Shown here one piece after another: positions 1 to 64,000 of a stretch of DNA of 64,000 bases. A program made the translations under genes and the position numbers. Each line of letters opens with the position of its first letter. Positions within the stretch are counted from its first letter, which is position 1. The stretch is taken from the sequence record PQ066597.1. One strand, given 5' to 3'. Below the pieces are notes generated by a model that saw nothing but the letters and a program-made list of their open reading frames with translations, did not search any database and was not told where the DNA came from.

Positions 1-91
1 TTAACGAAAGGAGTACGTCGTACTCCAAATCGGTTTCAAGAATGCGAGAACCTTTTACTCCCCATTTGGAAATTACTTCTTGTTTTTCCAT
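1..91 (-). CDS. 5' part of next prohead gene (gp68 core or gp21 protease), runs off window edge
   Basis: ATG at 89-91 with upstream AAGGAAAATAAA; open frame MEKQEVISKWGVKGSRILETDLEYDVLLSL; position downstream of gp67. Confidence 0.45.
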   Translation of the reverse strand, partial: MEKQEVISKWGVKGSRILETDLEYDVLLSL

Positions 92-119
92 TTTATTTTC
101 CTTATGGGGTTGTTAAAAA

Positions 120-275
120 TTATTCTTGTTCGTCTTCGAAGGGGGCTAAGGATGCTCCCATCTGAACCCGCATATCATGAGTTTTAGCGGCAATACGTGA
201 AAACATTTCAGTTTCGAATGCACCTTTAGCGGCAATAAGATCACCAGCTCGTGCTGCATTAATAAATTCTTCCAT
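120..275 (-). CDS. 67: prohead core protein gp67-like (51 aa, not in ORF track)
   Basis: Translated by hand MEEFINAARAGDLIAAKGAF...EDEQE; follows the portal gene; CTAAATA at 289-295 upstream. Confidence 0.75.
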   Translation of the reverse strand: MEEFINAARAGDLIAAKGAFETEMFSRIAAKTHDMRVQMGASLAPFEDEQE

Positions 276-300
276 CACTCTATACCTTTATTTAGTGTTG

Positions 301-1878
301 TTAAAAATCAGCGAGACCATCTTCTGGATTTGGTGGATTGAGAATTTCGGATTTCATTTCTTCCTCAATTTTCTTCGCCTCTTCTTCAATTTGTTTATCT
401 GTCATTTTCATTATGTCTTTCATAATTGTATTATGAGACATATATTTTCCGACAATGTTATTTTGAATGAGACTACTAACCACATCTACTCTACGTTGAA
501 GAATCTCAATATCTTTAAGTTCTTCATAATAAGAATCTTTGGCATATACAATCTTGATGTTATTCTTTTCTTCATCCCATTCTTCCTGACTCATAATACC
601 TTTTAGAATAAGGTTTGTAACAAGTGGGTCATAGAAAATTGGGTCAAATTGGCGCTGCATACCACGAACCAATTTAGAAAACAACAGCTCATCACGAGAT
701 ATTTCCCCACCATTTGAGAATGTAACACCACCAGATTCCATTGGGAGGCGACTAAGTGGTAATTTCATTGCTTCATATACTTTACGGTTGAACCAACGAA
801 CGTCGTCCATTTCACCAATAGACTGAGCACCCGGAAGAGTAGAAATCTCAGTAGAAGCCTTACCATCACGACGCATCAACCAGAAATCTTCTGTCATACT
901 TAGGTTATTGGCTGCTGTTTTAACCTTACCAGTTGAACTGTCATAGATAACCCGGTTTTTAAAACCTTGCATGACTTTGTTTACGTGTTCGGTTGCTTTT
1001 TTCGGTTGCATATTACCAACGTCAATATAAAAAATACGACGTTCTGGTGCGCGTGATACGCGATATATAACCAATGCATCCTCTAACATCTTCAAAATGT
1101 TAGCTGGCTTTATTGCAGCATGTAAATGCCCTATAATGGATCTACCATCACAAGATACTTTGCCACTATGAGCATAAACCATCGCATCGCGGGGAATAAC
1201 GATATGGTTTGTATTGGCTTGGTTTATATTATAAGTCGAACATTCAGTACCAGAATAAGTAAAATATTCACGATGACCTTTATAAATGCTATTACCACCT
1301 TCAACCTCTTTAAAGTTTTCTCTGTGATAATATACGGCTCGTGGGTCTAACAACCGAAGTTCTTTAATACCTTCTTTTTGGCGTTTCGGATCGATCATTT
1401 TATGGAAATAGATCCGACTATCAACATACCAACGGCGATATAATCTCTTACCTTCTTTTTCGAAGTTCAAAAGAGACAATATTTCTTCAAATTCTTCCTG
1501 AACCCGGTCTTTAATGGATTTATTCCATTTAGTTGCATCCAGATCCAATGAAACAGTATTCTTTTCGTCTTCTTGAACAATTGCATCGTTTACGATTTCA
1601 TCAATCGCATTATCAACTTCGTGATAATTTGTTAGAGCGCGATATTGATCTATAAGTTGACGAGTTGAATTAATTTTTTGTTCAGTACCATATGCATAAG
1701 CTTGATATGCACGACTGGGTGCTGATGTATCGGTTCTATCAATAGAATTTGCACCATCGGGATTGTCTGGTGCGGAGAAACTATCAATACCCGATTTGAG
1801 TTCTATATCTAGTTCCTTATCGTCATCTTTCGCCCACGGACGAAGAAAACTTGGAACAGTAAAACGACCATTGAACAT
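301..1878 (-). CDS. 20: portal vertex protein gp20
   Basis: Motifs RRWYVDSRIYFHK, EDALVIYRVSRAPERRIFYIDVGN, EDFWLMRRDGK, ISRDELLFSK. Confidence 0.97.
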   Translation of the reverse strand: MFNGRFTVPSFLRPWAKDDDKELDIELKSGIDSFSAPDNPDGANSIDRTDTSAPSRAYQAYAYGTEQKINSTRQLIDQYRALTNYHEVDNAIDEIVNDAIVQEDEKNTVSLDLDATKWNKSIKDRVQEEFEEILSLLNFEKEGKRLYRRWYVDSRIYFHKMIDPKRQKEGIKELRLLDPRAVYYHRENFKEVEGGNSIYKGHREYFTYSGTECSTYNINQANTNHIVIPRDAMVYAHSGKVSCDGRSIIGHLHAAIKPANILKMLEDALVIYRVSRAPERRIFYIDVGNMQPKKATEHVNKVMQGFKNRVIYDSSTGKVKTAANNLSMTEDFWLMRRDGKASTEISTLPGAQSIGEMDDVRWFNRKVYEAMKLPLSRLPMESGGVTFSNGGEISRDELLFSKLVRGMQRQFDPIFYDPLVTNLILKGIMSQEEWDEEKNNIKIVYAKDSYYEELKDIEILQRRVDVVSSLIQNNIVGKYMSHNTIMKDIMKMTDKQIEEEAKKIEEEMKSEILNPPNPEDGLADF

Positions 1879-1959
1879 ATGAGTAATCCTTTTATTTTAT
1901 CTATATTTATTTAGGGCAATAAAATTAAAAGGATATGGGGTATTTCTACCCCAATCATT

Positions 1960-2448
1960 TTATTCCCACCAGTCCAAAGCCATAATAACTTCAAACATTT
2001 CAACCTCAGACCCAGTATCCCAGTCCAAAGCAAGTTCGGAAATTTGGGTAGGCCAAGTACCATAAACTGTATAAGAACGAGTGCGCTTACCAGTACGGTC
2101 GAGTTGATGTACGGTTGCTTCCTTCTTATACACGGTTGGAACTTCACCATTGATATTACGACCAAGGGATTGAGCTATATTTTGCCACTCAATAAATTGT
2201 TGACGTGTGTTGTGTTCGGTGTCATTATAGACTGTGAGTGTCCAGTCATCGAATGTACGGTCACCAGCCAGTTTGAGCTTTTTATTCTGATAACCCAGAA
2301 TTACGGGTTCTACAGTTGCACCCGGCATAGAAGCAGCTTTACATTTAAATGAAAAGTCTTGCCCCATGAAAGGAATTTCAATCTCAAACAGGTTAGGGCG
2401 AGCCAGATCACCGTTAGAAAACGCACGGCTTACATCAGTAAGATCCAT
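1960..2448 (-). CDS. 19: tail tube protein gp19
   Basis: DLARPNLFEIEIP, KLAGDRTFDDWTLTVYND; ends LDWWE. Confidence 0.97.
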   Translation of the reverse strand: MDLTDVSRAFSNGDLARPNLFEIEIPFMGQDFSFKCKAASMPGATVEPVILGYQNKKLKLAGDRTFDDWTLTVYNDTEHNTRQQFIEWQNIAQSLGRNINGEVPTVYKKEATVHQLDRTGKRTRSYTVYGTWPTQISELALDWDTGSEVEMFEVIMALDWWE

Positions 2449-2516
2449 TTTAAACCTCTTTGTATTCTTTAATTATTTAGGGTGGTTAAAATGGGGGATA
2501 AATATCCCCCACTCTA

Positions 2517-4553
2517 TTAGTTTTGTGGACCAACCAACTCATCGAAGTTAGCGGAAGTTCCCACGGCGGAGAAGTTCAGGCTAACATAGTTGATAGACCG
2601 TGCTGGTTTGATTAGAATAGTTGCAACAAACTCGTTACGGTCAATAACCGCTGGGGTGTTGTTTGTCTCATCACACACGACACGGAAATCATAGATACCA
2701 CCAAGAGACTTGATAGAATCTAGGTAGGAATTGACCTCACTGCGGAAAGAGTTACGAGTGAACGCATCGTTATTCTCAAACAGCTTATATTTCGCACTTT
2801 CAGAGATAGACTTCTTCAACAGGTTGAACAAACGACGGACGTTGATCCGATCGAATGGGGTTGGTTGAAGACTCATAGTCTTATCACCATACAGAATGAA
2901 ACCTTGACCGGGGAATCCAACTACTGGGTTCATACTGTTTTGATATAGCTCATCACGATGTGCTTGACGAGTCTCGATAGCCAGCTTACGAACGTCTAGG
3001 ATCTGACCACGGTTAAAACCAGCCGGAGACATCCATGGTTGGGCTACTGTGTCTGTACGAGCACACAAACCAGCCATATCAGCAGACAGCGGGATCCAAC
3101 GGTTGGTGTCGTTGTATTTGTCATATTGCAGCTTGTAGTTTGCAGATGTAGAACTGTAGGTGGTTCCTATGTTCATGTTATCATCAACCACAACACCCGA
3201 ATCGGTAACACCACGACGCCATTCAACCATCTTCTTAACAGAAGTTGCTACAGGTAGGTTTACCATGTATTCGCGGGGTGGGCTAATCCAGCCAAGGCAA
3301 TCCTGACGCTCGTCACAGATCGCAGCAACGGATTTCTGTACAGTTGATGCAATTTCCACACCTTCACCAGCACAAGAACCGGCAATAAACAGGTTTACAT
3401 CTACGTGCTCACGGTCGGAGAACATATCCCAACCTTCGATCCAATCACCGGCAGAAGCAGTCGAGTTACCACTATTACCGCCACCGAATGTAAGGATTCC
3501 GGAATATTCAGTAGGCCACGACTCAGCAACACCTTGAATAAAGGTGGAATATCCATTAATGAAGAATTCATCAACATAGATACTGGAACCGTATATATCG
3601 CGGTCATTCTCTTTTACTGACAGAACACGAGATTCAACAGCAGAACCACCAACAAAAACAATCATTGCGAACTGGTCTTTTGTTTGTGGACCATATTCCA
3701 AATAAGAGCTTGGGGTGATATTACCAAAACTCAAACCACTTGGGAAAGTTTTCAGGTTTACTGTATTAACAGAAGAAATCTTACCATCAACACCAAACTT
3801 GTAATAATCTTTGTACGCAATAAATGCGACTTGGATATTATCACCGGTCAGACCGGCATAACGAGAAGCAACAACCGGAATACCATAGGATTCACACATA
3901 TCGATGTATGTTTCGGTCGTTTCGTCTCTACGAAGCAGGGATTCACGGGAATATTCATCATTACGGATATAAATCTTACTATCTTGACGAATACCATTCA
4001 GTACAGCCGTTGCAGATTGACCACTACCGGGACCACCAGAGGTAAATTGGATCTGCCATCCATTTTGAAGGGCTGGGTAATCGTTAAGTTCTTTTGCCTT
4101 TTTGACTACTTCGGCAGTAGAGAATCTAACGAAGGTAATACCACCAACGGAGTTAAGTGCGGACACTTTACCAGTGGTGATAGTTGCACCATTTTGGAGA
4201 ATTTTAACATCGTCACCAATACGATAATCAACACCCGGAGATGTAATAGTATAATCAATTGTTTCAAAAAACGGACTAGAGTTACGTGCTGTATCTTCAT
4301 CAAGAATACGGACGGTACGAAGATCGTTACCATATTTCAGGAAGTTGATCGCACTGAGAACGCTATCAGCAGTTTGATTATCAGGACGACCGAAACGGTC
4401 GATAAGATCGGTCTCGGAAACTAGTTGAGAAATTTGATATGCAGGACCCCACTGGAATTTACCAGCTAGAGCCGCCCGTCCAGTAGATGAACGGGCAATA
4501 GTAGTTTGCATATTATTCTCTTTAGCTTCTACACCCGGAGAAAGTAATGCCAT
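2517..4553 (-). CDS. 18: tail sheath protein gp18
   Basis: MALLSPGVEAKE start, AGKFQWGP, YKLQYDKYND, WMSPAGFNRG, FDRINVRRLF. Confidence 0.97.
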   Translation of the reverse strand: MALLSPGVEAKENNMQTTIARSSTGRAALAGKFQWGPAYQISQLVSETDLIDRFGRPDNQTADSVLSAINFLKYGNDLRTVRILDEDTARNSSPFFETIDYTITSPGVDYRIGDDVKILQNGATITTGKVSALNSVGGITFVRFSTAEVVKKAKELNDYPALQNGWQIQFTSGGPGSGQSATAVLNGIRQDSKIYIRNDEYSRESLLRRDETTETYIDMCESYGIPVVASRYAGLTGDNIQVAFIAYKDYYKFGVDGKISSVNTVNLKTFPSGLSFGNITPSSYLEYGPQTKDQFAMIVFVGGSAVESRVLSVKENDRDIYGSSIYVDEFFINGYSTFIQGVAESWPTEYSGILTFGGGNSGNSTASAGDWIEGWDMFSDREHVDVNLFIAGSCAGEGVEIASTVQKSVAAICDERQDCLGWISPPREYMVNLPVATSVKKMVEWRRGVTDSGVVVDDNMNIGTTYSSTSANYKLQYDKYNDTNRWIPLSADMAGLCARTDTVAQPWMSPAGFNRGQILDVRKLAIETRQAHRDELYQNSMNPVVGFPGQGFILYGDKTMSLQPTPFDRINVRRLFNLLKKSISESAKYKLFENNDAFTRNSFRSEVNSYLDSIKSLGGIYDFRVVCDETNNTPAVIDRNEFVATILIKPARSINYVSLNFSAVGTSANFDELVGPQN

Positions 4554-4566
4554 TTTTATTTTCCTT

Positions 4567-6489
<1,923 letters not shown>

Positions 6490-6795
6490 TTATCCCTCAA
6501 AAACATACCTATAGAATGAACCTCTGGGGATATCTAACACATTAGTAAATTTGATAACCGAGTTTCCGATGATATATTTGTCACCAGAAACATCATATCC
6601 TAATTTAGAAAATATATAGGTGTATAATTCTCTAACCAGTGGATAATTAACAACTTGAACTCTAACACCATTTCTGTGTGTTAGAATATCCCACGATGTA
6701 CTAATTAGATAGTCATTAAATTCCGTTCTATCTAGGTCAATATAAGCCCTTAGATGTTCTTCTGTTTTTATATGTTCTCGCCAATTAATTTGCAT
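6490..6795 (-). CDS. hypothetical protein inserted between terS and terL
   Basis: ORF track 6490-6828; ATG at 6793-6795 overlapping the gp16 end is the likelier start. Confidence 0.6.
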   Translation of the reverse strand: MQINWREHIKTEEHLRAYIDLDRTEFNDYLISTSWDILTHRNGVRVQVVNYPLVRELYTYIFSKLGYDVSGDKYIIGNSVIKFTNVLDIPRGSFYRYVFEG

Positions 6796-7297
6796 TTTTA
6801 ACCTCTTCTGATTCACCATCAATAACAAGAGATTGAGCCTGTGTTTGGGTTCCTTCTCTTAGCATTAGTTCAGCAGGGGTTCCCATAAAAACAGTAGCGT
6901 TTTCAATATTCATACTCGGGCTAGGAGTTTCTGGTTTATTTCCACCAGTTTTTGTTTTCTCGGCTGTAATTGCGTCCATTTCTTTATGGAGCTTAAGAAT
7001 TTCCTTTGTATTAGCAGTCCACGTTCCCATTAACTGAGTGAACGCATTAACTTGGTTTGGACTCTCTGAATTCTTTGCATTCTCCAATGCAATTGCCGCC
7101 ATAGCCATAATCATTTGTTGTTGTTGGTTTAATGCTTGTCTAGCCAAACTGTAATCGTCTGATAGGTCTTTTGCTCTATCTAACGGGTTGGATTCCACCG
7201 GAAGTAATACAGTTGGTTCATACACAACAACTTCGCCACCATCAAATCCGGGCAACCCAGACACATCAAGTAGACTTTTCATATCTAATTCACTCAT
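6785..7297 (-). CDS. 16: terminase small subunit gp16
   Basis: DYSLARQALNQQQQM, ALENAKNSESP, ATVFMGTPAELM; position. Confidence 0.9.
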   Translation of the reverse strand: MSELDMKSLLDVSGLPGFDGGEVVVYEPTVLLPVESNPLDRAKDLSDDYSLARQALNQQQQMIMAMAAIALENAKNSESPNQVNAFTQLMGTWTANTKEILKLHKEMDAITAEKTKTGGNKPETPSPSMNIENATVFMGTPAELMLREGTQTQAQSLVIDGESEEVKNAN

Positions 7298-7298
7298 T

Positions 7299-8111
7299 TT
7301 AATTCTCTCTTGGTTTTGATGGTTCTGGATCTACGGGGATTGGTACTCCAGCAGAGCAAGTTTCTATATAATCCCCATTCCATGTATTTGGTGTGGAATC
7401 AAAAGGAACCACTTGCGCGTCAACGGATTCATAAGCTTCAACCGGGAGTCTTTTCATATTCCCAAAGAAATCAAGATATGTTGTTTTGATCTCACCCTTA
7501 AGGTCTGCAAAGTTTGCATACATCCATCCATCTAGTTCAAAGAATAAGGTCCATTCTAGACGACGACGTTCTCCCCGGTCTCCTTCTAATTCTTCTGACA
7601 TAGAAACAGATTGAATTGTTATCTGAATATCTCTATTGACGGGGGTTTTACCGTCATGAAGTTCAACAATTTTGCATGGGAAGTTAGGTTGGAAATATGG
7701 TAGAATTTGCTCTACGATGGTATGCATATCAGTTTCATATCTGGTATGAATAGAAACCTCAAAAGTAAATTTCCAAGGTACTGGGTTGAAAATATTATAT
7801 GACTTATTGTTTTGGTCAGATGCTTGTCTTCCCTGCATACCTGTTTTATACTGGGAGTTATACATCATATCCACCATATGGATATTTATTCTAGGGAGAA
7901 TGGTTTCACCACGAGCCATTTCACCATCATAATTGTTGCTAAACGCATTGTTAAGCTTTATGATAAATCGCTCTTTTGATGCGTTTGTAATTGGTACTTT
8001 ATTATAAAACTTTTGGTCTCCCCGTGTACGTTCTACTTGTACACCGCTAAGGAGGTCCATTAGCAAAACCGTATATCTACGCATTGAGCTATTATAGAAA
8101 TATCCAAACAT
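7299..8111 (-). CDS. 15: tail sheath terminator gp15
   Basis: MFGYFYNSSMRRY, KVPITNASKERF, EQILPYFQP. Confidence 0.95.
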   Translation of the reverse strand: MFGYFYNSSMRRYTVLLMDLLSGVQVERTRGDQKFYNKVPITNASKERFIIKLNNAFSNNYDGEMARGETILPRINIHMVDMMYNSQYKTGMQGRQASDQNNKSYNIFNPVPWKFTFEVSIHTRYETDMHTIVEQILPYFQPNFPCKIVELHDGKTPVNRDIQITIQSVSMSEELEGDRGERRRLEWTLFFELDGWMYANFADLKGEIKTTYLDFFGNMKRLPVEAYESVDAQVVPFDSTPNTWNGDYIETCSAGVPIPVDPEPSKPREN

Positions 8112-8173
8112 AATTTACACTCCATATGTATTTATTGTATTTAGGGAAGCGGGGTTTCCCCCGCCTTTATATT

Positions 8174-8965
8174 TTATCTAAAGTCAAGATCACTGAATGG
8201 GTCTTTATTAGTTTGACCATTAACAAATGGTTGATATGGAGCTTCTGCAACCGGGGCACCAGTACCAATTAACACATCAAATTCTTCTACAAAATCATCT
8301 GCTTCGTCAGAAACAAAATCATCTTCTTCATATTCAAGAATCGATGTATCAACTCTTTTATCGAGTTTACGAACTGGGTCGAGTGCCGGATTCATAATAT
8401 AATCAGACGGACTAAACTCCGGTTGAATCTCTTCACCAGAATATATGAATTTCTGCGCTGTAATTTTATACAGTGTTTCTTGTCCATTTTGATAGAATGG
8501 GTTATTTGGTTCGACCCAAGTTACTTCGAAAATGGCATTATTCATAGGGAAATATATTAGGTCTCCCTCCCTTGCTTTCTCTCCATCCCCTTGTCTATTA
8601 AACAGTTCTGGGGATACAGAGAATTCAGCCTCATCATTTACACTCATACCAAATTTTGAGAAAAATTCCTGACGTCCCTGATACCCTTCAAAGTTTTCCA
8701 AATACATAGCAACCCGGAAAGCGTTGTTGAATTTGGATTGCATATCTTCCCCGTACAAAAGGTCAAGTTTCACCAGTTCCCTTCGAATATAGAAAACCTC
8801 AATTCCTTTCATTTGGATTGCTTCTGACATTAAATGTCTAGCAAATGCTTGTGTATAGCCATGACCATAATTATTAACATGAGGATTCAATACTTCTTTC
8901 TTATTAGTTGAATCCTCATATCCGGAACCATCTTCTAGTCTGGCAAATAGATTAGAATCGTACAT
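8174..8965 (-). CDS. 14: neck protein gp14
   Basis: EAIQMKGIEVFYI, FFSKFGMSVNDE, EGDLIYFPMNNAIFEVTWVE. Confidence 0.95.
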   Translation of the reverse strand: MYDSNLFARLEDGSGYEDSTNKKEVLNPHVNNYGHGYTQAFARHLMSEAIQMKGIEVFYIRRELVKLDLLYGEDMQSKFNNAFRVAMYLENFEGYQGRQEFFSKFGMSVNDEAEFSVSPELFNRQGDGEKAREGDLIYFPMNNAIFEVTWVEPNNPFYQNGQETLYKITAQKFIYSGEEIQPEFSPSDYIMNPALDPVRKLDKRVDTSILEYEEDDFVSDEADDFVEEFDVLIGTGAPVAEAPYQPFVNGQTNKDPFSDLDFR

Positions 8966-8968
8966 ATA

Positions 8969-9889
8969 TTACCCCATAATAATTGGATCTGGACCAGCCA
9001 ACAGAAGCAATTCCTCTCGAAGGGTCTCAATTTCTTGTTTGGCTTCTTGGATTAGTCTAGTTCCGTCAACAGTTACTCCACCGGGGAGTTGCATCCCTTG
9101 GTGTTTAGCCATTATATTCCCCCAAACCTCTTTAACGAGCGCTGTGGACATATCTTTAACCCACCTGTTGTTATATACCTTCTGGTCTGGGAAATCGTTC
9201 CTTGCGCTTCCTATGACGCTTTGGGGGAGTTTCTTGTATGGGTTAGACCATTTATTTTCTAAATCTGATGCAGGTACACCGTGACCTATTGGTAAAGCAC
9301 TACCTATATCGTTAAATGCATATTCGTCAAGGTCTACGAAGTTTTGAACATATGCTTCAATAACCATCACATCACCTTTTTTGAGGTTGTTGTGTGTGAT
9401 CTGTAGAATCCCAGATTTGGTATCAAAATCATAATCCGGTAGTGGATTTAATTGGTCTTGTAGGAGTTTCTGATAGGAACTAAATGCAGCAAAATATCCA
9501 ACGGAACCGATTGTCCCAAAAGGCCCATGGTAGCAAGAACCAACGCCACTCGTTGCTAACCCAGTAATGAAACTAGCAAACCAGTTTAGAGGAACACCAC
9601 CACCCAACAGAGTCATATTACCGACCATACTACGCAGAATTCTAGTTACTGCGAATACTGGGTATTCACTCAAATCGATATACCCGGTCATGGCTTGTTC
9701 TTCGGTTAGAATACAGGTTATAAAGGCCCGGTTTAGTGCATCATGGTGGTAATCTTTATAAAGTTCAAGAGCCCGCCCGATACTGTCATAGATCTGAGTT
9801 TCTGTAACCTCAATATTTATAATTGGAGCACCTAACCGACGAAGAATATTATCTTTTAGTTCTTTAGGGTTATTACAGGTATTATACAT
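8969..9889 (-). CDS. 13: neck protein gp13
   Basis: LKDNILRRLGAPIINIEVT, YNNRWVKD, GMQLPGGVTVDG. Confidence 0.95.
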   Translation of the reverse strand: MYNTCNNPKELKDNILRRLGAPIINIEVTETQIYDSIGRALELYKDYHHDALNRAFITCILTEEQAMTGYIDLSEYPVFAVTRILRSMVGNMTLLGGGVPLNWFASFITGLATSGVGSCYHGPFGTIGSVGYFAAFSSYQKLLQDQLNPLPDYDFDTKSGILQITHNNLKKGDVMVIEAYVQNFVDLDEYAFNDIGSALPIGHGVPASDLENKWSNPYKKLPQSVIGSARNDFPDQKVYNNRWVKDMSTALVKEVWGNIMAKHQGMQLPGGVTVDGTRLIQEAKQEIETLREELLLLAGPDPIIMG

Positions 9890-9926
9890 TTTATCTTCCT
9901 TTAATAGTTTACAATGGTATTTAGAG

Positions 9927-9960
9927 AAAAGCCCCGAACGAATAAACGAACGGGGCTTTT
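9927..9960 (-). terminator. intrinsic terminator (bidirectional-type)
   Basis: AAAAGCCCCG...CGGGGCTTTT inverted repeat. Confidence 0.75.
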
Positions 9961-9962
9961 AA

Positions 9963-10106
9963 TTATTGTTCTTTATTTTTGTTAGCCTCTTTATCTTCTT
10001 CATTCTGCTTCTGTTTTTTGGTGATTGCTTCCGCCGCCACCTTAAGCAACTGAGTTAGAATTTCGAGACCTATTGTCCTAAAGAATAAAAGTACAGCGGT
10101 TTGCAT
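9963..10106 (-). CDS. 47-aa small protein, hydrophobic N-terminus and charged C-terminus (not in ORF track)
   Basis: MQTAVLLFFRTIGLEILTQLLKVAAEAITKKQKQNEEDKEANKNKEQ; SD AAGGGG upstream; fills the gap before the terminator. Confidence 0.7.
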   Translation of the reverse strand: MQTAVLLFFRTIGLEILTQLLKVAAEAITKKQKQNEEDKEANKNKEQ

Positions 10107-10117
10107 TTTAATGCCCC

Positions 10118-11614
10118 TTAAGATATTTGGATCCTAGTTGAGCGAGTGGTTACTTGACCATAACTGTTCTTATAAATGGCGTAATAGAAAATTGATGTGT
10201 CTAGAGTTGGGGTAACCTCTATCTCTAGATTTTTAGAATTACCTACTTCAACACCCCTTGAGGTTTTCCATTGAACTGTGGAAAATCTATCACAATCCGA
10301 TTCTATCACGACCGTATCACCAACTTGCGCGTTATATATAACTTGTGGTTGTTTCGTTATTTTAGGCGCAACCGTACTCCACCAAATTGTATCACCGACG
10401 ATATCAAGAACCAGTTTTCCATCAGTAGATACCAATTTTCCATTACCTTGATTTGAAATATTAAATAGATGACTGTTTCCATCCATGTAAATTTCAAATT
10501 GTTCAATGGTGATGTTATTACTATTTAGCCCGAATACAGTATTAAGCCCTGTATCAAGACTAAGATATGGGTCTGTTATTCTTGCGTATACTTCACCGTT
10601 TACATACAACCTTATGTTTTGGGCAAATCCGTTAGATACATCAAACCAAACAGATACACCAATACTGTTATTTCTTGGTAATGGTCTTTTCAACGGTTTG
10701 GTATGATAAGCACCATCGGGAGTTTTAACCCAGAATGTGTTAGTTTCTAGATTTATACCCATACCAGTAGAAATACCACCAACGTTTTTTGAAGCTATCA
10801 CTAGTTCTGTGGCGATATCACCAATAACAAGGCCACCAGAAACTTTATGTGTCTTGTTCGCAACCATCAAAGAACCAGTGGTAGAGAATCCAGCGTCTCT
10901 ATTTAAAATAATTGCTTCGTTGGTTAAAACGTGGGGGGTTGGTTGATAATCAATCAGGATATTTGTATTTGTAACCATAGGTGAATCAAAAGAGAAATCA
11001 CCATTTGTGTTATATCTAACTCCAACACCAAAGTTAAATTGTATTAGACAGTCTTTCTTTGCGGTGAAAGTAGAGTATATACGGGTTCTCTCATCACCAA
11101 TTAATGGATTATTATCAAATTTAGTTTTAAATGTTAGATAATTATCAATGGGATCACCATTGTCCATGTATATATCAGCAAGTACACCACTATGAACCAA
11201 CGTAAGATCGTTGTTTTTAACCATAACGCTTGCGGTATAAGTTTTTCCAGCCTTTAACGAAATACGGGTTTGGAAGAACATTCGACTATCAATAGTTCTG
11301 AATGTATATCCTTTTGTATTTTCATTGTCTTGGTTGAAGCTTATAGCAAAAGCATTATTTCCCGTATTTGTCGAGTTATTATAAACGGTATAGCAGGGTG
11401 GAACGTTTCCAATAACAACCCCGTCAGAATAACAAAAAATATCAGTACCATTCAACATTCGACTATTTGCTAATAGGTTTTCGTCGCCAAGGTCATAAGC
11501 TCTATGCCATGCCCCATTAGAAAAAACCCACGGTACGGACCTATGCCAGTTATTTTTATAAATGGATGGGATGGTGTCATGCACCACCCCATTTTTATAC
11601 ACTTTGTTAGCCAT
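10118..11614 (-). CDS. putative virion adhesin/whisker-associated protein with lectin-like and C-terminal Ig-like domains
   Basis: Co-transcribed after wac; C-terminal PKITKQPQ...QWK...YYAIYKNSYGQV Ig-like pattern; beta-rich middle. Confidence 0.55.
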   Translation of the reverse strand: MANKVYKNGVVHDTIPSIYKNNWHRSVPWVFSNGAWHRAYDLGDENLLANSRMLNGTDIFCYSDGVVIGNVPPCYTVYNNSTNTGNNAFAISFNQDNENTKGYTFRTIDSRMFFQTRISLKAGKTYTASVMVKNNDLTLVHSGVLADIYMDNGDPIDNYLTFKTKFDNNPLIGDERTRIYSTFTAKKDCLIQFNFGVGVRYNTNGDFSFDSPMVTNTNILIDYQPTPHVLTNEAIILNRDAGFSTTGSLMVANKTHKVSGGLVIGDIATELVIASKNVGGISTGMGINLETNTFWVKTPDGAYHTKPLKRPLPRNNSIGVSVWFDVSNGFAQNIRLYVNGEVYARITDPYLSLDTGLNTVFGLNSNNITIEQFEIYMDGNSHLFNISNQGNGKLVSTDGKLVLDIVGDTIWWSTVAPKITKQPQVIYNAQVGDTVVIESDCDRFSTVQWKTSRGVEVGNSKNLEIEVTPTLDTSIFYYAIYKNSYGQVTTRSTRIQIS

Positions 11615-11625
11615 CGTAAACCCTT

Positions 11626-14600
11626 TTAGTTGATGAATTCGAAGAACACATCACCTTCTTTAGGACTGGTCGGTGCGTCTGTAGCAAAATCACCGTAGTA
11701 ATACGCTCTTGTCCACTGACCATCTTGTCTTACGTACTTGTTTCCGTCTGCTGGTGCTTCGAAACTATCCTTTGTGAGGACTTTATCGTTATTGATTGTT
11801 ACCTCAGATGCGGTAATACGAACCGGTAGACCGGCGTCACCAATTGCGATAAACTTTTCTGTAGAAGGTTGCGATATACTAATTATGTTCTTATCGACAT
11901 TATTTACCTGTGTGGTAATACCGAAACTATTATTGGCACCTACTTCTGCAAGCTTGAGGTTAGTTACCTTACCGTCAAACTTCATGAACGTTCTACTATC
12001 ACCAATAACCATTAGCTTATCAACACCAACTGTATCCACCTTGGCTACGTTATATCCACCAATGATGAAATCGCTGGTTTCACCAACAGAAACATCCTTG
12101 GTTGGGTCTATACCGTCATGGATTAGAGTCCATTGCCCACCCTTACGAGCGTAGAAATTCGCGTTGTTTGGTGCGTCATGTGCGTCTGTCCAAACTTTCT
12201 TAGCATCAGAACCAACACCAACAAACAGATTACCAGTAGAATATACATTCACTGGTGTTGTTGTGTCGCCGATCACTATTTTGGTTTGGGTACTTTCTAA
12301 AAGAGAACCATAAGATGTAGAAATTTTACTTTCTAATTTGAAATCGGATACAGTACCACGAAGGTTTATTTTCCCTGTGGTTCCACCAATCCTAGTTGTC
12401 ACGGTTGCAGAGTCAACGGTAAATGCAGTAATAGTACCACTATTGGTTTTTGCCATTATAGATACGTTTTCTGCTAGGGTTATATTCCTTTCGCCTACGG
12501 CTTGCCAGAAACCAACACCGTCGTCATTTACCCGAGCGTATGCCAATCCGGATTGTGGTGCATCACCGATAATACCAGTACCAGAACCACCCTGTTCAAC
12601 GACCATCCATTGGTTGTTCTTACGAGCGTAAAAACTACCATCTGCGGGTGCGTCCATACCTTGGTGCCAAACCTTAAACCGGTCTACCCCAGTACCTTGA
12701 ATATAAAGATCCGTTGCAAATACGTTAGTAGTTTCAACATCACCATATGTCAATATTCCACCAAAGTTATTGACCACGTTTAGATGTTTACCCATACCAA
12801 CATTCATCTTAAACGCTTTGTCTTGGTCCATGACCAATTCGCTGACATTTCCCTTAAACGCGAGGTTTGTATTAGCAGAACCAATATTTATTGTAGTGTT
12901 ATCTAATTTAATAACATCTGCGCCTGCATAACCAATTACCGCATTCTGGTTTAGGGTAAATCCATTCTCTGGGTTAACGTCGGTGATATATTTTTTGTAG
13001 TTCCCAATATGAAGAACATCAAATTCACCGGTTGGTGTGTTATACTTGAAAGAATCGATATCCTTACCAACCATAACTATATTCTTATCACTCTGACCAA
13101 CTTTTATAGTTTGATCGGTAGAGCCAAGAATAGTTTTCCCATATTTTCTGATATCAGAGGTTGTATCAAGAGAAATATTTCCGATAATGTCGCCGACTAT
13201 ACGGAGTTTGGTTGTTCCGTTATGACCAAAGGTCGGGATATATTTCCCATCAGAACCAGTAGAATAAGAAACAAGGGTGGTTCCGTCGATGGCGGTAATC
13301 TTATTGTTATCACCAACCACAAAGTTAGTGGTAAACAAATCTCGCCATACCCAGTTAGCACCATCATATTCTCGCGACCATACAGCACCAAGCCTAGTTT
13401 CTGTTGGGTTAGGGATATAACCAGCACCATTTTTATAATCACGGTACATCTGTTCATACATATCTTTCGATGCTTGATATGAACCAATTCTACGGTAATC
13501 GTCGTCAGCGACGTTTTTTGTCCCTTCTACCTTGATAACCAAACCTGTGTTTGGATTACCTACGGTATTTTGTAGATCCTCAATAGAAGTTCTATATTCG
13601 ACGTTAACAGTAGTTGATATACTCGAAACACGACCATCAAGATCTTCGAAATGTTCTTTCTCTCTCTGGTCTACTTCTTTAACTTTTCCCTGCAATCCAT
13701 CCAAAGGACTAGATCCTAGAATACCTTCGTTATTCTCCATACGGACACGTAGATCATTAATTCTACCCCAAGCGGTGGTATCCAGTGTGGAATCACTAGC
13801 CGAACCAAGAGAACGAGCCAAGTCATCAGACAGACCCTCGGTTTGTTTGGCGATCCCACTAATATAATCCACGTCTTTCTTGACATGTAAAGAATAATCG
13901 TATAGATTACCTACTGTTTGATAAGAATCTGTTTGTACATCAAGGTATTGAAGAGGGAATTCACCGTACCCAGTGTGTTCTACAAGTTCTTGAACCAAAG
14001 GTGAATTTGTTTCGTCGGCCATTTCTAAATCGCCGATACGAGAATAAATGTTCCTTGTTGGATCCGGGTCTTGTCCAAGTTCGGTTCTAATCTGGTTAAC
14101 TTCTTCCCTCAAAGATGCAGGAGTTGAGTCTTCCCACCATTTTTCAAGAGAAGTAACACGAACATCAAGGTTGACACCAGTGTTATAGTTACGTTCGATC
14201 TGACCTTTCACCCCAGAAGAAAGTGAGCCGGGTGATGGAACACCATCGATATCAAAATCCTTATAATTACCCAACATTTTTTTGATATGAAGGTCATCTG
14301 CTCGGAGAGTTCGGAATCTAAGAGATGGATCGCCAACTCCGATATTATCGGAAATTGACTGGATTTTTGCGTCGAGGATTACGTCGGTTTCTTTGATGTC
14401 TTCAAGGATCCCACTATGGACATCCATTTCGGTTTCCAAATCACCAACTCGCTGATATAAATCTCGTCCGTCACCAGCATTAATTATATCATCATGAATA
14501 TTCACCTTGTCGATAACTTCCGACATCTTAGAAAGGATTGTTTCTTGGTTTTTATCCAATATCTCTACGTTAGCAGAAATTTGAGTAGAGGGACGGTTTA

Positions 14601-14751
14601 AAACGCCCCCTTTATCACCAACAATAGTAGGATCCGCCCCTTGCGGCTGCTCACCATTTTTAATCCATTCAACCTGCTTTTGACCAGAACCAGCAACAGG
14701 CATATCAGAAGTATATTTCAGGTCATCCAATACAGGTTTAATAATTTCCAT
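11626..14751 (-). CDS. wac: fibritin (whisker/collar), extended to 1041 aa
   Basis: N-terminal WIKNGE...GVLNRPST...NVEILDKN; segmented coiled coil; several foldon-like APxDGxxYxRxxxxW motifs. Confidence 0.92.
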   Translation of the reverse strand: MEIIKPVLDDLKYTSDMPVAGSGQKQVEWIKNGEQPQGADPTIVGDKGGVLNRPSTQISANVEILDKNQETILSKMSEVIDKVNIHDDIINAGDGRDLYQRVGDLETEMDVHSGILEDIKETDVILDAKIQSISDNIGVGDPSLRFRTLRADDLHIKKMLGNYKDFDIDGVPSPGSLSSGVKGQIERNYNTGVNLDVRVTSLEKWWEDSTPASLREEVNQIRTELGQDPDPTRNIYSRIGDLEMADETNSPLVQELVEHTGYGEFPLQYLDVQTDSYQTVGNLYDYSLHVKKDVDYISGIAKQTEGLSDDLARSLGSASDSTLDTTAWGRINDLRVRMENNEGILGSSPLDGLQGKVKEVDQREKEHFEDLDGRVSSISTTVNVEYRTSIEDLQNTVGNPNTGLVIKVEGTKNVADDDYRRIGSYQASKDMYEQMYRDYKNGAGYIPNPTETRLGAVWSREYDGANWVWRDLFTTNFVVGDNNKITAIDGTTLVSYSTGSDGKYIPTFGHNGTTKLRIVGDIIGNISLDTTSDIRKYGKTILGSTDQTIKVGQSDKNIVMVGKDIDSFKYNTPTGEFDVLHIGNYKKYITDVNPENGFTLNQNAVIGYAGADVIKLDNTTINIGSANTNLAFKGNVSELVMDQDKAFKMNVGMGKHLNVVNNFGGILTYGDVETTNVFATDLYIQGTGVDRFKVWHQGMDAPADGSFYARKNNQWMVVEQGGSGTGIIGDAPQSGLAYARVNDDGVGFWQAVGERNITLAENVSIMAKTNSGTITAFTVDSATVTTRIGGTTGKINLRGTVSDFKLESKISTSYGSLLESTQTKIVIGDTTTPVNVYSTGNLFVGVGSDAKKVWTDAHDAPNNANFYARKGGQWTLIHDGIDPTKDVSVGETSDFIIGGYNVAKVDTVGVDKLMVIGDSRTFMKFDGKVTNLKLAEVGANNSFGITTQVNNVDKNIISISQPSTEKFIAIGDAGLPVRITASEVTINNDKVLTKDSFEAPADGNKYVRQDGQWTRAYYYGDFATDAPTSPKEGDVFFEFIN

Positions 14752-14785
14752 TAGTTTTTACCCCATTAGTTTTATATATTAGTAT

Positions 14786-16138
14786 TTAGGTTGTTTGGTA
14801 TATGTCATTAACACCCCAAACATGCCATATAATACAGTTGTCACCCGTGGTATGGAAATAAGTACCATTAGCGTTAAACCTACCAATCCACCAAGTAGAA
14901 TCGGTGTCTGCAATCCACCAAGCGTTAGCGAAATTATCTTGAAGGATAGAAATTTGAGCCTTCGATATATAGTTAGACTTCATATGTCTACCATCATCAC
15001 CAGAGGATACAACTATTAACCCATCGTAATTCCACCACGGTTGTGACATATTAAAGTCACCACTTTTATGACCACCATATGGAGCAGCATTAAAAATCAA
15101 TTGTCTATCAGTTCTATTAAGAGTTACTGCACTTCCACGATTAACCTTTCCATTTATTTGGTTTTGTTTATCCTCGAATGCTCCAACTGCCCAATCATAT
15201 CTAACAACCGCATTAGGTGAACCATCTTGGGGATTTGTAAGATATATATTTGGGGTAATCAATGCACCGGTCATTGTTCCCCCAGTTTTTGCAACTAAGG
15301 TTGTTGCTCCATGAGAACTTAACGCTTTATTCGTTGCCCCTTGCACAGCAACGTCTGTCAATGCAACAATACCCCACTGGGAAGACGATGCAATTGGAAG
15401 AGTTGCGGGGCTAATGGCTACGTCAGTTGCAGTACGGGCATTAGACTCGGCTTGAGTTGCCATTTTTACTGTACCAACTCTTGATTGAGTTGCACGAGTC
15501 TCAATAAAGCCTTTCGGGCTAACTGCTACACCGTTATGTAAAGCCGCATTAATTACTGGGGATGGGGAAATCTTAACTATCCCAGAGGTCAATTCAGTTG
15601 CACCGGAATTTGCAGTAACTGCGAACTTATCTATCATTGCCTTAACAACATCAGGACTTGTTGCAGTAGTTGAATCAGTCCCTTGTTGTCCAATGGTAAT
15701 CGTCGATAATTTCAACGTACCAGCTTTTGTGGTAGAACCAATTGCTTTTGTTCTGATGATATCCCATATACCAGCCGTATTAATGCCTATAGATGCGCTT
15801 GCTGCTGTTTCTAGACGTTCCGCGCTGGTAGCGTACCTAACTAGACCCTTAACCGTTTCTGATGCATCTGGGCGCACCCATTTGGCTTGTAGGGTCTTGG
15901 GAGTAACGATTGCATCAGCCACGGTTCCTGCCAATACTTCCGCTTCCGTCGCAATCCTGAGAATACCCATTTTTGTTTCGGTCGCTTTCATATCCTCATA
16001 CCTTCCAATTGCATGGGGTTGTATGAGTTCAGCCATTTTTTGTACATCATTAGTTGTTGCTGGGAAATTAGTGGTGCTAGGATCTAGCACCACATCAACA
16101 GCTTTAGAACTAATATGTTGTTCTGTATTATTAATCAT
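14786..16138 (-). CDS. 12: short tail fibre gp12
   Basis: NNTEQHISSKA...FPATTNDVQ start; repeated G.LRIAT.AE units; position after gp11. Confidence 0.9.
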   Translation of the reverse strand: MINNTEQHISSKAVDVVLDPSTTNFPATTNDVQKMAELIQPHAIGRYEDMKATETKMGILRIATEAEVLAGTVADAIVTPKTLQAKWVRPDASETVKGLVRYATSAERLETAASASIGINTAGIWDIIRTKAIGSTTKAGTLKLSTITIGQQGTDSTTATSPDVVKAMIDKFAVTANSGATELTSGIVKISPSPVINAALHNGVAVSPKGFIETRATQSRVGTVKMATQAESNARTATDVAISPATLPIASSSQWGIVALTDVAVQGATNKALSSHGATTLVAKTGGTMTGALITPNIYLTNPQDGSPNAVVRYDWAVGAFEDKQNQINGKVNRGSAVTLNRTDRQLIFNAAPYGGHKSGDFNMSQPWWNYDGLIVVSSGDDGRHMKSNYISKAQISILQDNFANAWWIADTDSTWWIGRFNANGTYFHTTGDNCIIWHVWGVNDIYQTT

Positions 16139-16140
16139 TT

Positions 16141-17112
16141 TTAACCAATCCTTTTCCAGTAATAAAGTGTTGTTACCGTGGTATCAATTGCAACTTTATC
16201 TTCTTTGAAAAACATTTCCCAATATCCGTAACCATAAGATGCAGGAGATCCAACAACCCAATCGATGGTCATCCCATATTCTGACCATGGTTCTGGTGTA
16301 TGATCACGAAGGTCTCTATATGTGAAGTTTATAGAATCACTAGAAAGTTTAGTAACATCCCTCACATATAAACCATCCACTTCAAATTGTTTAAGTAAAT
16401 CGAATACTTTATCTCTAACAAATGTCGGACTTACACCATCTGCAACTTCAATTCGAGTACCAAATACATCAAGAACAACAGGCATACCAGAAATTGGAGA
16501 GGAAATAGCACCAGAAAAGGTTAATGTATCGATTTGTGGTTTTCCGCCGGGGTCCGTATTATCTATATTTATAATAACAGAACCTTTATTAAGTCTTCCC
16601 ACATATGCAGCATCGGAAATTGCGTTTTCAACTGTCTTGAACTTGTTATGACTTCTGGCATCTTGGATTGTTAGGTTACCGATACCACCAACAACAGATA
16701 ACGTCTCTAATGTCGGGTCTCCATTAAATTCGTGGTCTGATGCTTTTCTACTCTTGATCATAGAAGCCATTCGACTTCTAGTCATATCTGTGTTTGTTCT
16801 ACCGTCAAACATAGTCACGGTTACAACAGACGAATCCAAAGAACTTAGTTCCGCACCTGATGTGGAATTAACTTCTTTAACACGACATCTGAAATAACCA
16901 TGATTATATGATGCGTTTGATGGAAGAACTCTTAGATTATCAGTTGCCGCACTAGCATCAACAACAGCAGTCCAAGCATTGCTATCTACGGAAGATTCCC
17001 AAGAATATCTAAGTTCTGCATCTACGTTGTTTGTACTTGCTAAAATAGAAAGCTGGTATGAACTACCAGCATAATATGTTAGGCTTCTTGGTTGTTGAAA
17101 AATACTTATCAT
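16141..17112 (-). CDS. 11: baseplate wedge/tail pin gp11 with N-terminal Ig-like domain
   Basis: gp11-like core GNLTIQD...VENAISD, ends YYWKRIG; start taken at the TAATG overlap with gp10. Confidence 0.85.
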   Translation of the reverse strand: MISIFQQPRSLTYYAGSSYQLSILASTNNVDAELRYSWESSVDSNAWTAVVDASAATDNLRVLPSNASYNHGYFRCRVKEVNSTSGAELSSLDSSVVTVTMFDGRTNTDMTRSRMASMIKSRKASDHEFNGDPTLETLSVVGGIGNLTIQDARSHNKFKTVENAISDAAYVGRLNKGSVIINIDNTDPGGKPQIDTLTFSGAISSPISGMPVVLDVFGTRIEVADGVSPTFVRDKVFDLLKQFEVDGLYVRDVTKLSSDSINFTYRDLRDHTPEPWSEYGMTIDWVVGSPASYGYGYWEMFFKEDKVAIDTTVTTLYYWKRIG

Positions 17113-19250
17113 TATTCTACCCTTAGCCATCTATGGGCGGTGGTTGTAGGTTGGATCACAGAGAACGGGTTTACTGTTTCGTTTGGTCTGGTATAGACAT
17201 AATCCTCTCTGTATTTCTTATAACCCGGACCACTCTCGTCTGGGTCGTATTGACACCCACCAACAAGAACATCACCATTCGGATCTGCAATAAGCGCCTT
17301 TTCCGTACTTTTTGTTCCGGGGGTATTGTCAACCGCAAGGGTTACGTCGTTTTCACCAAAAATACTACCAGCACTGTGTCTTGGTTGTCCGTTAATATCC
17401 AAATCTTGGTTATTCAGACCGTATATCGGATCGTTTGGATTCTGACTATTCCACCCAGCAACAACCTTACCCTCTGCCCAACGAACCCAAGTACCAATCC
17501 CCATATAGGTTGCTGGGTTGTTCGGGTTATGTGCGTTTTCGTAGATAGTACCAACTGGATAAAACATATCAAACAGCATTGCAATAGAGTTTGCAGGAAC
17601 GTTGATCAAATCGTTAGGATCTGGTTGTACTGTCTTTGGGGTTGGATTGAAAGGATCAGAATATCTAATTTTCCCGGTCAAAGTAACAGGAACAGTATTT
17701 ATATACTTTTTGTCTGTCTCTTTGATAATATCGTCAAGTTCAAGCAACGAACCAATATCATTGTTAAACCAACGAATCGTAATAACGTCTTCATGGTTGA
17801 ACGGTTCGTTAACCACAATATCACGCATATAACCGTTCTCATCTTCGATAGGTCCAAAATCAACACCAGTAGGAACCCAAACACCACCATTAGCAATACA
17901 AGATTCTTGAGTTAAGCTATCCGCACCCTCACAAGTAAAAAACGGAATATCACCTTGTCCAGATTTAACCAATTGACGACCGTTGACAATCATCTCTAGA
18001 GTTTTTGGGTTAAAAGTCTCACTTGGTTGGAAGCCAAATTCGGAAAGGTTAAATCTAAATTTAGCAGACAGATCCCCAACAAACCTACGCCCTGTTTCAG
18101 AAACATAATCTACAGGAACATATTGATCGGAATAAACCCGGATCGTTGCAGTTTCGTAAGAACTTCTATATGTAGCCAAACCGTCTAAGAAAGTTTCGAT
18201 AACAACAACATCACCAGCTTCGCACGGCTTTTCTAGCTTAATGGTATATCCATCAAGGTCCGTTATTTTGCTAACACCAACATAATATGAAAATTTTGAC
18301 GCGATTTTCATTTGAGCTAGAATGTCGGGGGTTTCATTCACAGAAACATATTCGCTGGTCAGCTTATCGAATTTCATTAGGTATGTTTTATCGTTATAAA
18401 CACAAACCAAACGGTCTTCGTTAAGTGGTTTCTTATTAAGGTCAAATTTTATGTATGTCTTTTTATCAGACTCTTTGGAATAAAAGGATACTATAGTATT
18501 CCCTTCAACTGTTCCAAATCTAGTTCCCTTACCAACAATAGTACCCCACCTATCGCTATCGATTTGTACCGGGTTAATATCAATCTTGGCTGGGTCTGCA
18601 ACAGTCTTTTGAACAATAGACCCATAGTTTGATTCGGGACCGTATTCCTGACCGTAATAAAGAATGTTACCGCGCTTATATACGTTAATCGAGTTTCTGT
18701 TATAACCAGACGAGAATATATTTTGAAAATCGGTTTGACCTTCGGTGGCAATAAATTCTTTTTTGGCAACAGTTGCTATGTCGTTGGATCTAATTTCACC
18801 AACATATTTACTTGGTACATAATCCCAGTTACCGGGAGAGCAATATACAAGCTCAACGTCCATGAAATTGTTTTCTAATCTGTGTGTACCAGAAGACCCT
18901 TTGATGGTATTAAATCCACCGGGAACAAGAATTACTGGGTTTCCACCCCAAGTTCCCATTACATCACGAACACGAATAACCTTACCATAATCGGCTGGTG
19001 TTCCACTCGGAAGATTGACAGTAATACGACCGGTTGTTGTATTAATTACCCACGCCTGACCCATAATAGCCGATAGAGTTTTTGTGTGGTCGCTATATGG
19101 TTTCCATGCACCAGCAGCATGAGGAATGTTACCATCCCCCAAGTTGTAGTAAAGTTCATTAAAGTTGTCGTTTGTCTTCTGACCACCTTTTCTAAGGTAA
19201 TCACCGGTTCCGTCATCAACACGATTACCAATAATAATTTGCTGTTTCAT
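17112..19250 (-). CDS. 10: baseplate wedge gp10
   Basis: MKQQIIIGNRVDDGTGDYLRKGGQKTNDNF; YPVGTIYEN; ends HRWLRVE. Confidence 0.95.
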   Translation of the reverse strand: MKQQIIIGNRVDDGTGDYLRKGGQKTNDNFNELYYNLGDGNIPHAAGAWKPYSDHTKTLSAIMGQAWVINTTTGRITVNLPSGTPADYGKVIRVRDVMGTWGGNPVILVPGGFNTIKGSSGTHRLENNFMDVELVYCSPGNWDYVPSKYVGEIRSNDIATVAKKEFIATEGQTDFQNIFSSGYNRNSINVYKRGNILYYGQEYGPESNYGSIVQKTVADPAKIDINPVQIDSDRWGTIVGKGTRFGTVEGNTIVSFYSKESDKKTYIKFDLNKKPLNEDRLVCVYNDKTYLMKFDKLTSEYVSVNETPDILAQMKIASKFSYYVGVSKITDLDGYTIKLEKPCEAGDVVVIETFLDGLATYRSSYETATIRVYSDQYVPVDYVSETGRRFVGDLSAKFRFNLSEFGFQPSETFNPKTLEMIVNGRQLVKSGQGDIPFFTCEGADSLTQESCIANGGVWVPTGVDFGPIEDENGYMRDIVVNEPFNHEDVITIRWFNNDIGSLLELDDIIKETDKKYINTVPVTLTGKIRYSDPFNPTPKTVQPDPNDLINVPANSIAMLFDMFYPVGTIYENAHNPNNPATYMGIGTWVRWAEGKVVAGWNSQNPNDPIYGLNNQDLDINGQPRHSAGSIFGENDVTLAVDNTPGTKSTEKALIADPNGDVLVGGCQYDPDESGPGYKKYREDYVYTRPNETVNPFSVIQPTTTAHRWLRVE

Positions 19251-19252
19251 TT

Positions 19253-20179
19253 TTATGCCCCAATTGCATCGATAGATTTTATATATACGTCTATCGTTGA
19301 CTGACTAATGTTTTTTATGGTCAGTAAAACAGAATTACCTGTGATGCTATAAGAAGCTTCAAATAAAAGGTTTTCTTCCGCTTTATCTGGTGTTTTGGTT
19401 CGCAGTCTAGCGTATTCAGTAGAATAAACTTTTGTATCTGCGGTACTGGTATTATTTACCATCAGTAAAGTTTCGCATGATTCTTGAAGGGCACCAACTC
19501 CACGTTGAGTAACAAAGATCATGTGTTTAACCGCGTTGAATTGTGGCTTACTAAACAAAACCACGTTTCGGTCAGCACCAACTGCGATCCCAGTAATAGT
19601 GGCGCTATATGAAGTTGCAGAGTCGCCATAAATCGATTCAAGCTTATAATTCCATTTCGAACCTGCTGGACTTGCTTCTGCTACCCATATGGTTAATTTG
19701 AAATTAGAACGGTTTACAACCAATCTATTCCCACTAGCCCCGATGGTATCACCAGAACCACTAGTCCGAATAATCACTTCTTTACCCGCACCAAACCCCA
19801 CAGAACCGTCTGTATTGACGAATTCTATACATTCCCCACCATGACCACTACCTTGAGGGAGAGTTATAGTAAGGTCTCCTGTGCCGTCCCTGATAACAGA
19901 TAGGTCGTGCATAGAACCAAATTCTACTGGGTTGCCAGACGGCTGTTCTGCCCCTGCATAGTATGCCCGAGTGTGTTTTTGATAATATCCAGTACCATGG
20001 AGGGTCTGAACGCGATTACCAAAACCAGAAGTCTTACCAATTCTGTAGTCCCCGAACACGTTCCAAATACTGTTTATATCTTGGTTTAATTTTAAGCCGC
20101 CGTCATGAAGGGTATCACCGGTTCCTTCTTGACCACGGACGCCAGTATCAACTAGCTCTTTAGGCTTTTGTACAGACAT
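19253..20179 (-). CDS. 9: baseplate wedge/long-fibre connector gp9
   Basis: GTGDTLHDGGLKLNQDINSIWNVFGD; GYYQKH. Confidence 0.92.
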   Translation of the reverse strand: MSVQKPKELVDTGVRGQEGTGDTLHDGGLKLNQDINSIWNVFGDYRIGKTSGFGNRVQTLHGTGYYQKHTRAYYAGAEQPSGNPVEFGSMHDLSVIRDGTGDLTITLPQGSGHGGECIEFVNTDGSVGFGAGKEVIIRTSGSGDTIGASGNRLVVNRSNFKLTIWVAEASPAGSKWNYKLESIYGDSATSYSATITGIAVGADRNVVLFSKPQFNAVKHMIFVTQRGVGALQESCETLLMVNNTSTADTKVYSTEYARLRTKTPDKAEENLLFEASYSITGNSVLLTIKNISQSTIDVYIKSIDAIGA

Positions 20180-20230
20180 TATTTTATATCCTTTATTTTA
20201 TAGGGTTCACCCTTGTATTTAGGAGAAAAT

Positions 20231-20262
20231 AAAAAACCCGACCTTTTATGGTCGGGTTTTTT
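20231..20262 (-). terminator. intrinsic terminator after gp8
   Basis: AAAAAACCCGACC-TTTTAT-GGTCGGGTTTTTT. Confidence 0.8.
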
Positions 20263-21245
20263 CAGAAACTAAACACCACGTTAAATTCTTCCGTTTGATC
20301 TCTAGAACGAATTACAGGTTGTCTATTATCCATATAGATAATATTCCCACTATGTCTTTCTAACTGAGATGGATCATAACTGAGTGCAGTTGCTTTTACA
20401 TCCGGATCTGCTGGTGTATTTTTAACCAAAAGTGGATTATTTATAATCCCCATCTGCCGAAAACCAGTGTTACCGATTTTGCTTGATGCGGGGAAATTAT
20501 AACTATCAAAATATGATCTAAACCTAAGTGTATTACATTTTATTCTACCAATTAGGTTATAATCATTTGGATACCAAGTTATAACGTGTTGGTATCCCCA
20601 TACATCAGGAGATGTTTTTAGTTCATCTGGAGTTGGTACTACGATATATTCATTTGAACAATCGTTTATCGCAACGTCGGTTGGTATTGTGTATAGGTAT
20701 TCCCATATATAACCATCTTGCATGTTTACACCATCAGAACGTCCTATCGGGAGTATGCTGAATATTGATGGTGTCCATTTACCACCAACTTTCAAACACT
20801 CTTCCTTGTCTTTAATGGTTTGAATTGAACACATACCATCTGATGGTACATCAACGCAACGATATACCATCCACCCAGATCCAATTTCAGTTGTATTATA
20901 CGGGGCTGAGTTGGTAACTACAATGTCACCGATATGGAAAGTGTATGGGTCTGCATATCTCTGGTCCCCCCAATCCTTACGGGGCACTACTGGACGAATA
21001 AGCTCTTTTTGGATCTTAACAGCTCCCAGCATTCTAGACCAAACATCAGAATACCCCTCTGACGTATCATCTGGATATGGTGGTGCAAATTTTGGGTCTG
21101 ATTCATTATCAGCCCATGCTTCACTTCTCCCGAAATATGCATAGAGGGTATTTTGTGTATTACCATCTCCGATAAGAGAATAAAAGTTTAAAAGGTTAGC
21201 GACCCGAAAGTCGCTAGTAACCATTGCTCTATAAATCACTGACAT
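20262..21245 (-). CDS. 8: baseplate wedge gp8
   Basis: YFGRSEAWADNE, VVPRKDWGD, DGYIWEYLYTIP, QTEEFNVVFSF. Confidence 0.95.
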   Translation of the reverse strand: MSVIYRAMVTSDFRVANLLNFYSLIGDGNTQNTLYAYFGRSEAWADNESDPKFAPPYPDDTSEGYSDVWSRMLGAVKIQKELIRPVVPRKDWGDQRYADPYTFHIGDIVVTNSAPYNTTEIGSGWMVYRCVDVPSDGMCSIQTIKDKEECLKVGGKWTPSIFSILPIGRSDGVNMQDGYIWEYLYTIPTDVAINDCSNEYIVVPTPDELKTSPDVWGYQHVITWYPNDYNLIGRIKCNTLRFRSYFDSYNFPASSKIGNTGFRQMGIINNPLLVKNTPADPDVKATALSYDPSQLERHSGNIIYMDNRQPVIRSRDQTEEFNVVFSF

Positions 21246-24200
21246 TATTGTTCTACCTTAACTTGGGTAGGCGGTACTGGCACAAGGAGTTTACTTACAT
21301 CACGAGGATTGCCTATATCATCCTTAAGCCGTTTTTCTGACAACCGTTTAAGGTCAGAATACCTACTACTAAAATCGCTAAACAGGGGACTACCATCAAG
21401 CCTACGTGCCGATGGGGTATAAACAACACCGTCAACAGTCCAGTTCTGTTCATCTTGGTCATAATTCCTGACCTCAAATACATTACCGGTACTTGTATCA
21501 ATTGCGTTATTCCACTCAGACACATCAAATGGCGTTTGTGGTTGTTCCACTTCCATTAATTCCCCAGTTATCGGGTCGAATAGAGGTACTGGATCTGTAA
21601 ACGAACCATTGGGGTCTGGTACTGTTCTATATTTAGGGGTTAGGCTAGGTAAACCAGAATCCCACCGATATGATTTATTTATATCGACGATAGTCTCTAT
21701 GTGTTTCATAGAAATACCCCCGTTAACCATAACAGTTAGTAGAGTAATACCAACAAATCCAAATCCAACTGGATGAACAAACCGAATAACATCATCCTTA
21801 TACCGAGATGTGTTCAATTCAGAACGAATTCTCATCATATAGTAAGATCTATTTCTGTTTATATAATCTATATCGGAATATGCCAGCTCTTTACCCTTAA
21901 CTCCCCGAGTGACTTCACCAACAAAAGAACTAGATTCAGATTTTATTTCTTGACCAACTTCTAACTTCCCAATAAGGTTATGAATCGTTATTTTCCATCT
22001 TAATTGACCATCAACAAACTGACGTTCAATATAGGTAACGTTGGCTCGACCAGTTTTGGTAAATATCGTTCTTCCAACAAGATCAGTACTGATATTAGAC
22101 GACTTAACCAGTATATCATAATCTATCCCAACTTGAGATTCGATTTCAATATCTACATCGGCATCATATAGCAGTTTGAACAAGAACTTATAACTATCCA
22201 GAGTTCCCTTTGAGCTATAAAAGTTATTGGCGTTGGCTTCGAAGAATTTAACAACCTCATCTCTCTTGTTTTGGTCTAGATATATATTCCTTCTTCTCAT
22301 CTCAGACCACAAAAATACAAAAGAATCTTTCTCTCTCGGGTATTTTAGTTTGATGAAATTGAGAAGTTTACCATACATCGAATCAGTACCTTCTGATAGG
22401 AATTGAAGATAATATTCAGCAAACTTAGAGTAATTTGAGTCGTTGAAATAATGTTCAGGTCCCATAATTCTCAACATAGGTGCGATATTTGGATCAATTA
22501 TACCTGTATCATCCTTCTTCTCTTCAACAACTTCTCTTTCTTGGTTTATCAAAGAAGCTTGCAACGCGATATATTCTGGTCTCCAAAATACAGATGCTTC
22601 ATCTCTAACACGATAAGGGAACTCATAGTATCCAAATATCTCCCCACCAAGACCATTCTCTCTATTGTAGGCAGTGTGAATCAAAATACCGTTACAATAC
22701 TTACTAAAGTTTTTGAAATTAATATTGTTCAGATAAAATTTTACAGAACCTTTATTCCAAACTTCTTTGTTATATTCCCGTGTAGGGTCTATGTTATATT
22801 GGTATTTGGTGGAAGGTGTTATAAGAACTATTCGGTTTTCATGGTTTTTCCAAACTCTCTCCCCAGTCATAGCCATATAATCAAACCCAGCCTCGTTATA
22901 ATATCTAGCTGGTCTTAAGGAGAAAACATCACCATCTTCGGTTTCCCATTGATACATGAAAACTTTCTTTTCACTAAGATATCCAAAGTCCGAACTGTAT
23001 TTTACCGCATAGGCCACATCATCCGGGTATTTATTAACGGTATCAAGATCTTCGATAGTATTGGTGTATTTGTAAGTTGCACCGGATACAAATAATTTAG
23101 TACCATCAACACTCATATCGGAATATTTGTGTTCGATATTATACCTTTCATCCTCAGTATTTCCAAACACTCTTTCCCATGACCCACCATCCGGAACAGA
23201 AGGCTTTACTATCTGCCCATCTTCTTGGTAAAGGTCAAAAATATTAGGATATGCAAAATCATCAACAAACCGACTATATTTCACCGGGTCTACTATCTTT
23301 TGTACTGGATCGGAATAGATATCAGCAATAAACTCAAACGAGTCATGGCTATCACTTGGTACAAAGTTGACTTTCATTTGCATCCCATGGGTTCTACCTT
23401 GGAATACTCTAGATTCCCATCTAGTAGAAACTTTACCAACGTGTGTACCGTCAGGAAGGAAAGTTACCATCTCACGACCAACGTCAATACCATTTACGAA
23501 ATTAATATCTTCTGTTGGGTCGGAAAAGTTCATATCCCCCAACATGAAATCTTCTTTCTTGTATTTTTCGTTGAGGCGATATACACCAGAATATGTAGAT
23601 TTCTTTACGTTTTTAGGATCTCGTTTATCTTTCCCTGCATCTACTTCACCGGATACCAGCGCATAACAAACCTCGTTAAGTACATCCATTTTCTTAACTA
23701 CTACGTTTGGATTATCACAGATCGTAAAGACTTCCGGATCCCATATGATATTACCTTCATTATCGGTTGGACCACCAGATACTCGTATACGTCTAGTAAC
23801 ACCATTTGCAGCGGCATATAGCCACATATTAGAGGAAGTTTGAGCTTCTACTTTTCTTCTGATATCGTCTGGGTACTTGGCAAAAGTCCCAAAGAACATA
23901 GTAGGAAATGGGATAGACGAATCAGTATCCATCTTAACAAATGTAAGCTGATCATCCGACCAAAAATGAAGGTCTGAGCTAAATCTTACTTCATCAACAT
24001 TTCGTCCGTAAAAAGCAAAATCATAACCAAGAAGGAAAGATGTATTCCTGTTTTGGCTCATTACGGTATTACCGGTTGGATATCCAACGCGATCAGAAAT
24101 AGCTTGGTAGTAATACCAGTTCTGCCCACCGTCGTTAGTTACCTTACAGTAGTTTTGATATTTTTCAAATGCGTATACAACACGACGGTTTGCGCCAAGG

Positions 24201-24748
24201 TAAACGCTATTAATATCCCGACAAATTTTTGATACAGAACCCAAAATCTCATGGTATTCATCGTCACTAGTAACAAAATTTTCTATATTCGTGACGTTTG
24301 AGATACTAGGATCGTATATAAAGTTTTCATTCATCAAACTAGCCTGAATCACATCACTATTGAGGTTGATATAATCCATCTTGTTTTTATGTAACTTCAT
24401 ATCAATAAACTTAAACGATGGAATGAATTTCTCCATGGTGGTTATTTGATATGCGTTTGTTGTGAATGATTCTATTACATCACTAACAACCCAATCAGAC
24501 GGCTCCAAACCGGGATGAGTTGTAGATATTCTAAATTTATATTTTGTATCTGGAATGAGAGATGAACTGAAAAATTCGGGGGAATATTCCACCCCCAATT
24601 GTGTCCAACTATCTACCCCAGTACCTGAAACGATGGTGTATTCGACAATATAAAAATAGTTCGAACCTACATCATCCCATTTTAGGTGAACGAAGTTCGC
24701 GCCGAGCATGGCGACGCGAAGACTTGTTATTGTTGGAGCTTTTATCAT
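21245..24748 (-). CDS. 7: baseplate wedge initiator gp7
   Basis: MIKAPTITSLRV, LKWDDVGSNYFY, KGTLDSYKFLFKLLY, FVHPVGFGFVG. Confidence 0.95.
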   Translation of the reverse strand: MIKAPTITSLRVAMLGANFVHLKWDDVGSNYFYIVEYTIVSGTGVDSWTQLGVEYSPEFFSSSLIPDTKYKFRISTTHPGLEPSDWVVSDVIESFTTNAYQITTMEKFIPSFKFIDMKLHKNKMDYINLNSDVIQASLMNENFIYDPSISNVTNIENFVTSDDEYHEILGSVSKICRDINSVYLGANRRVVYAFEKYQNYCKVTNDGGQNWYYYQAISDRVGYPTGNTVMSQNRNTSFLLGYDFAFYGRNVDEVRFSSDLHFWSDDQLTFVKMDTDSSIPFPTMFFGTFAKYPDDIRRKVEAQTSSNMWLYAAANGVTRRIRVSGGPTDNEGNIIWDPEVFTICDNPNVVVKKMDVLNEVCYALVSGEVDAGKDKRDPKNVKKSTYSGVYRLNEKYKKEDFMLGDMNFSDPTEDINFVNGIDVGREMVTFLPDGTHVGKVSTRWESRVFQGRTHGMQMKVNFVPSDSHDSFEFIADIYSDPVQKIVDPVKYSRFVDDFAYPNIFDLYQEDGQIVKPSVPDGGSWERVFGNTEDERYNIEHKYSDMSVDGTKLFVSGATYKYTNTIEDLDTVNKYPDDVAYAVKYSSDFGYLSEKKVFMYQWETEDGDVFSLRPARYYNEAGFDYMAMTGERVWKNHENRIVLITPSTKYQYNIDPTREYNKEVWNKGSVKFYLNNINFKNFSKYCNGILIHTAYNRENGLGGEIFGYYEFPYRVRDEASVFWRPEYIALQASLINQEREVVEEKKDDTGIIDPNIAPMLRIMGPEHYFNDSNYSKFAEYYLQFLSEGTDSMYGKLLNFIKLKYPREKDSFVFLWSEMRRRNIYLDQNKRDEVVKFFEANANNFYSSKGTLDSYKFLFKLLYDADVDIEIESQVGIDYDILVKSSNISTDLVGRTIFTKTGRANVTYIERQFVDGQLRWKITIHNLIGKLEVGQEIKSESSSFVGEVTRGVKGKELAYSDIDYINRNRSYYMMRIRSELNTSRYKDDVIRFVHPVGFGFVGITLLTVMVNGGISMKHIETIVDINKSYRWDSGLPSLTPKYRTVPDPNGSFTDPVPLFDPITGELMEVEQPQTPFDVSEWNNAIDTSTGNVFEVRNYDQDEQNWTVDGVVYTPSARRLDGSPLFSDFSSRYSDLKRLSEKRLKDDIGNPRDVSKLLVPVPPTQVKVEQ

Positions 24749-24750
24749 TT

Positions 24751-26706
24751 TTAAATTACCACCGAGTTCATTTCAATTGTTGTGTATTGAGGACGTAGGT
24801 TATTCTCAAAAACGATCAATGTACCATCGGACGGGAATATATTAAGTGAGGTTGGTTCACTATGTAATTCAATATATGCCGCAATAAACTGATCTGGGTC
24901 TTTATTGAGAACACCAAGGTCGAATGTGATTTGGTCTATTTCATAATTTATAGATCCAACTACATAGTATTTACTGCGCCCATCAATTTCTTTCCTATCA
25001 AAGTCGCTTCCGGTATATTCTTGAACACCAGATATATGACCAGCAGCAAAGGGTCCAACCAACATCAACCCAGTATTTTCGCTGTGTACCCCAGACGGAT
25101 CAGGAATATCGTTCTTCTTAGTACCAACATAATGAACATCATAACTTGTTGTTGTGTTATGGATATATTTTATTTCGGTGCTATAGATAGAGCCTTCAAC
25201 TAGGTCGTTATTGTACTGAATACCATTCATCGGACTAACTAGATAGTTGTCTATTTCTCGAACAAGTCCAATTTTTGTTTCCGTACCAAGAATAGACACA
25301 TCAGTATTATCAATACGACTGTTCATCTTGGATGTATAGAAACCAGCGTTGAAGATTTCAACCTCTTCCGTATAATAACGGTCTATGGAATTCAAGATCT
25401 GACCTTGTAACCATTCTTCTGTTTGTGGGAGTTGGTTTATTGCGTAGGTAACCTTGGCATTGGTTTTCACATACATATAATTTGGACTATGAACAACCGG
25501 CGTAATCGTACTAACGTTAAACGGTCTCAGATAGTTTTGGATGTCTTCTTTCTGAACAGTAGTCAGATATAAACCATCTTGAGGCTTTATCGCAATGAAT
25601 GCATAACCCGGCTTTTCTGGGTTGGTATAACACTGGATAGCCTGAACAATGTTACCAAATCGACTAGATATGAAAGTTTCGTAGTCGGAAGCAGTAACAC
25701 AACGGCGCTGTGTCTCTCTCATTACCGGACCTAGTGAACGAATACGTTCTATATCCTCAACTTCACCACCACCAATAGATCCAACATAATTCACATCGTT
25801 AATTCCGTCAGGATGAGTTGGGTTTTCTCTAATCTCTTCAACCACCAAGTTAGGAATTGTATCCACATAATCAAAACCACGAGAACCGTTAGCGGCGGTT
25901 CCTTTGGTGCTTATATATTCCAAAACGATGGTATCCCCTACAGAAGGCTTTAAACCACCAACGTAGTTACTGCGGAGCATACCGTTAGTATCAACGGTAG
26001 AGTCGCCTTCCCCGAAATATATTTCAGTGAAGCTATCAATTGTTTCTCTTTGATAAAAAACAGTCGAAGTGCCACCAACACGAACAATCGGTTTGTTAGA
26101 CCAGTCTTCCCATTTAGCCCCGTTCACATAAACGTTAACATATCTACGGTCAATATTTGGATCCTGAATTACAATAGTTCCATCCTGACCAAACGTCATT
26201 TGGTTTCTGATAATTCTACCCTGAACCAAGTTAAGATCTGTAATATATCGTTTGTCTATACCACGTATTACCTCGACGTCTTCCCAAGTGACATAATCAT
26301 AAAATTCAACTTCTTCAATAGAAGCAGTGAATTTAGTACCCTTCGGAATTGTAATAGAACGAGGACTACTATCAATCGGGCTATAATACGCTTGAATCTG
26401 TATCATATTAGTACTAGCACTCATACCCCAAGGCATATACCCGTTATCTTGTGCGTGTTGAACCACAGAAGAACGAAGACGGGCAGTTTGGTTGTAGCCT
26501 TCAAATAAAGCCCCGTTTGCAAATTGCTGATGGTATAGCATTGCATAAGCCATCGATTCTATTAGGACGGTCAATCTTGACCCTTCAAAATCATAATCTT
26601 TAAATTCATATTGGTTTTTAAAGAAATCCCGTAATCTGGTTTTGAAACCTTCAAAGGTACTCTCTTTGAATACGTTTGGGATTTCAACTGAGTTAATATT
26701 AGCCAT
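24751..26706 (-). CDS. 6: baseplate wedge gp6
   Basis: FKDYDFEGSRL, TARLRSSVVQHAQDNGY, ETQRRCVTASDYE. Confidence 0.96.
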   Translation of the reverse strand: MANINSVEIPNVFKESTFEGFKTRLRDFFKNQYEFKDYDFEGSRLTVLIESMAYAMLYHQQFANGALFEGYNQTARLRSSVVQHAQDNGYMPWGMSASTNMIQIQAYYSPIDSSPRSITIPKGTKFTASIEEVEFYDYVTWEDVEVIRGIDKRYITDLNLVQGRIIRNQMTFGQDGTIVIQDPNIDRRYVNVYVNGAKWEDWSNKPIVRVGGTSTVFYQRETIDSFTEIYFGEGDSTVDTNGMLRSNYVGGLKPSVGDTIVLEYISTKGTAANGSRGFDYVDTIPNLVVEEIRENPTHPDGINDVNYVGSIGGGEVEDIERIRSLGPVMRETQRRCVTASDYETFISSRFGNIVQAIQCYTNPEKPGYAFIAIKPQDGLYLTTVQKEDIQNYLRPFNVSTITPVVHSPNYMYVKTNAKVTYAINQLPQTEEWLQGQILNSIDRYYTEEVEIFNAGFYTSKMNSRIDNTDVSILGTETKIGLVREIDNYLVSPMNGIQYNNDLVEGSIYSTEIKYIHNTTTSYDVHYVGTKKNDIPDPSGVHSENTGLMLVGPFAAGHISGVQEYTGSDFDRKEIDGRSKYYVVGSINYEIDQITFDLGVLNKDPDQFIAAYIELHSEPTSLNIFPSDGTLIVFENNLRPQYTTIEMNSVVI

Positions 26707-27127
26707 TTGATAGTTCCATTTTTAGTTCAACAACAGTTGATAAATTTGTGATAAGAGAATAATAAATAGAAACTATATATTCGTTTCTGTCGTATAAAGG
26801 AACAACTTGCACCTGCCTCAATTTCACACGAGGTTCATAGTTTCTTATTGCATCATATATACTTCGTTCAACCGCACTAGTTGACGCATCATTCATTAAT
26901 TCAAATAGTTCTGCACTAATATCACAGCCGAAATCAGGATCAAACGGTTTTTCGCGCTTCCTAGTTGCTATAATACCAGCCATTGACAATTGCACAGCAC
27001 CGATGTTCTGTGTCATAAGAACATCGTTTGTCTTTATATCACGACGAAAATTAGGGTCTATATCTGTATAATAGACAGTTTTCTCGTTTGTGATAATTTT
27101 TAATCTGTTTCCAAAAAATCCAGCCAT
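26699..27127 (-). CDS. 25: baseplate wedge subunit gp25
   Basis: YTDIDPNF, TRKREKPFDPDFGCDI, IRNYEPRV. Confidence 0.93.
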   Translation of the reverse strand: MAGFFGNRLKIITNEKTVYYTDIDPNFRRDIKTNDVLMTQNIGAVQLSMAGIIATRKREKPFDPDFGCDISAELFELMNDASTSAVERSIYDAIRNYEPRVKLRQVQVVPLYDRNEYIVSIYYSLITNLSTVVELKMELSNG

Positions 27128-27135
27128 AATAAACC

Positions 27136-27432
27136 TCAAACAACAAATACATTAGATGAACATTCCACAATAACTTCCCCTTCTGTACAAAGATCTGCTA
27201 ATTGCGCAACCCGTTTCCCTTCGATGAATACTTTCGCGCTACTGGCGATAACAAGTCCAGACTTCGGACTTGGGTCATCACCGGGCTTTATGTGAGTAAT
27301 CACCCTATCATCTTCTCTAACTAGAATTTGTTTTCCGTTAGCAAAAACCGTAGTTGTGGTTCCAATAACCTGACTTGGTAACCAAGGCCCCGGTCCAACA
27401 GTTTTTGCACCATTTAATACTAAACCTGCCAT
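27136..27432 (-). CDS. 5.4: PAAR spike tip gp5.4
   Basis: Aligns by eye with T4 gp5.4 (W.P..V, KVFIEGK, ADLC, SSNVFV). Confidence 0.85.
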   Translation of the reverse strand: MAGLVLNGAKTVGPGPWLPSQVIGTTTTVFANGKQILVREDDRVITHIKPGDDPSPKSGLVIASSAKVFIEGKRVAQLADLCTEGEVIVECSSNVFVV

Positions 27433-27434
27433 TT

Positions 27435-27947
27435 TCATATCCCCAATTTTGGAAAAGGCCCAGACGAAGATACATAAGCTCTAAATTTTGCAACCCAACC
27501 ATCAAATGAACCTATGATAGTCATATTTATAGAATCACTAACTGTTTTTCTAATTGGTAGTGTGGGGTCAGTAATATCGTCATAAACCAATGTCTGTGTA
27601 TAAGTAACAACCTTTTTTAATTCGCTTGGTGGATTAAATGCTATGAGGTCACAAGTAGTTGGTTCCGGTAAAGAAGAGAACGAATTTGTTTGTGATATCT
27701 GTAGAGATGTTCTATCTCTATACTTTAGAACCAAATCTACTTTCCCATCAAAATAGTCATTGACTTTCCCATGTAATCTGTTACCATCAAGAAAAATCCC
27801 ATCTGGTGATAGGTCTTCTGACGGAACCACCGTAAAACTCATCAGTTGTTCAGATGTGGTTAGTGTATAGCTAAACAAGCTATCCACAGAAGTTTCTCCA
27901 TCAAAAATGGTTGACTTCCAGTTGGTAGGTGTGTTAATTTGTGCCAT
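27435..27947 (-). CDS. gp5.1-like baseplate protein
   Basis: MAQIN start with GGAGG SD and CTAAATA upstream; LKYR...SFSSLP...DL..F.PP pattern like T4 gp5.1. Confidence 0.7.
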   Translation of the reverse strand: MAQINTPTNWKSTIFDGETSVDSLFSYTLTTSEQLMSFTVVPSEDLSPDGIFLDGNRLHGKVNDYFDGKVDLVLKYRDRTSLQISQTNSFSSLPEPTTCDLIAFNPPSELKKVVTYTQTLVYDDITDPTLPIRKTVSDSINMTIIGSFDGWVAKFRAYVSSSGPFPKLGI

Positions 27948-28006
27948 ATAAAAATCCTCCATTATGGAGTATTTAGGGTTGTTCATATAAAATAGAGGGT
28001 AAAAAT

Positions 28007-28375
28007 ATGTTGATGTACAATAAATTCAAATTCAAAAACGAAGAAGCAATGGAAAAATTTATCAAGCTCGGAAAAAAAGATGGAAACGAGGAAAATAATC
28101 GCATCATAGTGGAAACACTTGGTATGGAAATCTTTTTTGTAGATGAAAAACAGGGAGATGGAATCTATAAAATAGAAGGATATGAAAATCTAAATGAATT
28201 CAGCCCAATCTTTACTTCGAAAGAGATGAAAGAATGCCTTATGATAGCAGAATCAGATGATGAGGAATCTTATGAACCCCCGAAGGTAAACAAAACCAAA
28301 AATGAATTATTGGTGTTGCGCAAAGAATTGATGAAGCAAGTACATCGAATTGATGAAATGTTAGAATCTCTATAA
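28007..28375 (+). CDS. hypothetical protein (opposite-strand insertion in baseplate cluster)
   Basis: SD GAGGG; 122-aa ORF. Confidence 0.75.
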   Translation: MLMYNKFKFKNEEAMEKFIKLGKKDGNEENNRIIVETLGMEIFFVDEKQGDGIYKIEGYENLNEFSPIFTSKEMKECLMIAESDDEESYEPPKVNKTKNELLVLRKELMKQVHRIDEMLESL

Positions 28376-28386
28376 GGAAAATAAAT

Positions 28387-28662
28387 ATGAAACTAATTTA
28401 TGTAGGAACTAATTTTGCTGGTTTTAAAGAAAATCAGGTTCATAATTTTCGAGTTCGTCGAGAACTAAAAAACTTTATCGAAAAGAACTTTGATAAAGTG
28501 GAAGACGAAGAACTTCTGATGGAAGTAAAGATGAAAGAAACCATTTATTGGGATTTCTGTCCATTTGAAATTGATGTAGGTGGCGGCACTCTATCTTTTG
28601 TGTGGGGACTTGAAAAAGAAGCACTCCAAGAATATATCAAACGAAGTGCAGACGACATCTAA
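28387..28662 (+). CDS. hypothetical protein
   Basis: SD AAGGA; followed by terminator. Confidence 0.75.
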   Translation: MKLIYVGTNFAGFKENQVHNFRVRRELKNFIEKNFDKVEDEELLMEVKMKETIYWDFCPFEIDVGGGTLSFVWGLEKEALQEYIKRSADDI

Positions 28663-28665
28663 AAC

Positions 28666-28694
28666 AAAAGGGATCCCAAATCGGGATCCCTTTT
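28666..28694. terminator. bidirectional terminator, GGGATCCC family copy 1
   Basis: AAAAGGGATCCC-AAATC-GGGATCCCTTTT between convergent genes. Confidence 0.85.
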
Positions 28695-28696
28695 CG

Positions 28697-30535
28697 TTAG
28701 TTAATACTAACAGTAGAACCACTAATCTCAGTCGTACCTTGAGAGGTAATAAGAGATTGAGCAGCTTGCGATTTATAGTCACCAGATACAGTAACTGTAT
28801 AATCACCAAAAACATTAAGGTTCATATCACCCTCTACGTTCTCGTTGCAATTACCTTGAACTGTTGCAGTTAAATTCCCTTCTATATCACTAACAACACT
28901 ACCACCGACAGATAGGGTCACATCAGCGTCTATACGCGATTCTAAGCCACCGTTAACAGTTTGCTTAACGTTCCCCTTCACCGACTGTTCAACGTTACCA
29001 TAAACCGATTCAGATACGTTTCCTTTGACAACCTGAGTCAAGTTTCCATCAACTTGCTGGGTACAGTTACCCATAACGTATACAGTCGCGTTACCTTCAA
29101 CAACTACCTGATAATCACCCTTTACGTTGATCATCCGGTTTGCCATATCAATAACATAGTCATCACCCATAACTTTGTTTACTTGACGACCACCACCAGA
29201 AATCTCAATATACGTCCCTGATGTATGTTTCAGGTTATATCGTTCTTTCCCCGGAGTATCATCAAATTCCTGAATATGACCACTCTCCGATTCATATACA
29301 TGGTTATATGGGTATTCAGCAGCATATGCGCTGGGTGGTTCTTCGAAAAGAAGACCATCAGTACGAGGTGGTGGTGGAACGGACGGATCATCTGGGTCTA
29401 CTTCGTCAGCAAAAACAACAGGAGAGGACAATGCCATAATAGAACGCTTCATTCTCCCAGATATTGGGATAATAGGCTGTTCCTCTGGTTTTGGTTTTAC
29501 TCCATAAGACTCTAGGTTTCCGGTTAAAATAATCTTGGCAACCCGATTCGCTCGACCCGGAGTTTGTCTAGCCCAAAGAGAGTCGAGCATACCATTATAT
29601 GCATCTCGCCAACGTTCTTCATACATAGCGTTTAGTGTATTTTTGAATTTCGCTAATCCGCCAGCCCCCATCTGAAACGCCATATTTTCTAAAGCCATTT
29701 GACGACTTCTATTTTCTTTGACGTAGACACGACGTATATTTTCGAATCTCATCATATCAGCACGAGTCTTTTGGATATCCTCGTTAAACAGCTTTGTAAC
29801 GTCTTCTGGGGAGATCACACCCCCTTGTACAGGATGACCCAACTGTTGGGTTAGAATCGCATCTATACGGGCTACGTTTCGTGTATTCTCATGTATGATT
29901 AGATGACCAATACCTATGGTTGGATATCCAAGAGAATCGAGATACCATTTGTTCCTAACCCCTTCGTCTCCCTTCAACATTTTTTCAATTGTGAAATCTG
30001 GATCATCATCTGCAATTGCATCGTCAAATGATTTGTCATCAGGGGCTAATGCACCAGAAGTATTTTCATCCTGAGTATAAACCGATAACGGCTTCCCATC
30101 AATAGAAACTGGTGCCGTTCCATGGATCCCATTACCCTTTTGCCCACCACCGGCTAATATATTAACGTCGTTACCAATATAACGAGGGTATTGACCTGTT
30201 GGGTCACAGAATCCCCGTAGAGTATTTGGTTTTTGGACATAAGATCCGGGGATAGAAAAAAGTATTAAACCATCCTGTTTAAACTCATCCTTGAAAACCC
30301 CCATCACCCACACACCCTCTACTAGGTTTGTTGGGCTATTTCCTACACCAGATATAGAGGCTGAATCCGTTGACGTGGCACAACGCATCCAAAGAAGCTC
30401 ATCGGTAGGTATACCAATCAAATCATCTTTTGATTTTTGATCAGTGTGGTATCCCATCACACGAACTCTATATCTCCCTTGATTAAGAGGATCAAAACGA
30501 TCCTCTACAACGCCAAAAAAGAATTCAAATTTCAT
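28697..30535 (-). CDS. 5: baseplate hub/tail lysozyme gp5
   Basis: OB-fold FFGVVEDRFDPLNQGRYRVRV; lysozyme DEG...YLDSLGYPTIGIGH; YPYNHVYESESGH; C-terminal VxGN octapeptide repeats. Confidence 0.97.
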   Translation of the reverse strand: MKFEFFFGVVEDRFDPLNQGRYRVRVMGYHTDQKSKDDLIGIPTDELLWMRCATSTDSASISGVGNSPTNLVEGVWVMGVFKDEFKQDGLILFSIPGSYVQKPNTLRGFCDPTGQYPRYIGNDVNILAGGGQKGNGIHGTAPVSIDGKPLSVYTQDENTSGALAPDDKSFDDAIADDDPDFTIEKMLKGDEGVRNKWYLDSLGYPTIGIGHLIIHENTRNVARIDAILTQQLGHPVQGGVISPEDVTKLFNEDIQKTRADMMRFENIRRVYVKENRSRQMALENMAFQMGAGGLAKFKNTLNAMYEERWRDAYNGMLDSLWARQTPGRANRVAKIILTGNLESYGVKPKPEEQPIIPISGRMKRSIMALSSPVVFADEVDPDDPSVPPPPRTDGLLFEEPPSAYAAEYPYNHVYESESGHIQEFDDTPGKERYNLKHTSGTYIEISGGGRQVNKVMGDDYVIDMANRMINVKGDYQVVVEGNATVYVMGNCTQQVDGNLTQVVKGNVSESVYGNVEQSVKGNVKQTVNGGLESRIDADVTLSVGGSVVSDIEGNLTATVQGNCNENVEGDMNLNVFGDYTVTVSGDYKSQAAQSLITSQGTTEISGSTVSIN

Positions 30536-31770
30536 TGTATATCCTTCCCTCTAGTATCGGAATCAGATATCAATTCTAAGTTCATGATATAAGAGCCCTG
30601 TGTACATACATGATTTATTGAGTTGATAAGCCAGCGCCCTGCATCTTTTGATGTCATTTCACCATTCATATCACCAGCAATAATATTTACCACCTGACCA
30701 CAACTCAGGTCCGAATTACCGGCAACTTGAATAAGCATTCTTTTAGCGTTTAGTGAGGTTCGGTTTGTTGCTCTTATACCAAGAGAGTTACCATTAGAAC
30801 CCATATTGATATACTTATACATCTGATCTTCTGTTGTGAAATAAACACATGCATTTCTTTCTGGTTTTATATCACCACCAAACCACGGTTCTGGGTTTAA
30901 TGTTGGATATACATCTTTTACAGACGTATAATCCTGATAATTATTTGTATAAAGCTTTTTATCCAAAGACATCGAATGAACGTTAACGCCTAGACCACCA
31001 TTCCTATATTGTTCTGGTATGTTGTATCCCTTAACACGCTGCATCTTGATTATCTTGTTATACATTGTAGTGTCGTGGGTTGCTTCAAATATCAGGTCAA
31101 CAACCGGGTCTCCAACCATCATGGATGTACCAGTTCTGAATTTGGCTCCATCTACATCCTCATAAAAGTAGAAATTACTATCACCCTTTGAATTAACATC
31201 TGATGATTGTGCAGAAGAAGCTAAGAAATTAATAACTGATATCGGTGTTAAATTTGGGATTACAATATCCCGGTTATAAAGCGTTGGTTCGACAAATATG
31301 GTTTCGTCAGTGAACCCAATCACCCGGAGCATATCAGAAACGATTGCATGAATGGATGTCCCCTTATAGCTTTTACTGATCCGACTATATTCATTCTTGT
31401 GATCTTGTTCGGATACAAGATGAAGTCTTACAAACTTTTGAGTTTGTGTATTTGGGTTTGTAATATCTTCGTAACGAGTAACTTTGAATATTTTAGAATA
31501 CGTTTTTGCATCCACCCCGTTTAAATGTACGGATCTAAAACTTATTTGTACCTTCTCATCACCTCTTGGATTAATTGAGTTTATTAAATTCATGAAATCA
31601 ACAAATTCAAGGGTGCCTTTCAGCAACCCTTGACTAATCCCTTCATATATAGAGAAGGATTTGAATATATCAGTTATATCAAACCCTTCACTATCCAAGC
31701 TTTGAAAGAAAACAATACGCTCAATGGTAAAGTTTTCATACGCCGCCGTACTGCGTCTACTTATTCCCAC
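30532..31770 (-). CDS. 27: baseplate hub protein gp27-like
   Basis: Length and position before gp5; FYFYEDVDG motif and phage late-control-D-like C-terminus (GNSDLSCGQ...GRWLI..INH). Confidence 0.78.
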   Translation of the reverse strand: MGISRRSTAAYENFTIERIVFFQSLDSEGFDITDIFKSFSIYEGISQGLLKGTLEFVDFMNLINSINPRGDEKVQISFRSVHLNGVDAKTYSKIFKVTRYEDITNPNTQTQKFVRLHLVSEQDHKNEYSRISKSYKGTSIHAIVSDMLRVIGFTDETIFVEPTLYNRDIVIPNLTPISVINFLASSAQSSDVNSKGDSNFYFYEDVDGAKFRTGTSMMVGDPVVDLIFEATHDTTMYNKIIKMQRVKGYNIPEQYRNGGLGVNVHSMSLDKKLYTNNYQDYTSVKDVYPTLNPEPWFGGDIKPERNACVYFTTEDQMYKYINMGSNGNSLGIRATNRTSLNAKRMLIQVAGNSDLSCGQVVNIIAGDMNGEMTSKDAGRWLINSINHVCTQGSYIMNLELISDSDTRGKDIQ

Positions 31771-32323
31771 GGATACGCTCCATTAATCTTGTGTATTCAT
31801 CCATAAACCTACCCAAATCTGACGGATTTAAAACGTTTATGGTTCTCTTGGATTCGTTGGTTGCTAATTCATGTTCTATGGCAGTAACAGGGACTAAAGT
31901 CCCGACATACTGTTTATATAGATGGGCGGTATCCCCTTCATCATACCAAACACCAGAACCAACCGGATATTCTTTCATACGAAAATACATCTCACCATTT
32001 TCATCAATATGATATAAAACAGTTCCCTCTTTTGCTGGTAGGTTTTTATATTTTTGCGCTGTATATTGATGAACTATTTCTTCTTCACATATCCAATCAT
32101 AAAAAGGATCGTATACTTGGTTAAGAAATAGTAGGATCCAATAATATTTCGTATCCCCATATAAATCGTAGGAAACAACTTCTGGTCTAGGAGAACCAGA
32201 GACGATATATTTTCTTACAATGAATTTGCTTAAAATATCATCAAAATAGTTTCCATGTGGACGAAATATATCAGCAGTTGGAGCCCCATTATATTTTATA
32301 GGGGGAAAATAGTTAAATAGCAT
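31757..32323 (-). CDS. 53: baseplate wedge gp53
   Basis: MLFNYFPPIKY; RPEVVSYDLYGDTKYYWILLFLN; NESKRTINVL. Confidence 0.93.
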   Translation of the reverse strand: MLFNYFPPIKYNGAPTADIFRPHGNYFDDILSKFIVRKYIVSGSPRPEVVSYDLYGDTKYYWILLFLNQVYDPFYDWICEEEIVHQYTAQKYKNLPAKEGTVLYHIDENGEMYFRMKEYPVGSGVWYDEGDTAHLYKQYVGTLVPVTAIEHELATNESKRTINVLNPSDLGRFMDEYTRLMERIRGNK

Positions 32324-33381
32324 TATCTCTTACCTCCATACGAACCGAAGAAGAATTCACCAGAATCAGGATTACCCAAATCTGATGTAAGAGCTTCCCA
32401 GTAATCGCGATAAACCGGACGAAGTTCTGTAACAGTTATTTCTAGATCTATTGCGACGGAATCCGCAGCCGTTGACGCGAATGTATCATATATTTGGTCT
32501 GGGGTTTTGTTGATCCGGATATTACTAATACCGGCTGGACCCATTGCGAATTTAGGTGTAAATCTAATCTTCTGTTCTTGACTTTGACTTACCCTTTCTT
32601 CTATAAACCACAAAGGGGGTACTTCGAGATAAGTATACCCTTCACCAGCACCTAGTTCTGAATCCGTACCAATTCCAAGAGAAGCAAGATCTACAGCCCC
32701 TTTGTTTTCGGCAGCACTAAGAACCATAAAAGTTTTGATTATTTGCCCAACCTCTTTTAATTCTGCCATAGACCTCGGTCGGAATTGAAATATAAATGTT
32801 TGGGAACGTACACCAGTACCACGATACATTTGGGCGGCTCGGTCACCAAGCAAATTACCAGTTACCTGAGAATTATATCGCTGTGCAATACCACCAGTGG
32901 AGACGATAACCTTTTGAGCCATCGCGTTTACAACGGCTTTACCACCGTTTGCAATGCTATCCAATGTTCCATCTCTTTCTGATGCGTTAGCTTGGTAGTT
33001 CATAACTATATCTTGAAGGAATCCACCATCGTTATCTTCATAATTATGACTAATGTTTTCGTTCATGTTTGGCATATATAGCTGAATAACGGCTAGGGTT
33101 TCTTCGTTGAATTTACCCTTAACAGACCTCATAGAACGTTCGTGTATATCACTATTTTTAAGCCCCCCATTTGTTGGTTTCACCGCATAGAAAACTAAAT
33201 AGGAAGAATGTTTGTTGTCACTACCCTTCATGGTTAATGGGTACTGCAAAGCCTTTATACCGGGTTTCTTAGAGTTTTTATTTTCTATAATAAGATCAGT
33301 TCCCTCTGACTTAGTGTCAGTGAGTGGGTTGAAACTACCACCAGTAGCTCTGTTAACCCCATTGAGAATATTAACTTTCAT
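32323..33381 (-). CDS. 48: baseplate tail tube cap gp48
   Basis: LQYP, IQLYMP, MYRG...RSQTFIFQFRPRS..E, EVPPLW, LEITVTEL. Confidence 0.85.
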   Translation of the reverse strand: MKVNILNGVNRATGGSFNPLTDTKSEGTDLIIENKNSKKPGIKALQYPLTMKGSDNKHSSYLVFYAVKPTNGGLKNSDIHERSMRSVKGKFNEETLAVIQLYMPNMNENISHNYEDNDGGFLQDIVMNYQANASERDGTLDSIANGGKAVVNAMAQKVIVSTGGIAQRYNSQVTGNLLGDRAAQMYRGTGVRSQTFIFQFRPRSMAELKEVGQIIKTFMVLSAAENKGAVDLASLGIGTDSELGAGEGYTYLEVPPLWFIEERVSQSQEQKIRFTPKFAMGPAGISNIRINKTPDQIYDTFASTAADSVAIDLEITVTELRPVYRDYWEALTSDLGNPDSGEFFFGSYGGKR

Positions 33382-33406
33382 TTTTAAACCTCATGTTGTT
33401 TACTTG

Positions 33407-33429
33407 TATTTAGGGGCAAACCCTAAATA
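33407..33429. promoter_or_regulatory. back-to-back divergent late promoters (CTAAATA on both strands)
   Basis: TATTTAGGG-GCAAA-CCCTAAATA between divergent gp48 and gp4. Confidence 0.75.
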
Positions 33430-33450
33430 AAACAAATAGGAGAATTTATT

Positions 33451-33921
33451 ATGGCCGGAAATAATACATACAAAGGTCAATACTTTGTAAAGAATAGAGA
33501 AAAATATAAAGGAGACCCAAAAAAGGTTACCTACCGTAGTTCGTGGGAAAAGTATATAATGGAGATGTTGGATAATAATCCAGACGTTAGATATTGGAAC
33601 AGCGAATGTATGGTCATTCCGTATTTTTCTAATGCAGATGGAAAGAAACGACGTTATTTTATGGATATGTGGATACAGTGGTCAGACGGTTCTATTTCTC
33701 TCTGGGAAGTTAAGCCTAAAAAAGAATGTTTTCCACCAGTACCACCAAAAAGAAATACATTAAAAGCAAAAAATGCTTATATTCAAGCTGTGTATACATG
33801 GCAAGTCAATAACGACAAATGGAAAACCACCGCTGAATTATGTAAGAAAAAAGGGTGGAGATTTAATATAATTAATGAGGACTCATTGAGAGCAATGGGT
33901 TTCAAAGGACTTACTAAATGA
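33451..33921 (+). CDS. 4: head completion nuclease gp4
   Basis: YKG.Y.VKNREKYKGD...YRSSWE; RRYFMDMW; EVKPKKE; VNNDKW. Confidence 0.95.
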   Translation: MAGNNTYKGQYFVKNREKYKGDPKKVTYRSSWEKYIMEMLDNNPDVRYWNSECMVIPYFSNADGKKRRYFMDMWIQWSDGSISLWEVKPKKECFPPVPPKRNTLKAKNAYIQAVYTWQVNNDKWKTTAELCKKKGWRFNIINEDSLRAMGFKGLTK

Positions 33922-34916
33922 TATTCGAAATAACGGAACGTGCAGAGTCCACAACAGAAAAACGCAATAGAAAACAATGGATTGATGTTGGTGTTGATTA
34001 TATGAACGCCAAGAAAAAGAACCCAAGTCTTACTGCAAAGAAATATGCAGAGGAAAAAGGGTTGAATTATGAAACATTCAGTAGAGCAATGCGCAGACAC
34101 AGAGAAGAAATAAAGACTTATTATTCTCTGGTAAACCCAAACAAGAATAAACAACAATGGATTGAGCTTGGTGTTGATTATTTGACACAAAAAGAAAAGA
34201 GTAGCATTACTCTAAAAAATTATATTGAAGGACGTGGACTTAATAAAGAAACTACGGAGCGGGCATTTAGAAGATTCAAGCAAGATATTCTACTGGCTAA
34301 GAAGTTAAAAGATGCGCAAATAAGCGGAAGAAAACTATCTAAAGCCGAAAAATATCAGATGTTGTTGGCTGACTTTAGAAATAAAGTAAGACAACACGAA
34401 AAAGAGCCTGTAAAGTCTCAGAAGAAGTCAACGGAATGGTTTAACAATTTCATAAAGAAAAACGTTCGTGGTCACCAAGTAACAAGACCAATTGCTGGAC
34501 GATTGTATACTTTCGCATATGACGCAAAACATAAGGCAACACTACCATACTGGGATAAATTCCCCCTGATCGTATATCTTGGCCTAAGTGCAAAACACAA
34601 AGGTTTGATGTTGGGTCTCAACCTTCACTACATCCCGATCAAAGCCCGTAAAGAATTTATGGAAGAGTTGCTGAAACATGCAACCACAGAGAGGATTACC
34701 AACCGTACATCCCTAAATATCAACTGGGGTAAGGTTAAGGGAATGAGAGGTGCAGACCATATGATCAAAGCGTATTTGCCGGGTCATATTAAGGGTCCAT
34801 TAATGGAGATTAAACCGCAGGATTGGAGTTCTGTTATTAATCTACCGACTCAACGGTTTGTATCTGGTGTTCCTCCGAAGACCTATAATACGAATTCCGT
34901 TTGGAGATCATACTAA
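33918..34916 (+). CDS. 2: DNA end protector gp2
   Basis: GRLYTFAYDAKHKATLPYWDKFPL; GLNLHYIP; IKAYLPGH. Confidence 0.95.
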   Translation: MIFEITERAESTTEKRNRKQWIDVGVDYMNAKKKNPSLTAKKYAEEKGLNYETFSRAMRRHREEIKTYYSLVNPNKNKQQWIELGVDYLTQKEKSSITLKNYIEGRGLNKETTERAFRRFKQDILLAKKLKDAQISGRKLSKAEKYQMLLADFRNKVRQHEKEPVKSQKKSTEWFNNFIKKNVRGHQVTRPIAGRLYTFAYDAKHKATLPYWDKFPLIVYLGLSAKHKGLMLGLNLHYIPIKARKEFMEELLKHATTERITNRTSLNINWGKVKGMRGADHMIKAYLPGHIKGPLMEIKPQDWSSVINLPTQRFVSGVPPKTYNTNSVWRSY

Positions 34917-35857
34917 TGAACTTAATACCACCTATTCCAACCATAGATAGTATGATAGATAGTACTATCGGGTTTGGTGAAGATTTATTAAACGATGGTG
35001 GGGATGCAAGCGAGATCCCCGACCTAACTAGGTTTATGCGGAAAGTTGAAAATACTGATCTGGCTAGACCGAACATGTTTATTGTAAGGTTCGGAGATTT
35101 CCGAACCTCTATATTCAGTGATGGTGTTTTTGATAGGGATTTACCAATATTTCCGGACTCCGGCAGCGGGATGGACGTCAATGATAGTCTGTTCTCTGGT
35201 ACAAGTTATGCTTGGCACAGAATCCAAGACGTTGCATTGGGACAAGCACACAAAATCCTCACGCCTAGCATGAAGAAGATTTTTGGTGCTTGGGACCCGT
35301 CCTTGGTCCGGATCATACCGGGAGCAGGAGAGATCCTTGATGGATTTTTGGGAACTGATTACGATGTAAACAGAGATCTAGCATTAATGGTAAAAAGCGT
35401 CGGACTCCCTAGTTCTACTTTGGAAACGACAATCAACCGTACAGACAAACTACCTCGACACGAAGTAAGAGGTAGAAACTACGGAACCATGAGTATGACG
35501 TTTTACTGTTCCCCTTCTTATGAGGAACGTTCTTTGATGTTAACATGGCAGAATACAATTGTCAACCCAAGAAATGGACAATTTGGATTTTATAATACGT
35601 ATGCAAAGGATATTGACGTCATCACGTTAGACCGTCATGGAGTTAAGCAATCCACTGTACATAATACAGGGTGCTTTCCCATAGAGGTAGGTGAAGTTCA
35701 ACTAGATTTTGAGAACAATTCTCAGGTAGCAACCTTTACCGTCACATTCGCTGTATCAACTACAGTGCATGTTCCTACTAAGGGTGAAGAGAACACCATC
35801 GACTCTATAGAGAGTATCATAAGACGTACTACAGGCGTTGTGAAAGCCATTCGTTAA
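34916..35857 (+). CDS. 54: baseplate-tail tube initiator gp54
   Basis: DLARPNMFIV, tube-like fold, CFPIEVGEVQLDFENNSQVATFTVTF. Confidence 0.85.
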   Translation: MNLIPPIPTIDSMIDSTIGFGEDLLNDGGDASEIPDLTRFMRKVENTDLARPNMFIVRFGDFRTSIFSDGVFDRDLPIFPDSGSGMDVNDSLFSGTSYAWHRIQDVALGQAHKILTPSMKKIFGAWDPSLVRIIPGAGEILDGFLGTDYDVNRDLALMVKSVGLPSSTLETTINRTDKLPRHEVRGRNYGTMSMTFYCSPSYEERSLMLTWQNTIVNPRNGQFGFYNTYAKDIDVITLDRHGVKQSTVHNTGCFPIEVGEVQLDFENNSQVATFTVTFAVSTTVHVPTKGEENTIDSIESIIRRTTGVVKAIR

Positions 35858-35861
35858 TACT

Positions 35862-35886
35862 AAGCCATCCTACGGGGTGGCTTTTT
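35862..35886 (+). terminator. intrinsic terminator after gp54
   Basis: AAGCCATCC-TACG-GGGTGGCTT-TTT. Confidence 0.8.
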
Positions 35887-36085
35887 CATATCTAAAGATC
35901 TCGAACGTAGTGAGACGGCGTAGCCGCCTGTTCGCTTCGCTCACTTTCTAATTATAGATCTTCTATATAAATACTTATAGAGACTTTATAATTTGATTAC
36001 AAGTGAAACCATCTAAGATCAAGTCTTGAAGAACATCATGTTACAATGTACTAAATAAGTATAGATCTATAAGGGATTTTTAACT

Positions 36086-36871
36086 ATGACAAACAAAACC
36101 ACAATTGACAAGAGTGTACTTCTTGCTGCTATGCAGAAAAACGTACAGCAGACCAATGTAACTTTATCAGATGGTAGAAAGATCAAGGTTCGTGCTTTCT
36201 TGATGAAAGAAATGAAACTGTTGATGTTAGCTAACGAAGCCAATACTGGAATCGATGATGCAATCATCCAAATCGTAAAAAACTGTATCCTAACTGATAA
36301 TGTTGATGTAGACCTTTTACCTGTGTTTGACTTGGAAGCAGTTTATCTAGCTTTGTATAAGTTATCAAAAGCAAGTCCTACTGTTCCGGTTATGTTTACT
36401 TGCGCCAACGAAATTCTTGATGAAGATGGTAATGTTCAATATGACCAATATGGTGAAATTATTCGTTGTGGCTCTGATATCAAAGTAAACGTAAACTTGA
36501 ATAACGCTAAATTATCGGATGCACCAGATAACAAAATTGTTCTGAATGAGAACATGACAGTTTATATGAGATATCCTAATATCAGCGAGGTTGAATATTT
36601 CAACGTAGAAGTTGAGTCCGACTTGTTTAACTTAATCAATCGCTGTATTGACGAAGTTCATATGGGAGATCAGGTTGTTAAGGTTGGTGTTGATATTCCG
36701 TATGAGGATATTTCTGAAATTATGGAATACGCCGATTCAGTTGCTTTGACCAAAATGGGTAAATTTGTAACATCCCTCCCCCAACATACTCTAAATATAC
36801 CTGTAAAGTGTAAAAAATGTGGACACCAAGAAATTGTTACACTTAAAGGGGTAGAAAGTTTTTTCGCATAA
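36086..36871 (+). CDS. 26: baseplate hub assembly chaperone gp26-like
   Basis: VRAFLMKEMKLLM, LPVFDLE..YL.L, MRYP, CKKCGH..., ends GVESFFA. Confidence 0.88.
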   Translation: MTNKTTIDKSVLLAAMQKNVQQTNVTLSDGRKIKVRAFLMKEMKLLMLANEANTGIDDAIIQIVKNCILTDNVDVDLLPVFDLEAVYLALYKLSKASPTVPVMFTCANEILDEDGNVQYDQYGEIIRCGSDIKVNVNLNNAKLSDAPDNKIVLNENMTVYMRYPNISEVEYFNVEVESDLFNLINRCIDEVHMGDQVVKVGVDIPYEDISEIMEYADSVALTKMGKFVTSLPQHTLNIPVKCKKCGHQEIVTLKGVESFFA

Positions 36872-37035
36872 CGCTTGTTAACCATACCATATACGATCAT
36901 TTTAATACGGTATATAAGCTTAGAAAAGATGGATGGAGCCATTCGGACCTTGAGGATATGACCCCCTTTGAATTTGGTGTTTATGTTCACCTCTACCTAA
37001 ACGATCTCAAAGAACAGGCGAGAGAAAAGGACTAA
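36859..37035 (+). CDS. 51: gp51-like short frame with no canonical start; probable -1 frameshift extension of gp26
   Basis: Hand translation FFRITLVNHTIYDHFNTVYKLRKDGWSHSDLEDMTPFEFGVYVHLYLNDLKEQAREKD*; resembles the short gp51 family (..YSLTEIENMIPWER..Y); stop abuts the gp29 start. Confidence 0.7.
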   Translation, partial: FFRITLVNHTIYDHFNTVYKLRKDGWSHSDLEDMTPFEFGVYVHLYLNDLKEQAREKD

Positions 37036-38898
37036 GTGATGATTGACAAGCAGAAACAGAACGAACTTGATAAATCGGTTCGAGATGTCACGGATGCTAT
37101 GGATATTGTTTCTGATTCGATGCTTAAGTTGGACGACAAGACAGAAAAGTTGTCCAACTCAACAAAAGACCTTACCGCGTCTTATGATATTACCTCTGAT
37201 TCCAGTCTGGAAGTCGCACAAGAACAAGAAAAATTAGCGAACCAGATAAAAGGTGCCAGAAAGGATAATAAGCGTAGTAATAAGGTTGAAAACGAATTAG
37301 TTTCAGCTAGACGAAAGCAACTGGAAGACATTTTAAATAATAAACAACCCCTAGTGGATTATAGCCAAGGTGTAAAAAGTCAGAACCCGGAACAGGGGGA
37401 AACTGCCAAACCTATGCAGGAAGACACTAGGGAGACTTTGAAAGAATTTATACAACGCGAAGTTGGTGATCGTCGTGAATTTGTGGAAAATTTCAAAGAA
37501 GAAAATCAAAAAACTGGTAAATTTGTTCGAGAGATAGCAAAAAAAGCTAATATAGTTGATCGAATGAAGAAATCAGAAACATCAGCAACAGCGAAAATAC
37601 TTGGTCATACTATGTCCGCTGGTATCGGTATGGTTACTGGAACCATAAACGATTTGTTATCAACTATTCCCGGTTATAATCAGGCCGCTAATGCAACGAA
37701 GTTTGTTGGTGGGTCTATTATTGATGCACATAACGCACGTAAGGAAAAGAAATTAGATGCAAAAGCGAATGCGGCTTATGAAGAGAAGAAGGCTGATGCT
37801 ACTTCTAGATTCCAACAGATCCCACAAAACAAACCAGAAGACAAAGTAAAAACAGATAGAAATAACCAAGAGCAAAAGAAAGAAAGACAAGAAAATGGAA
37901 GAGAACGAGAGAACAACGAAAAGCGTCATAAAAGCTTAATCGATGTTCTTAAAGGTATCCAGATGTCCATGTTGATCGGTAAACTGATTGGTGGTGTTGG
38001 ATTTGTTCTTAGTGGTCTTGTTTCTGGTATCAGTGTTCTATCTGGTGCGGTTCTTGGTTTGGCCCCTATGATTGCGGGTGCCCTATCTGCTGCTGTTGGT
38101 GGTTTAATTGCTAAGTTCTCTGGGATGTTTGATAAGATACCGGGATTGGGAAGTAAGACCCCCACACCATCGTCTGGTGGGGTTAATCCAAACGATGTAT
38201 CGAAGGATCCTAAGAAGTCCCCGAAAACTACACAACCGGATGGAAAGAAGCCACCCACACCAGAACCAAGACCGGGACAACCCGCAAAAATTGAGACACC
38301 TAAAACAAAGACTCCTACCCCAAAAGGTAAGGCTGGTATTTTGTCAAAGGCAGCGGAACTTGGTAAAAAAGGTTGGTCTGTCGCTGCTGATGCAGCAAAA
38401 TCAGCCTCTAAATTTATACCAAAAAGCGCATTAACTGGCGCAGGTATGGCGGTACGTGTCGCTGGTAGAGCAATTCCTTTTGTTGGTGCTGGCTTGATGG
38501 CTTATGAGTTGTATAACTTCGCCAAAGAGAACCCAGAGCTGTTAGATAAGGGTGTTGATGCTGCTAAGGGTGCTTGGGAAAGTCTTACTGGATCATTATT
38601 TGGGAAAGCTAATGCTAGTGAAGCTCAACCGGAATCTAAATTAGGGAATGAAATTAAGGCTGGTGAAACCGAGCCTGTATTTAAAACCCTTGAGAAAAGA
38701 AATCAAGAGGTTGAAGAATTCCGAGCTAAACAACAACGTGAAAAGGAAGAACGAGACGCACGACGTCAAGAAGGTGCTTTAATGGCTGCTGTAAATAATA
38801 CCACATATAACAGTATGAATTCCGTTCTACCGTCTGGCTTTGGTGAATTTAGACCAGATCAACCGCAATATTCATATGGAGTTCAACCGTCAACATGA
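37036..38898 (+). CDS. 29: tape measure/baseplate hub gp29-like
   Basis: 620 aa, coiled-coil N-terminus, hydrophobic Gly/Ala segment, Pro-rich linker; position between gp26/51 and gp3. Confidence 0.75.
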   Translation: MMIDKQKQNELDKSVRDVTDAMDIVSDSMLKLDDKTEKLSNSTKDLTASYDITSDSSLEVAQEQEKLANQIKGARKDNKRSNKVENELVSARRKQLEDILNNKQPLVDYSQGVKSQNPEQGETAKPMQEDTRETLKEFIQREVGDRREFVENFKEENQKTGKFVREIAKKANIVDRMKKSETSATAKILGHTMSAGIGMVTGTINDLLSTIPGYNQAANATKFVGGSIIDAHNARKEKKLDAKANAAYEEKKADATSRFQQIPQNKPEDKVKTDRNNQEQKKERQENGRERENNEKRHKSLIDVLKGIQMSMLIGKLIGGVGFVLSGLVSGISVLSGAVLGLAPMIAGALSAAVGGLIAKFSGMFDKIPGLGSKTPTPSSGGVNPNDVSKDPKKSPKTTQPDGKKPPTPEPRPGQPAKIETPKTKTPTPKGKAGILSKAAELGKKGWSVAADAAKSASKFIPKSALTGAGMAVRVAGRAIPFVGAGLMAYELYNFAKENPELLDKGVDAAKGAWESLTGSLFGKANASEAQPESKLGNEIKAGETEPVFKTLEKRNQEVEEFRAKQQREKEERDARRQEGALMAAVNNTTYNSMNSVLPSGFGEFRPDQPQYSYGVQPST

Positions 38899-39452
38899 TA
38901 CATAATCAAGCACACATAACAAACATGCGTCTGGAAATCCCAGACGCAAACACAACCGCTAACTTTGTAACATCAGCTCAATCCGTTGTTCTTCCAACTA
39001 TGGAAATGGATATAACGAGGGTTTCAATAAATCAGATGACGTCCGGGCTTATGCCGGGTTCGAAGATCATTTACGAACCATTTAGGATTAGATTTTTGAT
39101 TGATGAAAATTTCGAATCTTATAAAGAGTTGTATCAATGGATGATCTCTGTTACTGATAGTAGAACTTTCAATTCCACCGCCCATCTACCGGGTGCTAGA
39201 CCTAGATCTATTTTGGTTCATATTCTGGATAACTCAAAAAAGAATATAGTATTGACTTTCAAGTTTCATGACCCATTCCCGAGTTCATTGGACGATATAG
39301 AATTGTCCTATGTTGATGACGGAAACCCAGCCCTTATAGGTAATGTAACGTTTAGTTACTCATCTATGAGTGTTGTTGGTGTAAACGATTTGGAAATCCT
39401 ACCAAAACAAAACCCGGTCGGTATCGGTGCAGGGCACCCATTCCAAAAGTAA
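38895..39452 (+). CDS. 3: tail tube terminator gp3
   Basis: NQAHITN..LEIPD, YEPFRIRFLIDENFESYKELYQWM, ILDNSK. Confidence 0.92.
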   Translation: MIHNQAHITNMRLEIPDANTTANFVTSAQSVVLPTMEMDITRVSINQMTSGLMPGSKIIYEPFRIRFLIDENFESYKELYQWMISVTDSRTFNSTAHLPGARPRSILVHILDNSKKNIVLTFKFHDPFPSSLDDIELSYVDDGNPALIGNVTFSYSSMSVVGVNDLEILPKQNPVGIGAGHPFQK

Positions 39453-39493
39453 AATCTAAAGGTGCTTCGTCTTGAGGTATAATAAACAAAAAG

Positions 39494-40237
39494 ATGAGGT
39501 ACTATATGATATACGCTATTTCTGGTTTGAAACGGACGGGTAAAGACACAGCCTCGAAGTTCATTCAAGAACTTACTGGGGCTGTTCCATATGCTTTAGC
39601 TCACCCAATTAAAAAATCCATCCATAATGGATTACAACGTATTCAGAAAACAAAAGATATCAGCTTTGCTGATGTTAATGGAGAAACTGAATATGACCGA
39701 GAGCAAGATTTAGGTTTGACTACTTTAGAATTAAAGAGTCTTCTGAATAATGCTATAATGTTCTGCCATAGACACAACAATTTCACATTCGGTGAAATGC
39801 ACAAACTTTTCAATTCTGTCTCTGAATTTAGATCTAGTGACAAAATGACAATAAAAGATATGTTGTGTATTGGCTTTGCTGAATTCTTTGGTAATAAGAA
39901 AAAAGCAGCAGAAATTGAAAATAAATATAAATGGTCTATTCGTAGACTGATGCAAGTTCTTGGTACGGATCTAGTTGTCAATGTAAGACGTGATTATTGG
40001 TTAGAGTGTATCCCGGATGATGGGAAAGACATCATTATAACCGATGTACGGCAGGCTCACGAAATGCAATTTTGTCGTGATAATGGTGCTAAAGTAATCT
40101 TTATTTGTAAGACTGGAATCGTATCAACCGATTCACATATCACCGAGCGTGGTTTAGAACCATCAGCAAGTGATATTATAGTTTTTAATGATGGTACATT
40201 AGAAGCTCTTAAGAAAAATATCAAATCAATTGTTTAA
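39494..40237 (+). CDS. 1: deoxynucleoside monophosphate kinase gp1
   Basis: ISGLKRTGKDT P-loop; YDRE; RRLMQVLGTD; ITDVRQAHE; HITERGL. Confidence 0.95.
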   Translation: MRYYMIYAISGLKRTGKDTASKFIQELTGAVPYALAHPIKKSIHNGLQRIQKTKDISFADVNGETEYDREQDLGLTTLELKSLLNNAIMFCHRHNNFTFGEMHKLFNSVSEFRSSDKMTIKDMLCIGFAEFFGNKKKAAEIENKYKWSIRRLMQVLGTDLVVNVRRDYWLECIPDDGKDIIITDVRQAHEMQFCRDNGAKVIFICKTGIVSTDSHITERGLEPSASDIIVFNDGTLEALKKNIKSIV

Positions 40238-40250
40238 TAGGAAAAATAAA

Positions 40251-40475
40251 ATGCAAGAACAAATTCAAAAACTGTCTAGTGACATCATCGTACTGAAAGC
40301 CCGTATTTTTGATATGAGTGAAGAATCAGTAGCAATTAGTCAACAAAATGCTAAAATCTTTAGTATGCTTGCGGAAGCGCTCGAACTAGACAAAGAAGAA
40401 TCTTCTGACATTCAGTTCTATCTGAATAAAATCAATCACCTGAAACAAAATCAGGTTGAAGTTGTAAAAGAATAA
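40251..40475 (+). CDS. 57A: tail fibre chaperone gp57A
   Basis: QKLSSDIIVLKARIFD matches T4 QKLSAEIVTLKSRILD; SD AGGA before ATG 40251. Confidence 0.88.
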   Translation: MQEQIQKLSSDIIVLKARIFDMSEESVAISQQNAKIFSMLAEALELDKEESSDIQFYLNKINHLKQNQVEVVKE

Positions 40476-40481
40476 TGTTAT

Positions 40482-40510
40482 AAAGGGGTTGCTTAATAGC
40501 AACCCCTTTT
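40482..40510 (+). terminator. intrinsic terminator
   Basis: AAAGGGGTTGC-TTAATA-GCAACCCCTTTT. Confidence 0.8.
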
Positions 40511-40515
40511 ATTTT

Positions 40516-40671
40516 ATGGAAGATATTCAAATGGATGACTACTTTGATTTTGATCTAGAACGGATGCGAATCGCAGTTGAAGGAGATACAATCTATAAAC
40601 CAGAAGGTATGACCGTGCGGGAGTGGTTGGATTGGTTAAAAACAGTTGACAACGAAAACAAAGAGATGTAA
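40516..40671 (+). CDS. small hypothetical protein
   Basis: FDFDLERMRIAVEG...EWLDWL; the ORF-track start lies in the terminator, so an internal ATG is preferred. Confidence 0.6.
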   Translation: MEDIQMDDYFDFDLERMRIAVEGDTIYKPEGMTVREWLDWLKTVDNENKEM

Positions 40672-40715
40672 CCTATAGTTGTTGCCTAAATACTGTTTTA
40701 TAAAGGAATGATTTT

Positions 40716-41729
40716 ATGTCTAAGATGTTTAATGAGCTGTTTGAATCTATGACTCAAGCAGTCGCGATGAAGGCTCTTGGTTTGACTGGTAAGTTTACTG
40801 ATGACCAACTAAAGGCTGCATATCGCAAGGCAGCAAAGGATAACCACCCAGACCGTGGTGGTTCCACCGAAAAAATGCAGGCAGTAAACCAAGCTTACGA
40901 AGAACTGAAAAAATCCGGTTCTCCTGCAACCCAAGAAGCTACATGGGCACAGCGAAAACAGAAACAGGAAGAAGAGAAACATGTTGTAACTAACTTCGTA
41001 ACCCATATGTTTGACAAGTTTTTTGATACTCAGGCTTATCTCGACTACTTCCAAAAGATGAGCGGTAAAAAGTTCACATTTGAACGTAAAATTACCGTTG
41101 GTACTTGGGGAACTTCTTCTGTTGATTATAAATTTACGTCGGAAGACCGTACAGTTTTCTTTGATCTGAATGCAATGGCTCATGTGTTTATCACCAAAGC
41201 TCTGGGTGCAGGTATCGACAAACCTGAACTGGATAAGATGGGTATCATGACTGAGGTTCTGATTGACCGTAAAAAGGTTAAGATGACTCAGAGCAATTAT
41301 AACCAATCTGAAACTGAAAAGTTTATGAAGGATCCGAAAATCCTTTTCCCGGAAACCAAGCTAAAGAAAGCTTTTTCTGGTGATAAAAAGGTCAAGCCGC
41401 TCAAGAAAGCCGATTATGTTCTTTTCGTCAAAAAAGAGCTTGAAGGGAAACATTTGGGTGGTGATGATTTCGCAGTTGACATCGGTAATGGTTCTGTGAT
41501 TTACTTTTCTCGTATGACGTGGATGAGGAAGGGTGTATGGAATATCAGTGGTCGAACCGGTTCTAAAGAACGTTGGTCTGTAACTACTCCTTTCTATGAG
41601 ATAGAAACCCCGGAAAACATGGATGTGATGAAAGAACTTGTTCAGACCATGAAATCCCATAGTTCTTCTGGTGGAGCACAGATGGAAGCTCTTGTCAAGA
41701 AATTTATGTTGAAAGCTAACAAAGTTTAA
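40716..41729 (+). CDS. J-domain (DnaJ-like) protein, late promoter
   Basis: LGL...QLKAAYRKAAKDNHPDRGGSTEKMQAVNQAYEEL with HPD motif; CTAAATA at 40686. Confidence 0.9.
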   Translation: MSKMFNELFESMTQAVAMKALGLTGKFTDDQLKAAYRKAAKDNHPDRGGSTEKMQAVNQAYEELKKSGSPATQEATWAQRKQKQEEEKHVVTNFVTHMFDKFFDTQAYLDYFQKMSGKKFTFERKITVGTWGTSSVDYKFTSEDRTVFFDLNAMAHVFITKALGAGIDKPELDKMGIMTEVLIDRKKVKMTQSNYNQSETEKFMKDPKILFPETKLKKAFSGDKKVKPLKKADYVLFVKKELEGKHLGGDDFAVDIGNGSVIYFSRMTWMRKGVWNISGRTGSKERWSVTTPFYEIETPENMDVMKELVQTMKSHSSSGGAQMEALVKKFMLKANKV

Positions 41730-41740
41730 AATTAAAAACC

Positions 41741-41764
41741 GGAGATTATAGTGTTATAATCTCC
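41741..41764 (+). promoter_or_regulatory. sigma70-type -10 (TGT-TATAAT) within a perfect 10-bp inverted repeat
   Basis: GGAGATTATA-GTGT-TATAATCTCC. Confidence 0.55.
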
Positions 41765-41790
41765 TTATAAAATAACAAAAGGAAAGATAA

Positions 41791-42015
41791 ATGATTTTTA
41801 TTGCTGATATTGTGGATCCGTCTGAATTTGGTGGTGCGTCTCGTACCGTTATTGACACCAAACTGATCAAAGGTCTCTCTGAGAAGAACGGTGTTTCTTA
41901 TATCACCTTTGATGTTCGTGGAACCGATAAGCAAAAAACGATTGCAGTCCATCAGGATTTCGAAGCAATTTTCTCATATATGCAGTTTGATGAACGGATC
42001 AAACTTAGCCAGTAA
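41791..42015 (+). CDS. hypothetical protein
   Basis: SD AAGGA; followed by hairpin 42028-42050. Confidence 0.7.
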   Translation: MIFIADIVDPSEFGGASRTVIDTKLIKGLSEKNGVSYITFDVRGTDKQKTIAVHQDFEAIFSYMQFDERIKLSQ

Positions 42016-42072
42016 AACGTATTAACACCCCTAGCGATTTTCGTTAGGGGTTTATTTTTGATAGGATGGTTT

Positions 42073-42210
42073 ATGAAAGTAGTTCTTAAAAATGGTCAAG
42101 AAATCGAAGCGAAAGATGTAGTAAAATCAAAATACGATCACCTTGTTGTTACTGAACGTGTTGCATTTTGGATTGATAACAAAGAAATCAAAACCGTGGT
42201 TTGGTGGTGA
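42073..42210 (+). CDS. 45-aa hypothetical protein (not in ORF track)
   Basis: MKVVLKNGQEIEAKDVVKSKYDHLVVTERVAFWIDNKEIKTVVWW; SD AGGATGG. Confidence 0.65.
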   Translation: MKVVLKNGQEIEAKDVVKSKYDHLVVTERVAFWIDNKEIKTVVWW

Positions 42211-42211
42211 T

Positions 42212-43201
42212 ATGGGTAGTTTTAATACTGTTTGTTCTGTTAGTCGTCAAATCGTTCAAGGTGGTGATAAAGTTCGCTTGATCCCAGTTGCTGGTAAACA
42301 CTGTATTAGTGCTTTCCCACTTACTGCGGTGTATGACGATTATGGTGAGTTTGACATTGATGATAATCTTGCGTTAGAATGCTTAATGAAAAACGTATCC
42401 ATGTTTAACGATGGTGTCTCTAAAGAGAACTTAGCCCATGGATTTTATCCATACGATGAAAATCGTTGGACAATCCCAGACCTATGGAGCAAAACAAAAT
42501 ACGAGACTTCTTTTATTGTAGTAAAGTCTGATGTATACGATCTCGTTTCGGAGTTTGGTATTACTTGTTGGTGGGAGAAACCTGTATACGACGTTTCTGA
42601 TGCAGATGACTGGCTACCGGTAACACCGGAACGAGTCGCTAGACATCTTAAAACTCTCCAAGAAAGACTGAAAGAGTTGGTCGAAGATAGTGAAGACCCA
42701 GAAGATGATATCCTTGTGAATCATGTTAAGATCATGATTGATAATGTTCATATTGGTAATGCAAAACATTATGAACTTAGCAGATTGATTAAAACTCAAG
42801 ATCAGATTAATGATTATGCTCATCACGACGATACAACTTATGCAATCTTCAAAAATATTGAAGAATTTGCAAAATTAGAAAATTTTTATGCTGGTTGTAA
42901 TAACTTGGATATTGTGCTAACATCACAGGAATATGGTCGTCAGACATGCAAGCAGTTTGAAAAGGTTCGTATGATGACAAAAATCCAGATTGTTGGGTTT
43001 AACCAAACAGAAAAAATTCAGTTGACTCCGGTTGAATGGGATGTTAAGATTCCTTACTCTATGGTTGTGGAATCAACTAAACCAAATTGGTCAAATGAAG
43101 TTGATTTGATTCGAGTTGGTGACTGTCTTGAAATTACGGACTCTAAATACAATGAGTTCAAAGAGTATAAGCACGATGATGTTTATCTGAGTGAGAAATG
43201 A
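42212..43201 (+). CDS. hypothetical protein
   Basis: MGSFNTVCSVSRQ start coupled to the upstream stop. Confidence 0.75.
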   Translation: MGSFNTVCSVSRQIVQGGDKVRLIPVAGKHCISAFPLTAVYDDYGEFDIDDNLALECLMKNVSMFNDGVSKENLAHGFYPYDENRWTIPDLWSKTKYETSFIVVKSDVYDLVSEFGITCWWEKPVYDVSDADDWLPVTPERVARHLKTLQERLKELVEDSEDPEDDILVNHVKIMIDNVHIGNAKHYELSRLIKTQDQINDYAHHDDTTYAIFKNIEEFAKLENFYAGCNNLDIVLTSQEYGRQTCKQFEKVRMMTKIQIVGFNQTEKIQLTPVEWDVKIPYSMVVESTKPNWSNEVDLIRVGDCLEITDSKYNEFKEYKHDDVYLSEK

Positions 43202-43445
43202 TATTATGTTTTTAGAAACAGAAAAAGTAAATTGTGCGGGAAGAATATACCCGCTAGATATCGCAAACCAAATATGTTCTGTTCAGCCTATAGACCCAGA
43301 GCCATTTCGAAAACTATATGAGCGGGCTAAAGAGAACGAACGTATTAAGATTCGGCTTTCTAAAGCTTTTATGGTCCCGGTATCAAGGATCGACGCATAC
43401 TGTGTAGAAGCATATCGACTTGGTATAAAAGAAAATAAAAGTTAA
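43191..43445 (+). CDS. hypothetical protein with N.AGRIYP motif
   Basis: ORF track; overlaps the upstream stop. Confidence 0.55.
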   Translation: MRNDIMFLETEKVNCAGRIYPLDIANQICSVQPIDPEPFRKLYERAKENERIKIRLSKAFMVPVSRIDAYCVEAYRLGIKENKS

Positions 43446-43482
43446 ACATCCTTTCTAACTGTGATATGATGTTTATATAAAT
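43433..43482 (+). promoter_or_regulatory. early-type promoter, copy 1 of a perfect 50-bp direct repeat
   Basis: A-rich UP, TTAAAC-17-TATGAT with TGTG extension; identical to 44594-44643. Confidence 0.75.
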
Positions 43483-43484
43483 GA

Positions 43485-43577
43485 GCGTGAGTGGCGAAGT
43501 TGGTTGAAACGCATCGGACTTAAAATCCGATACTGCATAATGGCACATCGTGGGTTCGATTCCCACCTCACGCACCA
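43485..43577 (+). tRNA. tRNA-Leu(TAA)
   Basis: GCGTGAG/CTCACGC acceptor, TCGGA-CTTAAAA-TCCGA, long variable arm, encoded CCA. Confidence 0.95.
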
Positions 43578-43666
43578 AAATACGAGATGATAAACTCAAA
43601 TTCCTTTTTGTTGAATGAGCTTTTTGGACGTTAAACGAGTTTATCATCTCACAAATTCAATATGAG

Positions 43667-43813
43667 ATGCTTAATATGAACGTATATATCAGAAATTACA
43701 TGTGTGGAGTCCTTTGGGGTAGTATCTTCAACGAAGATCACTGTAAAGGTAAATTTGTAAAGATTATGCGTGGTAAACATTTGAAGCCTTTCTATCAAAA
43801 ATCGAGATATTAA
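43667..43813 (+). CDS. 48-aa hypothetical protein (not in ORF track)
   Basis: MLNMNVYIRNYMCGVLWGSIF...QKSRY*, stop adjacent to the next ATG. Confidence 0.5.
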   Translation: MLNMNVYIRNYMCGVLWGSIFNEDHCKGKFVKIMRGKHLKPFYQKSRY

Positions 43814-43814
43814 A

Positions 43815-44204
43815 ATGAAAGTGAAGCTTGGGGCCTATAACCTTAATGAAAAAAGTTCATTGGTTAATACGAATGGTGTAAAATTCATTTTGAATGAACA
43901 AGTTATAGATGAGTTTTCTAAAAAACTACCTATTCTAATCAATTTTGGTCAAAAATGTTTTAACATCGATAATGTCAGAGATACACCAGACCCGGTTGGT
44001 ATTCTAAATTCCATAGAAACTTACAAGAAAGATAATATCATTATTGTTACTGGTGATATAGAAATAACCAATGACAAAGTGTATGATGTTCATGGATGCC
44101 TTCCTTCTTTTTGTGTTCGGTCTCTGGCTAATGGTGACGGTGATACTTATAAAGTTATCGAGATCGTTGCGTGGGATATGGAAATATATGAAGGTTTATC
44201 ATGA
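43815..44204 (+). CDS. hypothetical protein, weak resemblance to prohead protease fold
   Basis: ORF track; N.NG and PSFCVRSL segments. Confidence 0.6.
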   Translation: MKVKLGAYNLNEKSSLVNTNGVKFILNEQVIDEFSKKLPILINFGQKCFNIDNVRDTPDPVGILNSIETYKKDNIIIVTGDIEITNDKVYDVHGCLPSFCVRSLANGDGDTYKVIEIVAWDMEIYEGLS

Positions 44205-44599
44205 ATAAACATGATATTCATCTCATTGGTATTAGTAAGTTTATAAAGAAAGGTCTTACTGTGGTTCAATCAAGTTTGATCTTCAAACAAACCAGTGAAG
44301 AATGGAAAAATATCCATGATGTTGATGTAGACAAGATTTATTGCTATATTAACAACGAGGGAAAGGATATCTACGCAATTGGTAGACTAAAATCCTGTTG
44401 CGGACCTTGGTTGAGTGTTAGTTGTCGGTCTCTCCGTAAAAAAGGTTATATAGCATTTGACTTTAACGATGAAATTGAGATACCATATGGTTCAGGGATG
44501 AAAACTGCTTATAGGGTATTGTTTTCTGACACCCCTAAATACGAGTATGATGAAGAAGCTAGACATCCAGTCGCTTACTTCGAAAAATACTTCAAATAA
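44201..44599 (+). CDS. hypothetical protein
   Basis: ATGA overlap with the upstream ORF. Confidence 0.7.
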   Translation: MNKHDIHLIGISKFIKKGLTVVQSSLIFKQTSEEWKNIHDVDVDKIYCYINNEGKDIYAIGRLKSCCGPWLSVSCRSLRKKGYIAFDFNDEIEIPYGSGMKTAYRVLFSDTPKYEYDEEARHPVAYFEKYFK

Positions 44600-44643
44600 A
44601 AGTTAAACATCCTTTCTAACTGTGATATGATGTTTATATAAAT
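44594..44643 (+). promoter_or_regulatory. early-type promoter, copy 2 of the 50-bp direct repeat
   Basis: Identical to 43433-43482; immediately precedes tRNA-Arg. Confidence 0.75.
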
Positions 44644-44644
44644 T

Positions 44645-44721
44645 GCGCTGTTAGCTCAGTTGGATAGAGCAACGTTCTTCTAAAGCGTGGGTCACTGGTT
44701 CGAATCCAGTACGGCGCACCA
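44645..44721 (+). tRNA. tRNA-Arg(TCT)
   Basis: GCGCTGT/ACGGCGC, ACGTT-CTTCTAA-AGCGT, GGTTCGAATCC, CCA. Confidence 0.95.
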
Positions 44722-44805
44722 CGGGATGTGGTGAAATTGGCAGACACACTAGATTTAGGTTCTAGCGCCATAGGCGTGACGGTTCGAGTCCGTCCATCCC
44801 GACCA
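44722..44805 (+). tRNA. tRNA-Leu(TAG)
   Basis: CGGGATG/CATCCCG, CTAGA-TTTAGGT-TCTAG, variable arm, CCA. Confidence 0.95.
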
Positions 44806-44806
44806 A

Positions 44807-44882
44807 GCGGGTAAGGTGTTTATGGATACATGCAAGCCTTCCAAGTTTGAGTAGACCGGATCGTTACCGGCTACCCGCTCCA
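44807..44882 (+). tRNA. tRNA-Gly(TCC), atypical T-loop
   Basis: GCGGGTA/TACCCGC, U73, CAAGC-CTTCCAA-GTTTG; T-loop ATCGTTA. Confidence 0.85.
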
Positions 44883-44893
44883 AGATTTAAAAT

Positions 44894-44963
44894 TGATGTG
44901 TTACAGCTATCAGCTCACCGTTGAAAGAATACGGATAAGTCGGCTCGACTAAAGAACATATCA
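44894..44963 (+). ncRNA. candidate 70-nt four-way-junction RNA
   Basis: 9-bp closing stem plus three internal hairpins; no CCA or T-loop. Confidence 0.4.
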
Positions 44964-44966
44964 TTT

Positions 44967-45043
44967 GGCCCCTTAGCTCAGTAGGTTAGAGCAGCCGACT
45001 CATAATCGGTTGGTCACTGGTTCGAGTCCAGTAGGGGCCACCA
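44967..45043 (+). tRNA. tRNA-Ile2(CAT), lysidine type
   Basis: GGCCCCT/AGGGGCC A73; near-identical to recalled enterobacterial ileX. Confidence 0.9.
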
Positions 45044-45065
45044 AATTTTTGATGAGAGCTATATT

Positions 45066-45260
45066 ATGTCTGGTATAAAATCCATAATTGAAAATTGGTC
45101 AGTTGGTGATGGTATAATCCACTGGAAAAATGGACGCCATAGTTTAGTAGTCTTTGGGTTTGCTCCAAATGGAGAACCTGCCTTTAAGTTTAAAGGTAAG
45201 AATAAACTTACGTCAGTAAGACAGATTGAAAAATCCATAGTTAATGCATATATTCTATAG
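45066..45260 (+). CDS. hypothetical protein inside the tRNA cluster
   Basis: 64-aa ORF, GAGAG upstream. Confidence 0.55.
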   Translation: MSGIKSIIENWSVGDGIIHWKNGRHSLVVFGFAPNGEPAFKFKGKNKLTSVRQIEKSIVNAYIL

Positions 45261-45425
45261 TCGTAAGCTCTCACTAATTTAATGGTCGTTGACCTTACGA
45301 TAATAATGAAGCGATACAGAGTCCCATCGCTTCTAAAAATATCAAAAGGGATGTTGATGCGCGTATGTAGCCGGGTTATAATGACCAAGATTCATGAAGG
45401 GTGAAAGACCACCCTAAATATTCAT

Positions 45426-45503
45426 AGCGGGGTGGAGAAGTCAGGAGTTCTCACCAGACTCATTATCTGGAAATCGGTGGTTCAAATCCACCCCCCGCTT
45501 CCA
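45426..45503 (+). tRNA. tRNA-Met(CAT), fMet-like acceptor but atypical
   Basis: AGCGGGG/CCCCGCT, CCAGA-CTCATTA-TCTGG, GGTTCAAATCC, CCA. Confidence 0.85.
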
Positions 45504-45504
45504 A

Positions 45505-45581
45505 TGGCGTGTAACTCAGTAGGTTAGAGTGGCGGACTGTTAATCCGTATGTCGTGGGTTCGAATCCCACCTCGCCAGCCA
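45505..45581 (+). tRNA. tRNA-Asn(GTT)
   Basis: GCGGA-CTGTTAA-TCCGT, G73, CCA; one T-T mismatch in the acceptor stem. Confidence 0.92.
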
Positions 45582-45587
45582 AATTCT

Positions 45588-45678
45588 GGATGTTCGGCTA
45601 CGATGGCGGTGTAGCGGCGGACTGTAAATCCGTTCCCTCTGGGTAAACAAGTTGGTTCGAATCCAACAACATCCACCA
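45588..45678 (+). tRNA. tRNA-Tyr(GTA)
   Basis: GGATGTT/AACATCC, GCGGA-CTGTAAA-TCCGT, long variable arm, CCA. Confidence 0.93.
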
Positions 45679-45832
45679 AATAGAAGAAGTTAGAAGACGT
45701 TCTGATAAAATCCTCGGAGACGATGCCCCCTTGCGGTTTTAAACCGTTACGGATAAGCACGGGGTAATCCAAATCAACCATTATAGGGATGTGGTCATCT
45801 GGTATGTAAAATACAGTTGATTTGGAACTTTT

Positions 45833-45908
45833 CGGTGATTAGCGCAGTTGGTAGCGCGTCTGGTTTGGGACCAGAGGGTCACAGGTTCGAGTCCTGTATC
45901 ACCGACCA
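45833..45908 (+). tRNA. tRNA-Pro(TGG)
   Basis: CGGTGAT/ATCACCG, TCTGG-TTTGGGA-CCAGA, CCA. Confidence 0.96.
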
Positions 45909-46186
45909 CTTAGCACAAAGAACGGGTAACGACGTATGCCCCGGAATAAGCCAGCCATAGAGAATCTGGATATCCTGAAACGTGCCTTTAGGTTTCAGGC
46001 GGGATTGGTAGTACAAAGACGATATGGTAACTACCCCTTGACAAGCAGGGTTGAACTTGAGGTAACTGTCCTTTACCAAACAACGAACAGATGGACAAAA
46101 TCGGTTGAACGTCCTTCCTCGATATGATAGCATGTCAACCACATTAGGATATAATCACAGTCTAACGATCCTGATTATAATCCGCT
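45909..46186 (+). ncRNA. candidate structured ncRNA between tRNA-Pro and tRNA-Thr
   Basis: At least 6 hairpins and a possible pseudoknot; no credible ORF. Confidence 0.5.
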
Positions 46187-46262
46187 GCCGAATTAGCTCA
46201 TCTGGTAGAGCACAGCCTTTGTAACGCTGGGGTGGTCCGTTCGAGTCGGACATTCGGCACCA
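46187..46262 (+). tRNA. tRNA-Thr(TGT)
   Basis: GCCGAAT/ATTCGGC, loop TTTGTAA, GTTCGAGTC, CCA; C31-C39 mismatch. Confidence 0.9.
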
Positions 46263-46740
46263 AATTTTGGATTCTCGTCAATAGTCCGGTCTATGAGAAT
46301 CGACGCTTTAAGTAGCCCACCGGTATTTGTAAAAAATCTAGTGAAAGCTAGAAAATAAAAACCGAACCCCGACCTCTCCCATTACTCGAATGGTGATGTA
46401 GGTTCCTTCCCTGTAATAAGGTTCTAGTCCGTGACGGGTAAAAGGTTACATAGGGAGTATTGCTTGTGAATGACCACTGATTCAAGCCATCACATAAGCG
46501 CGTCCGTTATGACGTTAAATATAAGGCTTAGATTCCCATAAGGGCCTAAGCGTAAAAGTAACGAGCAAGACCGTTTTGCAGGCGTAGCCCATTGGGGTGA
46601 TGATGTTTGTATGTTGGGCTCGGATAGCCAATGCTATTAAGTCCGGTGATGGTGCGACCGGATCGATTTACGGAACCACATCAACAAGTATGTGCCTTGG
46701 TGGTTCGACCTGCTTTGCAGCCGCACATGAAGCTAAAACT
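46263..46740 (+). ncRNA. candidate large (about 480 nt) structured ncRNA
   Basis: ORF-free; about 10 helices, a GAAA tetraloop, long-range and crossing helices. Confidence 0.55.
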
Positions 46741-46760
46741 TAAAAAGAGAGGTTGTATAT

Positions 46761-47081
46761 GTCACCGCTAAACGCAAGCCGTTAGGACGTAAAGGTAAAA
46801 ATAGTGTTTTTGTAAATGGTTATACCAATAATGGTATTCCGGTTTTATGTAATGTATTTTATCAGTTTGAAACAAATGGTATTCCATTGGATATTCTGAT
46901 AGAGAAATTTTATAATTCCGGTTATATTATTGATTGGGTTTCTTTCGTTAATGATGCTTTCAAGATCGGATGGAAGAAAGAAACTGTAATAAAAAAGATA
47001 AAGTATGCATTTGATGATATTGAGATAAATGATTCAAATGAAATACTAAACCGTGTGATTAAATACATAGAAAGCCTGTAA
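46761..47081 (+). CDS. protein resembling the AlaRS tRNA-recognition helical segment; start anomalous
   Basis: FYQFETNGIPLDILIE vs AlaRS [14 protein letters not shown]; frame open from 46737; the SD-ATG at 46759 is out of frame. Confidence 0.6.
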   Translation, partial: VTAKRKPLGRKGKNSVFVNGYTNNGIPVLCNVFYQFETNGIPLDILIEKFYNSGYIIDWVSFVNDAFKIGWKKETVIKKIKYAFDDIEINDSNEILNRVIKYIESL

Positions 47082-47091
47082 GGAATGATAT

Positions 47092-47343
47092 ATGGGTAAG
47101 ACATTTCGTCGTAAAAATGAAAAACATCTGGACAGTTGGTATGGTGATGAACTTAAAGTGAATCGGGATCTGGGAGATAAATATCCTAGTTATCCAGAAT
47201 CGGGTGTCAAAGATCGTTATAATACATTGAGTCGTCAGCGAGATCGTAAATTGAAACATGATATCATGCACGGTAATCACGATGTTTTTGTTGATGATGA
47301 TTACGAAATGAAAAAGGCTAACGCCGGTTATCAATATAGTTAA
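47092..47343 (+). CDS. basic hypothetical protein
   Basis: MGKTFRRK start; SD AAGGA. Confidence 0.75.
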   Translation: MGKTFRRKNEKHLDSWYGDELKVNRDLGDKYPSYPESGVKDRYNTLSRQRDRKLKHDIMHGNHDVFVDDDYEMKKANAGYQYS

Positions 47344-47354
47344 GATTTTAAAGT

Positions 47355-47593
47355 GTACGCGCCCCAAGAGTGGCGCAGCGGCGTCAAACAATACGAGTCA
47401 AGGGTAAAGGTGATACCCTGTATTGTCACTAGACGAAAAGAGACCATATTGCCTCGATTATGGTCCCCGTTTTAAAGAGGGTGGTGTGACCTACCACTAT
47501 CACAAGGTTGTTGTCTGACACCAAAGACAACGTTCGGCAACGGGGACTTTATCTTGCTTTGACTGGCTTGATATAGTCCCCGTTTTTCTTTTT
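47355..47593 (+). ncRNA. structured leader/ncRNA ending in a terminator with an alternative pairing
   Basis: Serial hairpins; AACGGGGACT can pair with 47462-47471 or 47575-47584. Confidence 0.5.
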
Positions 47594-47611
47594 ATTAACG
47601 GAGAATTTGAT

Positions 47612-47797
47612 ATGTTGACTGGAATTTTTATTGTGTATTTGATTGGTGTTCTGGTATTCATTACCGCATTTGGGATTACCGATCATCAAGACCGAGAAGA
47701 GGATAGGACCCCTACTTTTAAAGAAGTTATGGATTATCTTTCTGTATCAGCAATTTGGCCCGTTTTGATTGCTATGTCGATTATTCGTAGTCTTTAA
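47612..47797 (+). CDS. small two-TM membrane protein
   Basis: SD GGAG; hydrophobic N- and C-terminal segments. Confidence 0.75.
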   Translation: MLTGIFIVYLIGVLVFITAFGITDHQDREEDRTPTFKEVMDYLSVSAIWPVLIAMSIIRSL

Positions 47798-47836
47798 TCC
47801 CTAAATATGTTCATATCAACTATAGGAGAGTTTTAA

Positions 47837-48046
47837 ATGGCTAAGAATATTCATGAGAAAAGTCATGCCCGTGAGGGTCGTGGTGGTGCCAATGGTGGTA
47901 ATGAAAAATGGTATAACTCCAAACTGTGGGAAAACGTAGAAGCCAAACAGGTTAGTCTGGATGCAAAGCCGGATGAACTGTTGAAAGAGAAAGAAGGTGA
48001 AGACCTTCGAGCAAAACAGCGTCGTATGTTCGCGATGGCTTATTAA
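47837..48046 (+). CDS. hypothetical late protein
   Basis: CTAAATA 47801, SD AGGAG. Confidence 0.75.
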   Translation: MAKNIHEKSHAREGRGGANGGNEKWYNSKLWENVEAKQVSLDAKPDELLKEKEGEDLRAKQRRMFAMAY

Positions 48047-48074
48047 AATAAACTAATAAGAAGGTAAAACAGAT

Positions 48075-48629
48075 ATGATGATATCGCCAAACAGTTTCTT
48101 TAGAGACGAATATGTTAGTATGGTAAACAAAAAATTAAAATTATTTAAAAGTTCCGAATATCTAGACAGGAGTCGATTGATGATATCTCCTGATGCATTC
48201 CAACAAGAGTTGGGGACTATATGCTTGGATATGGGAAGACAAACAGGAAAAACATCTGCTGCTATTATGTTGTTAGAAGAACATAAAGACGCTTTGTATG
48301 TTGTTCACAACCATCCTACTATCAGATCTATATTGTCGGTGGCACCACATTTAAAAGACCAAGTGTTGTCAATTAGCGACTTTGTTAATAGGTTTTATTC
48401 TCGTGGTACATACAATCATGTTATTCATGGAAGTAGGATTGAAAAATATAGTATGATCATTATTGATGAACCTTATTTCACATGTACCAATGGTCAGAGA
48501 CAATTCACTAATCGTAGTAGTTGTTCATATCACTTGGATGGTGGTAAACAAATAAATACCACATACGGTCTAATTAGTTATGCCGCATTCAGGATGGAAT
48601 CATTAATCGTTAAATTAGGAATGCAATGA
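48075..48629 (+). CDS. P-loop NTPase-like protein
   Basis: GRQTGKT Walker A-like, MIIIDEP Walker B-like. Confidence 0.65.
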   Translation: MMISPNSFFRDEYVSMVNKKLKLFKSSEYLDRSRLMISPDAFQQELGTICLDMGRQTGKTSAAIMLLEEHKDALYVVHNHPTIRSILSVAPHLKDQVLSISDFVNRFYSRGTYNHVIHGSRIEKYSMIIIDEPYFTCTNGQRQFTNRSSCSYHLDGGKQINTTYGLISYAAFRMESLIVKLGMQ

Positions 48630-49027
48630 AAATAGCTTATAAATATGATATGAAACGAATCTCAGATAGAGTATCTAGATTTGTGACTCTTGGATTAAAG
48701 ACGGTTGCAAAGATCCACTATCTCCATCTTACAACCAACAATTATGCGCTCCATATGGCACTTGATGAGTTCTATAAGGAATTCCCAGATGACTACCTAG
48801 ATTCGGTTGCAGAGAGCGCCTTGGCTAACGACATCGAGTTGGTATACAACCACTTCGAAGTTGCGTCAGACGACGCTCTGGGTGTGTTACAGGGGCTTTA
48901 CGACAACGGCTCTGAGTTGGCTGAGTTACTTGATGGAAAACCAGAGTTCAAAGGAACCCTAAACGCACTTGAGGATTCGTTGGAATTCATCAAGTTGGTG
49001 ATCTACAAGGTAAAACGTTTCAAATAA
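48626..49027 (+). CDS. ferritin/Dps-like protein
   Basis: H..HL.T.NYALH.ALDEFY...D...AE pattern. Confidence 0.7.
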   Translation: MKIAYKYDMKRISDRVSRFVTLGLKTVAKIHYLHLTTNNYALHMALDEFYKEFPDDYLDSVAESALANDIELVYNHFEVASDDALGVLQGLYDNGSELAELLDGKPEFKGTLNALEDSLEFIKLVIYKVKRFK

Positions 49028-49043
49028 AAACATCCCCTGTCTA

Positions 49044-49072
49044 TTGACGGGGGATTTTCGTTTGTGTATAGT
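49044..49072 (+). promoter_or_regulatory. sigma70 early promoter overlapping an inverted repeat
   Basis: TTGACG-17-TATAGT with TGTG extension. Confidence 0.75.
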
Positions 49073-49106
49073 GAAGAAACTATAAGAATAAAAAGGAATA
49101 AAAAGA

Positions 49107-49357
49107 TGTACGATGTAAAACGTGTTATTGAAATCTGCGAAGAAGCTTACGAAAAGGTAGAGGTTGTTGATATGGGTAACTATACCAAGATCAAAACTTT
49201 CTATACTAAAGCTTGCTTTATTGATGAACCATGTGAAATGGTATGTGAATATATTGTTGGTGTTATGGAATCCGGTATTGTTGTTACTAGATTCAAAGAC
49301 AAACGGATGATGGTATTCAAGACGATTGAAGAGTTTTCTTATTGGGTAGATGCCTAA
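49107..49357 (+). CDS. hypothetical protein
   Basis: ATG after AAGGA; the track start lies inside the promoter. Confidence 0.7.
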
Positions 49358-49390
49358 ATACCAAGGTAATCAACCTATAGGAAAATTAAA

Positions 49391-50242
49391 ATGAAAATGA
49401 AATTTAGTGAATTCGTTCAATTGGAAGAAAAATTGATGGTATTCGGAAAGAAGGCATATCCTAAGTTTAACAACGTCTTGATCTTGGCTGGTGGGGCCGG
49501 TTCAGGAAAGGGATTTGTTACTTCTAAACTAGTTGGTCTGGAAGGTATTACCCTAGACGTAGACCGTGTAAAAGAGCTTGCTATGGCTTCCACAAAGCTC
49601 GCTGGACGCATTAAAGCAGAAACCGGGCACGATATATCCAAGTTTGACTTGAAGAAGCCAGAAAACGTTTCTACTCTGCATAGCCTTCTATCTGATGTAT
49701 ACAAGACAACCAAGAACATGGATAAACGTGTTTTTAATGGTGTATTGGCTGCACCAGAGGATCGTAAACCTAATTTGATCTTTGACGTTACCCTTAAAGA
49801 TATGGGTAAGATGGCTCAAATTGCAAAACAGGTTCGTGAACTAGGTTATAACAAGGAAAACGTTCATATCGTGTGGGTGATGAATGATATCAACGTTGCT
49901 ATGAAACAAAACGCCGAACGTTCCCGTACTGTACCGGTTGAAATTCTTGTTGCAACCCATGAGGGTGCAAGTATGACCTTCAAAAACCTAATGGCTATGG
50001 GTGAAGGTGCCCGGAGTTATGCCGATGGTGATTGGTATATTGCATTCAATAAAATTGGTGTTGACTCTTCTATTGCTAAATCTGGTAAAGGTGGTTCTTA
50101 TGTTAAAGAAGCAAACTACATAAGAGTTAAACAACAGGGTAAAGCTCCGATGAAAGCAACTGAACTTGATAAACAGATTGTGAATAAGATTTCTGATTAT
50201 ATTCCAAACCCAGAAACATGGGCTATGGTAATGAAGAAATAA
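49391..50242 (+). CDS. P-loop kinase/ATPase (zeta-toxin/AAA_33-like), late
   Basis: ILAGGAGSGKGF, LDVD, LIFDVT; CTAAATA 49354. Confidence 0.75.
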   Translation: MKMKFSEFVQLEEKLMVFGKKAYPKFNNVLILAGGAGSGKGFVTSKLVGLEGITLDVDRVKELAMASTKLAGRIKAETGHDISKFDLKKPENVSTLHSLLSDVYKTTKNMDKRVFNGVLAAPEDRKPNLIFDVTLKDMGKMAQIAKQVRELGYNKENVHIVWVMNDINVAMKQNAERSRTVPVEILVATHEGASMTFKNLMAMGEGARSYADGDWYIAFNKIGVDSSIAKSGKGGSYVKEANYIRVKQQGKAPMKATELDKQIVNKISDYIPNPETWAMVMKK

Positions 50243-50295
50243 AGGTACTAAATAAAAGGGGCATAATGCCCCTTTATCGTTTTGAGGTATTATAA

Positions 50296-51063
50296 ATGAA
50301 ATTTTATTCTAAAGGTTCGTCTGTCACCTTGAGTTCAGAAATTACCACAGAAGGTGCAACCTATGTGTGGAAAAAGGGATCTACCGTCATTTCCGGTAAA
50401 ACAGAAAAAGACCTTATTCTTAGTTCTTTCGGTGCTTCTGATGTTGCCACTTATACAGTAACTGCAACGGTAGATACTACCGACACAGACACTGTTTTTG
50501 AAATCGGTATGGCTGAATTGGACCTTACACCACAACCACTACAGACCATTACCCTTGAGGAAGGTGATAGTTTTTCGTCTACTATGACAGCAGTCGTTAA
50601 ATTTACCCCGGATACTGCTGGTGATAACAAGTCTGATTTTACGATCAAATATCAATGGAAGAAAGGACCCATTAACGTATCCGGTGCAACTTCTGCGGTA
50701 TTAACAAAAAGCAACGTCGTTGTTGCGGACTCTGGTAATTATCTGGTCGAAACGACTCTTATGGATAAAACTACTTCTGGGCAAATGATTTCGACTAGAA
50801 TGGTTGACCTAACCGTTATTACGAAGGTTCTTGAGTCTTTATGGAAAGTTATCCCTCTTGAGTATAGAGGAACTAGCTTTACTTGGATTGGGTACTGGGT
50901 TATTGACGAAATAAAGAAAAATCCATCTTGGTTTACAGACTATAGCTCTCTGAAATATAAAGACGAAATAGAAACTATAGTTAAAGCGTTTGATGAATAT
51001 GGGGAAGTTGAACTTCAAGAATCCAGAAATGGTCGGATTCTAAAGGTAAGTGACTTAAAATAA
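50296..51063 (+). CDS. hoc: highly immunogenic outer capsid protein Hoc
   Basis: Two Ig-like domains plus C-terminal PL.YR..SFTWIGYWVIDEI...QESRNG, matching the T4 Hoc capsid-binding domain. Confidence 0.9.
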   Translation: MKFYSKGSSVTLSSEITTEGATYVWKKGSTVISGKTEKDLILSSFGASDVATYTVTATVDTTDTDTVFEIGMAELDLTPQPLQTITLEEGDSFSSTMTAVVKFTPDTAGDNKSDFTIKYQWKKGPINVSGATSAVLTKSNVVVADSGNYLVETTLMDKTTSGQMISTRMVDLTVITKVLESLWKVIPLEYRGTSFTWIGYWVIDEIKKNPSWFTDYSSLKYKDEIETIVKAFDEYGEVELQESRNGRILKVSDLK

Positions 51064-51086
51064 AAAGAGCCTTCGGGCTCTTTTTT
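51062..51086 (+). terminator. C(UUCG)G terminator
   Basis: AAAAAGAGCC-TTCG-GGCTCTTTTTT. Confidence 0.85.
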
Positions 51087-51128
51087 CATTTCCTAATCTC
51101 TAAATATGTTATATTAAGGAGAATTGAA

Positions 51129-51545
51129 ATGAAATATGAAAACAGTAAAGGTATAGATAGACAAAATATGCCTCAAATTGCAGCCGAGAACGTCCCCGGA
51201 TTTTTGGATTGGTGTACAACAAACGGGGTTGGGTTTATTAAGGAAAGGGTTAAAGTAAAGACTTTACTTCCGACTCAATCAGAGTATAATGAAGAAAAAG
51301 TGGAAAAGATGAGAAGTGCACCATATAGTGTGTTATCAAAACCTATTGTTGTTTCTGATGATAACTACATTCTAGACGGACACCATCGGTATAGTGCATT
51401 GTTAGCCAATGATGGTGATAACCTGATTGAAATATATCGGGTTCGTTGTGATATTGTGGATCTATTGATTGCGGCTCATAAGTTTCCATTAACATTTTAT
51501 AAAGGGCTCAAAGAGAGTCGTAAAAAGTTTTCTGATTTTATCTGA
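51129..51545 (+). CDS. ParB/sulfiredoxin-like domain protein, late
   Basis: LLPTQ, KPIVVS..NYILDGHHRY; CTAAATA 51100. Confidence 0.75.
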   Translation: MKYENSKGIDRQNMPQIAAENVPGFLDWCTTNGVGFIKERVKVKTLLPTQSEYNEEKVEKMRSAPYSVLSKPIVVSDDNYILDGHHRYSALLANDGDNLIEIYRVRCDIVDLLIAAHKFPLTFYKGLKESRKKFSDFI

Positions 51546-51553
51546 GGTATGAT

Positions 51554-52129
51554 ATGTCTAGTTTGCATTTCCATCATTCCGCAATGAATGCGGGAAAGAG
51601 TTCTCATTTATTGCAAGTTGCTTATAATTATGAAGAACGAGGAATGGGAGTTTTAGTTTTAAAACCTTGCATTGATACTCGTGATGGGGAAATGGTTTCT
51701 TCACGATTGGGGGTTTCTCGTCCATCAATTATGTTTTCTGATAAGGAGAATTTAACTGATCTTTATTTGAGTTATAAGATCGGAAAGAAAATAGATTGTA
51801 TTCTTATCGATGAAGCCCAATTTATGACGGTCGAACAAGTAAAGCAACTGGCTTTTATTGTTGATAACTACGATGTTCCTGTTATGTGTTATGGTCTTAT
51901 GTCTGACTCCAATGGAGAGATGTTTGATGCAAGTCGTCAACTTGTGGTTATGGCTGAACAAATTGTGGAACATAAAACAATTTGTTGGTGTGGTTCTAAA
52001 GCAACAATGAACCTTCGTGTTGATGAGAACGGTAAAAAAGTTATTGGTGATCAGGTTTGTATTGGTGGAAACGATAGATATATTTCTGTTTGTCGTAAAC
52101 ACTGGGTTGCTGGTATGAGTGGAAAATAA
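51554..52129 (+). CDS. tk: thymidine kinase
   Basis: SAMNAGKS, ILIDEAQF, VMCYGL, TICWCG, YISVCRKH. Confidence 0.97.
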   Translation: MSSLHFHHSAMNAGKSSHLLQVAYNYEERGMGVLVLKPCIDTRDGEMVSSRLGVSRPSIMFSDKENLTDLYLSYKIGKKIDCILIDEAQFMTVEQVKQLAFIVDNYDVPVMCYGLMSDSNGEMFDASRQLVVMAEQIVEHKTICWCGSKATMNLRVDENGKKVIGDQVCIGGNDRYISVCRKHWVAGMSGK

Positions 52130-52157
52130 AAAGGGATCCCGATATGGGATCCCTTTT
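52129..52157. terminator. bidirectional terminator, GGGATCCC family copy 2
   Basis: AAAAGGGATCCC-GATAT-GGGATCCCTTTT. Confidence 0.85.
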
Positions 52158-52160
52158 GTT

Positions 52161-52661
52161 TTATGCGAATGGATAACCTTTGTAAGTACCAGTCTCAATA
52201 ACGTCTGTAACTCTCTTAGCGCGATTTGGCGTTTGTCTCGCCCAAGCACTAGCAAGCCCATGTTTCTTGGCTTCTGCCCAGTTCTTGGAGCGCATAGCGC
52301 GAAGCATTGATGGGAAACCATTTACACCTTTAGCCCCCATCTGAAAAACCATATTTTCCAATGCGGTTTTTCTGACTTCATCTAATCCAACATATGTAGA
52401 CCATAAATCGACATACCCTTTCATAGAATTTCTAACTACCTCAAGGTCTTTAGCAAAAAGTTGACTTTCTTCTGATTGAGTAATCTTACCGTCGGTAATA
52501 ACCCTCCCAACATGGGAACTTAACTCACGGTTAATTTCCCCCATATCTTTCGTACGAAGTTTCTTTATTAAATGACCAATACCGATAGTCGGATATCCTT
52601 CGGTATCCCAATAAACAGTAAGCTTCGAACCCTCGTCGAATTTAAGCATTTTTTCTAACAT
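52161..52661 (-). CDS. e: T4-type endolysin (GH24)
   Basis: DEG...YWDTEGYPTIGIGH E-D-T triad; ALENMVFQMG; WARQTPNRAKRV. Confidence 0.95.
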   Translation of the reverse strand: MLEKMLKFDEGSKLTVYWDTEGYPTIGIGHLIKKLRTKDMGEINRELSSHVGRVITDGKITQSEESQLFAKDLEVVRNSMKGYVDLWSTYVGLDEVRKTALENMVFQMGAKGVNGFPSMLRAMRSKNWAEAKKHGLASAWARQTPNRAKRVTDVIETGTYKGYPFA

Positions 52662-52683
52662 ATAATATTCTCTCTAAAATTAT

Positions 52684-52701
52684 GGACTCCCGAAGGAGTC
52701 C
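52684..52701 (-). terminator. C(UUCG)G hairpin after the fibre gene
   Basis: GGACTCC-CGAA-GGAGTCC with a U-tract on the minus strand. Confidence 0.7.
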
Positions 52702-52707
52702 AAATTA

Positions 52708-55700
52708 TTAAGTTATCCGCTGTGCCAATGTTACGTTCCAAGAACCCCAACCGTCGCCGTTTTGGGAATTTGCTCTAGAAACACCCATCAGACGCCATGT
52801 ACCATAGTTACAAGCAACCATATTAGTACCTTCCGCGTTCGAGAATGCAATCTGAGTACCTTGGAGAACAGTCCCCGGACCTTGTGGACCAAGGTTGGAT
52901 TTGACTGTGACCATCGCATATGAACCAATATCCATATTGCCGCCGCCATTGACGACTGATCTCAGTATTACACCATCTGGAATTGGGTTACTTGGTGAAT
53001 AAACTCGTTGACCTACGTCGTGAACACCACCATTAGCGTTAACAGAACCTGCTATTCCGGTATTACCATTGTTATCAATAGACATTCTGAGTTTAGTTTC
53101 ACCACCGGCACCATTACTTGATGTAAATCGAAGTTGACCGTCTGTGTTCATGTAAATCATTGTTGCCCAAAATCCGGGACGATGAAATTCTAGTCTGTTA
53201 TTATTATTGCTAATGATAGAGGCATAACCACTATTAACACCTACAGATCCACCAACCTCAATGTTTCCATTAACACTTAGGGAACCAGACATTGTTCCGC
53301 TGGTTGTGTTGAAACCAGTACTCATAGTAACCACACCGTTCGAACCTATCATAAATGGTTGGAGATTCCATACACCATCTTGATAACGATGGATACCAAG
53401 GTTACCATTAGATAGATCCATACCCATCCCCCAAGACAAACCTTGTTTGTTTTCGAACGGGGTGAATATCAGACCAGCATTATTGATAACCCGGAAAGAT
53501 GGTGCAGCAATTCTGTCTTGGTTAGCAATAATCTCGCCATCATTAAACGTCATTACACGTATGTTTGCAGTGTCTCCAGATCTTCTTACATATATGTATG
53601 GGTTTATACCAGAAGATTCTTGTGCTCCAAGCCCAAATACCCTAGTACCATCTGCACCACTTACAAACATTGCAGTTCTTGCACTCAATTGGTTTTGTAA
53701 TTCTGTTACTGTTGTGCTAACTTGTATTATCTGGTTTTCACCTGAGTTACCATGTTTTAGTTTAAATGTGTTTCCTTCTGCTAATATATGAAATCTAGCA
53801 TTAGAACCATCTTGAAAACTAATCGATGCACCATTATTAATCATAACAGCATTCTTTATGGTTGCAGTAGTTACCGTTCCAGTTAGAGTACCACCAGACA
53901 GATTTAATTTAGTATTAAGTAAATTATCTGTTTCAGTTTTTGTGTATGCATTAAAATCACCAGCAGTAGGTTTATTACCAGTGTGATATATGGTGTAATC
54001 GTTACTTCCAATCCTTACCATTGGGTTATTTTTGCTTTCAAGATATACAGTACCAGTCTTAGCAGCCAGATATATATTGTTGCTCGCGGCGTTGATATAT
54101 TCATCTGTTGCATCCCAACGAATTGCACCAGTCATGATACCACCAGACAGATTAAGCTTTTTGTTAAGCTCTGTGTTTATCTGTGCAGTTGTTAATGTAC
54201 CAACATCAGCGGCGGACGGTTTGTTCCCAACATGATAGATATCATAATCTGTGTTATTAACTCTAACCTTTGGATTAATAGTACCAGAAGCTAATGTTAA
54301 ACCAGATGGAGAACGTTCTATATAGTAATCAGACCCACTACCAAGAGTCAATCTAGTTGTGTTACCAGAGTTAAATCTAACGTCGCCGGTTACAGTACCA
54401 CCAGTTAAAGACAAAGCTCCAACGTCTGCGGAAGTAGGTTTAAACTCTTCGTTATAATCACGATACCATGGTTTCCATGCACCCGTATTATATTGAGCAC
54501 GAGACCAAACCTCGGATGAGTTATATACCCAATATTTTTGAATTACACCAGCAGAAGTAGTAACAATCAAGTTTCCGGCTTTTTCAACTGGATAGTTCAA
54601 ACTAGTTAATGCTTTAGCGTTAGCAACTTGGCTATATATACCAGCGGTTTTAATATCGTTGAGGTTATCTGTATCTCTCAGTGTGATAATAGAACTAAAA
54701 CCACCAAGAGCAACACCATCAACATAAGCCTTGTTTGTTAAATGCATTGCTAATGTTGGTGCTTGGTTATTTGAAATAGTACCATTTGGATTAAAGACAG
54801 TTTCCCCAGTTACCGTTCCCGAACCATTTGGACGAACCACAACACCAGATGAACCACCCCCAATAATTGTTCTATTATCTAAGTAGATTCCTTGGCTTGC
54901 ATTACCGGAATATTGAAGTGCATAACCAGATGTAGTTGCAATAAACTTCTCTGCATTTACATTACCATTTTCGATTTGTACTTTCTTACCAGCATGGGTG
55001 AATTCAGCACCAACATCTCTACTTATTCTTAGTGTACTAGTATCAGCAGTCGAACCATCAGACCCTCTGCGATACCTAGAAGCTAAGAACAAAGTACCTT
55101 CATATTCACCGGAGGTGGATGTGTTGGTGGCTTGACCTATAATTCTAGATAATTGGTCGCCAGTATGAGGATCATATCTATTTGTAGAACCAGCTCTAAA
55201 GCTAATTTCTCCAATAGTATATGGAATACCAACAGCAACTCCATCGCGATATTTTTCCTTGGTATAAGATACGTAAGGATAAACACTATCGTCATTAGTA
55301 GAGTTGTTGTGTCTCAGAATACCAGTTCTGTATGTGTTTACCTGTTCCCACACACCAGATGGTAACCATGGTTGCCAACCTTCAACTGCGTTGATCCATA
55401 CCCTTGTAAACTCTCTTGGTTCTACGAATCCACCAACAGTCACCCAATTACTGAATTTCTGAATTGTTAGGTTGTCAATAGAACGTTGTTTAACTTCTAC
55501 AATACCAGTATGAGCGGTTGCGGTTGTGGTATTATCTGTTCCATTAGACCAGTTGCCATCAACGGTAAACACCCCATTAGTCTTAATTAGATTAAAGTCA
55601 CGAACACCACCAGTTACAGTGATTGCGTTGGGGCTATCACCAACACCAAGACCCATACCACCCACCGGCTGTTTGTTCAGAGAGGTATACATTTCAGCCC

Positions 55701-56658
55701 ATGGCTGCCAAACACCGATATATTGTCTGCGCACCCATACACGGTTTTCAGTATAAGAAAAGAATATTTGTGCGTTTGCCCCATTACCCCAACGAGTAAC
55801 AAGGAGGGTTGAACCACTAGGTCCTATACCACCAGCAACGGGAGTATTTTTTGTGTTGGCGAAAACACCATAGTTACCGGGAATAATTGCTTTATCGCAA
55901 TCATCTTCTGGTGGACGATCATATACCGCCATTGCCTTTACTTCTTCCGCACTAGGCAAATTACCTTTATGGAAAATATCATAGTTTGTATTTCCATAAG
56001 ACACTTGAGGATTAACCCCGGCAGCCATATTAAATCTTACTTGAGTTAGTGGTGTACCATACCAACCACTAAAAGCAATTCGTTGATCCGTAACGTCTCT
56101 ATCTACTTTACCACCTTGGAAATAAAGTAAGGAACCAGATGCAACTAGACGTTGTGCATATGTATTGGTAGCAGAATCATAAACTTCAACTTGACCGTTG
56201 GACTTAATTCTATTTGCTTCAACCTGACCATTAACCATTAGGTTTCCAGTCATGGTATCACCATCTCTATTAACAGCTCGAACAGGCAAACCGTCAAGTT
56301 TTGTTTTGTCTTCTTTACTCATTGCCCCATGGGCGGATTGCGTTGCGTTATTAATTGAAACTCGCGGACTTACACCAGTAGTAACGACGATTGGGAGAGT
56401 CCCGGTTACAGATTTCACCGATGTACTATCTAGGTTATCAACATAACCTTTAATGGCAACTTCATTAGAATTGACAGGAGTTTTATATGTCAATGTTCCG
56501 GTAAAGGTTTTATCCCCACCAATAGATTGATTACTAACACTATCAATAACCTCATTACCATTATAAAACAGCTTAACGTCTTGCGGGGAAAATGGTAGGT
56601 TAGTCTGTGTCCAAACTAATCCACCCCCAGCGGTAGACGAACTCTTAAGGTCTGCCAT
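52708..56658 (-). CDS. long tail fibre protein with gp36-like N-terminus (1316 aa)
   Basis: MADLKSSSTAGGGLVWTQTNLP resembles T4 gp36; knob-like repeats; YH.GNKP...DVG repeats; CTAAATA 56697. Confidence 0.85.
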   Translation of the reverse strand: MADLKSSSTAGGGLVWTQTNLPFSPQDVKLFYNGNEVIDSVSNQSIGGDKTFTGTLTYKTPVNSNEVAIKGYVDNLDSTSVKSVTGTLPIVVTTGVSPRVSINNATQSAHGAMSKEDKTKLDGLPVRAVNRDGDTMTGNLMVNGQVEANRIKSNGQVEVYDSATNTYAQRLVASGSLLYFQGGKVDRDVTDQRIAFSGWYGTPLTQVRFNMAAGVNPQVSYGNTNYDIFHKGNLPSAEEVKAMAVYDRPPEDDCDKAIIPGNYGVFANTKNTPVAGGIGPSGSTLLVTRWGNGANAQIFFSYTENRVWVRRQYIGVWQPWAEMYTSLNKQPVGGMGLGVGDSPNAITVTGGVRDFNLIKTNGVFTVDGNWSNGTDNTTTATAHTGIVEVKQRSIDNLTIQKFSNWVTVGGFVEPREFTRVWINAVEGWQPWLPSGVWEQVNTYRTGILRHNNSTNDDSVYPYVSYTKEKYRDGVAVGIPYTIGEISFRAGSTNRYDPHTGDQLSRIIGQATNTSTSGEYEGTLFLASRYRRGSDGSTADTSTLRISRDVGAEFTHAGKKVQIENGNVNAEKFIATTSGYALQYSGNASQGIYLDNRTIIGGGSSGVVVRPNGSGTVTGETVFNPNGTISNNQAPTLAMHLTNKAYVDGVALGGFSSIITLRDTDNLNDIKTAGIYSQVANAKALTSLNYPVEKAGNLIVTTSAGVIQKYWVYNSSEVWSRAQYNTGAWKPWYRDYNEEFKPTSADVGALSLTGGTVTGDVRFNSGNTTRLTLGSGSDYYIERSPSGLTLASGTINPKVRVNNTDYDIYHVGNKPSAADVGTLTTAQINTELNKKLNLSGGIMTGAIRWDATDEYINAASNNIYLAAKTGTVYLESKNNPMVRIGSNDYTIYHTGNKPTAGDFNAYTKTETDNLLNTKLNLSGGTLTGTVTTATIKNAVMINNGASISFQDGSNARFHILAEGNTFKLKHGNSGENQIIQVSTTVTELQNQLSARTAMFVSGADGTRVFGLGAQESSGINPYIYVRRSGDTANIRVMTFNDGEIIANQDRIAAPSFRVINNAGLIFTPFENKQGLSWGMGMDLSNGNLGIHRYQDGVWNLQPFMIGSNGVVTMSTGFNTTSGTMSGSLSVNGNIEVGGSVGVNSGYASIISNNNNRLEFHRPGFWATMIYMNTDGQLRFTSSNGAGGETKLRMSIDNNGNTGIAGSVNANGGVHDVGQRVYSPSNPIPDGVILRSVVNGGGNMDIGSYAMVTVKSNLGPQGPGTVLQGTQIAFSNAEGTNMVACNYGTWRLMGVSRANSQNGDGWGSWNVTLAQRIT

Positions 56659-56719
56659 TTTTAAATTCCTCTATTTTGAAATTGTTTCTACTCTTTTATT
56701 TAGGTAACAAAAAAGTCCC

Positions 56720-57019
56720 TTATTTGGGGACTTTTTGACATTGTGGTTCTTTCAGATCCTTTCTATAAGAACATAACATTCTATTTTGTGAATCTATATA
56801 AACACCTATTTTTTCAAGCCAAGCCCTATACCTTAAACTGTCCTCATATGTCATCCCGACATAAGTTGTTTCACCTTCCTTAATAACAGTCCATTTAGGA
56901 ATATAAGTTTTTACAGGGATTGGTCTATTTGGATGAAACACTAATACCGGGTCTGGTCTCGGTGGTGTTGAACATGCAGCAAGAACCACTATACACATCA
57001 TAATTAGAATTTTTTTCAT
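56720..57019 (-). CDS. outer-membrane spanin (Rz1-like, pseT.2-like)
   Basis: Signal peptide with lipobox LAAC; Pro-rich; overlaps the i-spanin end. Confidence 0.85.
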   Translation of the reverse strand: MKKILIMMCIVVLAACSTPPRPDPVLVFHPNRPIPVKTYIPKWTVIKEGETTYVGMTYEDSLRYRAWLEKIGVYIDSQNRMLCSYRKDLKEPQCQKVPK

Positions 57020-57393
57020 TTACATTCCCCCAGAGTAAGGCAATCCATTCTGCTTCCAAACTCTTCATAATCATTCTGGATTATCTTCTCTACTAGCTTA
57101 GGTTTCTTGTCTATTGCATCCTTACCGCGACTAGCATTAGATTCCAGCGTACCAATGCGCTTAGAAAGCTCTCTATTCGATTTCTCTTCCGTCTGACTAT
57201 ACTCGCTGGACTGTTGTTTGAAATCGCTTATACTCAATTCCATGGCGGATAATTTGGATGTCATTGTTTCTAGTTGTTGGGTCATCTCTCCGATTGTTAT
57301 TGCCTGTGATTCGATCTTGTTGAACATATACCAAACAGACCCACCAGCCAAAATAAGAAGAATCCCAAATATAATTGCCTTGTATCTTACCAT
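57016..57393 (-). CDS. inner-membrane spanin (Rz-like, pseT.3-like)
   Basis: N-terminal TM plus coiled coil, KPKLVEKII; CTAAATA 57427. Confidence 0.85.
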   Translation of the reverse strand: MVRYKAIIFGILLILAGGSVWYMFNKIESQAITIGEMTQQLETMTSKLSAMELSISDFKQQSSEYSQTEEKSNRELSKRIGTLESNASRGKDAIDKKPKLVEKIIQNDYEEFGSRMDCLTLGECK

Positions 57394-57458
57394 TGTTAAT
57401 CTCTCCAAATAAAAAGGCTCCAACCTTATTTAGGATGGAGCCTTTGGGAGATTAATGA

Positions 57459-57953
57459 TTACTTTTTATCCCATTCGACACAAATCAATTCTTCAAAGTC
57501 GTCTTCGTCAAAACAATTTTCAATTACTTGTGAGATAACATCCCAATCCCCACCGGCAACACCAGCCCCAATCTTTGGGAATATAAGTCGATACCCTTCA
57601 TATCCAAAATCTTCCGCTAAGTGGACGAAACCATTCTCTAATGCATCCAAACGAAGATCTCGACCGGGGAAATATTGTGTGTATAGGTTAATCAATCGAG
57701 AGTCATAATCTAAGGGAGTCCAGCTATATTGACCCAACATTCCAATATCCACTTGACCGTTTGTCTTAAACAGCCGTTGGAAATGTGCATCTACAATTGG
57801 TGCGTCTGGGAAGTTCATTGCAATACCAGCCGCAATACCAGATCCCATAGCAGTATGACAATTACACCCATGAACGAACAGAGTTGGGATCTTCAATTCT
57901 TCTGGGTCTTTCATCATGGCGATCATATCACCTTTAACATAACGAATTTTCAT
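57459..57953 (-). CDS. macrodomain ADP-ribose hydrolase (tk.4-like)
   Basis: KGD, VHGCNC..AMGSGIA, PKIGAGVAGGDW. Confidence 0.92.
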   Translation of the reverse strand: MKIRYVKGDMIAMMKDPEELKIPTLFVHGCNCHTAMGSGIAAGIAMNFPDAPIVDAHFQRLFKTNGQVDIGMLGQYSWTPLDYDSRLINLYTQYFPGRDLRLDALENGFVHLAEDFGYEGYRLIFPKIGAGVAGGDWDVISQVIENCFDEDDFEELICVEWDKK

Positions 57954-58609
57954 TTTTCTATATCTCTTTGCTTTGGATATTGTTTTTGTTCCATCTTGTT
58001 AACTTTATCAAGTTTTTTAATGTGAACTAACGGATAAACATAACTATGTTTTCCCGGTACTACCACTTCTTCTAGAAGACCATCATTTTTCATATCTTGT
58101 AATCTTTGTGCAAAAGGTTTCAACATACCTTTATATTTCGTTCTCATTGCCCTACTGTGATATAACTTACCATCTGGTGTCTTTAGTAGTTTATCTTTGG
58201 GAGTTTCCCCAACGTATATCCAGTTTGTTGCTTGATATATAATACCAACATGGTCATGAAACGGATCTGCATAACTAATTACAACTTTATGAGTTTTTAA
58301 TTTTTTTAATATTCTCAAACACGAACCAATAACCCATGATTCGGAATTATGAGGTAATTCATCCAATAATACAAGACGTCGTAATTCCAAGACGTCACAT
58401 TCTTTATCAGAAAATTTTTTCCATGCAGTTGTACTTAATTGTCCAAATATAACAGCACCAACCAACTTCCCGTTTTTATCAGTAATACGAAAACAATAAG
58501 AAGTTTTTAGACCATTTATATTATGAGAATAATGATGAGTTTCCACAAAATCTTTTATTTCTTTTCTCTCGCAGAGAGATAGTTCGTAATCCCTCCATTT
58601 TATGGTCAT
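57950..58609 (-). CDS. Mom-family DNA adenine modification enzyme (GNAT fold)
   Basis: HHYS, LVGAVIFG, LELRRL..D.LP.NSES, ISYAD...H.G.IYQATNW.Y.G, C-terminal YPK, as in Mu Mom. Confidence 0.85.
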   Translation of the reverse strand: MTIKWRDYELSLCERKEIKDFVETHHYSHNINGLKTSYCFRITDKNGKLVGAVIFGQLSTTAWKKFSDKECDVLELRRLVLLDELPHNSESWVIGSCLRILKKLKTHKVVISYADPFHDHVGIIYQATNWIYVGETPKDKLLKTPDGKLYHSRAMRTKYKGMLKPFAQRLQDMKNDGLLEEVVVPGKHSYVYPLVHIKKLDKVNKMEQKQYPKQRDIEK

Positions 58610-58887
58610 TCGATAACCTCCTTATGAAATTCACCAATAACTTTTTCTGGTGAATGGCCCAACACCACCATATTGACTGGATGGGAAATGGTATGAACAC
58701 CGCTAACAAAATAAAATTTAACTACGTTTGTTTCTGTAATTCCACGAGATTCGTCAAGGGTTACGAAATCATACATCCAATCGTTGAATCCGCGATATTT
58801 TGCATTGTTCAAAATAATTTCAGCAGCAAGCCCGAAAGACCGGGCTTTATCCTTCAATTCTTTAACTGTCATATTTAACACCGACAC
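58606..58887 (-). CDS. hypothetical protein
   Basis: Coupled ORF in early operon. Confidence 0.7.
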   Translation of the reverse strand: MSVLNMTVKELKDKARSFGLAAEIILNNAKYRGFNDWMYDFVTLDESRGITETNVVKFYFVSGVHTISHPVNMVVLGHSPEKVIGEFHKEVIE

Positions 58888-59156
58888 GGAATAAAAAGAA
58901 AACTCTCTTTTTGGTTAATAAAAACGGTTCCATCATTGATATAGATTGGATTTTTCTTTTCTTTATCTTCAATATCACAAACCGCGATTACGTTTTCATC
59001 ATCATCGATGTGAAATACAATGAATCCATTCTTAAGAATTTCATAATTATAAAAATTACGTTCACAACTGGTGCGATATTCTTGAGCCGCTTCGACAGAC
59101 CGAAAACGGTAAATGGTATCAAAGTTCATACGTGGGTATTGATCATTTGGATACAC
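58875..59156 (-). CDS. hypothetical protein
   Basis: Coupled ORF. Confidence 0.7.
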   Translation of the reverse strand: MYPNDQYPRMNFDTIYRFRSVEAAQEYRTSCERNFYNYEILKNGFIVFHIDDDENVIAVCDIEDKEKKNPIYINDGTVFINQKESFLFIPCRC

Positions 59157-59724
59157 TGAATGTCACCTTACCATTTTTAATGGAAATTTTGATTTCCATA
59201 TCTTGAGAAAGTTTACCTTGTGTGTTAACTAGATTGAAAATTGCTTGATCGAGTGGTGTCAACTGACAATTACCAATTTTTAGGTTACCTGTTATGTTAA
59301 GACCTTCGTCGTTTTTCTTCAAAGGTTTAGTTACATCCCCAGAAAATGTGGGTTTGTTCCCCTCGAACTTAGAAACGACTGGTGTTTTATTGAGAATAAT
59401 CTCATTACAGACCCCACCCATTAGTTCCTCATCACTAATCTGACGAGGCTTCGGAAGATCTTCAATTTCAATCTCTTTATCAAGTACGAAATATTTATAA
59501 AATTCGTCACTCTCAATAGTGTTGAATTCGTCCACCTTCAATACACCATTAACAATAAAACGGCTAATATAACCATCGCTGTTAAGTCTGTTCAAGCTAT
59601 CTTGGTTAACTGTCAGACGATAATCAACCAGATAATTAGAAACAATCCAATCATTAATTTTGGCTAGACCGATAAACTCTTTCCGGTCTTTTGGAGTTTT
59701 GAATTTATAAACAAATGCTTTCAT
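59143..59724 (-). CDS. hypothetical protein
   Basis: SD AAGGA. Confidence 0.75.
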   Translation of the reverse strand: MKAFVYKFKTPKDRKEFIGLAKINDWIVSNYLVDYRLTVNQDSLNRLNSDGYISRFIVNGVLKVDEFNTIESDEFYKYFVLDKEIEIEDLPKPRQISDEELMGGVCNEIILNKTPVVSKFEGNKPTFSGDVTKPLKKNDEGLNITGNLKIGNCQLTPLDQAIFNLVNTQGKLSQDMEIKISIKNGKVTFSVSK

Positions 59725-59738
59725 TCTTTTTCCTTTTA

Positions 59739-60305
59739 TTAGTCCATGTAAGAGCTGCGATATGCAACTTTTTCACCAACCACACTATTAATTTCGTCAC
59801 AAATGATCTGCATGATTTCCTCTTTGTAAGTCAAAGACTGATGACCACAATACGGAATTCTAAATTTTGGTTCCAAGAAAGATTCTTTACCTGATTTATA
59901 CGCAATGTCAAACCCGAGACCCAAAACAAGGTCTTTCACTTTTTTCTTTCTTCCGAATTCAACATACACGGAGGAAAATCCACAACAGTCCCAATCGTGG
60001 GGATGACGCTCAAGGTAATCCCGATGATAATCATTGATTTTCTCGATTACTTTTTCAACAAAAGAAACGTCATATCCAGATTCTGGTTGTACTACTTCCG
60101 GTAATGGTTTCTTCTCTTCTTTGTCAAGACAGATCAGTTCATTCTCTTCGTATGCACTGATAGTACCATTGGGCCAAGTAACCTCAACCCAAACCTCTGG
60201 GTTGTAGTATGAAACCACACCAACAACACCAAACAAATGACGCTGACTTTCATCATTCATCACATCATTATTGATCTGTACGTTGCTACCTTCTTTCATA
60301 GTCAT
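59739..60305 (-). CDS. hypothetical protein
   Basis: SD GAGGA; downstream of the promoter at 60331-60360. Confidence 0.75.
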   Translation of the reverse strand: MTMKEGSNVQINNDVMNDESQRHLFGVVGVVSYYNPEVWVEVTWPNGTISAYEENELICLDKEEKKPLPEVVQPESGYDVSFVEKVIEKINDYHRDYLERHPHDWDCCGFSSVYVEFGRKKKVKDLVLGLGFDIAYKSGKESFLEPKFRIPYCGHQSLTYKEEIMQIICDEINSVVGEKVAYRSSYMD

Positions 60306-60330
60306 TTCCTCGTTGTTGTTTACGAGATAG

Positions 60331-60360
60331 AGAATATCAGAGTGTGATTGGTTATGTCAA
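60331..60360 (-). promoter_or_regulatory. sigma70 early promoter
   Basis: TTGACA-18-TATTCT, -35 inside the GTGATTG/CAATCAC inverted repeat. Confidence 0.65.
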
Positions 60361-60368
60361 TCACTTTA

Positions 60369-60875
60369 TTACATTAGTTTCAATTTCAGAGACTTTAGTT
60401 GGTCTTGGTCGTTTCGGTTGATGAAGTATGATTTACCATTGTAATCAGTTGCCAGTGCAGAACCATCCAGACCAATAAACGAAACAGAAATATCTTTTGG
60501 ATTTTTGTTTCGACGAAGACCAATAGTAAGAAGGTCACCAACTTCCAGTTCCTTAAATTCTGTTACTTTCTCTTTCTTGGTTGTAAACAGATCACCGTTC
60601 AGAGTCATTCCAAACTCAGACACATCAGTTACATAAGTAACAGTACCACTGGAATGATGCTCTGTAACGCGAACACCACCAAGAATATTAAACTGGTCTA
60701 AAATAACAGTTAACCCGGTAACACACGCAATAAGTTGCGACACAACACCATTCTTTTTGTTAATGACGGAGACAACTAGACGCTTGGATTTATGGTTGAA
60801 TCCGCTACCCTCTTCAACAACAACCCCTTCAACGTCTTTCATGACTTGTTTTTCTACATGAAGTTTTTTCATTAC
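60369..60875 (-). CDS. hypothetical protein
   Basis: ORF track; start taken at the MKKLH overlap with the upstream stop. Confidence 0.7.
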   Translation of the reverse strand, partial: VMKKLHVEKQVMKDVEGVVVEEGSGFNHKSKRLVVSVINKKNGVVSQLIACVTGLTVILDQFNILGGVRVTEHHSSGTVTYVTDVSEFGMTLNGDLFTTKKEKVTEFKELEVGDLLTIGLRRNKNPKDISVSFIGLDGSALATDYNGKSYFINRNDQDQLKSLKLKLM

Positions 60876-61249
60876 ATACCCCATTCTTTTTCAATTACAT
60901 CATTACAAAAATCAACAGAATTTTCGAAATCATACATTTTGTTCATCAAATCGCCAAATTTAGATTTGATAAGTTGTTCTGCCGCTTCTCGCACCCGTTG
61001 ATCAAATGCTTCTACGTTGTATTGTTTTTTAACCCGATTTTCCATAACCTCATACTGGTATTTCATGAAGTTTTCGTAAGATTCGACATGTTCGATCTCG
61101 ATGCCGTTGATCAAGACAGTCAGTTTGAAAGGTTCATCCTTGATATCACCCTTTCGAGTGTCCCGGATCTTTTCCAAAATTTCATCTGATTGGTCAAGAA
61201 ACAGGTGGTTCACAACAAGGTTAGCTTCATCAAGTCCAAATTTCATCAT
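60872..61249 (-). CDS. hypothetical protein
   Basis: SD GAGGA. Confidence 0.75.
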   Translation of the reverse strand: MMKFGLDEANLVVNHLFLDQSDEILEKIRDTRKGDIKDEPFKLTVLINGIEIEHVESYENFMKYQYEVMENRVKKQYNVEAFDQRVREAAEQLIKSKFGDLMNKMYDFENSVDFCNDVIEKEWGM

Positions 61250-61258
61250 AATTTCCTC

Positions 61259-61597
61259 TTAATCACTAAGTTTACCGAACGGGATTTGTTCAACAAAAGC
61301 CCAAGCGGCATGATAAACGGTAGCACCGGGGGTTTCACTCATAAACACAGTATCAACTGGAGCCACAACACGAAATAAAGTTGGTTCTCCACCAATCGAA
61401 CGAGCCGCCCGCCGTGCGTATACTTTTGCCAGTCCACGGTCTTTAGTGAAGAACACACGGTCTAAGTTTTTCTTACGACCTTTCTCTGAAATTGTATCAG
61501 TCATCTCAGGAGGAAGCAACATATTACCTTTCAAACCAAGAGTACAGGAACCATGATAGAACTCAACATAATCTGGTTTGCAGTGAATGGTTGTCAT
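61259..61597 (-). CDS. Arr-like ADP-ribosyltransferase-fold protein
   Basis: FYHGS..., VFFT...LA..YA...GEP.LFRV pattern as in the rifampin ADP-ribosyltransferase family. Confidence 0.6.
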   Translation of the reverse strand: MTTIHCKPDYVEFYHGSCTLGLKGNMLLPPEMTDTISEKGRKKNLDRVFFTKDRGLAKVYARRAARSIGGEPTLFRVVAPVDTVFMSETPGATVYHAAWAFVEQIPFGKLSD

Positions 61598-61624
61598 ATC
61601 TTCTCTCCATCAACGTTACAACCC

Positions 61625-61996
61625 TTATTCTACACTTTCTTCGTCTGGTGTCAATATGTTTTTAGAAATAAAATTTATTACCCCATCATCTGGACGTTCA
61701 AACAACCAAATGCAATTTAGATATCCCAGTGAACTGGGATCTTCATGGTCAACACGACCCACTGGGATCTCACTGTCGTAACAAAACCCTTTGTAATCAT
61801 CACATACATAGAAACCACACTGTTTACTGTAAACAATACCAACACAAACGCAAGATTCGGGCCAAAGTTCAACCAGACCATCATTGTTTACAGTTACAGC
61901 AAATTTGTCATATTTGTGTTCGTTTACTGGGAGGTCGAGAACCAAATTATCAATTATAACAGGAATGTTAAAACTCTTAAAAGGTGGTGTATACAT
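61625..61996 (-). CDS. hypothetical protein
   Basis: 123-aa ORF. Confidence 0.65.
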   Translation of the reverse strand: MYTPPFKSFNIPVIIDNLVLDLPVNEHKYDKFAVTVNNDGLVELWPESCVCVGIVYSKQCGFYVCDDYKGFCYDSEIPVGRVDHEDPSSLGYLNCIWLFERPDDGVINFISKNILTPDEESVE

Positions 61997-62055
61997 TTTA
62001 GTACCCTAAATATAAATGAGCAACTGATGATATATATTATCAGTTTACATAAAAC

Positions 62056-62082
62056 AAAAGGGATCCTCACGGGATCCCTTTT
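62056..62082. terminator. terminator, GGGATCCC family copy 3
   Basis: AAAAGGGATCC-TCAC-GGGATCCCTTTT after asiA. Confidence 0.8.
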
Positions 62083-62355
62083 TTATTCGTCAACCATACA
62101 GTTAATCAAATGGTCAATTCTACCAGCATCAAATTCTTTTATAATCTCTTTTTTCTGATATGGGGTTAGACTACTAACCATAACTCTGAAATTAAAAATC
62201 GTTAATGGTTTACCTCGCACGGTAGTAAACCCCAGTTCATTTAGAAAATCTACAAACCCAGATTGAGTATCTAGAATATCATCACAGCCATACTTTGCCA
62301 AGATAGATGCGGTAGCTACAATATCTTTCATCAATTCAACTTTTGTAATTTTCAT
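62083..62355 (-). CDS. asiA: anti-sigma70 factor AsiA
   Basis: DIVATASILAKYGCDDIL...FVDFLNELG...FRVMVSSLT..QKKEIIKEF; 90 aa like T4 AsiA. Confidence 0.92.
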   Translation of the reverse strand: MKITKVELMKDIVATASILAKYGCDDILDTQSGFVDFLNELGFTTVRGKPLTIFNFRVMVSSLTPYQKKEIIKEFDAGRIDHLINCMVDE

Positions 62356-62600
62356 ATTTTATAATCTTTATCTCTTAGGATCACATCAGTTCGATTTCGA
62401 ACATCACCAATAAATCTTGCAGTACTACCACATGGAAAAATAATAATACTTACTTCATACCCAAACACATCTTTTTGGATAGACAGTTTGACCGTTTCCA
62501 TTGAATGGTCTTTAAGGTTGATATGGGTAGGTTTTCCATCTTTTGTAAGACCAGACACTACCCCACCACCAAATAATGTCATATCAATCATAATCACCAA
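62352..62600 (-). CDS. hypothetical protein
   Basis: ORF track; coupled to asiA. Confidence 0.65.
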   Translation of the reverse strand: MVIMIDMTLFGGGVVSGLTKDGKPTHINLKDHSMETVKLSIQKDVFGYEVSIIIFPCGSTARFIGDVRNRTDVILRDKDYKI

Positions 62601-62704
62601 CCTTCCGATTTCTTATGCTTTTTACCACGAATTTTCTTGGAATTCTCTTTCTTATCCTTCATAACAGAAGGACGGTTGAAATTATGTTTAGCTACTGGAT
62701 TCAT
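62594..62704 (-). CDS. 36-aa lysine-rich protein (not in ORF track)
   Basis: MNPVAKHNFNRPSVMKDKKENSKKIRGKKHKKSEGW; SD AAGGA. Confidence 0.75.
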   Translation of the reverse strand: MNPVAKHNFNRPSVMKDKKENSKKIRGKKHKKSEGW

Positions 62705-62788
62705 TTCTATTCCTTATGTTATGAAAGAGGGGGCGAACCCCCCTTGATGTGGTTATAGTCTCATAACCAATACATGTTTGCAAGTGGT

Positions 62789-63238
62789 TTATACTGGAAG
62801 AAGCCAGAAAAGACCACAGAAGAAGCCAGAAACGGCAGCAATGAGAGCCAAAAGAGCCACAACCGTAATCACATTGATTCGTTTGTTGGCGGCTTCTCGC
62901 TCATCGTCGGTCATTGCTTCCCACTTCCGAATTGACTCTTCGAGGTCTTTAACCCCATCAATACCACTCTCGATGTAGATCAGTGCCATTGGGTTAGCAT
63001 ACGCTTTACCAAGATAACCTACCCGTTCTTTAGCATAAGAGATCATGGTCAGATACTGGAACATCACCATCACGATAGCACCTATGATAATAGGGCCATA
63101 CATAGTGGATGCAGGGATTGATGCAAGGGCTGCTGCCATGAAGAGCAGGCCCCAAGTAACAATTGCATTCGATTTAACCCGTTGGGTTTCTTCATGAATA
63201 CGTTGTTTTACTTTTGTTACACGAGTTTCAATAGACAT
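62789..63238 (-). CDS. membrane protein (3 TM)
   Basis: Hydrophobic segments; CTAAATA 63263. Confidence 0.75.
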   Translation of the reverse strand: MSIETRVTKVKQRIHEETQRVKSNAIVTWGLLFMAAALASIPASTMYGPIIIGAIVMVMFQYLTMISYAKERVGYLGKAYANPMALIYIESGIDGVKDLEESIRKWEAMTDDEREAANKRINVITVVALLALIAAVSGFFCGLFWLLPV

Positions 63239-63265
63239 TTCATTTTCCTTTTTACAAAACTATAT

Positions 63266-63694
63266 TTAGAGGAACAACCAAGATGATACCATTACAGGGA
63301 CACCAACTATTACCGAATAAAATACAAAAACACCAACGAATATTACGATTCCAGCAAGAGTAATTCGTAGATTAAAGTTTGATGTATTTTTATAAATATG
63401 GAGATATTCCCCAACATTATTATCACAGAAGGAATAAAGCATACACATAGATAGAGGATGTTTAAACTCTTTACCATAATCTGGTCGTTTAATCCAGTTT
63501 ACTACCATTATTCCAAGATCAACGAGGGCATAACAAAGTGCACACAAAAACACATATGTAGGAATATCGGGTATATACCCACAACCAACAAGCACACTTG
63601 CTATCAATGCTCCCATACAAGATGGGATAATCATTGGTAACATTGCATTTGTTTCTTCTTTTGCTTGTTTTATAATATTTATCTCTATGGTCAT
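63266..63694 (-). CDS. membrane protein (3 TM), likely paralogue of its neighbour
   Basis: Shared KQ..EET and GK.[YF]..P motifs. Confidence 0.7.
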   Translation of the reverse strand: MTIEINIIKQAKEETNAMLPMIIPSCMGALIASVLVGCGYIPDIPTYVFLCALCYALVDLGIMVVNWIKRPDYGKEFKHPLSMCMLYSFCDNNVGEYLHIYKNTSNFNLRITLAGIVIFVGVFVFYSVIVGVPVMVSSWLFL

Positions 63695-63697
63695 ATA

Positions 63698-64000
63698 TCA
63701 AACCTTCAATTTATTTTTCAAAGTAGTCAAATCTTTCAGATATTCTTTTTTGGAGTTTGTTGTTTTCCAATAAGCAAGGTCTTTTTCTGCTTGCTCATAT
63801 TCTTTAACCAGTTTTTCTACTTCGTCTTCTGTCATGTTAAAGATTGGGAGGCCAACCACCTTATCAGAATAAACCGCAAGTTCTGGTTCCAGAAGAGTTT
63901 TAACTTGCTGGATCATAGACTTCTTAGGTTGATTATAACTGATTTTCCCATCTCTGGCTAGCCGAATAAATTCTGCTTTCGCTTTAAGTTCTGGGATCAA
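63698..64000 (-). CDS. 52: DNA topoisomerase II medium subunit gp52, 3' end
   Basis: VVGLPIFNMT..EVEKL...DLAYWKTT...EYLKDL. Confidence 0.88.
   Translation of the reverse strand: MIPELKAKAEFIRLARDGKISYNQPKKSMIQQVKTLLEPELAVYSDKVVGLPIFNMTEDEVEKLVKEYEQAEKDLAYWKTTNSKKEYLKDLTTLKNKLKV

What the first reader, a model, noticed from the sequence alone, without database searches (positions are those of the whole stretch)
36845..37035. Probable programmed -1 frameshift joining gp26 to a start-less gp51 frame, directly before the tape measure gene (lambda G/GT-like)
Seen: gp26 ends AGT TTT TTC GCA TAA, i.e. a T-TTT-TTC heptamer at 36859-36865. The -1 frame is open from 36847 to 37035 and encodes RITLVNHTIYDHFNTVYKLRKDGWSHSDLEDMTPFEFGVYVHLYLNDLKEQAREKD. 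It has no ATG/GTG/TTG until 36958, which would give only 25 aa with a SD too close to the start. An SD-like AGGGG (36847-36851) lies about 9 nt upstream of the heptamer. A hairpin starts 7 nt downstream (GCTTGT 36873-78/ATAAGC 36914-19, stacked on ATACC 36884-88/GGTAT 36909-13). The stop abuts the gp29 GTG. Known: X-XXY-YYZ heptamers with upstream SD and downstream stem drive bacterial -1 shifts (dnaX), and lambda G/GT and P2 E/E+E' chaperone pairs are made this way just upstream of tape measure genes. Inference: a 261-aa gp26 and a 316-aa fusion are both made, so T4-type gp26/gp51 would be the G/GT tail chaperone equivalent. I am not aware of this being described for T4-type phages but cannot check.
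Basis: partly seen in the sequence, partly recalled or inferred. Interest (0 to 1): 0.85.

Follow-up and report, generated by a model that had tools for sequence, protein, structure and literature searches.

The report
Known T4-like tail-chaperone -1 frameshift, unannotated
This Aeromonas T4-like phage almost certainly makes a short and a long form of its baseplate-hub/tail assembly chaperone (gp26 and a gp26-gp51 fusion) by a programmed -1 ribosomal slip on a run of T's; the signal is real and very conserved, but it was already described for T4-like phages in 2022.

Summary
The window is Aeromonas phage vB_AdhaM_G2 (CC2-like, Straboviridae). gp26 (36086-36871) ends one codon after an in-frame T TTT TTC heptamer (36859-36865). 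The -1 frame stays open to 37035, has no start codon before 36958, and encodes the C-terminal module of T4 gp51.

In 173 related loci, 172 carry T TTT TT[C/T] in this register with a gp51-like -1 extension. The one exception is T4, where a full-length gp51 (gp26-like body plus the same C-terminal module) is a separate gene. Four Tevenvirinae genera with that two-gene layout all break the heptamer by synonymous changes. Codon-level conservation, third-position substitution upstream of the only ATG, and the absence of any other gp26/gp51 gene in this genome all support a -1 ribosomal frameshift giving 261-aa and 316-aa products.

The proposed SD-like and hairpin stimulators are not supported as such. 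The downstream 619/620-aa gene is a tape-measure candidate by position only.

The gp26/gp51 tail-assembly-chaperone assignment and the poly-T slip site were published by Vladimirov, Gautam and Davidson (Virology 2022). What remains is an annotation gap, not a discovery.

The parts
36086..36871 (+). gp26, the short form of the hub/tail assembly chaperone (261 aa)
   Evidence: PF12322 T4_baseplate 2.5e-54; phrog_150 7e-59; AF2 model pLDDT 94.7; annotated 'baseplate hub subunit' in PQ066597.
36859..36865 (+). Slippery heptamer T TTT TTC in the gp26 frame, one sense codon before the gp26 stop
   Evidence: T TTT TT[C/T] is present in 172 of 173 related loci. The codon before it always ends in T, across six codons and five amino acids. 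The first Phe codon is always TTT against a 70% background. The second Phe codon is TTC in 113 of 128 unique junctions against a 30% background.
36865..37035 (+). -1 frame extension (56 codons plus stop) encoding the gp51-type C-terminal module; no start codon of its own before 36958
   Evidence: phrog_634 'baseplate hub assembly catalyst' 2.2e-12. tblastn finds it in 38 phage records, always starting at the slip site. hhalign against T4 gp51 residues 205-244: E 9e-6. Third-position substitution bias in the 31 codons upstream of the ATG. Unannotated in PQ066597 and NC_019538.
36847..36851 (+).
   Evidence: Present, 7 nt upstream of the heptamer. It overlaps a Gly codon conserved in 127 of 128 junctions and also in Tevenvirinae gp26 genes that lack the frameshift.
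36873..36919 (+). Weak AU-rich hairpin 7 nt downstream of the heptamer; a possible but unsupported stimulator
   Evidence: It is the MFE fold at -8.4 kcal/mol, with z = -0.36 to -1.57. Phage 65 has no equivalent. No consensus structure or covariation. Across the family, the 60 nt downstream fold more stably than control windows.
37036..38898 (+). 619/620-aa protein (start GTG 37036 or ATG 37039) abutting the extension stop; candidate tape measure / gp29 equivalent
   Evidence: Position after tube-like gp54 and the chaperone pair and before gp3. Size is close to T4 gp29 (590 aa). All-helical, low-confidence model. No homology to T4 gp29, PDB, Pfam or NCBIfam.
34901..35857 (+). gp54-like tail-tube initiator, the upstream neighbour (tube-like gene before the chaperone pair)
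   Evidence: phrog_45 tail tube 1e-46; tblastn with T4 gp54 4e-13; annotated gp54 in CC2.

Best explanation
A programmed -1 ribosomal frameshift at U UUU UUC (36859-36865). Most ribosomes read on one more codon and terminate, giving the 261-aa gp26. A fraction slip back one base with both Phe-tRNAs re-pairing, read the start-less -1 frame to 37035, and give a 316-aa protein: 260 residues of gp26 plus the 56-residue gp51-type module. The two products are the short and long forms of the hub/tail-tube assembly chaperone, the functional equivalent of lambda G/GT and P2 E/E+E'. They are encoded just before the presumed tape-measure gene. In T4 and other Tevenvirinae the same two forms are encoded by two paralogous genes, 26 and 51, and the slip site is gone. 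Shown here: the signal, its conservation, the homology and the colinearity. Inferred: that the slip is ribosomal, its efficiency, and the chaperone role of both products in this phage.
For: (1) T TTT TT[C/T] lies in the gp26 frame in 172 of 173 loci: 13 of 14 clusters at 50% identity and 33 of 34 at 70%. These include Aeromonas, Vibrio, Pseudomonas, Ralstonia, Xanthomonas and Citrobacter phages and cyanophages. (2) Synonymous-site constraint. The preceding codon is always NNT (AGT, GAT, AAT, TCT, GCT, ACT). The first Phe codon is always TTT. Only 4 of 197 Phe-Phe pairs elsewhere in the same genes form such a heptamer. (3) The -1 frame is open for a median of 60 codons past the stop, against 5 for the +1 frame. 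156 of 159 non-seed extensions match the extension HMM; the other 3 run off their contigs. (4) There is no conserved start: the first ATG/GTG is more than 15 codons in, or absent, in 79 loci. In the window's 31 start-less codons, 15 of 20 differences from phage 65 are at third positions. (5) T4 gp51 matches the gp26 family over its whole length (phrog_150 1e-87, PF12322) and carries the extension module at its C-terminus. Window F260 aligns with gp51 F200, and the extension follows with no gap. (6) Natural control: T4, Mineola, CC31 and EcS1 all have a separate gp51, have gp26 followed by gene 25, and read GAR TTC TTY. (7) No other gp26- or gp51-type segment occurs anywhere in the G2 genome. 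(8) The T-run is never longer than 7, and C is preferred at position 7 against codon bias. This fits the E. coli hierarchy U_UU.C > U_UU.U and the high efficiency of H_HH.U_UU.Y heptamers (PMC4066793). (9) Literature: T4 gp26 and gp51 are hub assembly chaperones, and gp51 is absent from the particle (PMC3004832). T4-like tail-assembly-chaperone genes with poly-T slip sites, and T4's two-gene solution, are attributed to Vladimirov et al. 2022.
Against: There is no expression data of any kind. There is no significant or conserved stimulatory RNA structure in this lineage. The SD-like element is confounded with a Gly codon. Vibrio phage D493 lacks the heptamer and has an ATG overlapping the gp26 stop, and about half of the relatives have a start codon within 5 codons of the slip site. 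So free-standing expression of the small module may occur in some lineages. Fold similarity of gp26 to solved tail assembly chaperones is only hinted: HK97 gp10 (2ob9), prob 0.44, E 0.9. [quoted passage not shown]
Confidence: 0.85

Rival explanations
1. Transcriptional slippage: RNA polymerase loses one base, or gains two, in the T6 run, so a subpopulation of mRNAs encodes the fusion in a single frame. The protein outcome is the same; the recoding level differs.
For: The site is a homopolymer run, T6 in 139 loci and T7 in 33. PMC4066793 notes that runs of seven U are under-represented, possibly because of transcriptional slippage. The title of the 2022 paper mentions a non-translational mechanism, although PRFect reads this as the two-gene solution.
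Against: The run is never longer than 7. Position 7 is C in 113 of 128 unique junctions against a 30% background, which shortens the run and is the opposite of what slippage-prone transcription would select. The exact X XXY YYZ register with an NNT codon in front is invariant.
Confidence: 0.07
2. Independent translation of a free 56-aa (or shorter) gp51-like peptide, by termination-reinitiation at a near-cognate codon overlapping the gp26 stop or from ATG 36958, with no fusion made.
For: Some relatives have an ATG or TTG at or next to the gp26 stop (Vibrio CZ01, RSP15, PX29). D493 has an ATG and no heptamer. Annotators have called small free 'gp51' ORFs.
Against: The second codon of the extension is ATA, TTA, CTG, TTG, CTA or GTA in close relatives, and several of these are not initiators. 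The heptamer is invariant where starts are not. Coding constraint extends upstream of ATG 36958. T4 gp51 carries the module fused to a gp26-like body. This explanation gives no reason for the synonymous-site conservation of the T-run.
Confidence: 0.06
3. Chance or artefact: the T-run merely reflects a conserved Phe-Phe motif plus AT-rich codon bias, or an assembly indel splits one gene.
For: Phe-Phe is conserved at the protein level even in T4. TTT is the preferred Phe codon at 70%.
Against: Fifteen independently sequenced genomes share the arrangement at 97-100% identity, as do 160 metagenomic contigs. Treating clusters as independent, the chance of keeping NNT plus TTT in all is at most 0.53^13 (about 3e-4) for the 13 clusters at 50% identity, and about 1e-9 for the 33 clusters at 70% identity (my arithmetic). 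Tevenvirinae keep Phe-Phe but not the heptamer.
Confidence: 0.01

Closest known systems
T4 gp26 and gp51 (hub assembly chaperones, identified as the tail assembly chaperones of T4-like phages by Vladimirov, Gautam and Davidson, Virology 2022, PMID 34826709)
   Same: Direct homologues. Window gp26 and T4 gp26 and gp51 all match PF12322 and phrog_150. The extension matches the C-terminus of T4 gp51. The short form and long form share a common body.
   Different: In T4 the long form is a separate, diverged paralogous gene on the opposite strand. T4 gp26 is followed by gene 25, and the heptamer is absent. Here one gene plus a frameshift supplies both forms, and no second copy exists in the genome.
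Lambda G/GT tail assembly chaperones (Levin et al. 1993; Xu, Hendrix and Duda 2004, as cited)
   Same: A -1 slip near the 3' end of the upstream ORF. The downstream ORF is start-less. The location is between a tube-type gene and the long helical gene that follows. The two products share an N-terminus.
   Different: No detectable sequence similarity. gp26 is about twice the size and has conserved Cys residues suggesting a zinc ribbon. The heptamer is a different one. Fold similarity to a solved siphovirus chaperone is only a weak hint. The downstream gene is not shown to be a tape measure.
P2 E/E+E' (Christie et al. 2002, as cited)
   Same: The same two-product -1 frameshift logic, in a contractile-tail phage.
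   Different: No homology was tested or found here. The baseplate context is different.
dnaX-type tripartite -1 signal (upstream SD, heptamer, downstream stem)
   Same: An X XXY YYZ heptamer in a bacterial translation system.
   Different: The upstream G-run cannot be separated from a conserved Gly codon. The downstream stem is weak and not conserved. The slip here extends the protein rather than truncating it.

Membership tests
T4-like gp26/gp51 chaperone pair | Upstream ORF belongs to the gp26 family (PF12322 / phrog_150) | tested here: met
   PF12322 2.5e-54; phrog_150 7e-59. The BFVD fold search returns only gp26/gp51-type proteins, 45 hits at E<=1e-3.
T4-like gp26/gp51 chaperone pair | Downstream frame encodes the gp51 C-terminal module | tested here: met
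   phrog_634 2.2e-12. hhalign against T4 gp51 residues 205-244: E 9e-6, prob 83%. Colinear with gp51 at the junction.
T4-like gp26/gp51 chaperone pair | Poly-T slippery site at the end of the upstream gene in the phages that lack a separate gp51 | tested here: met
   T TTT TTC at 36859-36865. 172 of 173 loci have it. No second gp26/gp51 gene in the genome.
Lambda G/GT-type tail assembly chaperones with -1 frameshift | Heptamer near the 3' end of the upstream ORF, with an overlapping -1 ORF that lacks a conserved start | tested here: met
Lambda G/GT-type tail assembly chaperones with -1 frameshift | Located between the tail tube gene and the tape measure gene | tested here: inconclusive
   Tube-like gp54 lies upstream. 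The downstream 619/620-aa protein is helical and the right size, but has no homology to T4 gp29 or to any named tape measure.
Lambda G/GT-type tail assembly chaperones with -1 frameshift | Tail assembly chaperone fold | tested here: inconclusive
   The model is high-confidence. The best 'prob' hits in PDB are the HK97 tail assembly chaperone 2ob9 (0.44, TMt 0.44, E 0.9) and YqbN 3klu (0.16), and none is significant. One family member hits Phage_TAC_3 weakly, E 0.045.
Lambda G/GT-type tail assembly chaperones with -1 frameshift | Both products are made, the long one in the minority, and neither is present in the virion | not testable with these tools
   There is literature for T4 only: gp51 is required for assembly but absent from the particle (PMC3004832).
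dnaX-type stimulated -1 frameshift | Functional upstream SD-like element | tested here: inconclusive
   A G-rich tetramer is present in 119 of 128 junctions against 11% of control windows. It coincides with a Gly codon that is also kept in frameshift-less Tevenvirinae.
dnaX-type stimulated -1 frameshift | Stable, conserved downstream stem-loop | tested here: not met
   Window z = -0.36 to -1.57. Phage 65 has none. alifold gives no consensus in three sets. There is only a family-wide tendency to lower MFE.

The most novel reading that the evidence does not exclude
The T4-like site works without a dedicated RNA stimulator. A bare U UUU UUY heptamer placed one codon before the stop in most loci (138 of 172), with lineage-specific or no downstream structure, would set the long/short chaperone ratio. 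Lineages such as Vibrio phage D493 would then represent a third solution, a free-standing small module, beside the frameshift and the Tevenvirinae gene duplication. Whether the 2022 paper already covers this I could not check.
Probability: 0.3. Interest if true: 0.4.

Novelty: already known. Interest (0 to 1): 0.25.

Why it matters
The practical value is for annotation. In the G2, CC2 and Aeh1 records the 167-nt stretch is left empty, and in relatives the 'gp51' ORF is given arbitrary starts. Many T4-like genomes therefore lack their long chaperone form.

Biologically, this is a clean case of one function being supplied either by recoding or by a duplicated gene. The Tevenvirinae act as a natural control, because the slip site decays once it is no longer needed. 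It also links the long-puzzling T4 hub proteins gp26 and gp51 to the general tail-assembly-chaperone logic of long-tailed phages. All of this appears to be in print already (Vladimirov et al. 2022).

Tried and rejected
- The search for related loci with the 14-sequence gp26 alignment failed because the alignment was too diverse. Single-protein queries were used instead.
- Sequence searches of gp26, its family profile and the 619-aa protein against PDB gave nothing. NCBIfam gave nothing useful.
- Homology of the downstream protein to T4 gp29 was sought by BLASTP, hhalign, tblastn and phmmer, and none was found. Its homologues are all 'hypothetical'.
- The AF2 model of the downstream protein has pLDDT 43.5, so I did not run a fold search on it.
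- Consensus folding of the junction in three sequence sets gave no structure.
- Rfam found only tRNAs in the window.
- The 2022 Virology paper is not held in the library. I rely on two citing papers for its content.

Full report
IDENTITY AND CONTEXT. The 1.3-kb region is 100% identical to Aeromonas phage vB_AdhaM_G2 (PQ066597) and 97-99.7% identical to 14 other CC2-like Aeromonas phage records. CC2 is classified as Straboviridae, Emmerichvirinae, Ceceduovirus. The gene order on the + strand is:
- gp4, gp2 and a gp54-like tube initiator;
- gp26;
- an unannotated 167-nt stretch;
- a 619/620-aa hypothetical protein;
- gp3, dNMP kinase and a gp57A-like chaperone.
A terminator-like hairpin follows gp54. 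None lies between gp26 and the 619-aa gene.

THE OBSERVATION.
- gp26 (36086-36871) ends AGT TTT TTC GCA TAA.
- The heptamer is at 36859-36865.
- The -1 frame is open from 36847 to 37035, and its only start codon is ATG 36958.
- The extension stop abuts GTG 37036. ATG 37039, used by GenBank, is the better-spaced start.
- The AGGGG is 7 nt, not about 9 nt, from the heptamer.
- The hairpin is the MFE fold but is no better than shuffled sequence.

WHAT THE -1 FRAME ENCODES. The 56-codon extension hits PHROG 634, 'baseplate hub assembly catalyst' (gp51), over the C-terminal half of the profile. tblastn finds it in 38 phage records at 31-100% identity. In seven loci from five Aeromonas phage genera, a cyanophage and a Citrobacter phage, the match starts 7 nt before the end of gp26, exactly as in the window.

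The GenBank records treat this stretch inconsistently:
- unannotated in G2, CC2 and Aeh1;
- started at an internal ATG in phage 65 and phiAS5;
- started at a TTG at the slip site in PX29.

CONSERVATION OF THE SLIP SITE. I collected 13 GenBank loci and 160 IMG/VR contigs that have a complete gp26 3' end.
- 172 of 173 have T TTT TTC (139 loci) or T TTT TTT (33 loci) in the gp26 frame.
- The number of sense codons between the heptamer and the stop is 1 in 138 loci, 8 in 29, 2 in 4 and 0 in 1.
- The -1 frame is open from the heptamer for a median of 60 codons past the stop (minimum 52). The +1 frame is open for a median of 5.
- 156 of 159 non-seed extensions match an HMM of the seed extensions at E<1e-5. 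The other three run off their contigs.
- The arrangement holds in 13 of 14 gp26 clusters at 50% identity and in 33 of 34 at 70%.

The conservation is at the nucleotide level.
- The codon before the run is AGT, GAT, AAT, TCT, GCT or ACT. These are five amino acids, always in the T-ending codon.
- The first Phe codon is always TTT, against a 70% background.
- Only 4 of 197 Phe-Phe pairs elsewhere in the same genes form such a heptamer.

In the 31 codons between the slip site and the window's only ATG, 15 of the 20 differences from phage 65 fall on third positions of the -1 frame, and 27 of 31 residues are identical. So that start-less stretch is translated in the -1 frame. Start codons near the slip site are not conserved: one occurs within 5 codons in 82 loci, and it is more than 15 codons away or absent in 79.

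THE T4 CONTROL. The single locus without the heptamer is T4. There, gene 26 is followed by gene 25, and gene 51 is a 249-aa gene on the other strand.
- T4 gp51 matches the gp26 family profile over its whole length (phrog_150 1e-87; PF12322) and additionally matches PHROG 634 at residues 147-246.
- T4 gp26 matches only the body.
- T4 gp26 and gp51 are detectable paralogues (BLASTP 1e-5).
- In the family alignment, window F260 aligns with gp51 F200. A profile of the extensions aligns with gp51 residues 205-244, with extension residue 1 falling at gp51 residue 201.

T4 gp51 is therefore colinear, without a gap, with the product predicted from a -1 slip on the heptamer. Four Tevenvirinae genera with the two-gene layout (T4, Mineola, CC31, EcS1) all read GAR TTC TTY at the homologous Phe-Phe. 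This breaks the heptamer at two synonymous or neighbouring positions. Xanthomonas phage X1 keeps the heptamer and the extension. Vibrio phage D493 is an exception, with no heptamer and an ATG overlapping the gp26 stop in the -1 frame.

I scanned the G2 genome in five separate pieces. It has exactly one gp26-type segment and one gp51-type segment, both at this locus.

MECHANISM. The heptamer is of the H_HH.U_UU.Y class, which is among the most efficient in E. coli, and U_UU.C ranks above U_UU.U (PMC4066793). The T-run is never longer than 7. Position 7 is C in 113 of 128 unique junctions although TTC is the minority Phe codon. This favours ribosomal over transcriptional slippage.

- The G-run overlaps a Gly codon kept in 127 of 128 junctions, and also in the frameshift-less Tevenvirinae.
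- The hairpin in the window is weak and is absent in phage 65.
- Family-wide, the 60 nt downstream fold more stably than control windows in gp26: -11.8 against -8.3 kcal/mol, mean z -1.44 against -0.47. There is no consensus structure or covariation.
- Some distant relatives (Astolliot, pf16, S-PRM1) do have strong local hairpins.
- The window's cluster of 10 tRNA genes includes no tRNA-Phe.

FUNCTION. T4 gp26 and gp51 are listed as hub assembly chaperones, and gp51 is needed for assembly but is not in the particle (PMC3004832).

A high-confidence model of the window's gp26 (pLDDT 94.7) has no significant PDB neighbour. The highest-probability hits are the HK97 tail assembly chaperone (2ob9) and YqbN (3klu), which is a hint only. 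In BFVD it matches gp26/gp51-type proteins across many myoviruses.

The downstream protein is all-helical in a low-confidence model and is similar in size to T4 gp29. It has no detectable homology to gp29 or to anything named. Calling it the tape measure is therefore an inference from position.

PRIOR KNOWLEDGE. PRFect (PMC10885494) cites Vladimirov, Gautam and Davidson (Virology 2022; 566:9-15) for the finding that some T4-like phages carry a short chaperone gene and a long fusion gene instead of frameshifting. [quoted passage not shown] Sullivan et al. 2010 (PMC3037559) had already noted that cyanophage and vibriophage gp51 lack the first ~200 residues of T4 gp51. The paper itself is not in the library. 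I therefore rate the finding as already known, and this phage as an unannotated instance.

- While planning, I wrote three short motifs from memory in my private reasoning: a 16S rRNA 3'-tail motif and the slippery heptamers of two textbook systems.
- No sequence joining the two frames was built, printed or saved. All queries and translations were single-frame.
- Consensus lines printed by the alignment tools were not used.

Noticed in passing
window 43485-46262: Cluster of 10 tRNA genes (Leu x2, Arg, Gly, Met x2, Asn, Tyr, Pro, Thr) and no tRNA-Phe.
   Followed up: partly
window 33918-34916: The gp2 DNA end protector carries an extra N-terminal HTH-like domain (phrog_32288, residues 1-69) ahead of the gp2 body.
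   Followed up: no
window 33451-33921: The gp4 head-closure protein matches Pfam PF08722, TnsA-like endonuclease N-terminal domain, at 6e-21.
   Followed up: no
window 40716-41729: A 337-aa protein of unknown function with an N-terminal DnaJ (J) domain, PF00226 5e-9.
   Followed up: no
window 35862-35883: Terminator-like GC hairpin plus T-run immediately after gp54, followed by about 200 nt of intergenic DNA before gp26. This suggests that gp26, its extension and the 619-aa gene form their own transcription unit.
   Followed up: no
window 36086-36871 (gp26 residues C67, C106, C128, C242, C245): The gp26 family keeps invariant or nearly invariant cysteines and gives weak zinc-ribbon Pfam hits. 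This suggests a Zn-binding site, which would be unusual for tail assembly chaperones.
   Followed up: partly
L183 (Vibrio phage D493, OZ195930) 2448-2648: A gp26 homologue that ends TCA CTT TTC AAG TAA with no slippery heptamer. An ATG overlapping the stop opens a 59-codon gp51-like -1 frame. This may be a free-standing module.
   Followed up: partly
29 IMG/VR loci among L016-L177: A subgroup has the heptamer 8 sense codons, rather than 1, before the gp26 stop, with the -1 frame still open from the heptamer.
   Followed up: no
L003, L004, L005, L006, L007 (phages 65, phiAS5, Aeh1, PX29, Ahp1): GenBank gives the small 'gp51' ORF inconsistent starts (TTG at the slip site, an ATG at codon 19, an ATG at codon 32) or no annotation at all.
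   Followed up: yes
L012, L013, L014 (Astolliot, pf16, S-PRM1), within about 20 nt downstream of the heptamer: Strong local hairpins (-15 to -22 kcal/mol, z -2.1 to -4.6) lie downstream of the heptamer in some distant relatives, unlike in the window's lineage.
   Followed up: partly

Follow-up and report, generated by a model that had tools for sequence, protein, structure and literature searches.

A homologue of the alanyl-tRNA synthetase recognition region in phage tRNA arrays, preceded by a conserved out-of-frame start cassette

Introduction

Alanyl-tRNA synthetase (AlaRS) uses an Asn of Mid1 together with the Asp of its YDTYG motif. This Asp reportedly contacts the G3:U70 pair. The recognition (ATL) domain of AlaRS and bacterial GlyRS has been described as having no other homologues in UniRef90, and a C-terminal decoration specific to AlaRS helps to read both strands at G3:U70 (bioRxiv 10.1101/2023.05.29.542759). 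Among viruses, Tupanvirus mini-AlaRS has been characterised and keeps its catalytic domain (PMC10036535).

The gene described here lies in a stretch of phage DNA of 64,000 nucleotides (record PQ066597.1; "the window" below). Judging from family profiles, its product of about 105 aa is a homologue of the second half of the AlaRS tRNA-recognition region (Mid2). The closest counterparts are Mid2 of A. fulgidus AlaRS, the C-terminal alpha/beta domain of A. aeolicus AlaRS453 and approximately residues 375-440 of the E. coli enzyme. The match spans a strand, a helix, the (D/E)(T/S)xGxPL(D/E) loop, another helix and the element hhDxxxF, and the predicted order of secondary structure is compatible with AlaRS. 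Unlike AlaRS, the phage protein has no catalytic core, Mid1, editing domain or C-Ala domain; it is free-standing with an added Lys/Arg tail, and the G3:U70-contact position is Glu in the window and variable in the family.

Like Tupanvirus mini-AlaRS and small-AlaRS, the phage protein would be a virus-borne reduced AlaRS derivative, for which action on the acceptor stem is proposed below. Those enzymes charge tRNA, whereas the phage protein cannot. As in AlaX and YbaK, a synthetase sub-domain seems to have been released as an independent trans-acting protein, but unlike AlaX (an editing domain, tRNA_SAD) it would be a recognition module and not an enzyme. Neither the window protein nor any of 119 family members had a Pfam match to tRNA_SAD or an editing domain.

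The start region can be compared with prfB (+1), dnaX (-1) and T4 gene 60. As in these systems, a short frame with a Shine-Dalgarno (SD) sequence and AUG stops early, a conserved protein lies in another frame, and the nucleotides at the switch are conserved across distant relatives. Unlike in these systems, the switch would fall no later than the sixth codon, the position of the stop that ends the leader varies, and one cassette serves several unrelated genes.

Results

Genomic setting

Over the stretch tested, the window is 100% identical to Aeromonas phage vB_AdhaM_G2. AS-sw, CC2, AP1 and other T4-like Aeromonas phages (Straboviridae, Emmerichvirinae) are 97-99.9% identical to it. ARAGORN, Rfam and the vB_AdhaM_G2 annotation delimit a phage tRNA array at 43485-46262 (plus strand) with small ORFs between ten tRNA genes, in the order Leu, Arg, Leu, Gly, Met, Met, Asn, Tyr, Pro and Thr. 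The absence of tRNA-Ala from the window, stated in the earlier note on this DNA, was thereby confirmed. The open frame 46737-47081 is placed at the end of the array. Downstream, an 83-aa gene (47092-47343, plus strand; PHROG 1774) is syntenic with it across Aeromonas phages.

The GenBank record of the window leaves 46737-47081 without any annotation, and the records of phages 65, ZPAH1 and Aswh_1 do the same for this ORF. In the AP1 record just a 64-aa ORF starting at a TTG is annotated at the locus.

Extent of the gene

The open frame 46737-47081 and the translation proposed for it earlier were both recovered from the sequence. Position 46737 is merely the first codon past a stop and not a start; the ORF list holds no in-frame ATG, GTG or TTG before TTG 46887. 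On the evidence of codon conservation and homologues, the long ORF is placed at 46767-47081 on the plus strand (AKRKPLGRKGKN...YIESL, with the stop TAA at 47079-47081), its N-terminus being approximate, and encodes the AlaRS Mid2-like protein of about 105 aa.

In relatives down to 65% DNA identity there is one continuous frame with amino acids conserved over the full length. It is unbroken in eight diverged relatives; those that keep it include 65.2, avDM6, the contigs L014-L017 from metagenomes, ZPAH1, Aswh_1 and Ahp1. Two extra frame breaks in the older record of phage 65 are sequencing errors, since they are located in A6 and C4 homopolymer runs and are not present in the resequenced 65.2.

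The shorter alternative is that only the 64-aa C-terminal ORF from TTG 46887 (46887-47081, plus strand) is made, with an untranslated leader upstream. TTG 46887 is indeed the first canonical in-frame start, and this ORF is the one in the ORF list, in AP1 and in PHROG 22967, as reported by gene callers. However, the 37 codons 5' of the TTG evolve like coding sequence, and in the ORF frame alone. Pairwise differences there number 201, 147 and 497 at codon positions 1, 2 and 3; synonymous versus non-synonymous codon pairs number 387 versus 259 in the ORF frame, whereas the other two frames give 47/582 and 53/577. In relatives the TTG is replaced by TTA or CTT, so its position as a start is not conserved, and gene callers choose a different start in each genome or call none. 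The TTG also sits within the most conserved motif of the protein, and the hairpin and motif that the short ORF lacks or interrupts are present in distant homologues with ordinary ATG starts. Production of the short form alone is therefore hardly credible.

The codon pattern in the ORF frame, together with the conservation, points to translation of the N-terminal part. By this sequence-based measure the ORF is a real gene with its whole frame under purifying selection, including the 40-odd codons 5' of the TTG. Both the 64-aa annotation and PHROG 22967 are truncated, beginning within the most conserved motif. PHROG 22967 matches the window protein with an E-value of 1.6e-41 over residues 51-114 only; its model is 64 aa long and is without the AlaRS-like motif. 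Distant family members match it as well.

A large family in phage tRNA arrays

An exhaustive HMM search with a seven-sequence profile (E<=1e-3) yielded 509 representative homologues (50% identity clusters), most of them 90-120 aa long; 119 of the representatives form alignment A5. A 1333-aa repeat protein (P0126) among the HMM matches was discarded as spurious, the match being to the hairpin region. The family is large, phage-borne and unnamed, and its genes usually lie inside tRNA gene arrays. No paper on such a phage protein was found in a literature search.

Co-occurrence with tRNA clusters, a check suggested in the earlier note, was borne out: tRNA genes occur within 3 kb at 15 of the 17 family loci that were examined, often 0-150 nt away and on both sides. 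A tRNA-Ala gene neighbours the family gene at some loci (Ahp1, L016, L153, L154 and L233), but not at most. In the Klebsiella jumbo phage FBKp24 the homologue lies two genes from the RtcB tRNA ligase.

Relationship to AlaRS

The earlier note had aligned the protein by eye, without gaps, to an AlaRS peptide. The peptide is genuine and corresponds to E. coli AlaRS residues 394-427 (PDB 3hxu). As a pairwise likeness the alignment is not significant: BLASTP of the ORF protein against the peptide gave no alignment at E<=100. Its register was nevertheless recovered by the family profile. Searches of the PDB with the single sequence and with a six-sequence profile did not find AlaRS, and the window protein alone matched nothing in Pfam; the relation was revealed only by the exhaustive HMM search and the 119-member profile.

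When the members of A5 were compared with Pfam, 70 of the 119 matched PF01411 (AlaRS) at E<=1 (best E-value 9.7e-10). All these matches fall at approximately positions 376-436 of the 552-position profile. The next most frequent Pfam family was matched by only two members. When the A5 profile was compared with PDB sequences, the top six matches were AlaRS (E-values 0.015-0.037). The profile aligns with E. coli AlaRS 394-420, which carries the YDTYGFP motif, and with A. aeolicus AlaRS 372-413, in the same register as that proposed by eye. The aligned profile stretch reads EdgkpVvsg..vFklvdthGlpLdiileelkekglvidWidF.

The structure searches gave a weaker picture. Neither Foldseek (PDB, AFDB) nor VIA returned a significant structural match; AlaRS recurs among the weak matches, in two libraries. 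E. coli AlaRS 3hxu superposes on the model with an rmsd of 1.4 A over 38 columns. In VIA, AlaRS 3htz was matched with a Z-score of 4.6 (model 8-82 against chain 356-453, 24% identity), which is within the helical background, the best unrelated helical match having a Z-score of 5.8. Since unrelated helical proteins score equally high, the fold is not counted as proof; as far as the model can tell, it is compatible with AlaRS homology and not decisive.

It could be argued that the likeness is a convergent helix-loop-helix in an unrelated small helical phage protein, with an incidental tRNA context. The failure of pairwise BLAST, individual Pfam matches that score below the gathering score of 30.3 bits, profile-PDB E-values of only ~0.02 and a structural Z-score within the background would all fit such a view. 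Convergence is, however, very unlikely to have led so many members (70 of 119) to match the same AlaRS model independently over the same 60-position stretch, with a best E-value as low as that given above and a runner-up Pfam family matched by two. AlaRS tops the sequence-profile PDB list as well as recurring in the structure libraries. The aligned stretch reaches beyond the loop, taking in the preceding strand, the following helix and the 'hhD...F' element, and the 5' cassette described below is also carried by bona fide AlaRS homologues. The proposal of a free-standing homologue of the AlaRS recognition segment is thus upheld by the family profile and by the tie to tRNA genes.

Architecture of the protein

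In the AlphaFold2 model, which is confident (m98d405e23d63; pLDDT 87.9, pTM 0.78), a basic, disordered tail precedes a beta-hairpin and a bundle of five helices. The Lys/Arg-rich N-terminal tail (AKRKPLGRKGKN; 46767-46802, plus strand) is predicted to be disordered from its low pLDDT, which is below 50 for residues 1-4 and averages 48 over the first ten residues. The basic character of the N-terminal extension had been noticed before and is correct; such tails recur throughout the family. The predicted hairpin comprises residues 15-29 in the 105-aa numbering from 46764 (46806-46850, plus strand).

It is followed by the family signature NVFYQFETNGIPLD (46851-46892, plus strand), which profile alignments, PF01411 and column frequencies identify as the counterpart of the AlaRS motif. 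In the loop, Thr/Ser, Gly, Pro and Leu hardly vary across the family. Where AlaRS has its Asp, the window carries Glu (46869-46871), in agreement with the earlier reading. Among the 119 sequences this column contains D in 51, E in 28, S in 15, G in 11 and N in 8. An acidic residue is not invariant at this position, which counts against a binding reading.

A catalytic domain is absent, as had been stated: the protein has about 105 aa, and the PF01411 matches are confined to the segment of the profile given above. It is a lone Mid2: the half of the AlaRS recognition cleft that Mid1 contributes is missing, and with it the Mid1 Asn.

The upstream spacer

The "large RNA" of the earlier note corresponds to the spacer between the array and the gene (46263-46740, plus strand; ~480 nt), which is non-coding. 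In the earlier model the protein and this adjacent structured RNA could form a dedicated RNA-protein system. Two phage genera share two conserved spacer blocks in alignment A7, and a hairpin there has one compensatory change, which speaks in favour of such a pairing. However, the folding z-score is just -1.97, and Rfam at E<=1 detected tRNAs only over 43000-48000, with no family for the spacer. ARAGORN found no tmRNA.

Synteny does not support the model. Neither ZPAH1 nor Aswh_1 nor any distant homologue has the spacer on the 5' side of the gene, which is flanked there by ordinary tRNAs instead. For example, in ZPAH1 and at L018, L020, L154 and other loci the gene comes directly after ordinary tRNAs, with no large RNA. 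In AP1 and P19 the spacer is interrupted by a tRNA-Trp gene. Because it is absent beside the gene in other loci, the spacer is not a conserved partner of the AlaRS-like gene family. A dedicated system of protein and spacer RNA is highly improbable.

A conserved start out of frame

A Shine-Dalgarno sequence, GAGGT (46749-46753, plus strand), lies 5 nt 5' of ATG 46759, at logo positions -10 to -6; like the ATG, it is invariant in all Aeromonas relatives. The ATG is one base out of frame. As seen in the sequence and in three-frame translations, it opens a short leader frame, MSPLNASR followed by TAG at 46783-46785 (46759-46785, plus strand). Seen from the long ORF the leader is in the +1 frame, which puts the long ORF in the -1 frame of the leader; a short zero-frame ORF overlaps a long conserved -1 ORF without its own start. 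In relatives the leader frames stop after 6-24 codons, at places that are not conserved. The shortest, of six codons (MTQLNA, then a stop), precedes an ORF of family C (see below) on a 5-kb phage-like contig.

The conserved core of the cassette is ATG TCA CCG CTA AAC GCA (46759-46776, plus strand). Read in the ORF frame, it contains GCT AAA CGC, Ala-Lys-Arg (46767-46775). The cassette occurs once in the window, where 0.01 occurrences are expected by chance, and is shared by sequences in IMG/VR. The SD sequence with the ATG and the 27 nt GAGGTTGTATATGTCACCGCTAAACGC are almost invariant even in relatives that are only 65% identical overall, and these 27 nt are far better conserved than the coding sequence 3' of them. 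The consensus of the start region (~27 nt) is GGAGGATGCT-ATG-NCA-NNG-CNA-AAC-GC. At several loci of distant family members (L018, L020, L096, L150, L152-L155) GGAGGATGCT ATG TCA CAG CTA AAC GCA directly follows a tRNA gene; in one metagenomic variant (L015) ACG stands in place of ATG. Other family members have ordinary in-frame starts with unrelated sequence (MSKRKNRN, MAKRKPK), the latter being the beginning of homologue P0017.

Two explanations were rejected. Sequencing error cannot account for the offset, which recurs in every independent genome or contig and also on a DNA contig from an independent run that reads through the start without an indel. In-frame non-canonical initiation was dismissed because the interval from the upstream stop to the conserved region contains no near-cognate codon.

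Distribution of the cassette

IMG/VR was scanned with the pattern GGAG-N4-8-ATGNCANNGCNAAACGC, which gave 89 sites. Forty-seven of these were leader-type, defined as an ATG frame of <25 codons with a long ORF of >=60 aa in the -1 frame, and almost all 47 carry the extended consensus. None of the 89 sites combines the extended consensus with a long ORF in the ATG frame. The in-frame pattern sites have different upstream sequence and resemble chance matches. A logo of 56 distinct cassette sites shows conservation confined to positions -10 to +19. A 23-nt version of the cassette, searched for in bacterial and archaeal genomes (596 Gb), had a single match, on the 5-kb phage-like contig that carries family C.

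At least six unrelated ORF families have the cassette in front of them, in every case with the ORF in its -1 frame, and nearly all these ORFs are located inside tRNA arrays. Family A is the AlaRS-like family of the window. Family B consists of phage mini-AlaRS proteins of 274-295 aa (PF01411, E-values 3e-16 to 3e-19), which end just past their own DT.G-like motif (LFWADTFGFQV, WWWETHGIDI); these genes have the same start cassette as family A. Family C is the commonest of the others (100-127 aa; model pLDDT 85.6). It has no Pfam, PHROG or PDB match and no detectable relatives, and kinship with AlaRS or family A was rejected (hhalign probability 2.6%). Families D, E and F are further families of -1 ORFs with the cassette. 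No relation to AlaRS was found for families C to F.

Evidence on the mechanism

For a -1 slip, A_AAC (46770-46773) is the sole re-pairing site; it is followed by the Ala codon GCA (46774-46776). Cassette variants retain A_AAC or A_AAA (the latter at L152), then GCN, usually GCA. The codon CNA before A_AAC is unable to re-pair. The X_XXY_YYZ heptamer of canonical -1 frameshifting is not present in the cassette, in contrast to the known systems introduced above. No conserved hairpin around the AUG was found by eye or with RNAalifold, which gave -6.7 kcal/mol and, as the sole candidate for a downstream stimulatory structure, one long-range stem of 5 bp with weak covariation at two pairs. The spacing of this stem varies owing to a 6-nt insertion in Ahp1. 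A hop like that of T4 gene 60, over CGT TAG GA CGT, was rejected; unlike in gene 60, the matched CGU...CGU around the TAG of the window is not conserved, ZPAH1 and Aswh_1 having no stop or matched codons.

The freely varying nucleotides 8 and 11 of the cassette are third positions in the ORF frame (ACN, GCN). This pattern suggests that Ala-Lys-Arg itself is translated and that the switch comes before nucleotide 9, where no tRNA re-pairing is possible. It speaks against a slip at A_AAC, as do the lack of a heptamer and of a clear stimulatory structure and the natural ACG variant; the in-frame MAKRKPK start of P0017 likewise tells against the frameshift. Candidate mechanisms are a slip of the P-site tRNA at A_AAC, decoding of AAA as a doublet or out of frame, tRNA-Ala hopping back from one GCN codon to the other, and a change at the RNA level.

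That the long ORF requires recoding is considered likely. The start region is probably a conserved recoding or regulatory cassette, and probably a shared device of this kind, since it is common to other small ORF families and to mini-AlaRS. An alanine-specific sensor is not implied, because families C to F are unrelated to AlaRS.

Discussion

The favoured explanation, which is held to be somewhat more probable than its alternatives taken together, is that the gene encodes a tRNA-array protein derived from AlaRS Mid2, that this protein binds acceptor stems in trans, and that it is made by a -1 move from AUG 46759. The protein of about 105 aa would descend from Mid2, the part of AlaRS bearing the YDTYGFP loop. 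Ribosomes would start at the SD sequence and AUG 46759 and enter the -1 frame at some point in the first six codons. The putative slip site is A_AAC (46770-46773), which would place the Ala codon GCA in the ribosomal A site. The shared cassette may couple synthesis of the array ORFs to tRNA supply.

The protein is incapable of aminoacylation. Acceptor-stem binding in trans appears to be its most likely activity, at about even chances, on the grounds of AlaRS descent, the basic tail and residence in tRNA arrays. It would then be an accessory factor for phage or host tRNAs, which it might protect, present or sequester. Its binding to tRNA, the place of the frameshift and a possible part in sensing are inferred.

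The main rival to acceptor-stem binding is a role as a partner or modulator of AlaRS. The protein could act on a synthetase, either as a trans subunit completing the phage mini-AlaRS or as a decoy or modifier of host AlaRS; the valyl-tRNA synthetase modifier of T4 is a comparable idea. The phage mini-AlaRS proteins (274-295 aa) stop right past the DT.G-like motif and so are missing most of Mid2, and they share the start cassette with the AlaRS-like family. However, the small protein has its own motif helix and would overlap the C-terminus of mini-AlaRS rather than complement it. No mini-AlaRS was found in cultured phages carrying the AlaRS-like family, and a tblastn search of 50,697 phage records with mini-AlaRS hit one uncultured 635-kb phage only. 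The two did not co-occur in the loci examined, which are all short. On balance a synthetase-directed role is rather unlikely, and acceptor-stem binding is preferred.

A more far-reaching version of the preferred reading is put forward tentatively, as possible but doubtful. The cassette GGAGGATGCT-AUG-NCA-NNG-CNA-AAC-GCN may be an undescribed phage-specific recoding device, set before many unrelated small genes of tRNA arrays, whose protein yield requires an obligatory early shift into the -1 frame and is set by the supply of charged tRNA, with the protein of the window as an acceptor-stem reader. The yield would depend on charged tRNA-Asn, or on tRNA-Ala at the A-site GCN codon. If true, the phage would tune its tRNA-helper proteins to the tRNA pool, for example after attack by host tRNA nucleases, and the protein would be the first case of a synthetase recognition domain giving rise to a free-standing reader of acceptor stems.

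The family is invisible to annotation because it has no in-frame start: gene callers skip the gene or truncate it inside the key motif, and the PHROG model inherits the truncation. A recognition sub-domain that was reported, in the literature searched, to be confined to AlaRS and bacterial GlyRS circulates in hundreds of phage lineages, and an independent phage family would extend the UniRef90 picture of the ATL domain. Its location amid phage tRNAs makes the protein a concrete candidate for a phage factor acting on tRNA acceptor stems. The shared out-of-frame cassette suggests a general rule for the expression of small ORFs in phage tRNA arrays, and if it is a frameshift that responds to tRNA supply, translation would be tied to phage tRNA genes by a new kind of regulation.

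Other users of the start cassette

The cassette (a conserved SD and ATG start region, with the long ORF in the -1 frame relative to the ATG) also precedes ORFs from outside family A, the free-standing AlaRS Mid2-like family of the window gene. Its most frequent user is family C (L041:1071-1451:+, L076:1182-1481:+ and some 25 more; alignment A6), whose genes are located within tRNA arrays on large phage contigs. Family C proteins have 100-127 aa and the pattern ..NGVSKKFRRMSELYR.F..LDFSDEAL..LYNHESYG.P...PHWWLDS. No relative was found in Pfam, PHROG or PDB, and the AF2 model of the structure is confident.

The same out-of-frame cassette forms the start region of mini-AlaRS genes (L082:6878-7762:+, L145:5910-6764:-, L165:520-1341:- and L174:4675-5517:-; PF01411, E 3e-16 to 3e-19). 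Their proteins, 274-295 aa long and ending just past a DT.G-like motif, are encoded on phage contigs whose lengths range from 48 to 437 kb; of 50,697 phage records, only LR745206, an uncultured 635-kb phage, gave a match. Three additional unrelated ORF families, D (L167, L178, L192, L205, L215, L224, L225), E (L158, L217) and F (L173), use the cassette in the same -1 arrangement, and most of these ORFs adjoin tRNA-Val, tRNA-Pro or tRNA-Leu genes.

Variants of the gene

In the GenBank entry for Aeromonas phage 65 (L003, GU459069) the gene is broken by two single-base insertions (L003 2775-2790 and 2870-2885), one in an A6 run and one in a C4 run. Resequenced phage 65.2 has neither insertion. 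In one ENA metagenome contig (L015, about 2497-2500) the cassette ATG is changed to ACG, which in the ORF frame is a synonymous change of TAT to TAC; two sister contigs keep the ATG. In another metagenome contig (L014 495-520) the ORF and the downstream PHROG 1774 gene are joined in frame (...YIEPIKENGMGKT...), probably because the contig differs by one base or was misassembled.

At the window locus, two sequencing runs with an RNA label gave contigs that start at 46781 and 46786, just past the leader frame opened by the cassette ATG. Because the depth is very low (2-4), these starts may be due to chance.

Neighbouring genes and possible RNAs

The homologue in Klebsiella phage FBKp24 (L151 2471-2740) has an ordinary start and no hairpin, and an RtcB tRNA ligase is encoded two genes downstream (4059-5222). 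At L234 2001-3055 there is an overlap between a homologue and a gene for a methionine aminopeptidase-like protein (Peptidase_M24). At L152 1557-1635, in the same tRNA array as a cassette-bearing family A member, ARAGORN predicted a tRNA whose anticodon has four bases (cttg); it is possibly a frameshift-suppressor-type tRNA.

Two blocks whose conservation extends over both Ceceduovirus-like and Ishigurovirus phages lie in the spacer that separates tRNA-Thr from the gene (window 46263-46740; counterparts L004 310-735 and L005 285-630). The first (46265-46335) forms a hairpin, GGATTCTC...GAGAATC, with a compensatory change of T:A to C:G, and the second lies at about 46523-46660. In AP1 and P19 a tRNA-Trp is inserted within the spacer, near 46656. 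The two blocks may be small stable RNAs, comparable to T4 rnaC and rnaD.
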